This document shows positions 1-64,000 of a DNA stretch of 64,000 nucleotides, piece by piece. The notes beneath the pieces are model-generated. The model saw nothing but the letters and a program-made list of their open reading frames with translations. It did no database searches and was not told the DNA's origin. Where the stretch lies: NCBI GenBank assembly GCA_051294905.1, contig CM119371.1, forward strand, positions 30,692,001 through 30,756,000, in the 5' to 3' direction. Every line of letters starts with the position of its first letter. The stretch's first letter is position 1. The stretch is from Botryllus schlosseri (Eukaryota). A program made the position numbers and the translations under genes.

Positions 1-1470
1 CCGAACATATCATCAGCAGTTCTGTGGACAGAAAACTCAGTCATTTCAATGTTAGCAAATCCGAAAAAACGACCGCGCGCTCTGAGGACGCTCTGAGGGC
101 TGGGCCCAATTTCTTCTCGTTTTGGAAAGCAATTGATTTCTGCTGTAAATCGCTGTTATGATAACGTAAAAACTATTATTGTGTTTATTACCAAACAATT
201 GCTTCCTGCAACGCGCAAAGATGTTCTTCCTAATTTGAGACTTTCCTTCCGCATCTCGATTTCTCGATATTACATGGCGATATTTTTCAGATAGTGTTTT
301 CAGTGAATTTCCTGTCTTCATTGTCGGGTTCTCTTTTCTTTGTATTTCATCAATTATTTTCCTATTTATGTTCTCTCGGTGCAATGCAGATATAATAGAT
401 GCCATCAAGACTGGATCTGCTGTTTATTTGCAAAAGTAGGGCGTATGGAAAGCGGGACAGGAACTGCAATGGGGCGTTAATATGGAAATGACACCCTAGC
501 AATTTTAAGGGGTGGGGTGAAATATTTGATGCACACCCAAAAGAGTAGGCTGAGTTTAGGCCATATACAGCTATAGGGAGGATAGGTTATGTTTTCGTGT
601 ACCACCTGTCGGCGTGCGTGCACACACGCTAAGAGTGTGCAATCACCTTAACCATCGATCCGAAAAAATGTTGCTTCTATCAGGTCGGCATCTCCTTGAA
701 AATCGATAAGTCCAGATCAACAACCATTACAAAAACATTCAAATCCATCCAAATCAGGCAAAATTGCACAAATCTCTATTTCTCTTCGTTACGTATCATA
801 TTATGAAATCGTATATGCGACGAGACGGGCAAGGTAACCACAAATGTCCATTTCTCCGCGAATCTGTGGGTCACACAGTAGCATCATTAGCCAACATCAC
901 GGTGTCCATTCTGTTATCAGAGATAACCAGATTCGATAAAGTTTAATGCGTGTTGGAGGCCGGCGTATTGTAACGTCGCTCTATAAGACAGGCTACATAT
1001 TTTTGAATTACAGTGATGTTTCTGTCGAATAGATATTGCGTGATGATCATCCTGCAAAAGCAGATAAATTATTTCCAAGTTCAACAAATTGGGCCAATCT
1101 CCATACCAATGAAAAATTCGAGGCTGATTGTGGGAGTTCCAGGGCCGCGTGCGGAATAAGATTTATATTTTCGTAATCAGTGCAGAGTCAGCTTTCGATT
1201 GATACCCGTTTTACCAAATTTAATGCTCGGCAAGCCGGTCAAAAATGACCGTCAAATTGACTGTAGCCAAATGGAAATTGTGACGTGAGACAATTCCACT
1301 GAGGCGTGAGATTTGCCTGTGTCGACACCATATAGGACACTATGGTTTTACTCTGGTATTTGTGTTGCATAATATTCTAAAATTATGCATTGTCGTAGAG
1401 ATATTATGACATCATAGATGAAAGGAACTCTCGTGACGTACACACCACATGATTTCGCTTCTAAGTGGTG

Positions 1471-2614
1471 CAGTGACGTGCGGTCCAATGAGGCAGGTGA
1501 GGCAGTCGTCTGGATGAGTAAGGGAATATTGTGAAACCCCTCCATAGTTAATGATTATATTGATGTTACACATCGATGTTCATAAATAACTAAATTGGAA
1601 CATTTTTTCGCCAAACGTCATCAATTTGAATCATTATTATTCAAAAATACAGCGCGAAAGGAGATGTGAGGCACGGGTGAGGAACGGGCGGGTCGTGCCT
1701 CACCTGCAACAATGCAATTCATCAGAAATAGCTCGGAATTCCTAATAACTGGAATCAATGAAATGCTATAGTAACACTGATTCGGAAAACCTAAATATTA
1801 ACAGTGTCAGAGCACCAGAACCCCCAAAAATCGCCCAGGAAGTTGACCTTCGCCTTTATTACAGACAATGCCATCATAGACAAACAATGGCTAAGTGAGG
1901 CACAAACGAATCTGGTTCATGCACTATTCGCTAACAATTGGACAATCGAAACCGAGTGAAACGCGCTACCGATTTCGGAATCCAACAGTGTTGTAGGAAT
2001 TATATAAGAATAAAGCGACGGCCAATGCGTAATGCGAAGCCAATACATTCCCTTACTTATTTTGTAGCGGTTATGTATTTTGCACCAATAGCTACGTTAA
2101 ATTGTGGTATGTGATAGCTATTTTCATAGGCTGCATTGTCGTTGTTTGTGTCCTTTATGCTGTGTTCGACTGCAATCCCTTTAACCGTTAATTGTGGTAA
2201 GTGATTGTGATAGCCATACTTACAAAGCCTGCGTTGTTGTTTGTGGTAGTGGTGCCACTCCTAAACACTTGATCTAGTGTATTTTGACTTGACCTAGTGC
2301 ATTTTCTTTCGAAATTCAGCAAATCTAGTGTTTTTTTACTGAATAAAATTTCTAACTGAGGATGCTTTTTTCATGTTCTTCGAATAATTTATACCGGAAG
2401 GCCTACTTGAAAAGATAGTAATTATTATTCGTCTAAACATGCCCATTTGGCACAATAGCGACCGGTCCTACATGTATTATAGAATGTGAAATTGCAACGG
2501 CTACCAGTGTGCAAAGATGAAAATATTCTCTTTACGTGCGTGCTGTTCTTTTGTATGTGTGTGGGGGGGGGGGGGGGCGTGCCTCACCAGCCGTGAACCT
2601 CACCGCACGTACTG
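1471..2614. mobile_element. Non-autonomous hAT-type DNA transposon
   Basis: Termini CAGTGACGTGCGGT / ACCGCACGTACTG are inverted repeats; 8-bp TSD AAGTGGTG at 1463-1470 and 2615-2622; subterminal TGAGGC/GCCTCA repeats. Confidence 0.8.
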
Positions 2615-2639
2615 AAGTGGTGGGATAGCTAGGGCAGTG

Positions 2640-2893
2640 TGTTTGTTTGTAGGTATTCGTGGTGTTTGTCGACTAGGCTACTATGGTCCATATTCTTCAT
2701 TTTTAGTTCGTAACTGCGGACTTATAACACGGCCCACTTCTAGGCTTTCTGTAAGACACCGCTTAAACGGATGAGGTTGCGAGGAGAAGTCTAGATAAAC
2801 TTCCAACGCTTAGGTATATGAATTCTGAAGTTGACCTCGGTCGGACTCGAACCCGCATCCCATTGGTATTGCAGCCACTGCGCTATCTCGCCA
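2640..2893 (-). mobile_element. tRNA-derived SINE (family also at 57056-57345, 61976-62170, 48938-49035)
   Basis: Minus strand starts TGGCGAGATAGCGCAGTGG (A-box-like), then GGTTCGAGTCC (B-box), a shared body and a (CAAA)n tail; clearly homologous to the TSD-flanked copy at 57056. Confidence 0.8.
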
Positions 2894-3720
2894 AGTATAA
2901 GTGCAGTGAGTCGGAGTGGTGGTATAGCAGTTTTGGCTGTACCAAGCTATCACGGTGGACCTCATTTTAGCATGATGTTTTTCAACTCTGGATGGATTTA
3001 GTTCAATTTGTGTTAAAACTTTCCAGGTTTCAACAATGTCAATAATCCTAATTATAATTCGATAATTAATTTTTACTGATACTGCACCTTGCACTAACCA
3101 GAAGATGTCCCTGAATGAAGAATAAGTACTGAATGCGTGTAGTTGTGCTATTGGTTTTTGATCTAGCCCATGGTCAGGTACTTAATGAAGTAATTAACTG
3201 AAAATTGTTTCGCGTTCCGTGCCACTTGCTCATCTGTTCTTTCGCATATTTGGCGTCACGGTAACGTTTGGAAAACTGCAAAACTATCCTGTAATAGTGC
3301 GATCCAACTTTCTAACCGGGAAATCAGTGGACTATATTCGGTACTTAGCAACAGACAACCTCGGAGTTTATGATCCCCATAAACCTATAGTAATTTCCAT
3401 TGCTCGTGGTGTAATGTTCGAATCCGCCATAGCCTCTTATGGTTGGTGTTCTAGTAAATATTATTTTGCCTCTTCTAAAAATCGCTATTCATCGAAGCAA
3501 TAATTAAAATCATGATTTTTACTCATAATAAAAAAAATAAAAAAAAACATGAGATGAATGAGGACAATGCCAATTTGTGTATTGGACCATATCAAATCAA
3601 CTCAGTATTGCGCAGCTTGGAATCACCATCTCATAGCTCAAAACGTTCAAACTCACTGGCAATAATGGGTCGCCAGAATCTCCATTAACCCGTTCCCAGA
3701 CGTGTTGATTAGAGCTGGTG

Positions 3721-4045
3721 CAGGGTTGCTGGTCACAAATTTCAGATCACAAGTCAATCTCACTTTCACAGTTTTGACGATAGCCATATCGAATCATTTT
3801 CAAGGCACCACAGAGTCAAGTCCTAGTCGGAGTTAGGGTGTAGAAGTGGCATTATATCTTTGCGTTAGCAAAAAGTTTAAATATTTCAATTTTCCATGTT
3901 ATTTATATAGCAGTTATTTCAATAATGTGTGATACTCGAATACTTGACTAGAAACCAAATACTCGATTCATAATCGAATCCCTCAGGTAATCAAATTTCG
4001 ATCAGCCCTAATGTTGAGTCAAGTCGGAATCACCAATAACACTAG
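3721..4045. repeat. Degenerate MITE-like repeat rich in CAAGTC/CTCGAGTC motifs (relative of 43418-43850)
   Basis: Both copies begin CAGGGTTG and share ...TCACAAGTCAA.CTCACTT...AGTTTTGAC...GAGTCAAGTCC. Boundaries approximate. Confidence 0.45.
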
Positions 4046-4604
4046 CATATGCAATATGCATCATGGGTATCATGAGTGGTTTCTGGATGCGAATAACTAT
4101 GTCCGGTTTAAATACGATGCACATGGTTGTTCAATAATAAACCGACTTCACGCATCTCCCCAGAATATAAAACAGCCGCAAAAACTCAATAAAATCATTA
4201 CGGAGGAATTAAAATCAAATACCAATGGTTAAAACCTGATATATATCGCACTGATTAAAATCGACATTATGGACTTTCATCGGAGAGAACGTGGGAATAA
4301 CCAATATTTGCCAATAAATAATATTTCTCATAGTGTAACACTCTGTAGATTTTTCCATATCAATGTAAGTAAATTGAAAATCAATGATTTCGCAATGAGT
4401 CATGGTTTACTAGGGTGAAGTGAAAACAACTTTTTTTTTAATCGAAAGAAGGGGGTTCTTGAATTCCAACCAATGACCTAAAACTAAAATGACATATTTC
4501 TTTGAGAATTGCCCCCATGTTCTAGCCGTCCAAGCACTCAATCTGTGCACGCAAGGCGGCAAAGATGGCCATTAACAAACTAAATTAAATATAATATAGC
4601 TGAC

Positions 4605-6002
4605 CTTGGTAAAGATCGTTTTGTGATTTGGAGTAGACGACGCCTGCCACGAATCGTCGCACAACGGACCATCGTTCTTCATCGAGATGTTCTGCATCGA
4701 AGCTAGAGAACTCGTTGATCTTCATTTCTGCTATGAAAATCGCTGCCAGATATTCTTGAAAGCTTTGATGACAGAAAAAGAATCTGAAATTTCCTTGCAC
4801 CAAATGTTGGCTTAGTCGGTTCTTTCCCGGAACTTTCATCATCAAATCTTGGACTTCCTCTGCCGAAATTCCAAATTCCTTCAAGTCCTTCTCTTTGAAC
4901 ACGACCCGCCCTTCTCTCATGCCTCGAAATGCCAATGCCTTCAGTTTGTTGACGATCGATAAAATTTGTTTCCGACTTCGAATGTTTTCGACGTTTTGCA
5001 GAGCAGATATGATCCTGTTGTATAGTTCTGTTACCGTTGTTGGAGGAGGTTTATCTGGATCCCTTCCCATCACAACTGCCGTTATAATCAGTAAAACGGG
5101 CACAGAGATTAAATTCAGCAATCTTGGTGACATGGTTTCAATTTTCTGCCAGAGCTCCTCGCCATTCTCTTTGAGTAAAAATACAAATAACCTATGCGCG
5201 TCTTCAAACGTAAGGCCATTCAGCGTGATGATGGTTTCGGGTCGCGCCATCGCCGGTAACTCTGAAACCTTGAACTCACGTGAAGCTATGTAGACATTAA
5301 CGTGACGCAGGATATTCCGGGATAAAATGTTGTACATGACTGTCCAGCAACTTGCTTTTTCGTGTTTTCTGATTTTGCGTAGATTTTTCTCGTCAAAATC
5401 CCACCTCGCTTGATCGAGTCCGTCGAATATTAGGACTGCCTCGGATTGATGTTTATCCAGCCATTTAAATGCCTGATCCTCTTCGAATTCATTTTCGAAG
5501 AGCCCTCCAAATAAAAATTTTGATGGTTTAATATCGCCCTTAACTTCAACGTCTTTCAATTCAATATAATGGACCATTGTTCCACCGTCACAGGACAGAT
5601 CTTCAACATGCACAATTTTGGGGGATGCGCTGAGAGCTCGTCGAGCTATTCTGCGTGTAAGTGTGGATTTTCCCGATCCTGCAGATGCCACAATAGCGGT
5701 TATACCAACTTTTCCTGATGAGCCTGATTTTTTCTTTTGCCACATGGATGCCACTACGTCCTCGATCCCGATATCTTTCGCTTTAATTGTGTCCTTCTGC
5801 AAAAATCCAACTTCCTGTGTCAGCTGATTATGACCATAGCGGCCTTTGTAATAATCATCAACGTCAACTTGACGCATCTGTGGGTAGACTTCAAAATCCG
5901 GTTGCTGAAGCTTTTCATGCCGAAAATCATCAAGGATATCAATGGCCGTCACATCCATGGTATTTTCGTTGCAGATTTGTAATAACTTTTCGTTACTGAT
6001 AT
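4605..6002 (-). CDS. NACHT-domain exon of an NLR-like protein
   Basis: Within the 517-aa ORF: Walker A ASAGSGKST, Walker B AVLIFDGLDQ, sensor-1-like IASR, GLTFEDA, ISVPVLL, TTVTELY, LAFRGM and winged-helix FFFCHQSFQEYLAA. Splice sites tttcag|AT and CAAG|gtcag give a 1398-bp phase 1-1 exon. The ORF's N-terminal ~45 aa run into an intronic transposon end. Confidence 0.9.
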
Positions 6003-6065
6003 CTGAAAAATAATAAATGGAAATTATAGATATGAAAGATAGAAAAAAGTTCAAATCTACTACAG

Positions 6066-7266
6066 TAATGGTCGGGAACCTATGGCTCGCGAGCCATATC
6101 TGGCTCTTTTGGGTACAACATATGGCTCTTTGCCACATATATATTTTGGTACTGAATTGATCAATATTGCAGCGACGTGTTAGTAAATTTTCATCACGGT
6201 CAAAATAATTGTTGTCGTGACAGTATAAACATGTCTTTGAGAGGTAAAGACAATGCTGTCTTCAGGTTTAGGGGCTCGGACCTCCTCTTTTCAAAATCAT
6301 CAAATTTAAGTAACTGCCATGCCGGCGGTCAATATCACTTGCAAATTCTATGCGCCAGTATTTTTTGTGTTATACTGGATCCGAACCTCGGCTCCTGTTA
6401 ATTGGCAGGCTAATGATTAGTTCTCTGATTGCGCCGTCCATTTAGTTGCCTTATATAACGACTACTCGTGCTGTTAGAATGTTTCTTCTGTAATAAACGT
6501 TTATCGCGTGTCGGCATTGTTCCGTGGTGCAATAGGGAGTACAGACTCTGTATATCCTGGCGTGGTGGCAGCGATGGGATTCGAACCCACGCCGTCGAAA
6601 TGACTGGTGACTCAAACCTCCTGGCGATGTATCCGAAACGAAATATTGAATTGTCCGATACTTTGAATCAAAGAGCATAGCAGACATGGCGAAGCCCATT
6701 TCAAAACGCAGTTTTCAAATACACATTGTCTTCCTGATCTACGTCGCGAAATGAACAGTTGTGGATGTGATATTCCCAATTACAAACTCCAATTACAAGC
6801 AATGCCATAGCTATCCACGTTCCACGTTCTCCACGTTCTGTGTAGTACCGACGATAAAATGTATGTGTGTAGCGCAACGTTATGTTACCGCCGAATACTT
6901 TGAGAATTGAGAAGTCGATAAATATTTAGATTTTCGGAATCAGTGTGACAGTCCCATTTGAATGATATCAGTTATAATAAATTCTAAGCTACTTACGATG
7001 AATTGTGTTATCGTTGGTGGGGCTTGGCCAGTCTGCATCTTACCTCTCCTTTCGAGCTTTATTTTCCAACGATAAATGCCAGTTTATACACAGATAATGA
7101 GGTTAATACGAGGAATCCCATGTAGTGAGTTCAAATCAGTGCTATTATGACGTCACGAATTTCAAATTGTGACGTAACAGTTGATTGGTATGTAGGCTCT
7201 TTAGGAGTTGAGGTGGAAAAATAGGGCCAATATGGCTCTTCGGACAAAAAAGGTTCCCGACCACTG
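6066..7266. mobile_element. Non-autonomous hAT element, same family as 58770-59808 (opposite orientation)
   Basis: Ends (T)AATGGTCGGGAACC / GGTTCCCGACCACTG; shares TGGCTCGCGAGCCAT, GGCTCTT and GCAGTTTTCAAATACACATTGTCTTC blocks with the reverse complement of 58770-59808. Confidence 0.75.
6563..6618 (-). pseudogene. tRNA-Leu 3' fragment ending in CCA
   Basis: Minus strand CACCAGTCATTTCGACGGCGTGGGTTCGAATCCCATCGCTGCCA-CCA resembles the long variable arm, T-arm and acceptor 3' strand of tRNA-Leu; the 5' half is absent. Confidence 0.65.
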
Positions 7267-8958
7267 TAACTAATAGATACAGTTTGTCGATCAGTCGTTC
7301 TCGCACGGTAATTTGACTGCAGATGAACGCGTGCGATAAGACTTTGTTTGGTCAGGACTGGCTATAGCTGAAAGATAACAACCCCAGTAATGATAATGAA
7401 TTCCCGCACAAGGAAAACCATAATTATTGTGACAGTCGTCCATATTTTTCTACGCAAACGTGAATACCAGGTTGGGATAACTATTAGCATGATAATAAAA
7501 ACGACAGATCAGCATGCGACACTTTAGCATGCGTTACTTTGGCATGTGGTTTCACAACCCTAAAACTTACCATAACCCTGAAATCGACTCTCATAAATAT
7601 CCTAACCGCAAACGTAACAATAACCCTAACCCAATCCTCAATATAACTAAACCAGCGGTTCTCAAACTTTTTGGACGAGCGCCCACTTTGGCGATGGTCA
7701 AACCCCACCTGACCCCCTGTACTTATCGTCATGTCAAAAAGAGCACATCATCTAATACAGAGGTGGGCAATGTTTTTGCTAATCACGGCCGCATTTCGAT
7801 TTGTTTATGTAGCTTAAGGCCGCATTCCAGGGCATAGTCGTAATGAACTAACTGGACACAACATGCCTATGTTGAACTGTCCATACCATTCCCGGTGATC
7901 TCCGGACCATTCTACTTTTCACGACGGCCTATTGTACTCACCGAAATCGTGAGTGGCAATGTTATGAACAGTTGCTGGGATTGCGTATTGTCGCGTAGAG
8001 CGCGAAAATTTTTCAGTTTCACGAATGAATTTCGTAATTAATAGTAGCAGTGTCACATATTACTTTCGACTATTTATCCTTTCTCAGCCCATGTGATCAG
8101 ATTTACCGGTAGCATTGATGGCGGGAGTCCTTTCTAAAATTAAGGGCAAGTTATAAATGATAATGCATCTTCGGGTAGACCAATTGCTATTATAGTAACT
8201 TTGTTGAATGCCGTTACTTCTTGATCCTCCATCAGGATTCTCGATTGTATCGGTAGTGGAAATATATTGAAATCGCACAAATGTACCTTCTTTCATGAGG
8301 AGCACACGATTCCGATTCCAGCCCAGATTGAGAAGGGTGCTACTATAGTATAATAGTATACACAGGGCCGTAACAGCACTTCGTCAGCCCCCCCACAAAA
8401 CAACGTTGGTCTTGGGCCCCCCATAGGGTGATAAACTGAACTTCTGGGGGGATACGCCCCTGATACTCCCTCGGGCTATACGTTGTTACCGCTACTTATT
8501 GTCTACAGTGGGTCAGCATTTCTTGCCTAAACGCGCGAGGAGCGGGAAATTGCTGAAATTCATGACTGAATCGTCAATGTGATCGGGAATTGCATACATA
8601 TTGCTATCAATTTTTATCATCTCTCTGCTTACGTAATCTAATTTACCGGTAGAGCTGAGTGAGGTGTGTTTGAAAAGGTAGGACCCCTCAATAAAAATTA
8701 AACATCTCCGGGTGTATAGCCGTTGGCAGGTACGAAACAGCACTTCGTCATGCCCTCCACAAAACTTGAGCCTTGAGCTCCTCTGGGGTGATAAACCGAC
8801 CCCAATCACGTTGTTCGCTTGTGCCACGAAACCATAGTGGTACCATTACATTGAGCCAGCGGGAAGCGCGAAAATTTTCGATAATTCATGATGGAATCGG
8901 TCATTAAGATCGGGAATTGCATATATATTGCTATCCATTTCTTGTCCTCTGTGCTCAC

Positions 8959-9155
8959 TGTTGTGTTCCTCTTAAACTATTTCTTGATCTTCTATCAAAG
9001 AAGGCTATACCGATGCAGTACAAGTACGACCACGTTTATTCACGACCAAACCTTAACAGAACTACGACACACGAAATACTAACGACGGCAGGAACACAGG
9101 AAAACAATCAACGAGCACGAGTCATTATCGACAAACGCAAAGTAATTCCACAACA
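8959..9155 (-). repeat. 3' LTR
   Basis: TGTTGTG...CACAACA; I see 2 differences from the 5' LTR; AATAAA on the minus strand; preceded on the minus strand by PPT AGAAGGGAGG (9156-9165). Confidence 0.95.
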
Positions 9156-9178
9156 CCTCCCTTCTAACATGAGAGTTA

Positions 9179-12100
9179 TTACAAATCAAGAATAACTCTC
9201 GGTTTACGAGTTCGTTTGGAGCGTCTCGGGTTATGAGGTCCATATTCCGGTAATTCACGGACTTCCGGAGAGGCATGACGCATTGCCACGATATTGTTTC
9301 TCGGAGGGCTTACTACCCTTTGATAATTGAAAGCAGGTACATCAGGTGTGATGCCAGGCTCGCTGTCTTCTTCAATTCCATACCTTGGTCGAAGTTGATC
9401 AATGTGTCTTCTCCACGTAGGACCACGCGGATGAACCATAACATTGACGCTGCGAGAACCAAATACCTTGGTAACTGTCGCAGGTACCCATTTGGGCTTT
9501 TTATTCTTCTTCGGCCCATAATACAGAGCATAACAAGGTGTGCCAACCGTGAATCGATTGACTGAAGCCTTTACTTGCTTCTCAACTTCTCTCACTTGCT
9601 TGCCTTGAGCTGCATGAGCTGGAGATGGCAGTAGCGTATCAATCATTGTTCGAATCTGTCTGCCATTGAGGAGCTGACTCGGAGATAATCCACTTGCAAG
9701 CGGCGTTCTCCTGTACAACATGAGGAATTCCTGTAATGCGGCCTTAGCCGGCAAACTTGATTTGCGTAGTGCGCGTTTGAATGAGTCAACCAGCTTTTCT
9801 GCGGCGCCATTCGTAGATGGGTGATACGGTGCACCTGAAAGGTGGATAATTCCTCTTTCTTTACACCATTTCTGAAACTCTTCAGACTTGAACGTACTTG
9901 CATTGTCAGACACAATGGTAAACGGATATCCAAAATGTGCAAAGTCCTGTTCCAGTAATCCGATCGTTTCCTTGCTTGAAACGGAATTGGTCGGGTGGAT
10001 GCAAGGATATTTAGAATACGAGTCCGTCAATACGAGCCAATTGGTTCCCATGAATTCGATTGCATGGTCGACATGAACTCTCATCCACGGCTTCTCAGGT
10101 AACATCCAAGGATGGATGCTTGCCTTCTTAGGAGCGTTCTGATTTTCACAGCATGAAACACATCTGTGACACGTGTCCACAATATCATTGTCCATTCGCG
10201 GCCAATACACAGCACTACGAGCAAGTTGCTTCATACGTTGCATTCCAAAATGTCCCAAATGAAGAATATCCAACACCTTTCTTTGCAGACTCGAGGGAAT
10301 TACGATTCTCGCTCCAGAAAACAAACATCCGTTTTCAACAGATAAACATGTGGATATCTTACGAAAATCTTCAATCGAATATCCTTGATCTTTGGTGCTG
10401 GCAACATTTTCTGGCCAGCCCACTCGGGTGTATCTCATCACAGCAGAAATGACAGGATCTTTGCTGGATTCTTTTGCCAATATACCAGGATCAGAAGGAT
10501 TAATCTGTTGGCTCACAGTACGTACTGTGCTAACAATGTTCATATTTTCCTCTTCCTCCCCTTTATCAAATACGGAGTCATGACTGAACGGAAGTCGACT
10601 CAATGCATCAGCATTACCGTGTTGCTTTGTATTACGATATTCAATATCATAATCGTATTGATTCAAAGTCAGTGCCCATCTTGCCAGACGATTTGCTGCG
10701 AGGGCCGGTATCGCTTTGCTTGGTCCAAACAATGCCAGTAGAGGTTTATGGTCAGTAACCAATATAAACTTTCTTCCATACAAGTATTGATGATACTTCT
10801 GGAGAGCAAAAATGATAGCCAAAGCTTCTTGGTGAATCTGGCTATACTTTCGTTGAGTTTCCGTCAACGTTTTGGACATGTAGGAAATTGGCTTCTCAGA
10901 ACCATCTTCAGAACGGTGAAAAAGTACGCAACCAATTCCTACTTCCGAAGCGTCACATGATAATCCTAACTTCTTTGTTGGATCAAAGTGAACTAGGAGC
11001 AAATCTGCACATAGCATTTTCTTCAATTCTTCGAATGAATCTTGCTCATCTTTACCCCAAAACCACGGGATTCCCTTTCTTGTAAGACGGTGTAACGGTT
11101 CCGTCACCGCTGACAGATTGGGTAAAAATTTACTGTAGAATTGTACTTGGCCCAGAAATGATCTGAGACCAGAAATGTTAGATGGAGCAGGCATTTTCAA
11201 CACTGCCTCCACTTTCGAACCTTTGGAAATACCGGCACTTGATAATTTGTGACCTAGGTATTCGACTGACGGTTGTGCGAATGTGCACTTTTCTCTTCGG
11301 CATCGGAGACCTTTATCTTGAAGTCTCTTCAATAACGCACGGAGATTATTCATGTGATCGGCGGCGTCGACGCCGCTGACCAAAATGTCATCCAGGTAAA
11401 CAGCTACACCTTTCAAGTCGGCAGTCATCTGATTCATGATTTCAGTGAAATAACCTGGTGCTGAAGAGATTCCGAAAGGTAACCTCATTTGCAGCAAGAC
11501 ACCGCGATGCGTGCTGAGAGCAAGTCTCTTTTGACTCTCTTCACTCAGTTGAACTTGGTTATAGGCATCAGCCAAGTCAATCTTCGTAAAACCATATCCA
11601 CCGCCCAATTTCTGCATGAGCTCTTCCGCGAGTGGAATAGGTTGTCTATGCGTTTCAAGTTGCGAATTAACTGTAACAGAATAATCGCCGCACACACGAA
11701 TCTTTCCCGATTTACTACCAGGAAGCGATCGTTTACGAATTGGAACAACTGGCGTACCATAATCATTAAAATCGACAGGTTGCCACACACCTTTGGCTAT
11801 CCCTACATCATACGATTGGGATAACTCATCACGGATAGCAAACGGTACTGGGCGATATTTACAGAAAATAGGTTTCGCATCATTTTTAAATCGAATGTCT
11901 AGCTTAACATCCTTTAAACAACCCAATTCAGATTTGAAAAGTTCTGGGAATTCGTTACTGATATCCTCACAGCGTTTGGCCAATTCCGAAAAATCAACAT
12001 TGGAAAGTGATTTTACAACACTGTTACCGTATAGCAGCGCATCAATTGAAATTCCCAACTTCAATATTCCACTACGGCCTATCAAGTTCAAATTCGGTAT

Positions 12101-13393
12101 ATCGGTAACTATAAATGAGAAATCGGATATTTCTGACCGATTGTTCACATCTGTCAGTGAAACATTCTTAGGTGTAAATGTACCTAGAGTGTTCAGTTTA
12201 TGCAAGGATGCAGATTCGAACTCAGCATTAACCTTTTGCATAGCAGGTCTTCCCAGAGCGATCCATCTGTCTTTGGACATGAAATTTTCTCTCGCGCCAG
12301 TATCCAACTCAAATGACTGGATGTCTTCATTGATATGTACGTCAATTTCGATTTCTGGATAGGAACGTGTATGTTTAACACTTCTAACGCGACGGTTCTT
12401 ACGAACACCTTTCTCCGTCAACCTATCTTTCTTCTTGATACGACATGCTGGTTGAATGTGACCTCTTTTGTCGCAGTAATGACAGACAGCATCTACATAT
12501 TTGCATTCATCAGGAGAGTGTCCGCACTTGTCACATCGAAAACACGCCTTTTCAGAGAGGTTTCTTCCTTCCCCTTCATATCCAGCAACTCGACTCTTGG
12601 AGTTCTGGGCGTCTCCTTTACTTTTCTTTGTATAAGAAGACTTTACCACGTTAGTTTGAAACGGGATTTCGGATTTTGCACCATAAACGGTTTCTTTTGC
12701 TACCTTGGCGGCATCTTCCGTATCAGTTGCTGTTTTGACAACAGTCTCGAAGTTCAAAGAATCGCTTTTCAGTTTAAATACTGCCTTTAGAACAGCTTCG
12801 TTTCCCACCGAACACATAAATCGCGTGGACATCGCTTCGTCCAACGGATTTTTAATTGAAGAAAAGTCACATGTGATCGCGTCTTGCCTGATACGAGCAG
12901 CTAATTCTGGTATGGTTTCACCAGGTTTGCGCTTCATGTCGCTCCAAAATTTGTAGCGTTCTCTAATCACAAATTGCTTCGGATCATAGTGCTCCTTCAT
13001 AAAAGCGTTGATTTCTTCCACGGAAAGATCATTAATCTTCTTAGGATCGGCCTGCTGTGCAGCTATGTTCTGCAACATCTTGTAGACCACTGGACTTTGA
13101 TTCGTAAGGAATACATGGGCCACTTTATCATTCGGCACAGAGTTTGCGCTTACGAACGTACCGAAGCGTTCCCAATAATCGGTCCAGAGTTCCGTTGTGG
13201 AGTCAAATGGAGCAAATGGCTGAACTGACATATTATTGCTGACCGGCGCAGTGGAGACCGCCTGAGAAGATATTTGACGCAGTGTCTCCATCCATGCTTT
13301 CATCTGCTGTTCGTTATGTGCCCTCTGCTCGTCCAACTCTTTACGCTGCTGTTCTAACTGTTCCTTAAGAACGTTAACGAGTTCTTCGGACAT
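9179..13393 (-). CDS. Gag-Pol polyprotein (2 CCHC knuckles, protease, RT, RNase H, integrase)
   Basis: Uninterrupted ORF, likely ATG at 13393 (MSEELV). CFRCDKCGHSPDEC and CHYCDKRGHIQPAC; LDTGA; RVCGDY...YLDD; CDASEVGIG...TDHKPL; H-H-C-C zinc finger and HVDHA...SDN...NGAAEK integrase core. Gypsy domain order; no env or chromodomain seen. Confidence 0.97.
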   Translation of the reverse strand: MSEELVNVLKEQLEQQRKELDEQRAHNEQQMKAWMETLRQISSQAVSTAPVSNNMSVQPFAPFDSTTELWTDYWERFGTFVSANSVPNDKVAHVFLTNQSPVVYKMLQNIAAQQADPKKINDLSVEEINAFMKEHYDPKQFVIRERYKFWSDMKRKPGETIPELAARIRQDAITCDFSSIKNPLDEAMSTRFMCSVGNEAVLKAVFKLKSDSLNFETVVKTATDTEDAAKVAKETVYGAKSEIPFQTNVVKSSYTKKSKGDAQNSKSRVAGYEGEGRNLSEKACFRCDKCGHSPDECKYVDAVCHYCDKRGHIQPACRIKKKDRLTEKGVRKNRRVRSVKHTRSYPEIEIDVHINEDIQSFELDTGARENFMSKDRWIALGRPAMQKVNAEFESASLHKLNTLGTFTPKNVSLTDVNNRSEISDFSFIVTDIPNLNLIGRSGILKLGISIDALLYGNSVVKSLSNVDFSELAKRCEDISNEFPELFKSELGCLKDVKLDIRFKNDAKPIFCKYRPVPFAIRDELSQSYDVGIAKGVWQPVDFNDYGTPVVPIRKRSLPGSKSGKIRVCGDYSVTVNSQLETHRQPIPLAEELMQKLGGGYGFTKIDLADAYNQVQLSEESQKRLALSTHRGVLLQMRLPFGISSAPGYFTEIMNQMTADLKGVAVYLDDILVSGVDAADHMNNLRALLKRLQDKGLRCRREKCTFAQPSVEYLGHKLSSAGISKGSKVEAVLKMPAPSNISGLRSFLGQVQFYSKFLPNLSAVTEPLHRLTRKGIPWFWGKDEQDSFEELKKMLCADLLLVHFDPTKKLGLSCDASEVGIGCVLFHRSEDGSEKPISYMSKTLTETQRKYSQIHQEALAIIFALQKYHQYLYGRKFILVTDHKPLLALFGPSKAIPALAANRLARWALTLNQYDYDIEYRNTKQHGNADALSRLPFSHDSVFDKGEEEENMNIVSTVRTVSQQINPSDPGILAKESSKDPVISAVMRYTRVGWPENVASTKDQGYSIEDFRKISTCLSVENGCLFSGARIVIPSSLQRKVLDILHLGHFGMQRMKQLARSAVYWPRMDNDIVDTCHRCVSCCENQNAPKKASIHPWMLPEKPWMRVHVDHAIEFMGTNWLVLTDSYSKYPCIHPTNSVSSKETIGLLEQDFAHFGYPFTIVSDNASTFKSEEFQKWCKERGIIHLSGAPYHPSTNGAAEKLVDSFKRALRKSSLPAKAALQEFLMLYRRTPLASGLSPSQLLNGRQIRTMIDTLLPSPAHAAQGKQVREVEKQVKASVNRFTVGTPCYALYYGPKKNKKPKWVPATVTKVFGSRSVNVMVHPRGPTWRRHIDQLRPRYGIEEDSEPGITPDVPAFNYQRVVSPPRNNIVAMRHASPEVRELPEYGPHNPRRSKRTRKPRVILDL

Positions 13394-13507
13394 GTTGGGT
13401 GTGGTAGTCACGCACTTGAAGATATGTACGTGTCACGAATAAAACTTAGTCGCACTGCAACCTCTTCTTGGAAATGTTGAAATAGCTCAGATCCTATATA
13501 TCACAGG

Positions 13508-13525
13508 ATCCCATCCTCGTCGCCA
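13508..13525 (-). promoter_or_regulatory. Primer-binding site complementary to tRNA-Ser(GCU) 3' end
   Basis: + strand ATCCCATCCTCGTCGCCA equals the metazoan tRNA-Ser(GCU) 3' terminus plus CCA as I recall it; lies 9 nt inside the 5' LTR. Confidence 0.85.
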
Positions 13526-13534
13526 GAAACGTTC

Positions 13535-13731
13535 TGTTGTGTTCCTCCTAAACTATTTCTTGATCTTCTATCAAAGAAGGCTATACCGATGCAGTACAAG
13601 TACGACCACGTTTATTCACGACCAAACCTTAACAGAACTACGACACACGAAATACTAACGACGGCAGGAACACAGGAAAACAATCAATGAGCACGAGTCA
13701 TTATCGACAAACGCAAAGTAATTCCACAACA
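13535..13731 (-). repeat. 5' LTR
   Basis: Direct repeat of 8959-9155. Confidence 0.95.
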
Positions 13732-16473
13732 CTCACGTAATCAGATTCACTGGCGAGGGAGTGAAGTATCTTTGAATACGTAGAGCCCGTAAATAATAAA
13801 TAAACATCTTCGGGCGGGCGGACCCGTTGGTATGACTTCGTTACCTGATGTTATTTCGTGACCTCCAGTCTGACATATCAAAAAAATATAGAATCGCCCA
13901 AACGTAGGCTACTAAACTAAAAGATCACATGATTTCAAATTGGTATTTATTCACATGGCATATTATTTTTCCCTGCATGGTGGTATTTGTCTTGTGAGGT
14001 TCAGACTGCCAAGACAGGAACATTCAGTGCCAGTCATTCAGGCGCCTATAGACAATTAAACCTATATGTATTTTGTATATATAACAAAGTTTTCGGTCAG
14101 CATAAGGGCAGTCCTTTTCGGCCAAAGTTTTCTCGCTGTCGATCATTATGGCACACCTCTTGGAGTCGCATGTTACATGGCCTAGAACTTTCTATGTCTT
14201 GGTGAGTCGTGGCGCGGTAATGGTCAACCCCGATATGTCCATTTCTATAAATCTTGCGTATTTTGTCTTGGAGGAAGAGTACCAAATAATTAGGATATTT
14301 GGCAACTTGAAATTGCGCGCAGCGCGAAAAAGTTTTGTAAAAGTTGCATAAATTTTCATAAAATGCTCTAGAATTTATGCTAATTCACGAAATAATTTTT
14401 GGCCCCCTTCGAGCTCGCCCCCCTCCCCAATTAGGGGATTTGGGGTCCGGCAGTTTCGGCCCTGAGTATACATATGGTATATCTTACGCCAAGTTTGAAT
14501 CCGCATTCCAGTTGTTCAGTCTTTTACATTGCTGACAAATTTCCTCAAACTTGTTTAAAATTAACAAAAAAAATTTGAACAGGACATCAATTTATTTCAG
14601 GGTAGGTTGCACTGACACTTATCCTATATAATGCTGGTAGTGACTACAGAGAGCAAGACGTCGTCCTGTCCTGCCATGCTAAATTTGAACAGTTTTGTAA
14701 TTGAATTAAATTGTGTTGATTTAGGGAAGCCTAATTGAATGTGAAACCGGGCAACCGATATTGCATCTAATCCTGTCTTCGGCAGTGCAGTTCGCCAGCT
14801 AACAAAAACAGCCAACCAGCGCACCGACATTTAGGCAGCTGACAAAGCTATGAAGTAATGAATGACTTAAACGTGGGAATTGCTCTAAATCAGTGGTTCT
14901 TGACCTTTTTTTCTCCAGCACCCCCTTTTAAAAATTATCGTGTTCTAGCGCCCCCCCCCCACCCCCATATTTCCCTCCTTTTTCAGGTTTTTTGAAATGT
15001 TTTTCGAGAACACCGAAACGTCCTCCTTTATGGCAATTCGTCCTCCCTGACAGCTTTTAGAGCCAAGATGGTGGATAGTTTCGAGTGAAAACGGCATAAA
15101 TGATGCTATACAGGAAATCGTGGTTCGAACGTAAGCGACGACTTGTTTTGTCAACCAACGGAAAATCTTGATGGAAAATTATATTTCGAGAGTTGACCCT
15201 GAAAGTTGACCCTTCTATAGTCAACGAACCGCAATTTTGTGGTATTTGTTTCGGATTGTCCTCACGTATCGTAAGTCTGAAAATTTTGAAAAAGTGTCCT
15301 CCTTCCCGTTTTCAAAATATGGTAACATTGGTAACCCTACGTAACATAACTTCGTCAGTCCCACTAAAAACGATTGTCTTGGGCCCCCATATCGTGATAA
15401 ACCAAACTTCTGAGGGTTTCGCCCCCAAGAAACCCGTCGCGTGATTTCGATGGTCAGCAAAGTGTGTGTGGTCTGGTCGCTCTAGGCGCCAAAATTTTCT
15501 ATAATGCATGAATTAATAGGTGGTAATTGCATATATACATGTAATATTCTCTCAGCCCAAGTAATCAGATTTACCAGTAGCGCTGAGTGAGCTGTTGTAT
15601 GGGAAATGAAAGCCACGTAATTAATATTTAAACATGTTCCGGGGTGCCCGTTGGAACAATTACTTCATTACATGTTGTTATTTTGTCACCTATTGTCCGC
15701 CATATAGTCAAAAGATATTGAAACACATAAACGTATTAAATTTAAAGAAGCACATGATTCAAAATTGGTATTTCTTCACAGGCAAATAATTTGTTTCTGA
15801 TGGATGTTATTTGTCCATGTGGGGTGCATATTGTGACGACATGAAAATTCGGCACGGGCTATAGCACCTATGGACAATTAGATTTATTCACATCGAAGTT
15901 TACGGGCAATCCGCTTCGACTAAGGTTTTCTCGATGACAATCATTAGAAGCCTTTCTGATCGAAAATTTCTGTGGGATTTGTAAACACTGGAGCATGATT
16001 TCATGCTTATAACATTCCGAATTGGTAGGCTACAGGTAAAATGGTGAATTTAATCACTCAAAATTATCACACCGTTATTCACATAATATATTCACGGCCA
16101 AACCGTCAAAAAATAAATGACCAAGTCCTCAAGTCTGCCAGCGGCCATACTTTGAAAACGCTTGCTTAAACGCCAAATTTTCAGCTCGACTCCAATCTGA
16201 CACCATCCTCAAATACCATTGCCCGCCACATACAACTCGAAAGAACACTAAGAGAGCAATTAACATGGTCAAATCCGACGTGCGCCACTTGAAAGCTTTC
16301 GCACACCACTATGTTTCTACACGTCAAAACCACTGCCTTGAGTGAAAAACTTCATCCGCATCAATCTTGGTTTGTTGAAATACTGACAAATGAAAACGAC
16401 ATTTTCCACGAACTTCTTCATTATTTGACTTAAATACACCGCTCATCTCTACCGCTATCCTATACATGCCTTG

Positions 16474-16823
16474 TAGTGTGAAGTGGATAGACAAATTCTC
16501 TGGCCCGACTCCGATCAGGTTTTTCAATTCTCTGGTCCGGCTCCGATACTGCTCCGGCCATAAGTGAAAATTCCGGCCGGAAATCCAGCCCTACACGGTA
16601 CGGTGGTTCCGTGAATTTATAAATATGGCTCGTTTATTTTCGCACTGGCTCGGCGGTTACTTGCGTGTGGTTGGTTGGTGGTTAGTTAGGTACAAAAGTC
16701 ATGCTTATTCATAAAAATTCTGGCCGTATCAAAAAAGTACTGATCCGGCTCCGATCCGGTCCGGCCAAAATTGAAAAAATCCGGCCGGATATCCAATACA
16801 GCTCCGGTCCATGCTCCGCACTA
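16474..16823. mobile_element. MITE (hAT-like, TAG termini)
   Basis: Imperfect TIR TAGTGTGAAG / CTCCGCACTA; 8-bp TSD ATGCCTTG on both sides; subterminal TCCGGC repeats. Confidence 0.75.
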
Positions 16824-16961
16824 ATGCCTTGACGAGATTCGACGCTGATAATTCATGTATCACACCTGTATTTTTTTATAACTTATATTGCTGGTCATTG
16901 AAAAACTGGTATGAAGTACAGCGGTATTTATTGTTCCTTTTTGAGACTTCGTTGCACTAAC

Positions 16962-17108
16962 TTTCGTGTACGGCGCTTGCTTCTCCTTCCGTGCTGATTA
17001 TATCTCGAACGCCTTTGTCTTCAACGATCTGATCTCCAGCCACGACGTTGACATTGCACATTATGAATCTTTGTTCCACATTTTTACCTTCAGCCAACGT
17101 TGCGGATC
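16962..17108 (-). CDS. Candidate upstream coding exon, possibly of the NLR gene
   Basis: tattag|GA...GAAA|gttagt; 147 bp, open, phase 1-1, so compatible with the NACHT exon. No recognisable domain (SATLAEGKNVEQRFIMCNVNVVAGDQIVEDK...). Confidence 0.35.
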
Positions 17109-17497
17109 CTAATACATACGTGATTATTGTTATGCGTGCTAGGATAAGGAACATAGTATAATAACAAAATATGATATAAATATCGTTGGCATCATGATAA
17201 CCTTTGTCTCTTATTGACCAATATTTGGTGGAATTCGAATAACAATTCAACGATTACACATTGTTAATATTAATATTATTATTGAGTATGCATTAGAATA
17301 TGAGATGCATTACTAACCGCTTGTCCCGGTAGATCTTGCTGCATACATTGCATCAGAGACAGCAGAGCTTTGATCTTGATTTTTTGCCGACATGGTATTA
17401 ATCACGTGATACTAAATTACTGGCGTATGATAATACTAAAAATAAACGGATAGGAAATACAAGATATGATGAATTTTTCTGTGAAACAGTTTGGGAC

Positions 17498-18247
17498 AAT
17501 GGTTCCCAACTTTTCGGGCGTCGGAGCCGTAATTCAAATTTCAGAGTACGTTTGGAGCCACACGAATGCACTCATTAGGTAAAAAATTATAAAACATGAA
17601 ATCACGTACCAACGAATAGCAACACTAACAAGAAAAAATACACAAATCAATTTATTGTCCAACTTGGCATTGGCTTTGAGCTTCAAGAAGTGAGTCAAAG
17701 CGAGGCGTGATTGCAGAGAATGCAGTACGCAGTAGCTGCTTGAGGTGGTCATCGGCCAATCGAAATCGATTGCAATGGTGATTTTTTGATCCTGACCATT
17801 TTGCTAAAACGTGCTTCACATACATAAGTTGATAACAATGGAGAATCGTTTTTCAGTAAAATTGCTGATAAGTCTGTTGCATGCATCATATGATTCATTA
17901 GTTTGATGGTCAGACACCGTCGGAAAAAGTGTTGTAACACCACCTGCACTTAAGTTGGTGGTGAGCTGACTTAAATTAGATTGCCGATCTGAACGCATTT
18001 GAGTGTGAGTATACTTTTTGGTGCGAGTTTAGTAACGAAATCGTTTGCTGAGTAGAGAATCGCTATTCGACAGCAGACGAATTGGTCTCCATAGGTAATT
18101 ATAAACTCCATACTCCATGCCAAGCAAGGGTAATTTTTAAATATGATTTTTTTGTTATAAATTGATTTTTCAATATTTTTGTGGGGTTTCCAAGCGTCAA
18201 TGGGAGCCGCAAGAATGCCAGCTGGGAGACGCGGTTGGGAATCTCCG
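17498..18247 (-). mobile_element. Decayed hAT (Buster/Charlie-like) element with transposase C-terminus; present in each tandem unit, 5'-truncated in units 4-5
   Basis: Ends CAATGGTTCCCAAC / GGTTGGGAATCTCCG. Minus-strand frames give STYVCEARFSKMVRIKKS and DDHLKQLLRTAFSAITPRFDSLLEAQSQCQVGQ*, typical of the dimerisation domain and tail of GTF2IRD2/Charlie-like transposases. Confidence 0.75.
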
Positions 18248-19275
18248 GTTTGGGACTAAGAGCTCCGATGTACATGCAATATATTTCAGAATTCTCTTGA
18301 GATTACGATGTTGTACACAATCCTGTAAGCAGAAATACGAAACTCAGAGCATCCTCTGGTAGAAATGTGGCTACAGTTTTTCTGGCATTGTCATGCTTAA
18401 ATAAACATAAGAAATATTATTCAGCGAAACACAATCTTGCTTAAGTTGACCACAATAGAAAGCTGTGGTCACGTGCGTAAATCGCGTAACGTATAGCAAA
18501 TCCTGCTTGTAACTATAATTATCAAGTACAGGATGAATACGTTGTCGAAGGTTGTTCATGCCGACGCCGTGGCGATCGTAGAAATAAATTTTCAGGAAAT
18601 GGTACATTGTTTTCATGGTTCTCCTCACCCGATTCGATGTAAAGACCTATCTGTTATTAGAATATTGCCAAATAGTTTAGTTCAGCAGTTAAATTACTTT
18701 TGCATAGAGATGTAGCTTCATCACAAAAAAGCCCAACATTGCAATATACGAGAAATTGAGGGCCGCCCTCCGTGTAACATAGGTAGTCTGTAACCGACAT
18801 TATGCAAAATATTTGTGTCTCACGTTAAATCACATCTCATATCAAACAAACTAGTTGTATGCAAATTGGTGTAGTGAAAATTTCGATGGATTAATATCAG
18901 TGAATAACAATGAATACTTGGCGCTGCGAAGTTTTGTTTCGGTACATTATCGGAAGAGCTAATTTAAACCCAAGATGAAAGCAAGCTATTTTCGTGAAAT
19001 CTACGCTGAGACACATTTTCAAGTTTTGTATAAGCTTCTGAGGGTTCCGTTTGAAGATTTCATTGACAAAAAAATTGCTGCATAACTCTACACTACAGTA
19101 CTATTTTATCTCGCAAATTTGAAATAACATGAATTGATGCAGGCCATATTACTTTCATGCAGCTTTAGTTTGTTCACAAACCGGTCAATGCCGGTCTATG
19201 TTCCTCAGAATAGCATATATAGTATCCAATCTAGCAGGCACTCTACCAACTCACCAGTGCTACTCCAAGTCTGTG

Positions 19276-19600
19276 TTATTATTATTATTATCATCACACA
19301 ACGACAGGGGCGCTTATCGCCTGTTCAGGCCTTGTACGCCACGACAGAACATTTCGTAAATTTCAATGTCATTGCTTTGGGTCTCGAATCTCGAGGACGT
19401 CCTTTTCTTGCACGCGCACTCCCGTTCTTCATTCTCACTCGCATTCGTGCGTCCAATTTCTGGGATCTGCTGCCGAGTTTAGAGCTTGGCTCACTCTTCC
19501 TCAGCGCGTTTAAAGACGCTGCGCTAACAGCGGGATCGGATTCCCAATATTCTATGCGGTTTCCTGCGTGACGCTCGGGTGCATAGGTCGGCATTTTGAA
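19276..19600 (-). mobile_element. 3' fragment of an RTE-like LINE with (TAA)n tail; one per tandem unit
   Basis: Minus strand gives YWES...RARK...KC and, after a frameshift, CRGVQGLNR, resembling the RTE C-terminal C..C...C.S.IGL..H motif; followed immediately by a (TAA)n tail whose length varies between units. Confidence 0.5.
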
Positions 19601-20490
19601 TCGGTGTGGTGCGTGAATCAGTTTGCAATTGCTTCCGTAGTTAAAGTAAACTGGACGTTTCGCGAACTGAGCAATTTTGTTGCATCCGTTTGTATTGACT
19701 GTCAACATGCGACGAGCATAACATGTTTAGTCCGGATAAAATATCCCTGAACTGCAATAATGACACTATGTCTTACTTCACATATAAACGTTGCAACGTA
19801 AAGATAACGATCCACCAACACATCGATAAAATAGAACTTAAAGCCTACACCAGTGGAACACTCTTAGAAATATTTATATATTTACCCAAACTATACCAGT
19901 AAATTTGTCCCGTCAGTTATATTAACGGTAAATTCCCGTTAAATTAGTATACAGGCACGTCAAAATTAATTTTACTTGTTTTTAAAGGGTAAAAAATACG
20001 AATAAATTCGTAGATGCAATTTACGCGATAACCGGTATTCCAGATTTACTTTTGCGTCTGTAAAAGCAATTTTCTGATAATCTGTATTTCAGAATAACAT
20101 TTGCATACGTAAAAGCAATTTACTCTAATCAGTATTTGCAACATTGTGATTGGATTTACAATTCGATCATTTTACACGTTTACGGTCTTATTATGGGCAT
20201 ATATATGTGATTTGTGTTATTACATCATGCTTCAATCATCATGCAAATTACGACACCGAAGGCCGTGCTGAATGCTAATCAGTAAATAGCACTGTTGGTA
20301 TCCTAACATTTGGGGATTGCAGATAGCATCGTCTATATCGCTTTATAAATAGTATCCCTTGAGACATCAAGGTATAGCAATGATAGCATGCCAAGCATAT
20401 TTAGTATATTACGTAGTTTTACTGCAGGAATGAGCTTTTGCGTAAGTATCTGCTGGGCCAGTTCTGCCACTATTGTAGCCACTTTAACGC

Positions 20491-21135
20491 AGTGGTTCCC
20501 AGCTTTTTTCCACTCACGTAATATCTCGAGGTTTTATGCAGAGCTCGCGTACCACCTGTATAAGTTACGCTTGCCGAAGTCGATTAAAAACGTTTTTTCA
20601 GCCTTTATGACGTCATAATCAAGTATGTTACCTATGCGAGGTGTAATAAGGCTGGTTCGCAACCTTTTTGTCTTCATTCTCCCCTTCAGATTTATTCAAG
20701 AGTTTTCATTCCTCGCTACTCGAAACTCCTATATGTCCATTAAAATAGGCTTACCATAGAGTATCCTAAAGCTCCAAGAAAACTAGTGATTTTGAAAAAT
20801 TCTCGACCGATATTATTGTGTTGACTAAAAAAATAAGTCATAGTTCGACTCGGATCTCGATTTTTTACGAAGCTCTGACGTTCGCCGCATCGGAGTCGCC
20901 TTTTTCGTGGCTTTTAAATCCCTTTTAGAAAAGACCGGGACAAATTCTAAAAAAAGAGGACATTTAGGCGTCTTCCGAGGACACTTTCAATTTATAATTT
21001 CCGATACATACATTCCGGAGCAGTTAACTGATGACGGTAATCGCACATGAGTGTCCGTAAATATGTTGGCTAGTGTATATAATGTGCGTCTATTGCCTAA
21101 TAGTGGGGAATTTCCCACCGGTTAAGAACCACTAG
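20491..21135. mobile_element. Degenerate hAT-type MITE in the tandem unit
   Basis: CAGTGGTTCCCAGC ... GGTTAAGAACCACTA termini of the same class as other CAGTGGTT elements in the window; no clear TSD. Confidence 0.5.
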
Positions 21136-24100
21136 CTTGAAACATGTTTTGAACAAATTGTTCTAGAACACTGTTTGTCTTAAATGCAACCGTAGGTCTA
21201 GGTTTTAGGTGGGAGTGTCCGTTACGGTTTGATCGGTACCGGGTCGGACATCCGATATCGGTCTGGCATAAGTTACGATGTCGCACTATAGTTTCGAAAC
21301 AATCTTAATTAATAACGTAGTCATTTCCGCGCTGAACGCTTTCCAATATAAGGTAGTGATGTATTGTCATTTAACGGTCAGCAGAAAGTTTATAATATTC
21401 AGTATCAAAAAAAGTTGGATTAATTATCATTTGATTATTTCAAAACGTAATGACGACAAGCAAAGTGTGTGCCACAGACAGGCATAGGTGTAACTGTAAA
21501 CCTATCTGCATTGTGCGCGACATGCAAATGAATGCATGAGTGTATCAGTTATAAATTTGCGGTTTCAGAGAGGCGGAGTTCGACTCGTTCCTGTCATACA
21601 GATCAACTGGTGTGTTATGAAGGAAGCAATTTTGTAACAATTTGATTTCCGTGTAATATGTTGATTTCTAAGATAAGTCGTTTTTCTTACAGGTTTCGCA
21701 ATGGATTTTTTCAATAAAGTGAACACTGGACCAGAAAATGATCGAACCCCATTCACAGACACGATTTTCCTGCATAACAACACAGTCGAAAAATTTTTAT
21801 CATTCAACAATTTCCAAATCAGTGCCGGCTCTGACAAATACAGACTGATCTTTTTCGGATACTCTGTGAAGGCAATCGACGATATATACTCGTACCACAT
21901 GAATCAGACTGAGAAGATTGTGCAATAATTATGATCTTCGAAATACGTCACAAACGGTTTTTATTTAGCGTTTTATTCATCAGGTACCTATTCGATTTGA
22001 ACCAAACTTACTCCTATATGTCCATTAAAATAGGCTTACCATATTTTGAGATAATGAAAAGAGTATCTTAAAGCTCCAAGAAAACTAGTGATTTTGAAAA
22101 ATTCTCGACCGATATTATTGTGTTGACTAAAAAAATAAGTCATACTTCGACTCGGATCTCGATTTTTTACGAAGTTCTGACGTTCGCCGCATCGGAGTCG
22201 CCTTTTTCGTGGCTTTTAAATCCCTTTTAGAAAAGACCGGGGCAAATTCTAAAAAAAGAGGACATTTAGGCGTCTTCCGAGGACACTTTCAATTTATAAT
22301 TTCCGATACATACATTCCGGAGCAGTTAACTGATGACGGTAATCGCACATGAGTGTCCGTAAATATGTTGGCTAGTGTATATAATGTGCGTCTATTGCCT
22401 AATAGTGGGGAATTTCCCACCGGTTAAGAACCACTAGCTTGAAACATGTTTTGAACAAATTGTTCTAGAACACTGTTTGTCTTAAATGCAACCGTAGGTC
22501 TAGGTTTTAGGTGGGAGTGTCCGTTACGGTTTGATCGGTACCGGGTCGGACATCCGATATCGGTCTGGCATAAGTTACGATGTCGCACTATAGTTTCGAA
22601 ACAATCTTAATTAATAACGTAGTCTTTTCCGCGCTGAATGCTTTCCAATATAAGGTAGTGATGTATTGTCATTTAACGGTCAGCAGAAAGTTTATAATAT
22701 TCAGTGTCAAAAAAAGTTGGATTAATTATCATTTGATTATTTCAAAACGCAATGACGACAAGCAAACTGTGTGCCACAGACAGGCATAGGTGTAACTGTA
22801 AACCTATCTGCATTGTGCGCGACATGCAAATGAATGCATGAGTGTATCAGTTATAAATTTGCCGTTTCAGAGAGGCGGAGTTCGACTCGTTCCTGTCATA
22901 CAGATCAACTGGTGTGTTATGAAGGAAGCAATTTTGTAACAATTTGATTTCCGTGTAATATATTGATTTCTAAGATGAGTCGTTTTTCTTACAGGTTTCG
23001 CAATGGATTTTCCCAATAAAGTGAACACTGGGCAAGAAAATGATCGAACCCCATTCACAGACACGATTTTCCTGCATAACAACACAGTCGAAAAATTCTT
23101 ATCATTCAACAATTTCCAAATCAGTGCCGGCTCTGACAAATACAGACTGATCTTTTTTGGATACTCCGTGAAGGCAATCGACGATATATACTTATACCAA
23201 ATGAATCGACTGAGAAGATTGTGCAATAATTATGATCTTCGAAATACGTCACAAACGGTTTTTATTCAGCGTTTTAATCATCATGTACCTATTCGATTTG
23301 AACCAACCTTACATTTTAAATATCTTTGACTAATTCGAATAACAATTCAACGATTACACAATGCTAATAATAATATTATTGTTGAGTATGCAGCAGAATA
23401 TGAGATGCATTACTAACCGCTTGTCCCGGTAGATATTGCTGCATACATTGCATCAGAGACAGCAGAGCTTTGATCTTGATTTTTTGCCGACATGGTATTA
23501 ATCACGTGATACTAAATTACTGGCGTATGATAATACTAAAAATAAACGGATAGGAAATACAAGATATGATGAATTTTTCTGTGAAACAGTTTGGGACAAT
23601 GGTTCCCAACTTTTCGGGCGTCGGAGCCGTAATTCAAATTTCAGAGTACGTTTGGAGCCACACGAATGCACTCATTAGGTAAAAAATTATAAAACATGAA
23701 ATCACGTACCAACGAATAGCAACACTAACAAGAAAAAATACACAAATCAATTTATTGTCCAACTTGGCATTGGCTTTGAGCTTCAAGAAGTGAGTCAAAG
23801 CGAGGCGTAATTGCAGAGAATGCAGTACGCAGTAGCTGCTTGAGGTGGTCATCGGCCAATCGAAATCGATTGCAATGGTGATTTTTTGATCCTGACCATT
23901 TTGCTAAAACGTGCTTCACATACATAAGTTGATAACAATGGAGAATCGTTTTTCAGTAAAATTGCTGATAAGTCTGTTGCATGCATCATATGATTCATTA
24001 GTTTGATGGTCAGACACCGTCGGAAAAAGTGTTGTAACACCACCTGCACTTAAGTTGGTGGTGAGCTGACTTAAATTTGATTGCCGATCCGAACGCATTT

Positions 24101-27100
24101 GAGTGTGAGTATACTTTTTGGTGCGAGTTTAGTAACGAAATCGTTGCTGAGTAGAGAATCGCTATTCGATAGCAGACGAATTGGTCTCCATAGCTAATTA
24201 TAAACTCCATACTCCATGCCAAGCAAGGATAATTTTTAAATATGATTTTTTTGTTATAAATTGATTTTTCAATATTTTTGTGGGGTTTCCAAGCGTCAAT
24301 GGGAGCCGCAAGAATGCCAGCTGGGAGACGCGGTTGGGAATCTCCGGTTTGGGACTAAGAGCTCCGATGTACATGCAATATATTTCAGAATTCTCTTGAG
24401 ATTACGATGTTGTACACAATCCTGTAAGCAGAAATACGAAACTCAGAGCATCCTCTGGTAGAAATGTAGCTACAGTTTTTCTGGCATTGTCATGCTTAAA
24501 TAAACATAAGAAATATTATTCAGCGAAACACAATCTTGCTTAAGTTGACCACAATAGAAAGCTGTGGTCACGTGCGTAAATCGCGTAACGTATAGCAAAT
24601 CCTGCTTGTAACTATAATTATCAAGTACAGGATGAATACGTTGTCGAAGGTTGTTCATGCCGACGCCGTGGCGATCGTAGAAATAAATTTTCAGGAAATG
24701 GTACATTGTTTTCATGGTTCTCCTCACCCGATTCGATGTAAAGACCTATCTGTTATTAGAATATTGCCAAATAGTTTAGTTCAGCAGTTAAATTACTTTT
24801 GCATAGAGATGTAGCTTCATCACAAAAAAGCCCAACATTGCAATATACGAGAAATTGAGGGCCGCCCTCCGTGTAACATAGGTAGTCTGTAACCGACATT
24901 ATGCAAAATATTTGTGTCTCACGTTAAATCACATCTCATATCAAACAAACTAGTTGTATGCAAATTGGTGTAATGAAAATTTCGATGGATTAATATCAGT
25001 GAATAACAATGAATACTTGGCGCTGCGAAGTTTTGTTTCGGTACATTATCGGAAGAGCTAATTTAAACCCAAGGTGAAAGCAAGCTATTTTCGTGAAATC
25101 TACGCTGAGACACATTTTCAAGTTTTGTATAAGCTTCTGAGGGTTCCGTTTGAAGATTTCATTGACAAAAAAAAATTGCTGCATAACTCTACACTACAGT
25201 ACTATTTTATCTCGCAAATTTGAAATAACATGAATTGATGCGGGCCATATTACTTTCATGCAGCTTTAGTTTGTTCACAAACCGGCCAATGCCGGTCTAT
25301 GTTCCTCAGAATAGCATATTTATTATCCAATCCAGCAGGCACTCTACCAACTCACCAGTGCTACTCCAAGTCGGTGTTATTATTATTATTATCATCATCA
25401 CACAACGACATGGGCGCTTATCGCCTGTTCAGGCCTTGTACGCCACGACAGTGCATTTCGTAAATTTCAATGTCATTGCTTTGGGTCTCGAATCTCGAGG
25501 ACGTCCTTTTCTTGCACGCGCACTCCTGTTCTTCATTCTCACTCGCATTCGTGCGTCCAATTTCTGGGATATGCTGCCGAGTTTAGAGCTTGGCTCACTC
25601 TTCCTCAGCGCGTTTAAAGACGCTGCGCTAACAGCGGGATCGGATTCCCAATATCTTATGCGGTTTCCTGCGTGACGCTCGGGTGCATAGGTCGGCATTT
25701 TGAATCGGTGTGGTGCGTGAATCAGTTTGCAATTGCTTCCGTAGTTAAAGTAAACTGGACGTTTCGCGAACTGAGCAATTTTGTTGCATCCGTTTGTATT
25801 GACTGTAAACATGCGACGAGCATAACATGTTTAGTCCGGATAAAATCTCCCTGAACTGCAATAATGACACTATGTCTTACTTCACATATAAACGTTGCAA
25901 CGTAAAGATAACGATCCACCAACACATCGATAAAATAGAACTTAAAGCCTACACCAGTGGAACACTCTTAGAAATATTTATATATTTACCCAAACTATAC
26001 CAGTAAATTTGTCCCGTCAGTTATATTAACGGTAAATTTCCGTTAAATTAGTATACAGGCACGTCAAAATTAATTTTACTTGTTTTTAGAGGGTGAAAAA
26101 TACGAATAAATTCGTAGATGCAATTTACGCGATAACCGGTATTCCAGATTTACTTTTGCGTCTGTAAAAGCAATTTTCTGATAATCTGTATTTCAGAATA
26201 ACATTTGCATACGTAAAAGCAATTTACTCTAATCAGTATTTGCAACATTGTGATTGGATTTACAATTCGATCATTTTACACGTTTACGGTCTTATTACGG
26301 GCATATATATGTGATTTTTGTTATTACATCATGCTTCAATCATCATGCAAATTACGACACCGAAGGCCGTGCTGAATGCTAATCAGTAAATAGCACTGTT
26401 GGTATCCTAACATTTGGGGATTGCAGATAGCATCGTCTATATCGCTTTATAAATAGTATCCCTTGAGACATCAAGGTATAGCAATGATAGCATGCCAAGC
26501 ATATTTAGTATATTACGTAGTTTTACTGCAGGAATGAGCTTTTGCGTAAGTATCTGCTGGGCCAGTTCTGCCACTATTGTAGCCACTTTAACGCAGTGGT
26601 TCCCAGCTTTTTTCCACTCACGTAATATCTCGAGGTTTTATGCAGAGCTCGCGTACCACCTGTATAAGTTACGCTTGCCGAAGGCGATTAAAAACGTTTT
26701 TTCAGCCTTTATGACGTCATAATCAAGTATGTTACCTATGCGAGGTGTAATAAGGCTGGTTCGCAACCTTTTTGTCTTCATTCTCCCCTTCAGATTTATT
26801 CAAGTGTTTTCATTCCTCGCTACCCGAAACTCCTATATGTCCATTAAAATAGGCTTACCATATTTTGAGATAATGAAAAGAGTATCCTAAAGCTCCAAGA
26901 AAACTAGTGATTTTGAAAAATTCTCGACCGATATTATTGTGTTGACTAAAAAAATAAGTCATAGTTCGACTCGGATCTCGATTTTTTACGAAGCTCTGAC
27001 GTTCGCCGCATCGGAGTCGCCTTTTTCGTGGCTTTTAAATCCCTTTTAGAAAAGACCGGGACAAATTCTAAAAAAAGAGGACATTTAGGCGTCTTCCGAG

Positions 27101-30100
27101 GACACTTTCAATTTATAATTTCCGATACATACATTCCGGAGCAGTTAACTGATGACGGTAATCGCACATGAGTGTCCGTAAATATGTTGGCTAGTGTATA
27201 TAATGTGCGTCTATTGCCTAATAGTGGGGAATTTCCCACCGATTAAGAACCACTAGCTTGAAACATGTTTTGAACAAATTGTTCTAGAACACTGTTTGTC
27301 TTAAATGCAACCGTAGGTCTAGGTTTTAGGTGGGAGTGTCCGTTACGGTTTGATCGGTACCGGGTCGGACATCCGATATCGGTCTGGCATAAGTTACGAT
27401 GTCGCACTATAGTTTCGAAACAATCTTAATTAATAACGTAGTCTTTTCCGCGCTGAACGCTTTCCAATATAAGGTAGTGATGTATTGTCATTTAACGGTC
27501 AGCAGAAAGTTTATAATATTCAGTATCAAAAAAAGTTGGATTAATAATCATTTGATTATTTCAAAACGCAATGACGACAAGCAAAGTGTGTGCCACAGAC
27601 AGGCATAGGTGTAACTGTAAACCTATCTGCATTGTGCGCGACATGCAAATGAATGCATGAGTGCATCAGTTATAAATTTGCGGTTTCAGAGAGGCGGAGT
27701 TCGACTCGTTCTTGTCATACAGATCAACTGGTGTGTTATGAAGGAAGCAATTTTGTAACAATTTGATTTCCGTGTAATATGTTGATTTCTAAGATGAGTC
27801 GTTTTTCTTACAGGTTTCGCAATGGATTTTTTCAATAAAGTGAACACTGGACCAGAAAATGATCGAACCCCATTCACAGACACGATTTTCCTGCATAACA
27901 ACACAGTCGAAAAATTTTTATCATTCAACAATTTCCAAATCAGTGCCGGCTCTGACAAATACAGACTGATCTTTTTCGGATACTCTGTGAAGGCAATCGA
28001 CGATATATACTCGTACCACATGAATCTGACTGAGAAGATTGTGCAATAATTATGATCTTCGAAATACGTCACAAACGGTTTTTATTTAGCGTTTTATTCA
28101 TCAGGTACCTATTCGATTTGAACCAAACTTACATTTTAAATATCTTTGACTAATTCGAATAACAATTCAACGATTACACAATGCTAATAATAATATTATT
28201 GTTGAGTATGCAGCAGAATATGAGATGCATTACTAACCGCTTGTCCCGGTAGATATTGCTGCATACATTGCATCAGAGACAGCAAAGCTTTGATCTTGAT
28301 TTTTTGCCGACATGGTATTAATCACGTGATACTAAATTACTGGCGTATGATAATACTAAAAATAAACGGATACGAAATACAAGATATGATGAATTTTTCT
28401 GTGAAACAGTTTGGGACAATGGTTCCCAACTTTTTGGGTGTCGGAGCCGCAATTCAAATTTCAGAGTACGTTTGGAGCCACACGAGTGCACTCATTAGGT
28501 AAAAAAATATAAAACATTAAAGCACGTACCAACGAATAGCAACACTAACAAGAAAAAATACACAAATCAATTTATTGCCCAACTTGGCATTGGCTTTGAG
28601 CTTCAAGAAGTGAGTCAAAGCGAAGCGTAATTGCAGAGAATGCAGTACGCAGTAGCTGCTTGAGGTGGTCATCGGCCAATCGATTGCAATGTTGATTTTT
28701 TGATTCTGACCATTTTGCTAAAACGTGCTTCACATACATAAGTTGATAACAATGGAGAATCGTTTTTCAGTAAAATTGCTGATAAGTCTGTTGCATGCAT
28801 CAAATGATTCATTGGTTTTATGGTCAGACACCGTCGGAAAAAGTGTTGTAACACCACCTGCACTTAAGTTGGTGGTGAGCTGACTTAAATTTGATTGCCG
28901 ATCCGAACGCATTTGAGTGTGAGTATACTTGTTGGTGCGAGTTTAGTAACGAAATCGTTGCTGAGTAGAGAATCGCTATTCGACAGCAGACGAATTGGTC
29001 TCCATAAGTAATTATAAACTCTATACTCCATGCCAAGCAAGGGTAATTTTTAGATATGATTTTATTTTGTTATAAATTGATTTTTCAATATTTTTGTGGG
29101 GTTTCCAAGCGTCAATGGGAGCCGCAAGAATGCCAGCTGGGAGACGCGGTTGGGAATCTCTGGTTCGGGACTAAGAGCTCCGATGTACATGCAATATATT
29201 TCCGAATTCTCTTGAGATTACGATGTTGTACACAATCCTGTAAGCAGAAATACGAAACTCAGAGCATCCTCTGGTAGAAATGTAGCTACAGTTTTTCTGG
29301 CATGGTCATGCTAAAATAAACATAAGAAATATTATTCAGCGAAACACAATCTTGCTTAAGTTGACCACAATAGAAAGCTGTGGTCACGTGCGTAAATCGC
29401 GTAACGTATAGCAAATCCTGCTTGTAAGTATAATTATCAAGTACAGGATGAATACGTTGTCGAAGGTTGTTCATGCCGACGCCGTGGCGATCGTAGAAAG
29501 ACATTTTCAGGAAATGCTACATTGTTTTCATGGTTCTCCTCACCCGATTCCATGTAAAGACCTATCTGTTATTAGAATATCGCCAAATAGTTTAGTTCAG
29601 CAGTTAAATTACTTTTGCATAGGCATGTAGCTTCATCACAAAAAAGCCCAACATAGCAATATACGAGAAATTGAGGGCCGCCCTCCGTGTAACATAGGTA
29701 GGCTGTAACCGACATTATGCAAAATATTTGTGTCTCACGTTAAATCACATCTCATATCAAACAAACTAGTTGCATGCAAATTGGTGTAATGAAAATTTCG
29801 ATGGATTAATATCAGTGAACAACAATGAATACTTGGCGCTGCGAAGTTTTGTTTCGGTACATTATCGAAAGAGCTAATTTAAACCCAAGGTGAAAGCAAG
29901 CTATTTTCGTGAAATCTACGCTGAGACACATTTTCAAGTTTTGTATAAGCTTCTGAGGGTTCCGTTTGAAGATTTAATTGACAAAAAAATTGCTGCATAA
30001 CTCTACACTACACTACTATTTTATCTCGCAAATTTGAAATAACATGAATTGATGCAGGCCATATTACCTTCATGCAGCTTTAGTTTGTTCACAAACCGGT

Positions 30101-31563
30101 CAATGACGGTCTATGTTCCTCAGAATAGCATATATATTATCCAATCTAGCAGGCACTCTACCAACTCACCAGTGCTACTCCAAGTCTGTGTTATTATTAT
30201 TATTATCATCACACAACGACAGGGGCGCTTATCGCCTGTTCAGGCCTTGTACGCCACGACAGAACATTTCGTAAATTTCAATGTCATTGCTTTGGGTCTC
30301 GAATCTCGAGGACGTCCTTTTCATGCACGCGCACTCCCGTTCTTCATTCTCACTCGCATTCGTGCGTCCAATTTCTGGGATCTGCTGCCGAGTTTAGAGC
30401 TTGGCTCACTCTTCCTCAGCGCGTTTAAAGACGCTGTGCTAACAGCGGGATCGGATTCCTAATATCTTATGCGGTTTCCTGCGTGACGCTCGGGTGCATA
30501 GGTCGGCATTTTGAATCGGTGTGGTGCGTGAATCAGTTTGCAATTGCTTCCGTAGTTAAAGTAAACTGGACGTTTCGCGAACTGAGCAATTTTGTTGCAT
30601 CCGTTTGTATTGACTGTCAACATGCGACGCGCATAACATGTTTAGTCCGGATAAAATCTCCCTGAACTGCAATAATGACAGTATGTCTTACTTCACATAT
30701 AAACGTTGCAACGTAAAGATAACGATCCACCAACACATCGATAAAATAGAACTTAAAGCCTACACCAGTGGAACACTCTTAGAAATATTTGTATATTTAC
30801 CGAATCTATACCAGTGAATTTGTCCCGTCAGTTATATTAACGGTAAATTCCCGTTAAATTAGTATACAGGCACGTCAAAATTAATTTTACTTCTTTTCAA
30901 AGGGTAAAAATTACGATTAAATTCGTAGATGCAATTTACGCGATAACCGGTATTCCAGATTTACTTTTGCGTCTGTAAAAGCAATTTTCTGATAATCTGT
31001 ATTTCAGAATAACATTTGCATACGTAAAAGCAATTTACTCTAATCAGTATTTGCAACATTGTGATTGAATTTACAATTCGATCATTTTACACGCTTACGG
31101 TCTTATTATGGGCATATACATGTGATTTTTGTCATTACATCATGCTTCAATCATCAAGCAAATTACGACACCGAAGGCCGTGCTGAATGCTAATCAGTAA
31201 ATAGCACTGTTGGTATCCTAACATTTGGGGATTGCAGATAGCATCGTCTATATCGCTTTATAAATAGTATCCCTTGAGACATCAAGGTATAGCAATGATA
31301 GCATGCCAAGCATATTTAGTATATTACGTAGTTTTACTGCAGGAATGAGCTTTTGCGTAAGTATCTGCTGGGCCAGTTCTGCCACTATTGTAGCCACTTT
31401 AACGCAGTGGTTCCCAGCTTTTTTCCACTCACGTAATATCTCGAGGTTTTATGCAGAGCTCGCGTACCACCTGTATAAGTTACGCTTGCCGAAGGCGATT
31501 AAAAACGATTTTTTCAGCCTTTATGACGTCATAATCAAGTATGTTACCTATGCGAGGTGTAAT

Positions 31564-32852
31564 TAGAGCCCGACCGATTATCGGCTCGCCGATAATATCG
31601 AGTCGATATCACGCTTGGAGAGAAATATCGGTATCGGCCATTGAAGGTAAAAAAATATCGGCCATTTTCGTGACGTCACAACATGGTGGCAGGGAGTCAG
31701 AGAAGTCGATTGGAGACGTGAGGACGGTAAATTATAAAAATAAATGGCCAAGCTGCATGTAGTGCATACTGCATACAGGGTAGTAGGCGTGCCTATCTGA
31801 AAAATATTACAGATAACTAACCACCGTTATGCCCCACTGACTTCATGGGATTCCCCCTGTAGTAATCGATCACCAAAGGCAGAGAGCAGCTGGATGGATA
31901 GTTGTCTGCAGAAGAGTTCGATCAATAAGAGAAATGAGAACTTCAATCATGCTGCACTGACCCTCGTGATGATAGAGGAAAGCGTCGCGTCGAAACATTT
32001 TTCTGAAGATAGTGCTATTGGTTCGGTACCAACAGCGCTAATTATACCAGTGTTGTATGAAGTCGTCTGACTGAGGCCTGCGGCCGGCTGCGGGGCCACC
32101 ATGATAGGAAATATGCGAGCATAGAGGTCAAGAAAATCAAGCAAACGTGGAGTAAAGCCAATAATTGATACGAAAATTATTTATTCCATGATGACATTGG
32201 CCAATTCTGACAGAAGAGCGTAAAATATTGATCAATTGATTGTTGAAGTGCTGGTCATGGTCAAGGCCCAAGGGGGATGGGTGGAGCAGTTGCAGACGTG
32301 GACAATTTGAGTTGTTTTGCATATTCTCTTCAGCTATTTGTTAATGATGTGCTGAAGGTTCCAGGTTCACTGCCAGAAGAATATCAATATTAATATCAAT
32401 ATTTGGTGAAACCATTGAAGGAAAGATCCCCTGCAAGGGAGCGGTGGAACCGAAATGAAGAAAGATTTCCAATTCTTGCTGTGCCACTAACTATGGTACC
32501 AAGTGAAAGACTGCTCACTGTGTTTAGTACTATATACATCATTTATGGAAGACCACAGAAGTTCACTCCTTGGAGAAAGGGCCGAGAAATTGTGCTTCAT
32601 GAACTGTAATCTGCAACTGCTGGATTGGTGCTTTTGATATATTTTTATAGCCCCTAGATCATTTTTTTCATGTTCAAGCATATCAATGGCTGTAAAGTTG
32701 TTGAAATAAATGCTCTAAGGTGTTAAATATGGGCCTTGAGCTAGATTCCATATCTTTTGAATATCGGCTGAATATATCGGTGTTATCGGTGGAGGTACTG
32801 GATATCGGTCTTATCGGTATCGGCTCAGAAATCCAATATCGGTCGGGCTCTA
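31564..32852 (+). mobile_element. Internally deleted hAT (Ac/ZBED-like) element inserted only in tandem unit 3
   Basis: TIR TAGAGCCCGACCGAT / ATCGGTCGGGCTCTA; perfect 8-bp TSD GGTGTAAT; ATATCGG subterminal repeats; dimerisation-domain remnant WNRNEERFPILA...VPSERL at ~32440-32610; the other units have the empty site. Confidence 0.92.
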
Positions 32853-35800
32853 GGTGTAATAAGGTTGGTTCGCAACCTTTTTGTCTTCATTCTCCCGTTC
32901 AGATTTATTCAAGAGTTTTCATTCCTCGCTACCCGAAACTCCTATATGTCCATTAAAATAGGCTTACCATATTTTGAGATAATGAAAAGAGTATCTTAAA
33001 GCTCCAAGAAAACTAGTGATTTTGAAAAATTCTCGACCGATATTATTGTGTTGACTAAAAAAATAAGTCATACTTCGACTCGGATCTCGATTTTTTACGA
33101 AGCTCTGACGTTCGCCGCATCGGAGTCGCCTTTTTCGTGGCTTTTAAATCCCTTTCAGAAAAGACCGGGACAAATTCTAAAAAAAGAGGACATTTTGGCG
33201 TCTTCCGAGGAAACTTTCAATTTATAATTTCCGATACATACATTCCGGAGCAGTTAACTGATGACGGTAATCGCACATGAGTGTCCGTAAATATGTTGGC
33301 TAGTGTATATAATGTGCGTCTATTGCCTAATAGTGGGGAATTTCCCACCGGTTATGAACCACTAGCTTGAAACATGTTTTGAACAAATTGTTCTAGAACA
33401 CTGTTTGTCTTAAATGCAACCGTAGGTCTAGGTTTTAGGTGGGAGTGTCCGTTACGGTTTGATCGGTACCGGGTCGGACATTCGATATCGGTCTGGCATA
33501 AGTTACGATGTCGCATTATAGTTTCGAAACAATCTTAATTAATAACGTAGTCTTTTCCGCGCTGAATGCTTTCCAATATAAGGTAGTGATGTATTCTCAT
33601 TTAACGGTCAGCAGAAAGTTTATAATATTCAGTGTCAAAAAAAGTTGGATTAATTATCATTTGATTATTTCAAAACGCAATGACGACAAGCAAAGTGTGT
33701 GCCACAGACAGGCATAGGTGTAACTGTAAACCTATCTGCATTGTGCGCGACATGCAAATGAATGCATGAGTATATCAGTTATAAATTTGCGGTTCCAGAG
33801 AGGCGGAGTTCGACTCGTTCCTGTCATACAGATCAACTGGTGCGTTATGAAGGAAGCAATTTTGTAACAATTTGATTTCCGTGTAATATATTGATTTCTA
33901 AGATGAGTCGTTTTTCTTACAGGTTTCGCAATGGATTTTCCCAATAAAGTGAACACTGGACCAGAAAATGATCGAACCCCATTCACAGACACGATTTTCC
34001 CGCATAATAACACAGTCGAAAAATTCTTATCATTCAACAATTTCCAAATCAGTGCCGGCTCTGACAAATACAGACTGATCTTTTTCGGATACTCCGTGAA
34101 GGCAATCGACGATATATACTCATACCACATGAATCGACTGAGAAGATTGTGCAATAATTATGATCTTCGAAATACGTCACAAACGGTTTTTATTTAGCGT
34201 TTTAATCATCAGGTACCTATTCGATTTGAACCAACCTTACATTTTAAATATCTTTGACTAATTCGAATAACAATTCAACGATTACACATTGCGAGGCGTA
34301 ATTGCAGAGAATGCAGTACGCAGTAGCTGCTTGAGGTGGTCATCGGCCAATCGATTGCAATGTTGATTTTTTGATTCTGACCATTTTGCTAAAACGTGCT
34401 TCACATACATAAGTTGATAACAATGGAGAATCGTTTTTCAGTAAAATTGCTGATAAGTCTGTTGCATGCATCAAATGATTCATTGGTTTGATGGTCAGAC
34501 ACCGTCGGAAAAAGTGTTGTAACACCACCTGCACTTAAGTTGGTGGTGAGCTGACTTAAATTTGATTGCCGATCCGAACGCATTTGAGTGTGAGTATACT
34601 TGTTGGTGCGAGTTTAGTAACGAAATCGTTGCTGAGTAGAAAATCGCTATTCGACAGCAGACGAATTGGTCTCCATAGGTAATTATAAACTCTATACTCC
34701 ATGCCAAGCAAGGGTAATTTTTAGATATGATTTTATTTTGTTATAAATTGATTTTTCAATATTTTTGTGGGGTTTCCAAGCGTCAATGGGAGCCGCAAGA
34801 ATGCCAGCTGGGAGACGCGGTTGGGAATCTCTGGTTCGGGACTAAGAGCTCCGATGTACATGCAATATATTTCCGAATTCTCTTGAGATTACGATGTTGT
34901 ACACAATCCTGTAAGCAGAAATACGAAACTCAGAGCATCCTCTGGTAGAAATGTAGCTACAGTTTTTCTGGCATGGTCATGCTAAAATAAACATAAGAAA
35001 TATTATTCAGCGAAACACAATCTTGCTTAAGTTGACCACAATAGAAAGCTGTGGTCACGTGCGTAAATCGCGTAACGTATAGCAAATCCTGCTTGTAAGT
35101 ATAATTATCAAGTACAGGATGAATACGTTGTCGAAGGTTGTTCATGCCGACGCCGTGGCGATCGTAGAAAGACATTTTCAGGAAATGCTACATTGTTTTC
35201 ATGGTTCTCCTCACCCGATTCCATGTAAAGACCTATCTGTTATTAGAATATCGCCAAATAGTTTAGTTCAGCAGTTAAATTACTTTTGCATAGGCATGTA
35301 GCTTCATCACAAAAAAGCCCAACATAGCAATATACGAGAAATTGAGGGCCGCCCTCCGTGTAACATAGGTAGGCTGTAACCGACATTATGCAAAATATTT
35401 GTGTCTCACGTTAAATCACATCTCATATCAAACAAACTAGTTGCATGCAAATTGGTGTAATGAAAATTTCGATGGATTAATATCAGTGAACAACAATGAA
35501 TACTTGGCGCTGCGAAGTTTTGTTTCGGTACATTATCGAAAGAGCTAATTTAAACCCAAGGTGAAAGCAAGCTATTTTCGTGAAATCTACGCTGAGACAC
35601 ATTTTCAAGTTTTGTATAAGCTTCTGAGGGTTCCGTTTGAAGATTTAATTGACAAAAAAATTGCTGCATAACTCTACACTACAGTACTATTTTATCTCGC
35701 AAATTTGAAATAACATGAATTGATGCAGGCCATATTACCTTCATGCAGCTTTAGTTTGTTCACAAACCGGTCAATGACGGTCTATGTTCCTCAGAATAGC

Positions 35801-38800
35801 ATATATATTATCCAATCTAGCAGGCACTCTACCAACTCACCAGTGCTACTCCAAGTCTGTGTTATTATTATTATTATCATCACACAACGACAGGGGCGCT
35901 TATCGCCTGTTCAGGCCTTGCACGCCACGACAGAACATTTCGTAAATTTCAATGTCATTGCTTTGGGTCTCGAATCTCGAGGACGTCCTTTTCATGCACG
36001 CGCACTCCCGTTCTTCATTCTCACTCGCATTCGTGCGTCCAATTTCTGGGATCTGCTGCCGAGTTTAGAGCTTGGCTCACTCTTCCTCAGCGCGTTTAAA
36101 GACGCTGTGCTAACAGCGGGATCGGATTCCTAATATCTTATGCGGTTTCCTGCGTGACGCTCGGGTGCATAGGTCGGCATTTTGAATCGGTGTGGTGCGT
36201 GAATCAGTTTGCAATTGCTTCCGTAGTTAAAGTAAACTGGACGTTTCGCGAACTGAGCAATTTTGTTGCATCCGTTTGTATTGACTGTCAACATGCGACG
36301 TGCATAACATGTTTAGTCCGGATAAAATCTCCCTGAACTGCAATAATGACAGTATGTCTTACTTCACATATAAACGTTGCAACGTAAAGATAACGATCCA
36401 CCAACACATCGATAAAATAGAACTTAAAGCCTACACCAGTGGAACACTCTTAGAAATATTTGTATATTTACCGAATCTATACCAGTGAATTTGTCCCGTC
36501 AGTTATATTAACGGTAAATTCCCGTTAAATTAGTATACAGGCACGTCAAAATTAATTTTACTTCTTTTCAAAGGGTAAAAAATACGATTAAATTCGTAGA
36601 TGCAATTTACGCGATAACCGGTATTCCAGATTTACTTTTGCGTCTGTAAAAGCAATTTTCTGATAATCTGTATTTCAGAATAACATTTGCATACGTAAAA
36701 GCAATTTACTCTAATCAGTATTTGCAACATTGTGATTGAATTTACAATTCGATCATTTTACACGCTTACGGTCTTATTATGGGCATATACATGTGATTTT
36801 TGTCATTACATCATGCTTCAATCATCAAGCAAATTACGACACCGAAGGCCGTGCTGAATGCTAATCAGTAAATAGCACTGTTGGTATCCTAACATTTGGG
36901 GATTGCAGATAGCATCGTCTATATCGCTTTATAAATAGTATCCCTTGAGACATCAAGGTATAGCAATGATAGCATGCCAAGCATATTTAGTATATTACGT
37001 AGTTTTACTGCAGGAATGAGCTTTTGCGTAAGTATCTGCTGGGCCAGTTCTGCCACTATTGTAGCCACTTTAACGCAGTGGTTCCCAGCTTTTTTCCACT
37101 CACGTAATATCTCGAGGTTTTATGCAGAGCTCGCGTACCACCTGTATAAGTTACGCTTGCCGAAGGCGATTAAAAACGATTTTTTTTCAGCCTTTATGAC
37201 GTCATAATCAAGTATGTTACCTATGCGAGGTGTAATAAGGTTGGTTCGCAACCTTTTTGTCTTCATTCTCCCGTTCAGATTTATTCAAGAGTTTTCATTC
37301 CTCGCTACCCGAAACTCCTATATGTCCATTAAAATAGGCTTACCATATTTTGAGATAATGAAAAGAGTATCTTAAAGCTCCAAGAAAACTAGTGATTTTG
37401 AAAAATTCTTGTGTTGACTAAAAAAATAAGTCATACTTCGACTCGGATCTCGATTTTTTACGAAGCTCTGACGTTCGCCGCATCGGAGTCGCCTTTTTCG
37501 TGGCTTTTAAATCCCTTTCAGAAAAGACCGGGACAAATTCTAAAAAAAGAGGACATTTTGGCGTCTTCCGAGGAAACTTTCAATTTATAATTTCCGATAC
37601 ATACATTCCGGAGCAGTTAACTGATGACGGTAATCGCACATGAGTGTCCGTAAATATGTTGGCTAGTGTATATAATGTGCGTCTATTGCCTAATAGTGGG
37701 GAATTTCCCACCGGTTAAGAACCACTAGCTTGAAACATGTTTTGAACAAATTGTTCTAGAACACTGTTTGTCTTAAATGCAACCGTAGGTCTAGGTTTTA
37801 GGTGGGAGTGTCCGTTACGGTTTGATCGGTACCGGGTCGGACATTCGATATCGGTCTGGCATAAGTTACGATGTCGCATTATAGTTTCGAAACAATCTTA
37901 ATTAATAACGTAGTCTTTTCCGCGCTGAATGCTTTCCAATATAAGGTAGTGATGTATTCTCATTTAACGGTCAGCAGAAAGTTTATAATATTCAGTGTCA
38001 AAAAAAGTTGGATTAATTATCATTTGATTATTTCAAAACGCAATGACGACAAGCAAAGTGTGTGCCACAGACAGGCATAGGTGTAACTGTAAACCTATCT
38101 GCATTGTGCGCGACATGCAAATGAATGCATGAGTATATCAGTTATAAATTTGCGGTTCCAGAGAGGCGGAGTTCGACTCGTTCCTGTCATACAGATCAAC
38201 TGGTGCGTTATGAAGGAAGCAATTTTGTAACAATTTGATTTCCGTGTAATATATTGATTTCTAAGATGAGTCGTTTTTCTTACAGGTTTCGCAATGGATT
38301 TTTTCAATAAAGTGAACACTGGACCAGAAAATGATCGAACCCCATTCACAGACACGATTTTCCCGCATAATAACACAGTCGAAAAATTCTTATCATTCAA
38401 CAATTTCCAAATCAGTGCCGGCTCTGACAAATACAGACTGATCTTTATCGGATACTCCGTGAAGGCAATCGACGATATATACTCATACCACATGAATCGA
38501 CTGAGAAGATTGTGCAATAATTATGATCTTCGAAATACGTCACAAACGGTTTTTATTTAGCGTTTTAATCATCAGGTACCTATTCGATTTGAACCAACCT
38601 TACATTTTAAATATCTTTGACTAATTCGAATAACAATTCAACGATTACACATTGCGAGGCGTAATTGCAGAGAATGCAGTACGCAGTAGCTGCTTGAGGT
38701 GGTCATCGGCCAATCGATTGCAATGTTGATTTTTTGATTCTGACCATTTTGCTAAAACGTGCTTCACATACATAAGTTGATAACAATGGAGAATCGTTTT

Positions 38801-41800
38801 TCAGTAAAATTGCTGATAAGTCTGTTGCATGCATCAAATGATTCATTGGTTTGATGGTCAGACACCGTCGGAAAAAGTGTTGTAACACCACCTGCACTTA
38901 AGTTGGTGGTGAGCTGACTTAAATTTGATTGCCGATCCGAACGCATTTGAGTGTGAGTATACGTTTTGGTGCGAGTTTAGTAACGAAATCGTTTGCTGAG
39001 TAGAGAATCGCTATTCGACAGCAGACGAATTGGTCTCCATAGGTAATTATAAACTCCATACTCCATGCCAAGCAAGGGTAATTTTTAACTATGATTTTTT
39101 TTGTTATAAATTGATTTTTCAATATTTTTGTGGGGTTTCCAAGCGTCAATGGGAGCCGCAAGAATGCCAGCTGGGAGACGCGGTTGGGAATCTCTGGTTC
39201 GGGACTAAGAGCTCCAATGTACATGCAATATATTTCAGAATTCTCTTGAGATTACGATATTGTGCACAATCCTGTAAGCAGAAATACGAAACTCAGAGCA
39301 TCCTCTGGTAGAAATGTAGCTACAGTTTTTCTGGCATGGTCATGCTAAAATAAGCATAAGAAATATCTTGCTTAAGTTGACCACAATAGAAAGCTGTGGT
39401 CACGTGCGTAATGTATAGCAAATCCTGCTTGTAACTATAATTATCAAGTACAGGATGAATACGTTGTCGAAGGTTGTTCATGCCGACGCCGTGGCAATCG
39501 TAGAAAGACATTTTCAGGAAATGCTACATTGTTTTCATGGTTCTCCTCACTCGACTCCACGTAAAGACCTATCTGTTATTAGAATATTGCCAAATAGTTT
39601 AGTTCAGCAGTTAAATTACTTTTGCGTAGGCATGTAGCTTCATCACAAAAAAGCCCAACATTGCAATATACGAGAAATTGAGGGCCGCCCTCCGTGTAAC
39701 ATAGGTAGTCTGTAACCGACATTATGCAAAATATTTGTGTCTCACGTTAAATCGCATCTCGTATCAAACAAATTAGTTGTATGCTAATTGGTGTAATGAA
39801 AATTTCGATGGATTAATATCAGTGAATAACAATGAATACTTGGCGCTGCGAAGTTTTGTTTCGGTCCATTATCGGAAGAGCTAATTTATACCCAAGGTGA
39901 AACCAAGCTATTTTCGTGAAATCTACGCTGAGACACATTATCAAGTTTTGTATAATCTTCTGAGGGTTCCGTTTGAAGATTTCATTGACAAAAAAATTGC
40001 TGCATAACTCTACACTACAGTACTATTTTATCTCGCAAATTGGAAATAACATGAATTGATGCAGGCCATATTACCTTCATGCAGCTTTAGTTTGTTCACA
40101 AACCGGTCAATGCCGGTCTATGTTCCTCAGAATAGCATATATATTATCCAATCTAGCAGGCACTCAACCAACTCACCAGTGCTACTCCAAGTCTGTGTTA
40201 TTATTATTATTATTATTATTATCATCACACAATGACAGGGGCGCTTATCGCCTGTTCAGGCCTTATACGCCACGACAGTACATTTCGTAAATTTCAATGT
40301 CATTGCTTTGGGTCTCGAATCTCGAGGACGTCCTTTTCTTGCACGCGCACTCCCGTTCTTCATTCTCACTCGCATTCGTGCGTCCAATTTCTGGGATCTG
40401 CTGCCGAGTTTAGAGCTTGGCTCACTCTTCCTCAGCGCTTTTAAAGACGCTGCGCTAACAGCGGGATCGGATTCCCAATATCTTATGCGGTTTCCTGCGT
40501 GACGCTCGGGTGCATAGGTCGGCATTTTGAATCGGTGTGGTGCGTGAATCAGTTTGCAATTGCTTCCGTAGTTAAAGTAAAGTGGACGTTTCGCGAACTG
40601 AGCAATTTTGTTGCATCCGTTTGTATTGACTGTCAACATGCGACGCGCATAACATGTTTAGTCCGGATAAAATCTCCCTGAACTGCAATAATGACACTAT
40701 GTCTTACTTCATATATAAACGTTGCAACGTAAAGATAACGATCCACCAACACATCGATAAAATAGAACTTAAAGCCTACACCAGTGGAACACTCTTAGAA
40801 ATATTTGTATATTTACCCAATCTATACCAGTGAATTTGTCCCGTCTGTTATATTAACGGTAAATTCCCGTTAAATTAGTATACAGGCACGTCAAAATTAA
40901 TTTTACTTGATTTTAAAGTGTAAAAAATACGATTAAATTCGTAGATGCAATTTACGCGAAAACCGGTATTTCAGATTTACTTTTGCGTCTGTAAAAGCAA
41001 TTTTCTGATAATCTGTATTTCAGAATAACATTTGCATACGTAAAAGCAATTTACTCTAATCAGTATTTGCAACATTGTGATTGAATTTACAATTCGATCA
41101 TTTTACACGCTTACGGTCTTATTATGGGCATATATATGTGATTTTTGTCATTACATCATGCTTCAATCATCAAGCAAATTACGACACCGAAGGCCGTGCT
41201 GAATTCTAATCAGTAAATAGCACTGTTGGTATCCTAACATTTGGGGATTGCAGATAGCATCGTCTATATCGCTTTATAAATAGTATCCCTTGAGACATCT
41301 AGGTATAGCAATGATAGCATGCCAAGCATATTTAGTATATTACGTAGTTTTACTGCGGGAATGAGCTTTTGCGTAAGTATCTGCTGGGCCAGTTCTGCCA
41401 CTATTGTAGCCACTTTAACGCAGTGGTTCCCAGCTTTTTTCCACTCACGTAATATCTCGAGGTTTTATACAGAGCTCGCGTACCACCTGTATAAGTTACG
41501 CTTGCCGAAGGCGATTAAAAACTTTTTTTCAGCCTTTATGACGTCATAATCAAGTATGTTACCTATATGCGAGGTGTAATAAGGTTGGTTCGCAACCTTT
41601 TTTACTTCATTCTTCCCTTCAGATTTATTCAAGAGTTTCCATTCCTCGCTACCCGAAACTCCTATATATCCATTAAAATAGGCTTACCATATTTTGAGAT
41701 AATGAAAAGAGTATCTGAAAGCTCCAAGAAAACTAGTGATTTTGTAAAATTCTCGACCGATAGTATTGTGTTGACTAAAAAAATAAGTCATACTTCGACT

Positions 41801-43417
41801 CGGATCTCGATTTTTTACGAAGCTCAGACGTTCGCCGCATCGGAGTCGCCTTTTTCGTGGCTTTTAAATCCCTTTCACAAAAGACCGGGACAAATTCTAA
41901 AAAAGAGGACATTTAGGCGTCTTCCGAGGACACTTTCAATTTATAATTTCCGATACATATATTCCGGAGCAGTTAACTGATGACGGTAATCGCACATGAG
42001 TGTCCGTAAATATGTTGGCTAGTGTATATAATGTGCGTCTATTGCCTAATAGTGGGGAATTTCCCACCGGTAAAGAACCACTAGCTTGAAACATGTTTTG
42101 AACAAATTGTTCTAGAACACTGTTTGTCTTAAATGCAACCGTAGGTCTAGGTTTTAGGTGGGAGTGTCCGTTACGGTTTGATCGGTACCTGGTCGGACAT
42201 CCGATATCGGTCTGGCATAAGTTACGATGTCGCACTATAGTTTCGAAACAATCTTAGTTAATAATGTAGTCTTTTCCGCGCTGAATGCTTTCCGATATAA
42301 GGTAGTGATGTATTGTCATTTAACGGTCAGCAGAAAGTTTATAATATTCAGTATCAAAAAAAGTTGGATTAATTATCATTTGATTATTTCAAAACGCAAT
42401 GACGACAAGCAAAGTGTGTTCCACAGACAGGCATAGGTGTAACTGTAAACCTATCTGCATTGTGCGCGACATGCAAATTAATGCATGAGTGTATCAGTTA
42501 TAAATTTGCGGTTTCAGAGAGGCGGAGTTCGACTCGTTCCTGTCATACAGATCAACTGGTGCGTTATGAAGGAAGCAATTTTGTAACAATTTGATTTCCG
42601 TGTAATATATTGATTTCTAAGATGAGTCGTTTTTCTTACAGGTTTCGCAAAGGATTTTCCCAATAAAGTGAACACTGGACCAGAAAATGATCGAACCCCA
42701 TTCACAGACACGATTTTCCTGCATAACAACACAGTCGAAAAATTCTTATCATTCGACAATTTCCAAATCAGTGCCGGCTCTGACAAATACAGACTGATCT
42801 TTTTCGGATACTCCGTGAAGGCAATCGACGATATATACTCATACAAAATGAATCGACTGAGAAGATTGTGCAATAATTATGATCTTCGAAATACGTCACA
42901 AACGGTTTTTATTTAGCGTTTTAATCAACAGGTACCTATTCGATTTGAACCAACCTTACATTTTAAATATCTTTGACTAATTTCTGTAAATTGTCTTCCC
43001 ACATAGGCTGATAAGCATATTAATAGCAAATGTCTCTTTACCTAGCTTGGCACGGTTCGCACTTTACCGCTCCCCGGTACCATTTTCAGGAAAACTATAA
43101 ATTAGATTATAATTAAAATGAGACAATTGAAACATCTTACGAATTAGATTAGAATTTGATTACCGAGATTTCTTTATAATTAGTCGAATTAGACATACAA
43201 TTCTTCAGTTGTCCAATGTCCATGTCCGGCTATACTAATGCGTGATAGAATAGAGTATCCGCAAAGTGGGGCTGGTGGATTAAAACCAAAACGGCTTCCT
43301 TCACATTATTTTTGCAAAAGCCTTCGAGTCGATGAAAACTTTGGCTTGCAAATGAAAAATATCATGTCAGGCTTTGACAACGACGCACTCGCAATTCACT
43401 ACTCATTTAGTTAGTTG

Positions 43418-43850
43418 CAGGGTTGTAACCAAGTCACCAGAGTTCGAGTCACAAGTCAAGCTCACTTCAAAGTTTTGACTCGAGTCAAGTCGACTCATTT
43501 TCAATTCGCCACCGAGTCAAGTCCGAGTCCAAGTCATCGAACAGAGGTTCGAGTCATGGGATAATGACTCGAGTCCGAGTCCAAGTCATTGACTGGTCAG
43601 TTTCCAGTTAAAGTCTTGTTACACCCGCTGTTATAACTCTAGATGGTGATATCGAATGGTTCGCATTGATAATTTACTCATTTTCCACACTTTTAATAGT
43701 TTCATGTCGCATTTTCAAGTGTCAGTACCAATAGCCCAAATAGGGTGGTTACTGTACTATTCTTCGAAATTACAATGAAATGTAGGTCTTGGCCAGCTGA
43801 GTCTCGAGTCATATGACTTGAATCGAGTCGTGCTCAATGACTCGAGTGTG
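43418..43850. repeat. MITE-like element rich in GACTCGAGTC motifs
   Basis: Starts CAGGGTTG; many CTCGAGTC/CAAGTC repeats; right end truncated by the Penelope-like sequence. Confidence 0.55.
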
Positions 43851-44104
43851 CGGTTGTGTTGTCGTGAAAATCACGATGGTATTTGAAAAGCTTTTGATTT
43901 CAGCGGTCAATAAGTATTACGACAGAGTGAAGAACAACGTGATTTTCACGACAGCGCAACTGCTCCCTGCGACACGTAAAGACCTCCTTCCCGCACTTCA
44001 ACGGAGCAATGTACTTCACGCATTTAAGTGTCACTGTGATTGTGGCTACGTGGGAAGAACGTCAACGCGCTTGGAGGAACGCATAAATCAGCATGCCCCT
44101 AGAT

Positions 44105-45647
44105 CAGGCCTGGGCAAAGTGCGGCCCGCGGGCCAAATGCGGCCCGCCGAGCGATTCTGTGCGGCCCGCGAAAGGCTGCTTGAAATTTAAAATATCAAAC
44201 CTACTTTTTAATGTTGCCGCATGGACTAAAACCAAACGATGTATGAACTGGACCAGAAATTCGTTTACTATCAAGCATGTTCATTAGCATATACCGTGAT
44301 TACGCAGCCTACGTACCTCACATGCCTAATCCAGACTAAAACTAAAGTCAATGTAGCAAGTTATGCCGTTAAAGTTAAAGTCACAAAAAATCCCCAAACC
44401 TTCTCTGGTGCCTGTCACATTACGCATTACATTGTTACGTGATGTGTTTCCAAATCCATAATTCATGAAACAAGTGATTCAATGCCCATGATTTCTATGA
44501 ATATATCACCACCAGTAAAGGATGTCAAAATAAGAAAGCCGAAAGTTTAATTCAGAGATGGTTAATAACTGCAACCTTCTCTAATCGACAAGGCCATTTC
44601 GGTAAGCTGCACACTTCTCAGAAACCAGCAACCAAGACAATAAGCTATATATTATCCTTGGGACCGTAACTACCGCACCTCAAGCCCCGCCAATTGCGTG
44701 GCGAGCTCGACGGGTGCTCAAAATTATTTCATAAGTGACATAAATTATAGGGTATTTTTTGAAAATTTATGCAACTTTATTCAATGGTTCTTAGAATGGG
44801 CATTTCGGCGTTAGCCATTACCGCGCCACGACGCCCCAAGATAAATGAACTTTAGGCCAACACGGGGTTCCGAGAAGGCACTGCAATTGCACCTGCTGAT
44901 CAAATTAACTAAGTAAAGAGAATAAAGCTCGACAGCCAGAAAACCTTGGCCGAAAAGGACTGCACTTATGTTCCCCGAAAACCACAAAGTCCAATTGTCC
45001 ATAGGCGATATTTGCCAGTGAAGAAATAACAATCAGGAATCGGGGTCGTCTTTTGAGTTTGGTACGTTTTGGCGATTTCAATATCTTTTCACATAGCAGA
45101 CGGGAGGTCACCAAATAACAACATGTAACGAAGTAATCATACCAACAGGTCCTCCCGAATATTTCCAAGACAGTACCTCACTCAGCTCTAGCGGTAAAAC
45201 TGAGTAGGCCACTACGTGGGCTGGGAGAGGTTAAAAATATAGCAATATATTTGCAATCACCAATATTATTGACCGATTGAATCATGAATCATGTAAAAAT
45301 TCCGCGCTTCGCGCGAATAGGGCATACACGACGCGTCGTGCATCGTGCATCTCGATGGGGGCTGCTATTGATGGAAAAACGCGGATAAGGATTTAAAGAG
45401 GGTTCAAATTGTATCATGTTTAACATTGTTCAAAATATGACGGCAAATATATATTTTTTCGGGTAATTAACAATCACTTTGTCATTCCTCAATATCAACA
45501 CATTCACTGAGCACCAATTCGTGTAATACACTGCTTCCAATTTAGAAATAAAATCAATACACTGGATATTCTATATTTCTGACTCTGCCCGCCAACATAT
45601 TTCTGCTTCTCATTTGGCCCGCGGAGAAAAATAATTGCCCACCCCTG
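44105..45647. mobile_element. Non-autonomous hAT (Buster/Charlie-like) element
   Basis: TIR CAGGCCTGGGCAA / TTGCCCACCCCTG; 8-bp TSD CCCTAGAT (44097-44104, 45648-45655); GCGGCCCGC subterminal repeats. Confidence 0.9.
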
Positions 45648-46029
45648 CCCTAGATTAATTACAACACGCTCCGTGAAAAGCTCAACCTTAACTCATCCGC
45701 TCAAGAGTGATGCGGAACAATCTAAGGCCATGACTTCTGCAATTGGCAAACACTTGTTGGATAATCCCGCCTGTGCGAAAAATTATCGAGACGACAGATT
45801 TCGCATACTCGGAAAGGGTAGTTCACACATTCATTTGTGTGCCTTTGGAGTCGACTTTTATCGAAATACACCAGTCTAGGCTGTGTCAATAAAAAGAGTT
45901 GATGTATCAACTGAAAATACTACGTTGAACGCTCTCGTATTCGACATTTCCTGCTGGTGACGTCATATTTTGTGATACGATTGTTGATACACGATGCTCG
46001 TTAGAATTCTCTACTAGTTGCCGACGATT

Positions 46030-46063
46030 ACCCCTGACGAGTGTCAGCCGAAAATATTCGGGT
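46030..46063 (+). ncRNA. Minimal type I hammerhead ribozyme motif
   Basis: accc-CTGACGA-g(tgtcagc)c-GAAA-atat-TC-gggt: conserved core boxes, 4-bp stem I, 1-bp stem III with palindromic ATAT loop, in the 3' region of a Penelope-like element. Confidence 0.75.
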
Positions 46064-46092
46064 TCATTTCAATATGAATATACTATTCAATT

Positions 46093-46295
46093 GTATTTTC
46101 AGATGATACACTAACTCTTTTTGTTGACACAGCCTTGCCTGATGTATTTTCATAAAAGTCGACTCCAAGGCACACAAATGAAAGTGTGAACGGCCCCTCC
46201 GAATGACACGAGATCTGTCGTCTTTATAATTTTTCGCCCAAGCGGAATTCTCTCACATATGTTTGTCAATGGCAGAATTTATTGCCTTTGATTGC
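46093..46295 (-). repeat. Inverted diverged copy of the Penelope-like endonuclease 3' end
   Basis: Reverse complement of ~45715-45915 (e.g. TTGACACAGCC, AAAAGTCGACTCC, GGCACACAAATGAA, ATCTGTCGTCT). Confidence 0.75.
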
Positions 46296-46438
46296 TGGGA
46301 ATGGTGGTGTGTGAGTAATTCATCATGTCTTCAAGTAGCACGGACAATACAAAAAGGCTATGTTATTTACCGAGAAGAATCGTAACAATAATCCCAATAA
46401 TACACCGACAATACACCCAACATTTTATGGCATATAGC

Positions 46439-48802
46439 CAAGCCTTTTTATTTTTGGATATTGGGTTTTATTTTTGGAGATTCTTCAAAAATAAGATTTG
46501 AAAATATTCAAAATAAGATTTTTTTGGATGATTATTTTTCAAGCATTTCAGTGAAATGAACAAGTTAAAGCGATGTAAACAACCAGGAAACTCATAAAAA
46601 CACACAGAAAACAACCTGTGTGTTAGGGAGGGGGTCGCCGAAACGCTAAAACTACTTCCACTCCACGTTACTGCTGACCTTTCCTTCCCGTCCCTTCCGT
46701 CTTTGTACTCCTGTAAGTTTCACAGTGCGGCACGTACAGAAGACGGGCAGGCAGCTTAAGTGAGGCTAAGGGAACAGCGAAATCAAATACGGCCACCTCT
46801 GTCACAATCACTTCGTCCACACGGGACGGGACTGATTGGCTACCTCAGACGGCAACAGAACTTGATCCATGAGATGGAAAGTGCGTGCCCCAGTCTGTTA
46901 ACGCCAATTGGTTGTTAATGAAGAAGATGGCCTTTTGTGTGACTGGACACCGTACCAAACACCTTGATGTTATGGACGTGAAAAGTCTTGCATGTGCACC
47001 TTCGCTGCATTGGTGGATCCAACCGATCGTTCGCGGTCGCATGATCACAGATCTGGGCACCACCGTCACGAAGCTTCAGGATTTTTACAGTCTAATCGTG
47101 GAGCAGCAGGAGCTCCAGCGTCTGGTCGAACGTCTTCGAGCCAGTCCATGTGAGGGAGGACTGGGACAACGACGCACGCAAAAAGGAAGGTTTTCAGGTC
47201 AGAGGGTGTTGGGCTGTCAACTTCAATGAGGCATGCAGCTTCGTGGAGGGTCAGAGGTTTCAAGAGCATTACTGACGAGCGCTTGTCAGGAGCAAAGGCT
47301 TGGAAGATTGAGGAGTTTAGCTAGTTATATCCATCCATCCGTTTTTGGACCCCTAGGCTCAATGTTTCCCACAATTGCGACGGTCGAGGTCTCGAAAATC
47401 AAGAGGGAGAAGGGTCTCGGCCGGGCGCCTCTCCCTGATTTTTCTTTAGACGGAATTCTCCAGGCCAAAGACGTCATTTTTTGACAGATGTATTTGAAAG
47501 CAGACATGCCACTCCTGGGTTTTTCCACCCAGATCTGGGTTTTTCGAGCATCATCTGGGTTTCTGGGTTTTTGTGCTTGAAATCTGGGTTTTTATCAACA
47601 TCATGTCTGTCAGGTCAATTTGACGGCGCAAAATTTCTTATTAGATTAGTAAGATCTTAGAGTGTCGATGGATTCTTGTGATTGAAACGGCAGAGTCTAA
47701 ACAGACCCATTTACTCCTAAAGTGAGAGGTTTTGGCGTGATGCGATAGAGCTTCATTGAATACCGACTGCTAGGTCGCAGAAAGTCATGTTCACAGAGCA
47801 ACTCTGGAGCAGTTGTTTTACAATTGAAAATGATTTAGGACTTGAATGCTAGCGTTGCAACAAATTCGTTGTGTGTCAGTACATGTATTTAACTGCTGGC
47901 TGCTGCAAAATATGCAATTAATGCACATGGAAAGACCAAATGTTGATCCAACTATTTTAACATGTTGACATCAGAGTATATTCACTTTCAACAGGGACAC
48001 TCAAAGAAAGAAAGTTTGGGCACCTGGACAAGTTATTCAGAGGGAGAGGGGTTTGTTAAATTCAAATGTTCCCCTATTTCATGATTTGGCAGTTTCTTTT
48101 CCGACATCCCGGATAAAAGTGCTTGTCCCAGGTTTAATGAATCGACAGCTATTTTCAATCTATCTCGTCAGCTCACAGTCACTGGAACTATCCCAAAATC
48201 ATCCTCATCCAAGTTTTTATTAGGTCATGCCTAATCATATATGGGGATTAGCATTGTTACGAACATTACGAATAGGCCTATTATATAATACACCACGTAT
48301 TGACCCTCATACCGAATGCCTCGTAGCGATGTGTCTAGAGGAATACATCATATTTCGATCCAATTGCTCATTTACCTGAGCAAAATGTGAAGTATGAAAA
48401 TGAACCGTTGGGATTTCAATATCAAGGGCTAAAACTTCTTTTATGTTCGTATTACTGTCATTGACGACTCTCAGTCTCTGTTTTACAGCTATATCATAGG
48501 AATGGGAGCGCAATATAGGATCTGGGTTTTTTCTATTTTTTAACGTCCAAATGTGGGTTTTTCCAAAATATCTCAGTGGCATCTCTGTTTGAAAGTTATA
48601 TCAAGATCACTGATGATGTCGATGTGTTAGAGGACTTGAATACATGATAATGACATACTCTCCTTGGAGTTTTCCAGTAGTAATAGGGCTAAAAACACGT
48701 TCATTTGTTATTTTTAGAGATTCTCCAAAAATAAAATTTGAAAACATCCAAAACTAAGCTATTTTTGTTATTTTTGGAGAAATCCAAAAATAAACAGGCC
48801 TG
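46439..48802. mobile_element. DNA transposon with 8-bp TSD, containing nested inserts
   Basis: TIR CAAGCCTTTTTATTTTTGGAT / ATCCAAAAATAAACAGGCCTG; TSD CATATAGC (46431-46438, 48803-48810); ATTTTTGGA subterminal repeats. Confidence 0.8.
47501..48587. mobile_element. Nested non-autonomous DNA transposon (hAT-like)
   Basis: TIR CAGACATGCCACT / AGTGGCATCTCTG; 8-bp TSD TTTGAAAG; CTGGGTTTTT subterminal repeats; minus-strand remnant LRVVND. Confidence 0.85.
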
Positions 48803-48937
48803 CATATAGCCCATTTGCACTTATCTGCGCTTTTTGATTTGACGATAACGCAGCACGCTGTTGTACTATAGCAGTGCTTCACAACATTTTCAACCTCGCG
48901 ACATCATCTCAAGAGAAAAATCTCTCACAAATGTGTC

Positions 48938-49035
48938 GCAGGTACGAGTCCGACCAAGGTCGACTTCAAAATCCCTTTGCAAGTGTTGATGGTTTATTTA
49001 GGCTCCTCCTCGCCATCCGATCTGAATAAGCGATG
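48938..49035 (+). mobile_element. Partial SINE copy
   Basis: GGTACGAGTCCGACCAAGGTCGACTTC...TAGGCTCCTCCTCGCCA matches the reverse complement of 57205-57300. Confidence 0.6.
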
Positions 49036-51454
49036 TGGTACAAAAAGTCTGAAGCGAAAGTGGGCTAGACAGAAAAAGATCATCAACCTGCGTCATGTCA
49101 CTTTTCTTGCCGCCGGTACTCATGGGGATGACTTCAGCCAGATCTCAGCACGTCCCAATAGCCCGTGTGCCAACATTTTGTTTAGTTATCATCTTACTTC
49201 CAAATAGTACTATATGTGGGCGTGTTAGCGCACCACCACCATTCACGGTCAAGATTCCGGTTTGATTTTGGGTTGCAGCAAGTTCTGTAGCGTCGTGAGA
49301 ATCCAAGGAAGATAATGAAAAGGGCGAGAGAGCTTAAAACAAGAACGATACATATCGAAAACTGACATTAGGATGAGGCGATTACGAGAGCGTATCTATT
49401 CGTTTAGACATCCTCCTATCTCTTCATTGCATTACATCGTATATTGGGAGTCTTGAGAGATTATACCACCGATTATGCCACACTCAGAATTTGAATTTCC
49501 TAATTCTAGTTATCTGTTGACCCTGTTTACCACATTTGCTCGCGGCGCCCTTAAGCTGTTCAATTCGCACACTTTAGTGTGCCATGGCACACCGATTAGG
49601 AACCAGTTTACGATAGTTAATGGAAACGCGTGTGCAAAAATGCAAGAACCACTGTACTATAATTTCTTGAATGTATATTAAGTCGCAACCACTGTTATCA
49701 AAATGGTTACTAGATCCAGATAACGAACGAATTTATTCCGATTCATCTCTAACACAGACTTTCGTTGCAGCTTACATGATATTTTTATGACCTTTTCAAT
49801 TTGTTAAATTAGTGAATACGTTGATTAAATAAATTGAAGTGACCGTCAACGTGACGCACATCCATTCAGAAGTGGTAAGTTAACGAAGCACTTCTAATTG
49901 CCATATACTCAACTACACTATGCCCACTTGCGCGACTTTTGTGAGTAACATATGTGTTATAGTTAACAAAATGTCGAGTTAGATATCGATGCTTCCATTG
50001 AACGTGAATATAACGCGCAAGCAATCTACATTCCGTAGGAAAGTTTGTGCAATGTAATTGCAAGCTGATAAATACACATATATCTGCATCAATTGAGAAT
50101 ACAATTTTGTACCACATCAATTCGTGATATGTGGACCTAATTCCAGTGGTCGATAACTATCTGAGGCTGAGTAACTATATCAAGAAAAAGTGAGGATAGG
50201 TAATACCGATAATGTATGTATATGAACGTTATTGCAACTGTGATCACTCAGCTATATTTGAACTATGAATTTATAGCTTGTCGTTCACGAGTGGTGGAGT
50301 AATTTACGTAATATGGGTTGCAGTTCAACTTTTCACAGTCTCCTGACCCCTTCCTAAAATGTAAAGCCTCTCCACGTCAATAACGCGCGAGTAACATACA
50401 CCTTACCTCGTTTCCACCACTTATTCAGTATGCCCTCCAAAGCTTAAATAGGTATTATCGAAATAAACGCCGTCATTTATTCAAAATCTCCACTGCCGTC
50501 AACAACGCCCGAAATGAATGTATCCAATATTATCACATTATTATCAATATTATCAATTATCACAAATTTTCTTTAGAGATATTTAAAAATGTTTCCGAAA
50601 TACATGCTATACATGCCGCTTTTATCAAGCACGGAAATTGTCGCGGATAATGAACTCTGCATAGTCTTTAGTCATAGTCAATCATATTAGATGTAACCGG
50701 CTACTACGGCGATCTTACGACTGCATTGTTGATCTTGACACTGTATCGACCCAGTAACACCGTTCTTACTCAGGCATTACGCCCTATGCATTCTCCAAAT
50801 CTTAGCCCATATTGAGAACACAAAATAACTTCTACAATTGCTTGTTCTATCCGTGTACGAAACAATAAACTGGTTTTCGATGAAGCAAGAAAACGGCAAG
50901 TCACTTGCATTAAAAATTTATGAGCAGAATAACGGCCAGAACTGTTGCCAGTATAAGATTGTTACGAAGAAAGAACTGCTGCAAAACCCTACTTCACTAT
51001 GTTATCTTACACATCTGAAATTGTATTACATGATATACATTAAGTTTACGTAACTTTAGCTCATTAACAAAACTTCCTATGTCCACTGTCCCTATGTAGA
51101 TAAGAGTATCACAACATAACCAACCTAACGGAAACTCTTACATCTCGCAAGTATGTAGCGTGATTGAGCAATTGCAATAGCTTCCGTAGTGAAAGTGAGT
51201 AGTCGTTTCGCGAACTGGGCAATTTCATTGTAGCCAACTGCTTTGCATTCACTGCAAACATTCGGGAAGCCTTTGCAGCGCAATATCGTTCCAAAAATAA
51301 ATCTTGCAGAAATGCAACAATGACAATACTTCTTAATTCACATATAGTCGGTACAACCGGATGAGATGAGCCACTCATAATGCACGGCATTCCATATTGG
51401 ATAATATAAAAACAATGTTCTGGGATCTGTTAAGTGGTATCAATAGTAACAAGC

Positions 51455-52565
51455 ATGCAAGGCCGTAACAGCGCTTCGTCAGCCCCCCCCCCAAGAAAAA
51501 CGTTGGTCTTGGCCCCCAAGACCCCCCTCAGACTATACGCTGTTAACCACTACCTATCATCTACAGTTGTTTTCCGTTTAATGAGTCAGCTTTTCTCGCC
51601 TATACGCGTTAAGCGCGAACAAATTTCTCTAATTCACGATTGAATCGATCAATATGATCGGGAAGTGCATGTATATTGCTATCAATTTTTATCCTCTCTC
51701 TGCTCACGTAATCTGATTTACCGATAGAGTTGAGCGAGGTGTGTCTGAAAAGGTAGGACCCTTCGATAATAATTAAACATATTTGGGTGTACAGGTATAC
51801 CCGTTGGCAGGAACGAAACAGCACTTTGTCAGGCCCTCCTAAAAATTTGAGTCTTGGGCTCCCATTGGTGATATACCGACCGACCCCCCCCCCCCCCCCC
51901 TATCACGTTGTTAGCTTTTGCCAGGAAATAATAGTTGCACTGTTTAGTGAGCTAACGCGAAGCGCGAAAGTTTTCGATAATCATGAAAAAATCGGTTAAT
52001 AAGATCGGGAATTGCATACATATTGCTATCAATTTCTTGCCCTCTCTGCTCACGTAATCGAATTTACCGGTAGAGCTGAATGAGGTGTCTTGGAAACTGT
52101 GGGGCCCGTAAATAATAAGTAAACATCTTCGGGTGGGCGGACCCCACCGCCCGACCCCTTGGTATGACTTCGTTACATTATGTTATTTCGTGACCTCCTG
52201 TCTGCTATATCAAAAAATATAGAATCGCCCAAACGTACTAAACGAAAATATCACACGATTTCAAATTGGTATTTCTTCACTGGCATATAATTTTTGCCTG
52301 CGAGATAGTATGTGTCCTGTGAGGTTCAGATTGCCGAGACAAGAACATTCGGTGCCAGTCATTTAGGCGCCTATGGAAAATTAAACCTATATGTATTTTG
52401 TATATATAACGAAGTTTTCGGTCAGCATGAGGGCAGTCCTTTTTGGTCATGGTTTTCTCGCTGCCAATCGTTCCGGCACACTTCTTGGAATCGCGTGCTA
52501 CATGGCCTGAAACTTCATATGTGTGCGTCGTGGCGCGGTAGTGGCCAACGCCGAATTTTCTATTT
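51455..52565. repeat. Dispersed repeat, uninterrupted homologue of the Gypsy target region
   Basis: Colinear with 8360-8958 plus 13737-14250; contains two internal subrepeats (TGCAT.TATTGCTATCAATTT...CTCACGTAATC...TTTACCG). Confidence 0.75.
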
Positions 52566-53538
52566 CTATAGTGAGTATAGTCCGTTGAACGAAAATGCAT
52601 TGCTGTACATAAGTGTTTAGCGATGTATGTGTCGCTGAGCGCACTCTATCCTTTCAAGCTCATGCTATTAAGTGCTGCACTCTATAAGCGAAAAGGACGG
52701 GAATTTCCACCCGTGTATCACCCCTGATGTACGGTTGAGAATATACACCCATAACACGCGAAACCTGAACCTACCTTCGACTTATACCGTGGTTTATATC
52801 AAGTACAATGTTGTATCACATATTATGCATGCCCGTAGGAACCTGGGATTTAAGATCGCGATATCATTCTGATAACGGTTATCTTTCGTGTACCACCCTT
52901 TCCGGCCTTCTGAGTATGGATACGAATACTTGCTTTCTGATATTTGAATTCTGAAAACAATAAAGTGGTTTTAGGAAAAGCTAAAATCGATTATATGCGT
53001 ATAATTGTCATAAGAACCGCGTGAAATACGAATATTTTTCTTAGTTCTTGAGGGCATTTGTCACTCTGCGCTGATTACGTAGTTCAATATAGTAGATCAA
53101 CCTCCAATTAACTGCGAAAATGTTGCGACCGAACCACAAAGCCACTTTTTGAAACATCTTACTTGAGTACTTTTAAGACCTTTCCTTCTCGATTTCGTTT
53201 GATGTAGTTTTGACATTTGAAATTGATAAATCTGCCTAAATTGATAAGTAATTGACGGCGTTGATCGTATACTTGTACTCGCGTATCAAAGCTGACTACG
53301 TTGACCACCTCTGACTGATTGTTAGCGTTGATAAGGTTCACGCCATTGTTGCATGTGACTGTTATATGCATCAACTTTCGTCGTATGCAATACGTATAAA
53401 AGAACAATCTTATCAACGCTGGCAATGCTATCTAAACTGGACATCTGCTCGTATATCGTATGTCTGTTACATCTCAGAATCCAACCCAATTTGAATGAGC
53501 TACATATGTAATAGTGGGCGTTTTTATTCAGTAAACAG

Positions 53539-54536
53539 TAGGGATGGTGTGAACCTCTGAAAGATTCAGGTTCGTGTGAACGCGAACCTTTTTGAAAGGT
53601 TCTGTGTGAACGCGAACGCAAACCTCATGACGTCACATGACGTCATATTGCGAATTCAAACCCTATCTTTCAATGAAGTGATAGTCTATAATAATGTAAA
53701 CGATACCTAGCGACTACTGGGGCCCCATAATGACACTATGTTGAAGTACATATTGGCGTTTTAAACGTCGCTAAATGTATCATCTGAGGCAATCAAAGGA
53801 TACACTACTCCCATAAATCAATATCTTCCGATGCTTTGCCAAAAATTTCGACGAGGACTTACCAGGGAATATAAGCTTACGCCTTAACGGTCTAGGCCAG
53901 ACCGGACAATGTATTCGGTGTCTGAGTATTTGCTACATTGATATTGAGCAGAGTGCAGAACGGGTTTCTACACTTGCTACCGATATTACCCAATTAACAA
54001 GTAGGCTAATACAGCATTAACCAACACTTCAATCGCACGGATTTGGTGTTAACGATGCAGTAAAGATATGAAGTCAAGATTAACCCCGTACGCCTGCTAA
54101 ATTTTTTACATCACAAAACGATATCAATCTCATTGATTGGTTGAATAAGCATCATTCGCTGACTACGTATTTCGCTCGTGATGCTGTGTGATTGCGAGTC
54201 AAGCTCACAGCAGAGAGTCACTATGTATTCACAAACGGAAAGCTGAATATGTCGAGCAAACTTTTGTAACAAAACAAGTAAAACTTTTGAGATTGTCAAG
54301 GTGCATGGTCGTTCAGTTTGCATTTTTATGCTGCCACGGCCATGTATAGAGTGCTGGCTCGCAGTTGAAATGCAATAAATGTCAACCAAAGATGTTATAA
54401 TGAAGTGGAAGTTGTTATATATGAAAAAGGTTCACAGTGCAGAACCTACCAAGGTTCTGTTGTGAACGCGAACCTCTAAATTTCCGAGGTTCACACACAG
54501 AACGCGAACGTGAGCCTCACGTTCACACCATCCCTA
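53539..54536. mobile_element. MITE (hAT-like, TAGGGATG termini)
   Basis: TIR TAGGGATGGTGTGAAC / GTTCACACCATCCCTA; GTGAACGCGAAC subterminal repeats; TSD degenerate. Confidence 0.8.
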
Positions 54537-55765
54537 GTGAATATCTTTTATGCTTTCTTATAACATGACGAACTGACTACTCCGTTCGGGCCATTAGAAG
54601 CACATGTGTTTGTCACATAGCCCTAATGGATGCCGGATGGCTGGACATTGATTTATCCCTCAGAGGACCAACTTTAATATGTTTTATTATTCCCATTTTT
54701 ATGCATGCATAGTATTTTGCCTGGCGACCATAACTTCCGCCCTTTTTCGGCAATTCCTGGTCATTAATCTGATTTGGTATCGCGACTTCTTGGTTATGAC
54801 TAGAACCAGACACGGCATTCTTCACGCATTTTTCTCAAGTCACAAATCTTACCGGTAACGAGTTCTCTCACAACTCCGGCATAAAATTCGCATAATAGGA
54901 ATTCATCATGTCTCATTCACCCCAAGATCACTTCGAACATAATTCCCCCGTAATTGTCGATCAGGGATATCTATATATCCCTGTTGTCGATTAACGAGTT
55001 GGGTAATTCGGCTTTTGTAACTCCAAGTCGTCCAAGACGCGCAGATACGGGATTTCCGATGACTCCTTAAAACCGCCTCGCATGTATGCCACGCCGTACA
55101 CATTAACTTTCTGCACGCTGGGCTCGGTAGTTATGGCGTAACTCCCGTGGACGCCATTTTCGTTGTTCTTCTTTGTTTCTTATATTAATAAACAAAACAA
55201 AAAAACTGTGCCTTTTCCAAGCCAGATCATCTTTTTTGCCAATACTTTATTGATGTAGCTTTCAGCCTTACCATGTTTCGAATACACCATTCTTCACGAC
55301 TTCACTACAGTGTTATGTAGCATAATTACATTTCATATTCGTCTGACCGCTATTCAATGCATGTAACTGTCATTTTGGATTGTCGCTAATCACACCTTTT
55401 TGAAAGGAGTAATGCAGAGCCCTGGCTCCCTCTCTCTCCTATCTGTTATGGTATAATGCTATATCACGTGACTTATCGCTGGTATATCACATACTGCATA
55501 TCATATTATTGACTCAGAATAAGATATGAGACTCATGTACGCTGTACAACCTACTGCTTGAAATACTAACCATACGTACAATATATCTGGAGAAGGCAAT
55601 ATTGTCTTTTATTGAACTACCAGTCAAGATTTCACGTAGGAGCGTTCGTATCAGTTACTGCCAGTTAAGTATTTTGTAAGCTCCGCTATCCGTAACATAC
55701 GGACTTGCTGTAAATGCCATCGCAGACTATCAGACAGACAGCTCATCCCATCACATGGTGCCTAT

Positions 55766-56125
55766 TAGGGATGGTGTGAACGCGAGGTTCACGTTCGCGT
55801 TCTGTGTATAAACCTGGGAAATTTCACGACAGAACCTTGGTAGGTTCCGCACTATGAAACTTTTTCATATAGTGCAATTTTCCCTTCATTATAACATCTT
55901 TGGTTCACACTAAACGAGCATGTACCTTGACAATCTCAATAATTTTACTTGCATTGTTACAAACGTTTACTCGAAATATCCAGCTTTCCGTTTGCGGATA
56001 TTTAGTGACTCTTTGCTGTGAGCTTGACGAAATCACATAACATGAGAGAGCGAAATACACTGCATGTAGTCAACGAATGATGCTTATTCAACCTATCAAT
56101 GAGATTGATATCGTTTTGTGATGTG
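55766..56125. mobile_element. Truncated inverted second copy of the 53539-54536 MITE
   Basis: Starts TAGGGATGGTGTGAACGCG and is the reverse complement of ~54105-54536. Confidence 0.75.
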
Positions 56126-56149
56126 AGCATTGAGCAAGTATGAAATAAC

Positions 56150-57504
56150 CGTCACTCCTTCGTTACTGAGGCCATTATCATGAATTTCAGCTCTCAGTGA
56201 TATGAGAAGAAGTCTGTTGGTCGGGGTCATTTCTGAGCAAACCATTCAACCCTTCTCCATTCCTTCCATGGCTGATGGAGCCCTGCACCTGATAAAACGC
56301 ACCCAGGTAATTAGCTATGCCATGTCTGTGGAGTGTGGAGTCGGTGAAGTTGTCCAATGCTAGGCTAAAGTAGTCTACGCGGCAACACATGGTTCAGAAA
56401 ATGCGACTGACATTGCTGTTACTCTTTTTCTCACGGTTGAATCAGACAACTGTAGCTTCGAAATTTGTCAGGTCATGTTGGCCTCGCTGCTAAGTTCTGG
56501 AAACAGCGAATATTCGCACGGCGTGTTGAAGTCCTATTGAAATCACACCCTCTCTAGCAAATTTCTTGGGCTTAGCGACATTCTAAGCAATTTTGAAAGA
56601 TGCGTCTGTAACGTCGCGGCCAATTTTAACAATGCCCGACTTATGGATTGCTGGGCTTGCCATCAAGCTAGCTTCGTTTTTTCTAAGATCAGGCCATATG
56701 TTAAACTCCAGAAGGGACATGCGTAGGCTAGAATCATTTCAAGCTTCGACGCTTCGGTACAACAACTGTTCTTTGACAAATATTACACATCGATTTTCCA
56801 TTTATATCTGGGAAAGCAAATTCATTGATCGACGCAGAGTTACAAACCCAGCTTTCGATGTTCTCGTTTCTAGTACTTGTTTCTGCTCAAACCATTTACG
56901 GTGTGTGAAACACTTTTTAAAAGTGTTCTACGCAGCGGGATTCTCTTGAAGCAGAGTGCAGCCGAATACCGATTCCAAACAATAACAATCTAAACTTCAG
57001 CATATCAAGAAACCAGAACACATCAAAGAATGAGTAATCAAACGAAACAGACAGTTTGTTTGTTTGTTTGTTTGTTTGTTTTTGGAGTATTCATGGTGTT
57101 TGTCGACTACTGTGGTCATTTACACCAGGCCGATATTCTTTGTATTTTCCGTAACTGCCGACTTATAGCACGGCCCACCTCTAGGCTTTTGTAAGGCACC
57201 GCTAACGCGGATGAGGTGGCGAGGAGGAGCCTAGGTAAACCTCCAACACTTAGATATCGGAATTCGGAAGTCGACCTCGGTCGGACTCGAACCCGTACCC
57301 ATTGGTGTTGTAGCCGCGGATTATACCACTGCGCTATCTCGCCACCGAAACAGACAGTGTGATAAGAAAGCTAAGTAGCTAAATTAATATGTAACAATTC
57401 TGTGCTAGTATAGTAATTGCTTCCGTAATGAAAGATGTCGCGGGCCGCAAAATAAACGTCTGAGGGCCGCATGCGGCCCGCGGGCTGCGGGTTGAGAACC
57501 CCTG
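56150..57504 (-). mobile_element. Decayed hAT (Buster/Charlie/GTF2IRD2-like) transposon with transposase N-terminal remnant; its terminus abuts a tRNA-Pro 5' fragment
   Basis: Minus-strand frames at ~56290-56900 give NGKSMCNICQRTVVVPK (BED-like), DASFKIA*NVAKPKK, LQLSDSTVRKRV and YFSLALDNFTD. Terminus GGTTGAGAACCCCTG at 57504. The other end was not found and the left boundary is approximate. Confidence 0.75.
57056..57345 (-). mobile_element. Full-length tRNA-derived SINE
   Basis: A/B-box head (GGTGGCGAGATAGCGCAGTGG...GGTTCGAGTCC), (CAAA)n tail, 13-bp TSD CGAAACAGACAGT (57043-57055, 57346-57358). Confidence 0.92.
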
Positions 57505-57620
57505 GCCTAGATCAACGAGGCGATGGATGCACTTTCTGAACTATTTTAAAATGTTTTATTTGGAAATGACTCCTGAAGTCATAAAAATCAGGGTTGATTA
57601 AAAAACTATAATCTCGTCAC

Positions 57621-58081
57621 GAGCTCGTCCAGGATTTGAATCCTGGACCTCTCGCACCCAAAGCGAGAATCATACCCCTCTAGACCAGTGGTTCCCAACC
57701 TTTTTCGACCGATCGCCCCCTTTTCAAGGCCAACACCGAACATCGCCCCCCAAATTTTGTGCACCGATAATTGGGCATACAGACTGTAATCACCGGCGGG
57801 TTGACTAAAAAGAAAAAAAGAAAAAAAGGTCATCTTTCTCCGCTCAGAGCTGAAAATAACGTTTTTTCTCTCCAAATTGCTAGGTGAATGACTAAAAAAA
57901 AAAAAAAAAAAAGGTCAGCCGTTTTGACGCGTCATCGCCCCCCTATCGCCCCCTTCGCTATTTTCGCCCCCCATCGTCCCCTTTGTCCATTTTCGCCCCC
58001 CTATCGCCCCCTTCGTCATTTTCGCCCCCCTAGATCGCCAAATCGCCCACGTTGGGAACCACTGCTCTAGACCAACTAGCC
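57621..58081 (-). pseudogene. tRNA-Pro(UGG) interrupted by a MITE
   Basis: 3' part 57621-57685 and 5' part 58065-58081 flank the insert. Confidence 0.85.
57686..58064. mobile_element. hAT MITE inserted in tRNA-Pro
   Basis: Perfect TIR CAGTGGTTCCCAAC / GTTGGGAACCACTG; TSD CTCTAGAC; internal TCGCCCCC repeats. Confidence 0.93.
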
Positions 58082-58179
58082 GATCAATGCACTTTCTGAA
58101 CTATATAAAATTGTTTTATTTGAGAATAACTCCCTAATTCATAGATATCGTGGTTAATGAAAAACTATAATGATGCCAC

Positions 58180-58303
58180 GGGCTCGTCCGGGATTTGAAC
58201 CCGGGGCCTCTAGCACCCCAAACGAGAATCATACCCCTAGACTCTAGGGGTATGATTCTCGCTTCGGGTGCGAGAGCTTCCGGGTTCAAACTCCTGACGA
58301 GCC
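58180..58303. pseudogene. Head-to-head fusion of two 5'-truncated tRNA-Pro copies
   Basis: A minus copy (58180-58242) joins a plus copy (58243-58303, CGG anticodon) through GAGAATCATACCCCTAGA-C-TCTAGGGGTATGATTCTC. Confidence 0.85.
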
Positions 58304-58403
58304 TGTGTCACGATTGTAGTTTTTCAATTAACCACGATATCTATGAATCCAGGAGTCATTTCGGAATAAATTTTTTAAAAATAATTCAGACAACGCATCC
58401 GTC

Positions 58404-58480
58404 GGCTCGTTGGTCTAGCTAGGGGTATGATTTTCGCTTTGGGTGCTGAGAGGTCCCGGGTTCAAATCCCGGACGAGCCC
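58404..58480 (+). pseudogene. tRNA-Pro(UGG) with +4 (CTAG) insertion in the D-arm
   Basis: GGTCTAGCTAGGGG instead of GGTCTAGGGG, plus an extra T in the anticodon stem. Confidence 0.8.
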
Positions 58481-58577
58481 GTGGCACCATTATAGTTTTT
58501 CATTAACCACGATATTGATGAATTAGGGAGTTATTTCCAAATAAATCATTTTAAATAGTTCAGAAATTGCATCCGTC

Positions 58578-58651
58578 GGCTCGTTGGTCTCTAGGGGTAT
58601 GATTCTCGCTTAGGGTGCGAGAGGTCCCGGGTTCGAATCCCGGACGAGCCC
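58578..58651 (+). tRNA. tRNA-Pro(AGG) variant with +2 (CT) in the D-arm; function doubtful
   Basis: GGTCTCTAGGGG; otherwise canonical. Confidence 0.7.
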
Positions 58652-58752
58652 CGTCGAGATAATAGATTTTTTTAAATTAACCACGATATCTATGAATTCA
58701 GGAGTGATTTCCAAACGAAAAGTTCCAAAATGATTCAGACAACGAAGCCGTC

Positions 58753-59871
58753 GGCTCGTTGGTCTAGGGCAGTGGTCGGGAACCTTTTTCGACCGAAGAG
58801 CCATATTGACCTAATATTTCCAATTATAACTCCCAAAGAGCCATACATGTCAATCAACTGTTACGTCCCAATTGAAAATTCGTGACGTATTGATAGCACT
58901 AATATATGGGATTCGTAATGTGTGCCATATTTTTCTGCCCACATGCGACATGCGTAGGTGGAGCCAAACTACAGCAGTACATACCCACTGTGTGACAGCC
59001 TACGTCAGTGACGTGGGGTTAGCAGAGAAGAGTGCGGCAGTGCCTCACATGTCGTCAGGTATGATCGAGGGAGAATTGCGAAACCTATAATGGTTAATAG
59101 TATTTTTATCAATGTTTATGAATGATTATATTTTACACATTTCTGTTCCCAAAATCGCGGCATTTTCATATTTATTGTTCGAAAGTAATGCGAGAAAGAA
59201 AAGGTAACGCACAGATACCGCAACTCATCGTCAATACCTTGGAATTTATCGTCACTGATATTATTGAAATGAAATTTTCGCGCGCTGATTCCGGAAATCT
59301 AATTATTGACCGACTTCAAAAGTATTCGGCGTAACATAACGCTCTACTACACTCCTACATTTTACGGCGGTCCTAGAATGCTACTGACGTTATCAATCAA
59401 AAACTTGGATAGCTATGGTGTCGTTTTTAATTTGAATTTGTAATTGGTAATGTCACTTCCAATGAAGTTCATTTATCGGCGTAGATCACGAAGACAATGT
59501 GTATTTGAAAACTGCATTGTTAGCGTCGCCATGTTACGGTATCAATCAAGGTATCGTGCCATCCAATTTAAAAGCGCTCGATGACGGGTGGACTGAATTT
59601 GCCAGTGGTGTTAGTCGCCGGCGCGACAGCAACTTAAAAATATGTTTATGCTGCAACGAGATAAATTATTCGGGTCATCATGAAAATTTACAAACAAGTT
59701 GCTGCAATAATGATAAATTAGGTACAAAGTTAAAAATTTGTCAAAGAGCCATATCTTATACCCCAAAGAGCCATATATGGCTCGCGAGCCATAAGCTCCC
59801 GACCACTGGTCTAGGGGTATGATTCTTGCTTAGGGTGCGAGAGGTCACGGGTTCAAATCCCGGACGAGCCC
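58753..59871 (+). pseudogene. tRNA-Pro(AGG) interrupted by a 1039-bp hAT element
   Basis: 5' part 58753-58769, 3' part 59809-59871. Confidence 0.9.
58770..59808. mobile_element. Non-autonomous hAT element inserted in tRNA-Pro
   Basis: TIR CAGTGGTCGGGA / TCCCGACCACTG; TSD GTCTAGGG (58762-58769, 59809-59816). Confidence 0.95.
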
Positions 59872-59970
59872 GTGTCGAGATTATCTTTTTTTAATTAACC
59901 CCGATATCTATGAATCCAGGGGTCATTTCCAAATAAAACATTTTTAAATAGTTCAGAAAGTGCATCCATC

Positions 59971-60042
59971 GGCTCGTTGGTCTAGGGGTATGATTCTCGC
60001 TTAGGGTGCGAGAGGTCCCGGGTTCAACTCCCGGACGAGCCC
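59971..60042 (+). tRNA. tRNA-Pro(AGG)
   Basis: 72 nt, canonical except TTCAACT in the T-loop; T-run downstream. Confidence 0.85.
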
Positions 60043-60141
60043 GTGTCGAGATGATATTTTTTTAATTAACCCCGATATCTATGAATCCAGGAGTCATTTT
60101 CAGATAAAAGTTTTAAAAATAATTCAGACAACGCATTGGTC

Positions 60142-60213
60142 GGCTCGTTGGTCTGGGCGTATAATTCTCGCTTTGGGTGCGAGAGGCCCAATGTTCAAAT
60201 CGCGGACAAGCCC
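60142..60213 (+). pseudogene. Degenerate tRNA-Pro(UGG)
   Basis: Multiple substitutions in the D- and T-arms. Confidence 0.75.
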
Positions 60214-60312
60214 GTAGCACCCATTATAGCTTTTCAATAACCACGATATCTATGTATCAAGGAGTTATGTCCAAATAAATCATTTTTAAATAGTTCAGAC
60301 AGTGCGTTCATC

Positions 60313-60384
60313 GGCTCGTTGGTCTAGGGGCATGATTCTCGTTTCGGGTGCGAGAGGTCCCGGGTTCAAATCCCGGACGAGGCC
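60313..60384 (+). tRNA. tRNA-Pro(CGG) variant
   Basis: 72 nt, anticodon loop TTCGGGT, a few substitutions including one in the acceptor stem. Confidence 0.7.
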
Positions 60385-60483
60385 GTGACGAGATTATATT
60401 TTTTTAATTAGGCCCTATATCTATGAATCCAGGAGTCATTTCCGAATAAAATTTTTAAAAATAATTCAGACAACGCATCCGTC

Positions 60484-60560
60484 GGCTCGTTGGTTTAGCT
60501 AGGGGTATGATTTTCGCTTTGGGTGCTGAGAGGTCCCGGGTTCAAATCCCGGACGAGCCC
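60484..60560 (+). pseudogene. tRNA-Pro(UGG) with +4 insertion, duplicate of 58404-58480
   Basis: GGTTTAGCTAGGGG and the same GGTGCTGAG insertion. Confidence 0.8.
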
Positions 60561-61310
60561 GTGGCACCATTATAGTTTTTCATTAACCCCGATATCGATG
60601 AATTGGGGAGTTATTTCCAAATAAACCATTTCAAATAGTTCAGAAATTGCATCCGTCGGCTCGTTGGTCTAGGGCAGGGGTGGGCAAACTTTTGAGCTCG
60701 CGGGCCGCATTCAACATCTGAATCCATTCGCGGGCCGCACTATATAAAATTGGGATTATAAACCAAAATGCAATATTGGTATTTGATTATTGTGAGGACA
60801 TGGACATAATAGATATGCTTATTTAAAACAAAACAAACATTGCTTTGATGATATCATACACGCGTCAGAAACAGTGGCGAGATTTCATAGGCTGGTCAAC
60901 CTCAATGACCAATTTGTCAAAACTATAGAGATGAAAGTCGGTTGTCTCGATTCTTAGAACAGGATTGATATTTAAATCTGTGAGCAGCGATCTGTTCATA
61001 GATTTACTAATTGCTCTTTGGGTTCAGTTCCAGGACACACATTGCTAACAGCATCATAACCATGTTAGATTCAAACACGCTTCTACTATTTTCAGATAAA
61101 ATATAAATACCCTAAATCTATAAGCACGCCACTAAAATAGTTAAAGCTGGAGTGGCCAATCTGAAATCACACTCGTGATCAGAATTATGTCAATCTCGTT
61201 TAGGATTTCTGTGATTTTTAGCAGTTGAAACCTTCCAGACTCTGGGGGCCTTGAGATGGTCGCGTCATAAATTAAACATAAAACTAATATTGGAAGTATT
61301 TACCTTAGAA

Positions 61311-61638
61311 CAGTGGTTCTCAAACTTTTTAAGACACGCTCCCCTTGCGATGGTGAAAGATCTCGCGCCCCCTTATCGTCATATCACAAAACGCAACCAG
61401 GATGCTTGAAAACCTAACGGATAATTTGATGGCATGGAAGGTTACGTCTGTAGATGATAGATTTTTACATATGAAATTCAGACTAAATACAAAGCAATAA
61501 TTAGGAAGTGGGTTCAAATCGCGCGGAGCGCGAAAATTTTTTTCAGTCGAGCTCGGCTTCGCCTTCGCCCCATTCCGATGCCTTCACGCTCTCAAGGGGG
61601 GGGGGGGTGGGGCACGCCCGCCAGTTTGAGAACCACTA
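61311..61638. mobile_element. Nested hAT MITE
   Basis: TIR CAGTGGTTCTCAAACT / AGTTTGAGAACCACTA; TSD CCTTAGAA. Confidence 0.9.
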
Positions 61639-61747
61639 CCTTAGAATTATCATGGCGAAATATACTAAGTAAAAGTTTGATTACTTCCTGAATTAATTCG
61701 ATATTTACTACGCATTTTATCAATATTTTTAATAAGTTTCTTTAGAC

Positions 61748-64000: not shown

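Follow-up and report, generated by a model that had tools for sequence, protein, structure and literature searches.

The tRNA-Pro genes at the right end of the window (the whole 64,000-nucleotide stretch of Botryllus schlosseri DNA analysed here, C1:30692001-30756000 in a searched genome of 495.5 Mb and 219 contigs) change strand through a perfect inverted repeat at 58223-58261, and this palindrome was very probably made by a transposase, whichever route was taken. Two arms of 19 bp (58223-58241 and 58243-58261) face each other across a single C at 58242, at the place where a small minus-strand block abuts a plus-strand tRNA-Pro array of ~50 kb. The reading we favour, with about even confidence, is that the palindrome represents a hAT excision footprint formed between two flanks that were not partners, through two-ended excision of a hybrid or composite unit. 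The original prediction, made from the letters of this DNA, located the repeat, its 1-nt centre and its perfect pairing correctly, but gave the arms a length of 18 bp. It also described the array as switching strand at this point. This is true in that 57505-58241 is minus and everything to the right is plus, but the minus side is merely a block of ~740 bp and not half an array.

Both arms are tRNA-Pro remnants comprising nt 11-72 without the 5′ part. The left arm (X; 58180-58241, minus strand) has a nearest unit paralog that is 88-90% identical, and the right arm (P; 58243-58304, plus strand) is a decayed copy with four paralogs that are 96-98% identical per unit. Both start at tRNA nt 11, inside the 8-bp site GTCTAGGG. 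The core of the inverted repeat is composed of seven bases of each target duplication, the left in reverse complement, placed around the central base (plus strand CCCTAGA C TCTAGGG), and this central C stands where the paralogs of P carry G. Because X and P are 78.4% identical over 176 bp, they are different copies rather than the fold-back of one, which agrees with the earlier proposal that two distinct tRNA-Pro 3′ portions were fused head-to-head. This divergence also bears on the possibility of an assembly artefact. Palindromes are a known source of chimeric reads, and the head-to-head junction pattern, searched with a spacer of 0-12 nt, occurs a single time in the 495-Mb genome (control, 0), as might be expected of a misjoin or fold-back chimera. 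However, fold-backs give identical arms, X is unique sequence rather than a copy of another place, the window is free of N, and the join obeys transposase chemistry to the base. An artefact therefore can hardly be credited. A search of sequencing runs matched four runs from one sample and one run from a second sample, at 0.20-0.48 of the words and in every case as contigs, which carries no weight for or against the junction.

The length of the perfect arms is ordinary, since at least 19 bases from the junction start are identical in 28% of all pairs among 91 array units, and the strong fold predicted for the DNA of 58067-58420 (-112 kcal/mol, z -17.8) merely restates that two homologous units face each other. 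What exceeds chance is the position of the two breakpoints: by our own estimate, random breaks within a 171-bp unit would both hit the transposon target site with a probability of ~(2/171)^2, or ~1e-4. A break or template switch unrelated to transposase, which joined units of opposite strands at this site by chance or via the CTAG palindrome, nevertheless draws some support from two of three close tRNA-Pro strand switches, which lie off the target site. Head-to-head clusters 8.5 kb apart at C1:30656311/30664842 are off the site, as is a convergent switch at C8:27431 kb. This tally, which covers 14 of the dispersed places (drawn from the 100 listed of 116 matches) plus neighbouring stretches and is not a census, also tempers the original prediction, which was to be refuted if other strand switches in the array fell at random positions; one of the three is at the site. 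Element-internal deletions are common here as well, as illustrated by chimeric inserts of 1.7-1.9 kb and by a joint at 56124 (both described below). Even so, a CTAG-mediated switch would leave one shared CTAG, whereas both copies are kept. The self-complementary CTAG was therefore not used as microhomology, and a switch through it is excluded. Moreover, both breakpoints lie within 1 bp of an element boundary and the paralogs of P are occupied, and we regard an origin unrelated to transposase as highly improbable.

The array that borders the junction extends from window position 57505 to C1:30802335 and is on the minus strand only at 57505-58241. At the right end of the window, 12 tRNA-Pro genes were identified by ARAGORN in a tandem unit of ~171 bp, and plus-strand units of this length fill 59809-64000 and continue for ~46 kb past the window. 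Every tRNA-interrupting insert listed for this main array starts immediately after the 8-mer at nt 10-17, and each array unit offers 13 TA-centred 8-mers. Within the window, a 1039-bp non-autonomous CAGTGGTCGGGAACC-family element lies between GTCTAGGG duplications at 58770-59808, and a 2082-bp nested hAT-type insert with CAGGGGTGGGCAAAC termini (60675-62756) has GTCTAGGG duplications on both sides. Two plus-strand tRNA-Pro genes carry excision footprints at the target site, one of +4 (58404-58480) and the other of +2 (58578-58651). Our script could classify 97 sites in an array of about 108 units, as it missed those whose 5′ part is damaged. Of the 97, 25 are occupied by an element, nine have a footprint evident from length, and 63 are of normal length. 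Many copies arose by later duplication of array blocks, and thus the 25 occupied sites are not a count of events.

The elements of the array have short termini of the CAG(G/T)GG type. For the P-adjacent family, the end sequence is matched exactly at 1005 places in the genome. The first 30 of these agree with the target consensus nnnTAnnn, in that T4 is present in 30 of 30 flanks and A5 in 28 of 30. Five of the family's seven top genome-wide copies possess both termini, 1.83-1.90 kb apart, and matching 8-mers (four exact, one with one mismatch). Duplications of 8 bp of the nnnTAnnn type indicate Buster-type hAT elements rather than Dada elements, and on such sequence criteria we assign the array elements to the Buster type, to which the names Charlie and MER1 presumably also apply. 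TcBuster makes 8-bp nnnTAnnn duplications (PMC3499496), and the elements here share with the Buster/Charlie type the 8-bp duplication with a central TA and the short CAG(G/T)GG termini. A further likeness is that, in this genome, frames with a Spin-doc zinc finger (PF18658) have related ends upstream. At C16:19.52 Mb, a candidate for the cognate autonomous element, PF18658 is matched within a frame of 269 aa, and a terminus like that of the P-adjacent family (83-87% over 150 bp) lies 747 bp upstream of the match. A search with PF05699 recovered Ac-type hAT elements, and none of the 18 loci examined carries a terminus of the P-adjacent family. Separately, a tandem array of Buster-type elements occupies C11:11531342-11562782, where PF18658 is matched eight times, always within an open frame of 639 aa and mostly at a spacing of 4381 bp.

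The sequence GTCTAGGG occurs 5793 times in the genome and is followed by such a terminus in 125 instances. Of the first 100 of these matches listed, 20 coincide in coordinate with tRNA-Pro sites (two of the 20 may be duplicates), whereas such sites account for roughly 2% of all GTCTAGGG 8-mers as judged from 116 exact 5′ 15-mers. The tRNA-Pro position is thus an insertion hotspot, used roughly tenfold above its 8-mer share, and it is this pile-up at a single tRNA-Pro position that sets the elements apart from the Buster/Charlie-type elements described previously. Wider sequence context or open chromatin might contribute to a preference that goes beyond the 8-mer alone. Dada elements (PMC3706591, PMC8869645) are similar in that they insert at the A-box region of multicopy tRNA genes. 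However, Dada elements are described as strictly target-specific with 6-7-bp duplications (PMC3706591), whereas here the duplications are of 8 bp and most of the elements are located elsewhere than in tRNA genes. A Dada assignment was rejected on both counts, given the 8-bp duplications, the 1005 ends spread genome-wide and the absence of GTCTAGGG from all 30 flanks examined. The term ‘tRNA-Pro’ has no occurrence in PMC8869645.

That P was once occupied by such an element is indicated by its relatives. When the genome was searched with the junction region, the P unit was recovered in four further copies (96-98%), and the match to each begins precisely at the junction. In all four, a CAGTGGTCGGGAACC-family element end and GTCTAGGG precede the unit; three termini are intact, and one has decayed last bases. 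P and these paralogs differ from the array majority by 6-8 mismatches, against a median of 3, and group together in a single long-branched clade. To judge from these alignments, the P lineage is an old gene killed by insertion and duplicated later, and on the simplest reading the focal copy has since lost its element. The insert beside the P paralogs is a chimera of two elements joined internally. These chimeric inserts of 1.7-1.9 kb (C1:30765456-30767126, 30767635-30769522, 30782410-30784299 and 30794088-30795977) combine the left 666 bp of one family with the last ~1.2 kb of another and have unequal flanking 8-mers; they go back to one old deletion between two occupied genes, which was duplicated four times.

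The letters of the junction conform to the known products of hAT excision. These transposases leave hairpins on the flanks (PMC5499845), and excision of Ac/Ds leaves a palindromic footprint that has the complement of the element-adjacent base at its centre (PMC5873905). At the junction, remnants of the target duplication are present on both sides with small loss (seven of eight bases each), the element-adjacent base in the P paralogs is G, and the central base is C. The same rule accounts for three of the five kinds of footprint distinguished in the array. One of them, GTCTAG-AC-TCTAGGG, is at C1:30776738 and has the same right part as the junction; the others are GTCTAGG-C-CTAGGG at C1:30782219 and C5:24368858, and GTCTAGG-C-T-TCTAGGG at C1:30802139. 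The +2 and +4 types are plain trimmed joins. Hermes nicks one base into the flank, and a hairpin formed in this manner on P and opened on its 3′ side would give a plus-strand C. The earlier placement of the junction at a hAT target site is therefore upheld, with a hairpin-repair signature and a formerly occupied plus arm. The likeness to the footprints of Ac/Ds (PMC5873905) and TcBuster (PMC3499496) lies in target-duplication remnants on both sides and in the logic of hairpins followed by end joining, and with Ac/Ds also in the palindrome centre. The differences are that the flanks here belong to different genes on opposite strands, and that the palindrome runs for ~175 bp by gene homology, beyond P nucleotides.

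The same letters can also be parsed as X with eight bases and P with seven, such that one cut suffices and X need not have been cut. This opens the way to an explanation in which only P was cut, the opened hairpin arm annealed to the opposite-strand X, and repair either deleted the intervening DNA or copied the X block. Occupancy is supported for P alone, the central C fits a P hairpin opened on its 3′ side, and the perfect arm of 19 bp compares with hairpin arms of up to 20 nt at Ds excision sites in yeast, where use of microhomology is common (PMC5873905). Against this, a run of 19 identical bases is commonplace among unit pairs, the P element must have been severed at its other end as well, with loss of the flank there, and the copying form requires a donor of X that is absent from the assembly. 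We consider this one-cut explanation unlikely. A broader form of it is likewise unlikely, namely that, with many hAT families accumulating at one position of a multicopy gene, the hairpin from one excision, being complementary to every opposite-strand tRNA-Pro copy, could fuse or invert clusters without a second occupied site, with this junction as its fossil. If true, hotspot hAT elements would be a self-guided engine of strand switches in tRNA arrays.

The minus-strand block (57505-58241, ~740 bp) consists of two 3′ halves, two 5′ halves and one MITE. To the left of X lie the spacer and the 5′ part of the next minus-strand tRNA-Pro, Y (58065-58179), followed by a 379-bp hAT-type MITE (57686-58064) that interrupts Y at its target site and has CAGTGGTTCCCAAC termini together with an 8-bp duplication. 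The Y 3′ part, a spacer and an orphan 5′ part of a third minus-strand gene, Z, occupy 57505-57685 at the left end of the block. A minus-strand hAT-type element with a CAGGGGTTCTCAACC terminus sits at the target site of Z (56124-57504). This element is 72-84% like the 1.2-kb family of the array and is split by a SINE-like insert; identity at this level led us to reject a shared insertion with the 1.2-kb family, whether that of the array or that of a tRNA-Pro cluster on C2. The SINE-like insert (~57050-57345, minus strand) has a tRNA-like head and an (AAAC)n tail, and related pieces are present in other inserts. The element is cut off at 56124, without its far end or the 3′ part of Z, and is fused to a truncated copy of a hAT family with TAGGGATGGTGTGAAC termini (55766-56123). 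The joint is internal to both elements and has no terminus, and thus represents a deletion or a breakpoint that was not made at an element end. A non-autonomous member of the TAGGGATGGTGTGAAC-termini family is found at 53538-54536, and an apparently autonomous member with a 620-aa frame and an 8-bp duplication at C7:22227827-22230965.

Other features lie farther to the left. A unit of 4.3-4.8 kb is repeated in tandem about six times at 17232-42982. Its copies are 96-99% identical and each has a 49-bp minisatellite; they yield no Rfam match and include a single stop-free frame of at least 150 aa. A 1417-aa open frame at 9182-13432 (minus strand) encodes the reverse transcriptase, RNase H and integrase domains of an LTR retrotransposon pol, and a 558-aa frame at 4588-6261 (minus strand) has NACHT and NOD2 winged-helix domains.

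The history of X is less clear than that of P. Its best paralog is 88-91% identical, the assembly holds no near-identical donor, and its three mismatches to the array majority equal the median of 94 units. The proposal that X was itself an already dead, occupied gene is unsupported by this median decay, and the best identity of 88-91% led us to reject a recent inverted copy of part of the array as the source of the minus block. Cleavage at two occupied sites, as envisaged by the original prediction, thus finds support at P, where all four paralogs are occupied, but not at X, which lacks a close paralog and shows median decay.

Under the favoured reading of a two-ended excision, Buster-type elements would have inserted repeatedly at tRNA-Pro nt 10-17, duplicating GTCTAGGG, with P among the genes occupied; this first step is documented by the array and by the P paralogs. 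One mobile unit would then have acquired the minus-strand 3′ part of X as its left flank and the plus-strand 3′ part of P as its right flank. If two elements lay in clusters arranged head to head, their outer ends could have defined such a unit as a macrotransposon; alternatively, it could be one hybrid element that arose after an earlier inversion or the inverted insertion of a tRNA-carrying composite. The junction letters suggest that transposase cut both ends while seven of the eight duplicated bases stayed on each flank, that the hairpin on P was opened at least one base past its tip to give the central C, and that end joining sealed the flanks. The DNA between them, including both 5′ parts, would have left with the element, and no reciprocal junction is then expected. 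The length of the palindrome would follow from both flanks carrying the same gene sequence.

Several observations bear on this two-ended route. The head-to-head clusters on C1 noted above provide the precursor geometry for its deletion form. A cluster at C2:39119567-39125344 starts with a 3′ part and ends with a 5′ part of tRNA-Pro, and the same 8-mer, GCGTAATG, is located outside both outer termini (39119575 and 39125336, 5762 bp apart). This is a real tRNA-carrying macrotransposon, and it demonstrates that paired ends at tRNA-Pro sites move together. The earlier suggestion that transposons are restructuring the array thus finds an independent case in this 5.8-kb unit. Because the minus block shares the same shape, beginning with a 3′ part and ending with a 5′ part, it may be inverted cargo from which the inner element was later excised normally. 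Clusters that end in an orphan 5′ part or start with an orphan 3′ part beside an element end are candidates for composite transposition or adjacent deletion, and were seen at the right end of C1 and at C1:36056 kb, C7:4592 kb, C10:6957 kb and C8:17971 kb. The two-ended route is weakened by the lack of a close paralog of X, by its median decay, and by its being a single case in one assembly. To look for a reinserted copy of the excised unit, we searched the genome with the 1232-bp stretch of element that adjoins a P paralog. None was found among 40 scored of 3657 candidates, with 98% identity only for the array’s own copies and at most 96% elsewhere in those 40.

The original prediction put forward an inversion or a deletion by alternative transposition. 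In the inversion scheme, on a single chromatid or between sister chromatids, X-Y-Z were the first units of the plus-strand array, directly oriented element ends at X and P were cut, and the flanks were ligated head to head; the reciprocal breakpoint was lost later in the deletion at 56124. The corresponding reaction in rice yields a footprint between two unrelated flanks together with an inversion (PMC3239180), no pre-existing inverted cluster is necessary, and the closest matches of Y (89-91%) are units at the extreme right of the array, as would be expected of old edge units. However, an exact genome pattern for the reciprocal 5′/5′ junction with a spacer of 0-16 nt had no match (control, 2+2), where decayed junctions would be missed. 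In addition, none of the exact P-family ends listed falls in the ~215 kb to the left of the array (C1:30534657-30751786), an orphan 5′ half on the plus strand is absent from the ~78 kb leftward, and the near-identical plus-strand copy of X that the sister-chromatid form predicts does not exist. Since the deletion at 56124 removed DNA to the left, the absent reciprocal product is weak evidence. The lack of a reciprocal junction and of a near-identical donor of X (best, 90-91%) is nevertheless what an event of the loss type predicts. We regard the inversion as unlikely; no reciprocal junction matched, and the matches listed include no corresponding element end within 200 kb to the left. Nor is alternative transposition needed, because ordinary excision of a hybrid element yields an identical junction.

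Rearrangements of these classes have precedents. Macrotransposon excision and alternative transposition of Ac/Ds were reportedly treated by Huang and Dooner in 2008. The descriptions of Ac/Ds in PMC3239180 and PMC9910405 include macrotransposon excision, single-chromatid and sister-chromatid transposition, and the recombination of inverted elements with one another. The resemblance to those systems is that the ends of two elements act jointly, leaving a footprint between unrelated flanks and a deletion or an inversion. The present case differs in being a natural assembled product in an animal-like genome, built from non-autonomous Buster-type elements stacked in a tRNA array, and in lacking the reciprocal product by which its route could be named. 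In a literature search that covered few subscription journals, no published account of a tRNA array whose strand was switched by a hAT element came to light. Both the chemistry and the rearrangement classes are known, and the junction is a further instance of them, caught in a tRNA gene array.

With one junction, known chemistry and no sign of function, the significance of this finding is modest. Alternative transposition and macrotransposition have been known mostly from marked Ac/Ds lines of plants. The present array is a natural one in which the same nucleotide position bears witness to insertion, to ordinary excision footprints, to the transposition of a composite with tRNA cargo and to a footprint that joins two different genes. 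It shows that tRNA genes can be destroyed, moved and reoriented by hAT elements that are themselves non-autonomous.
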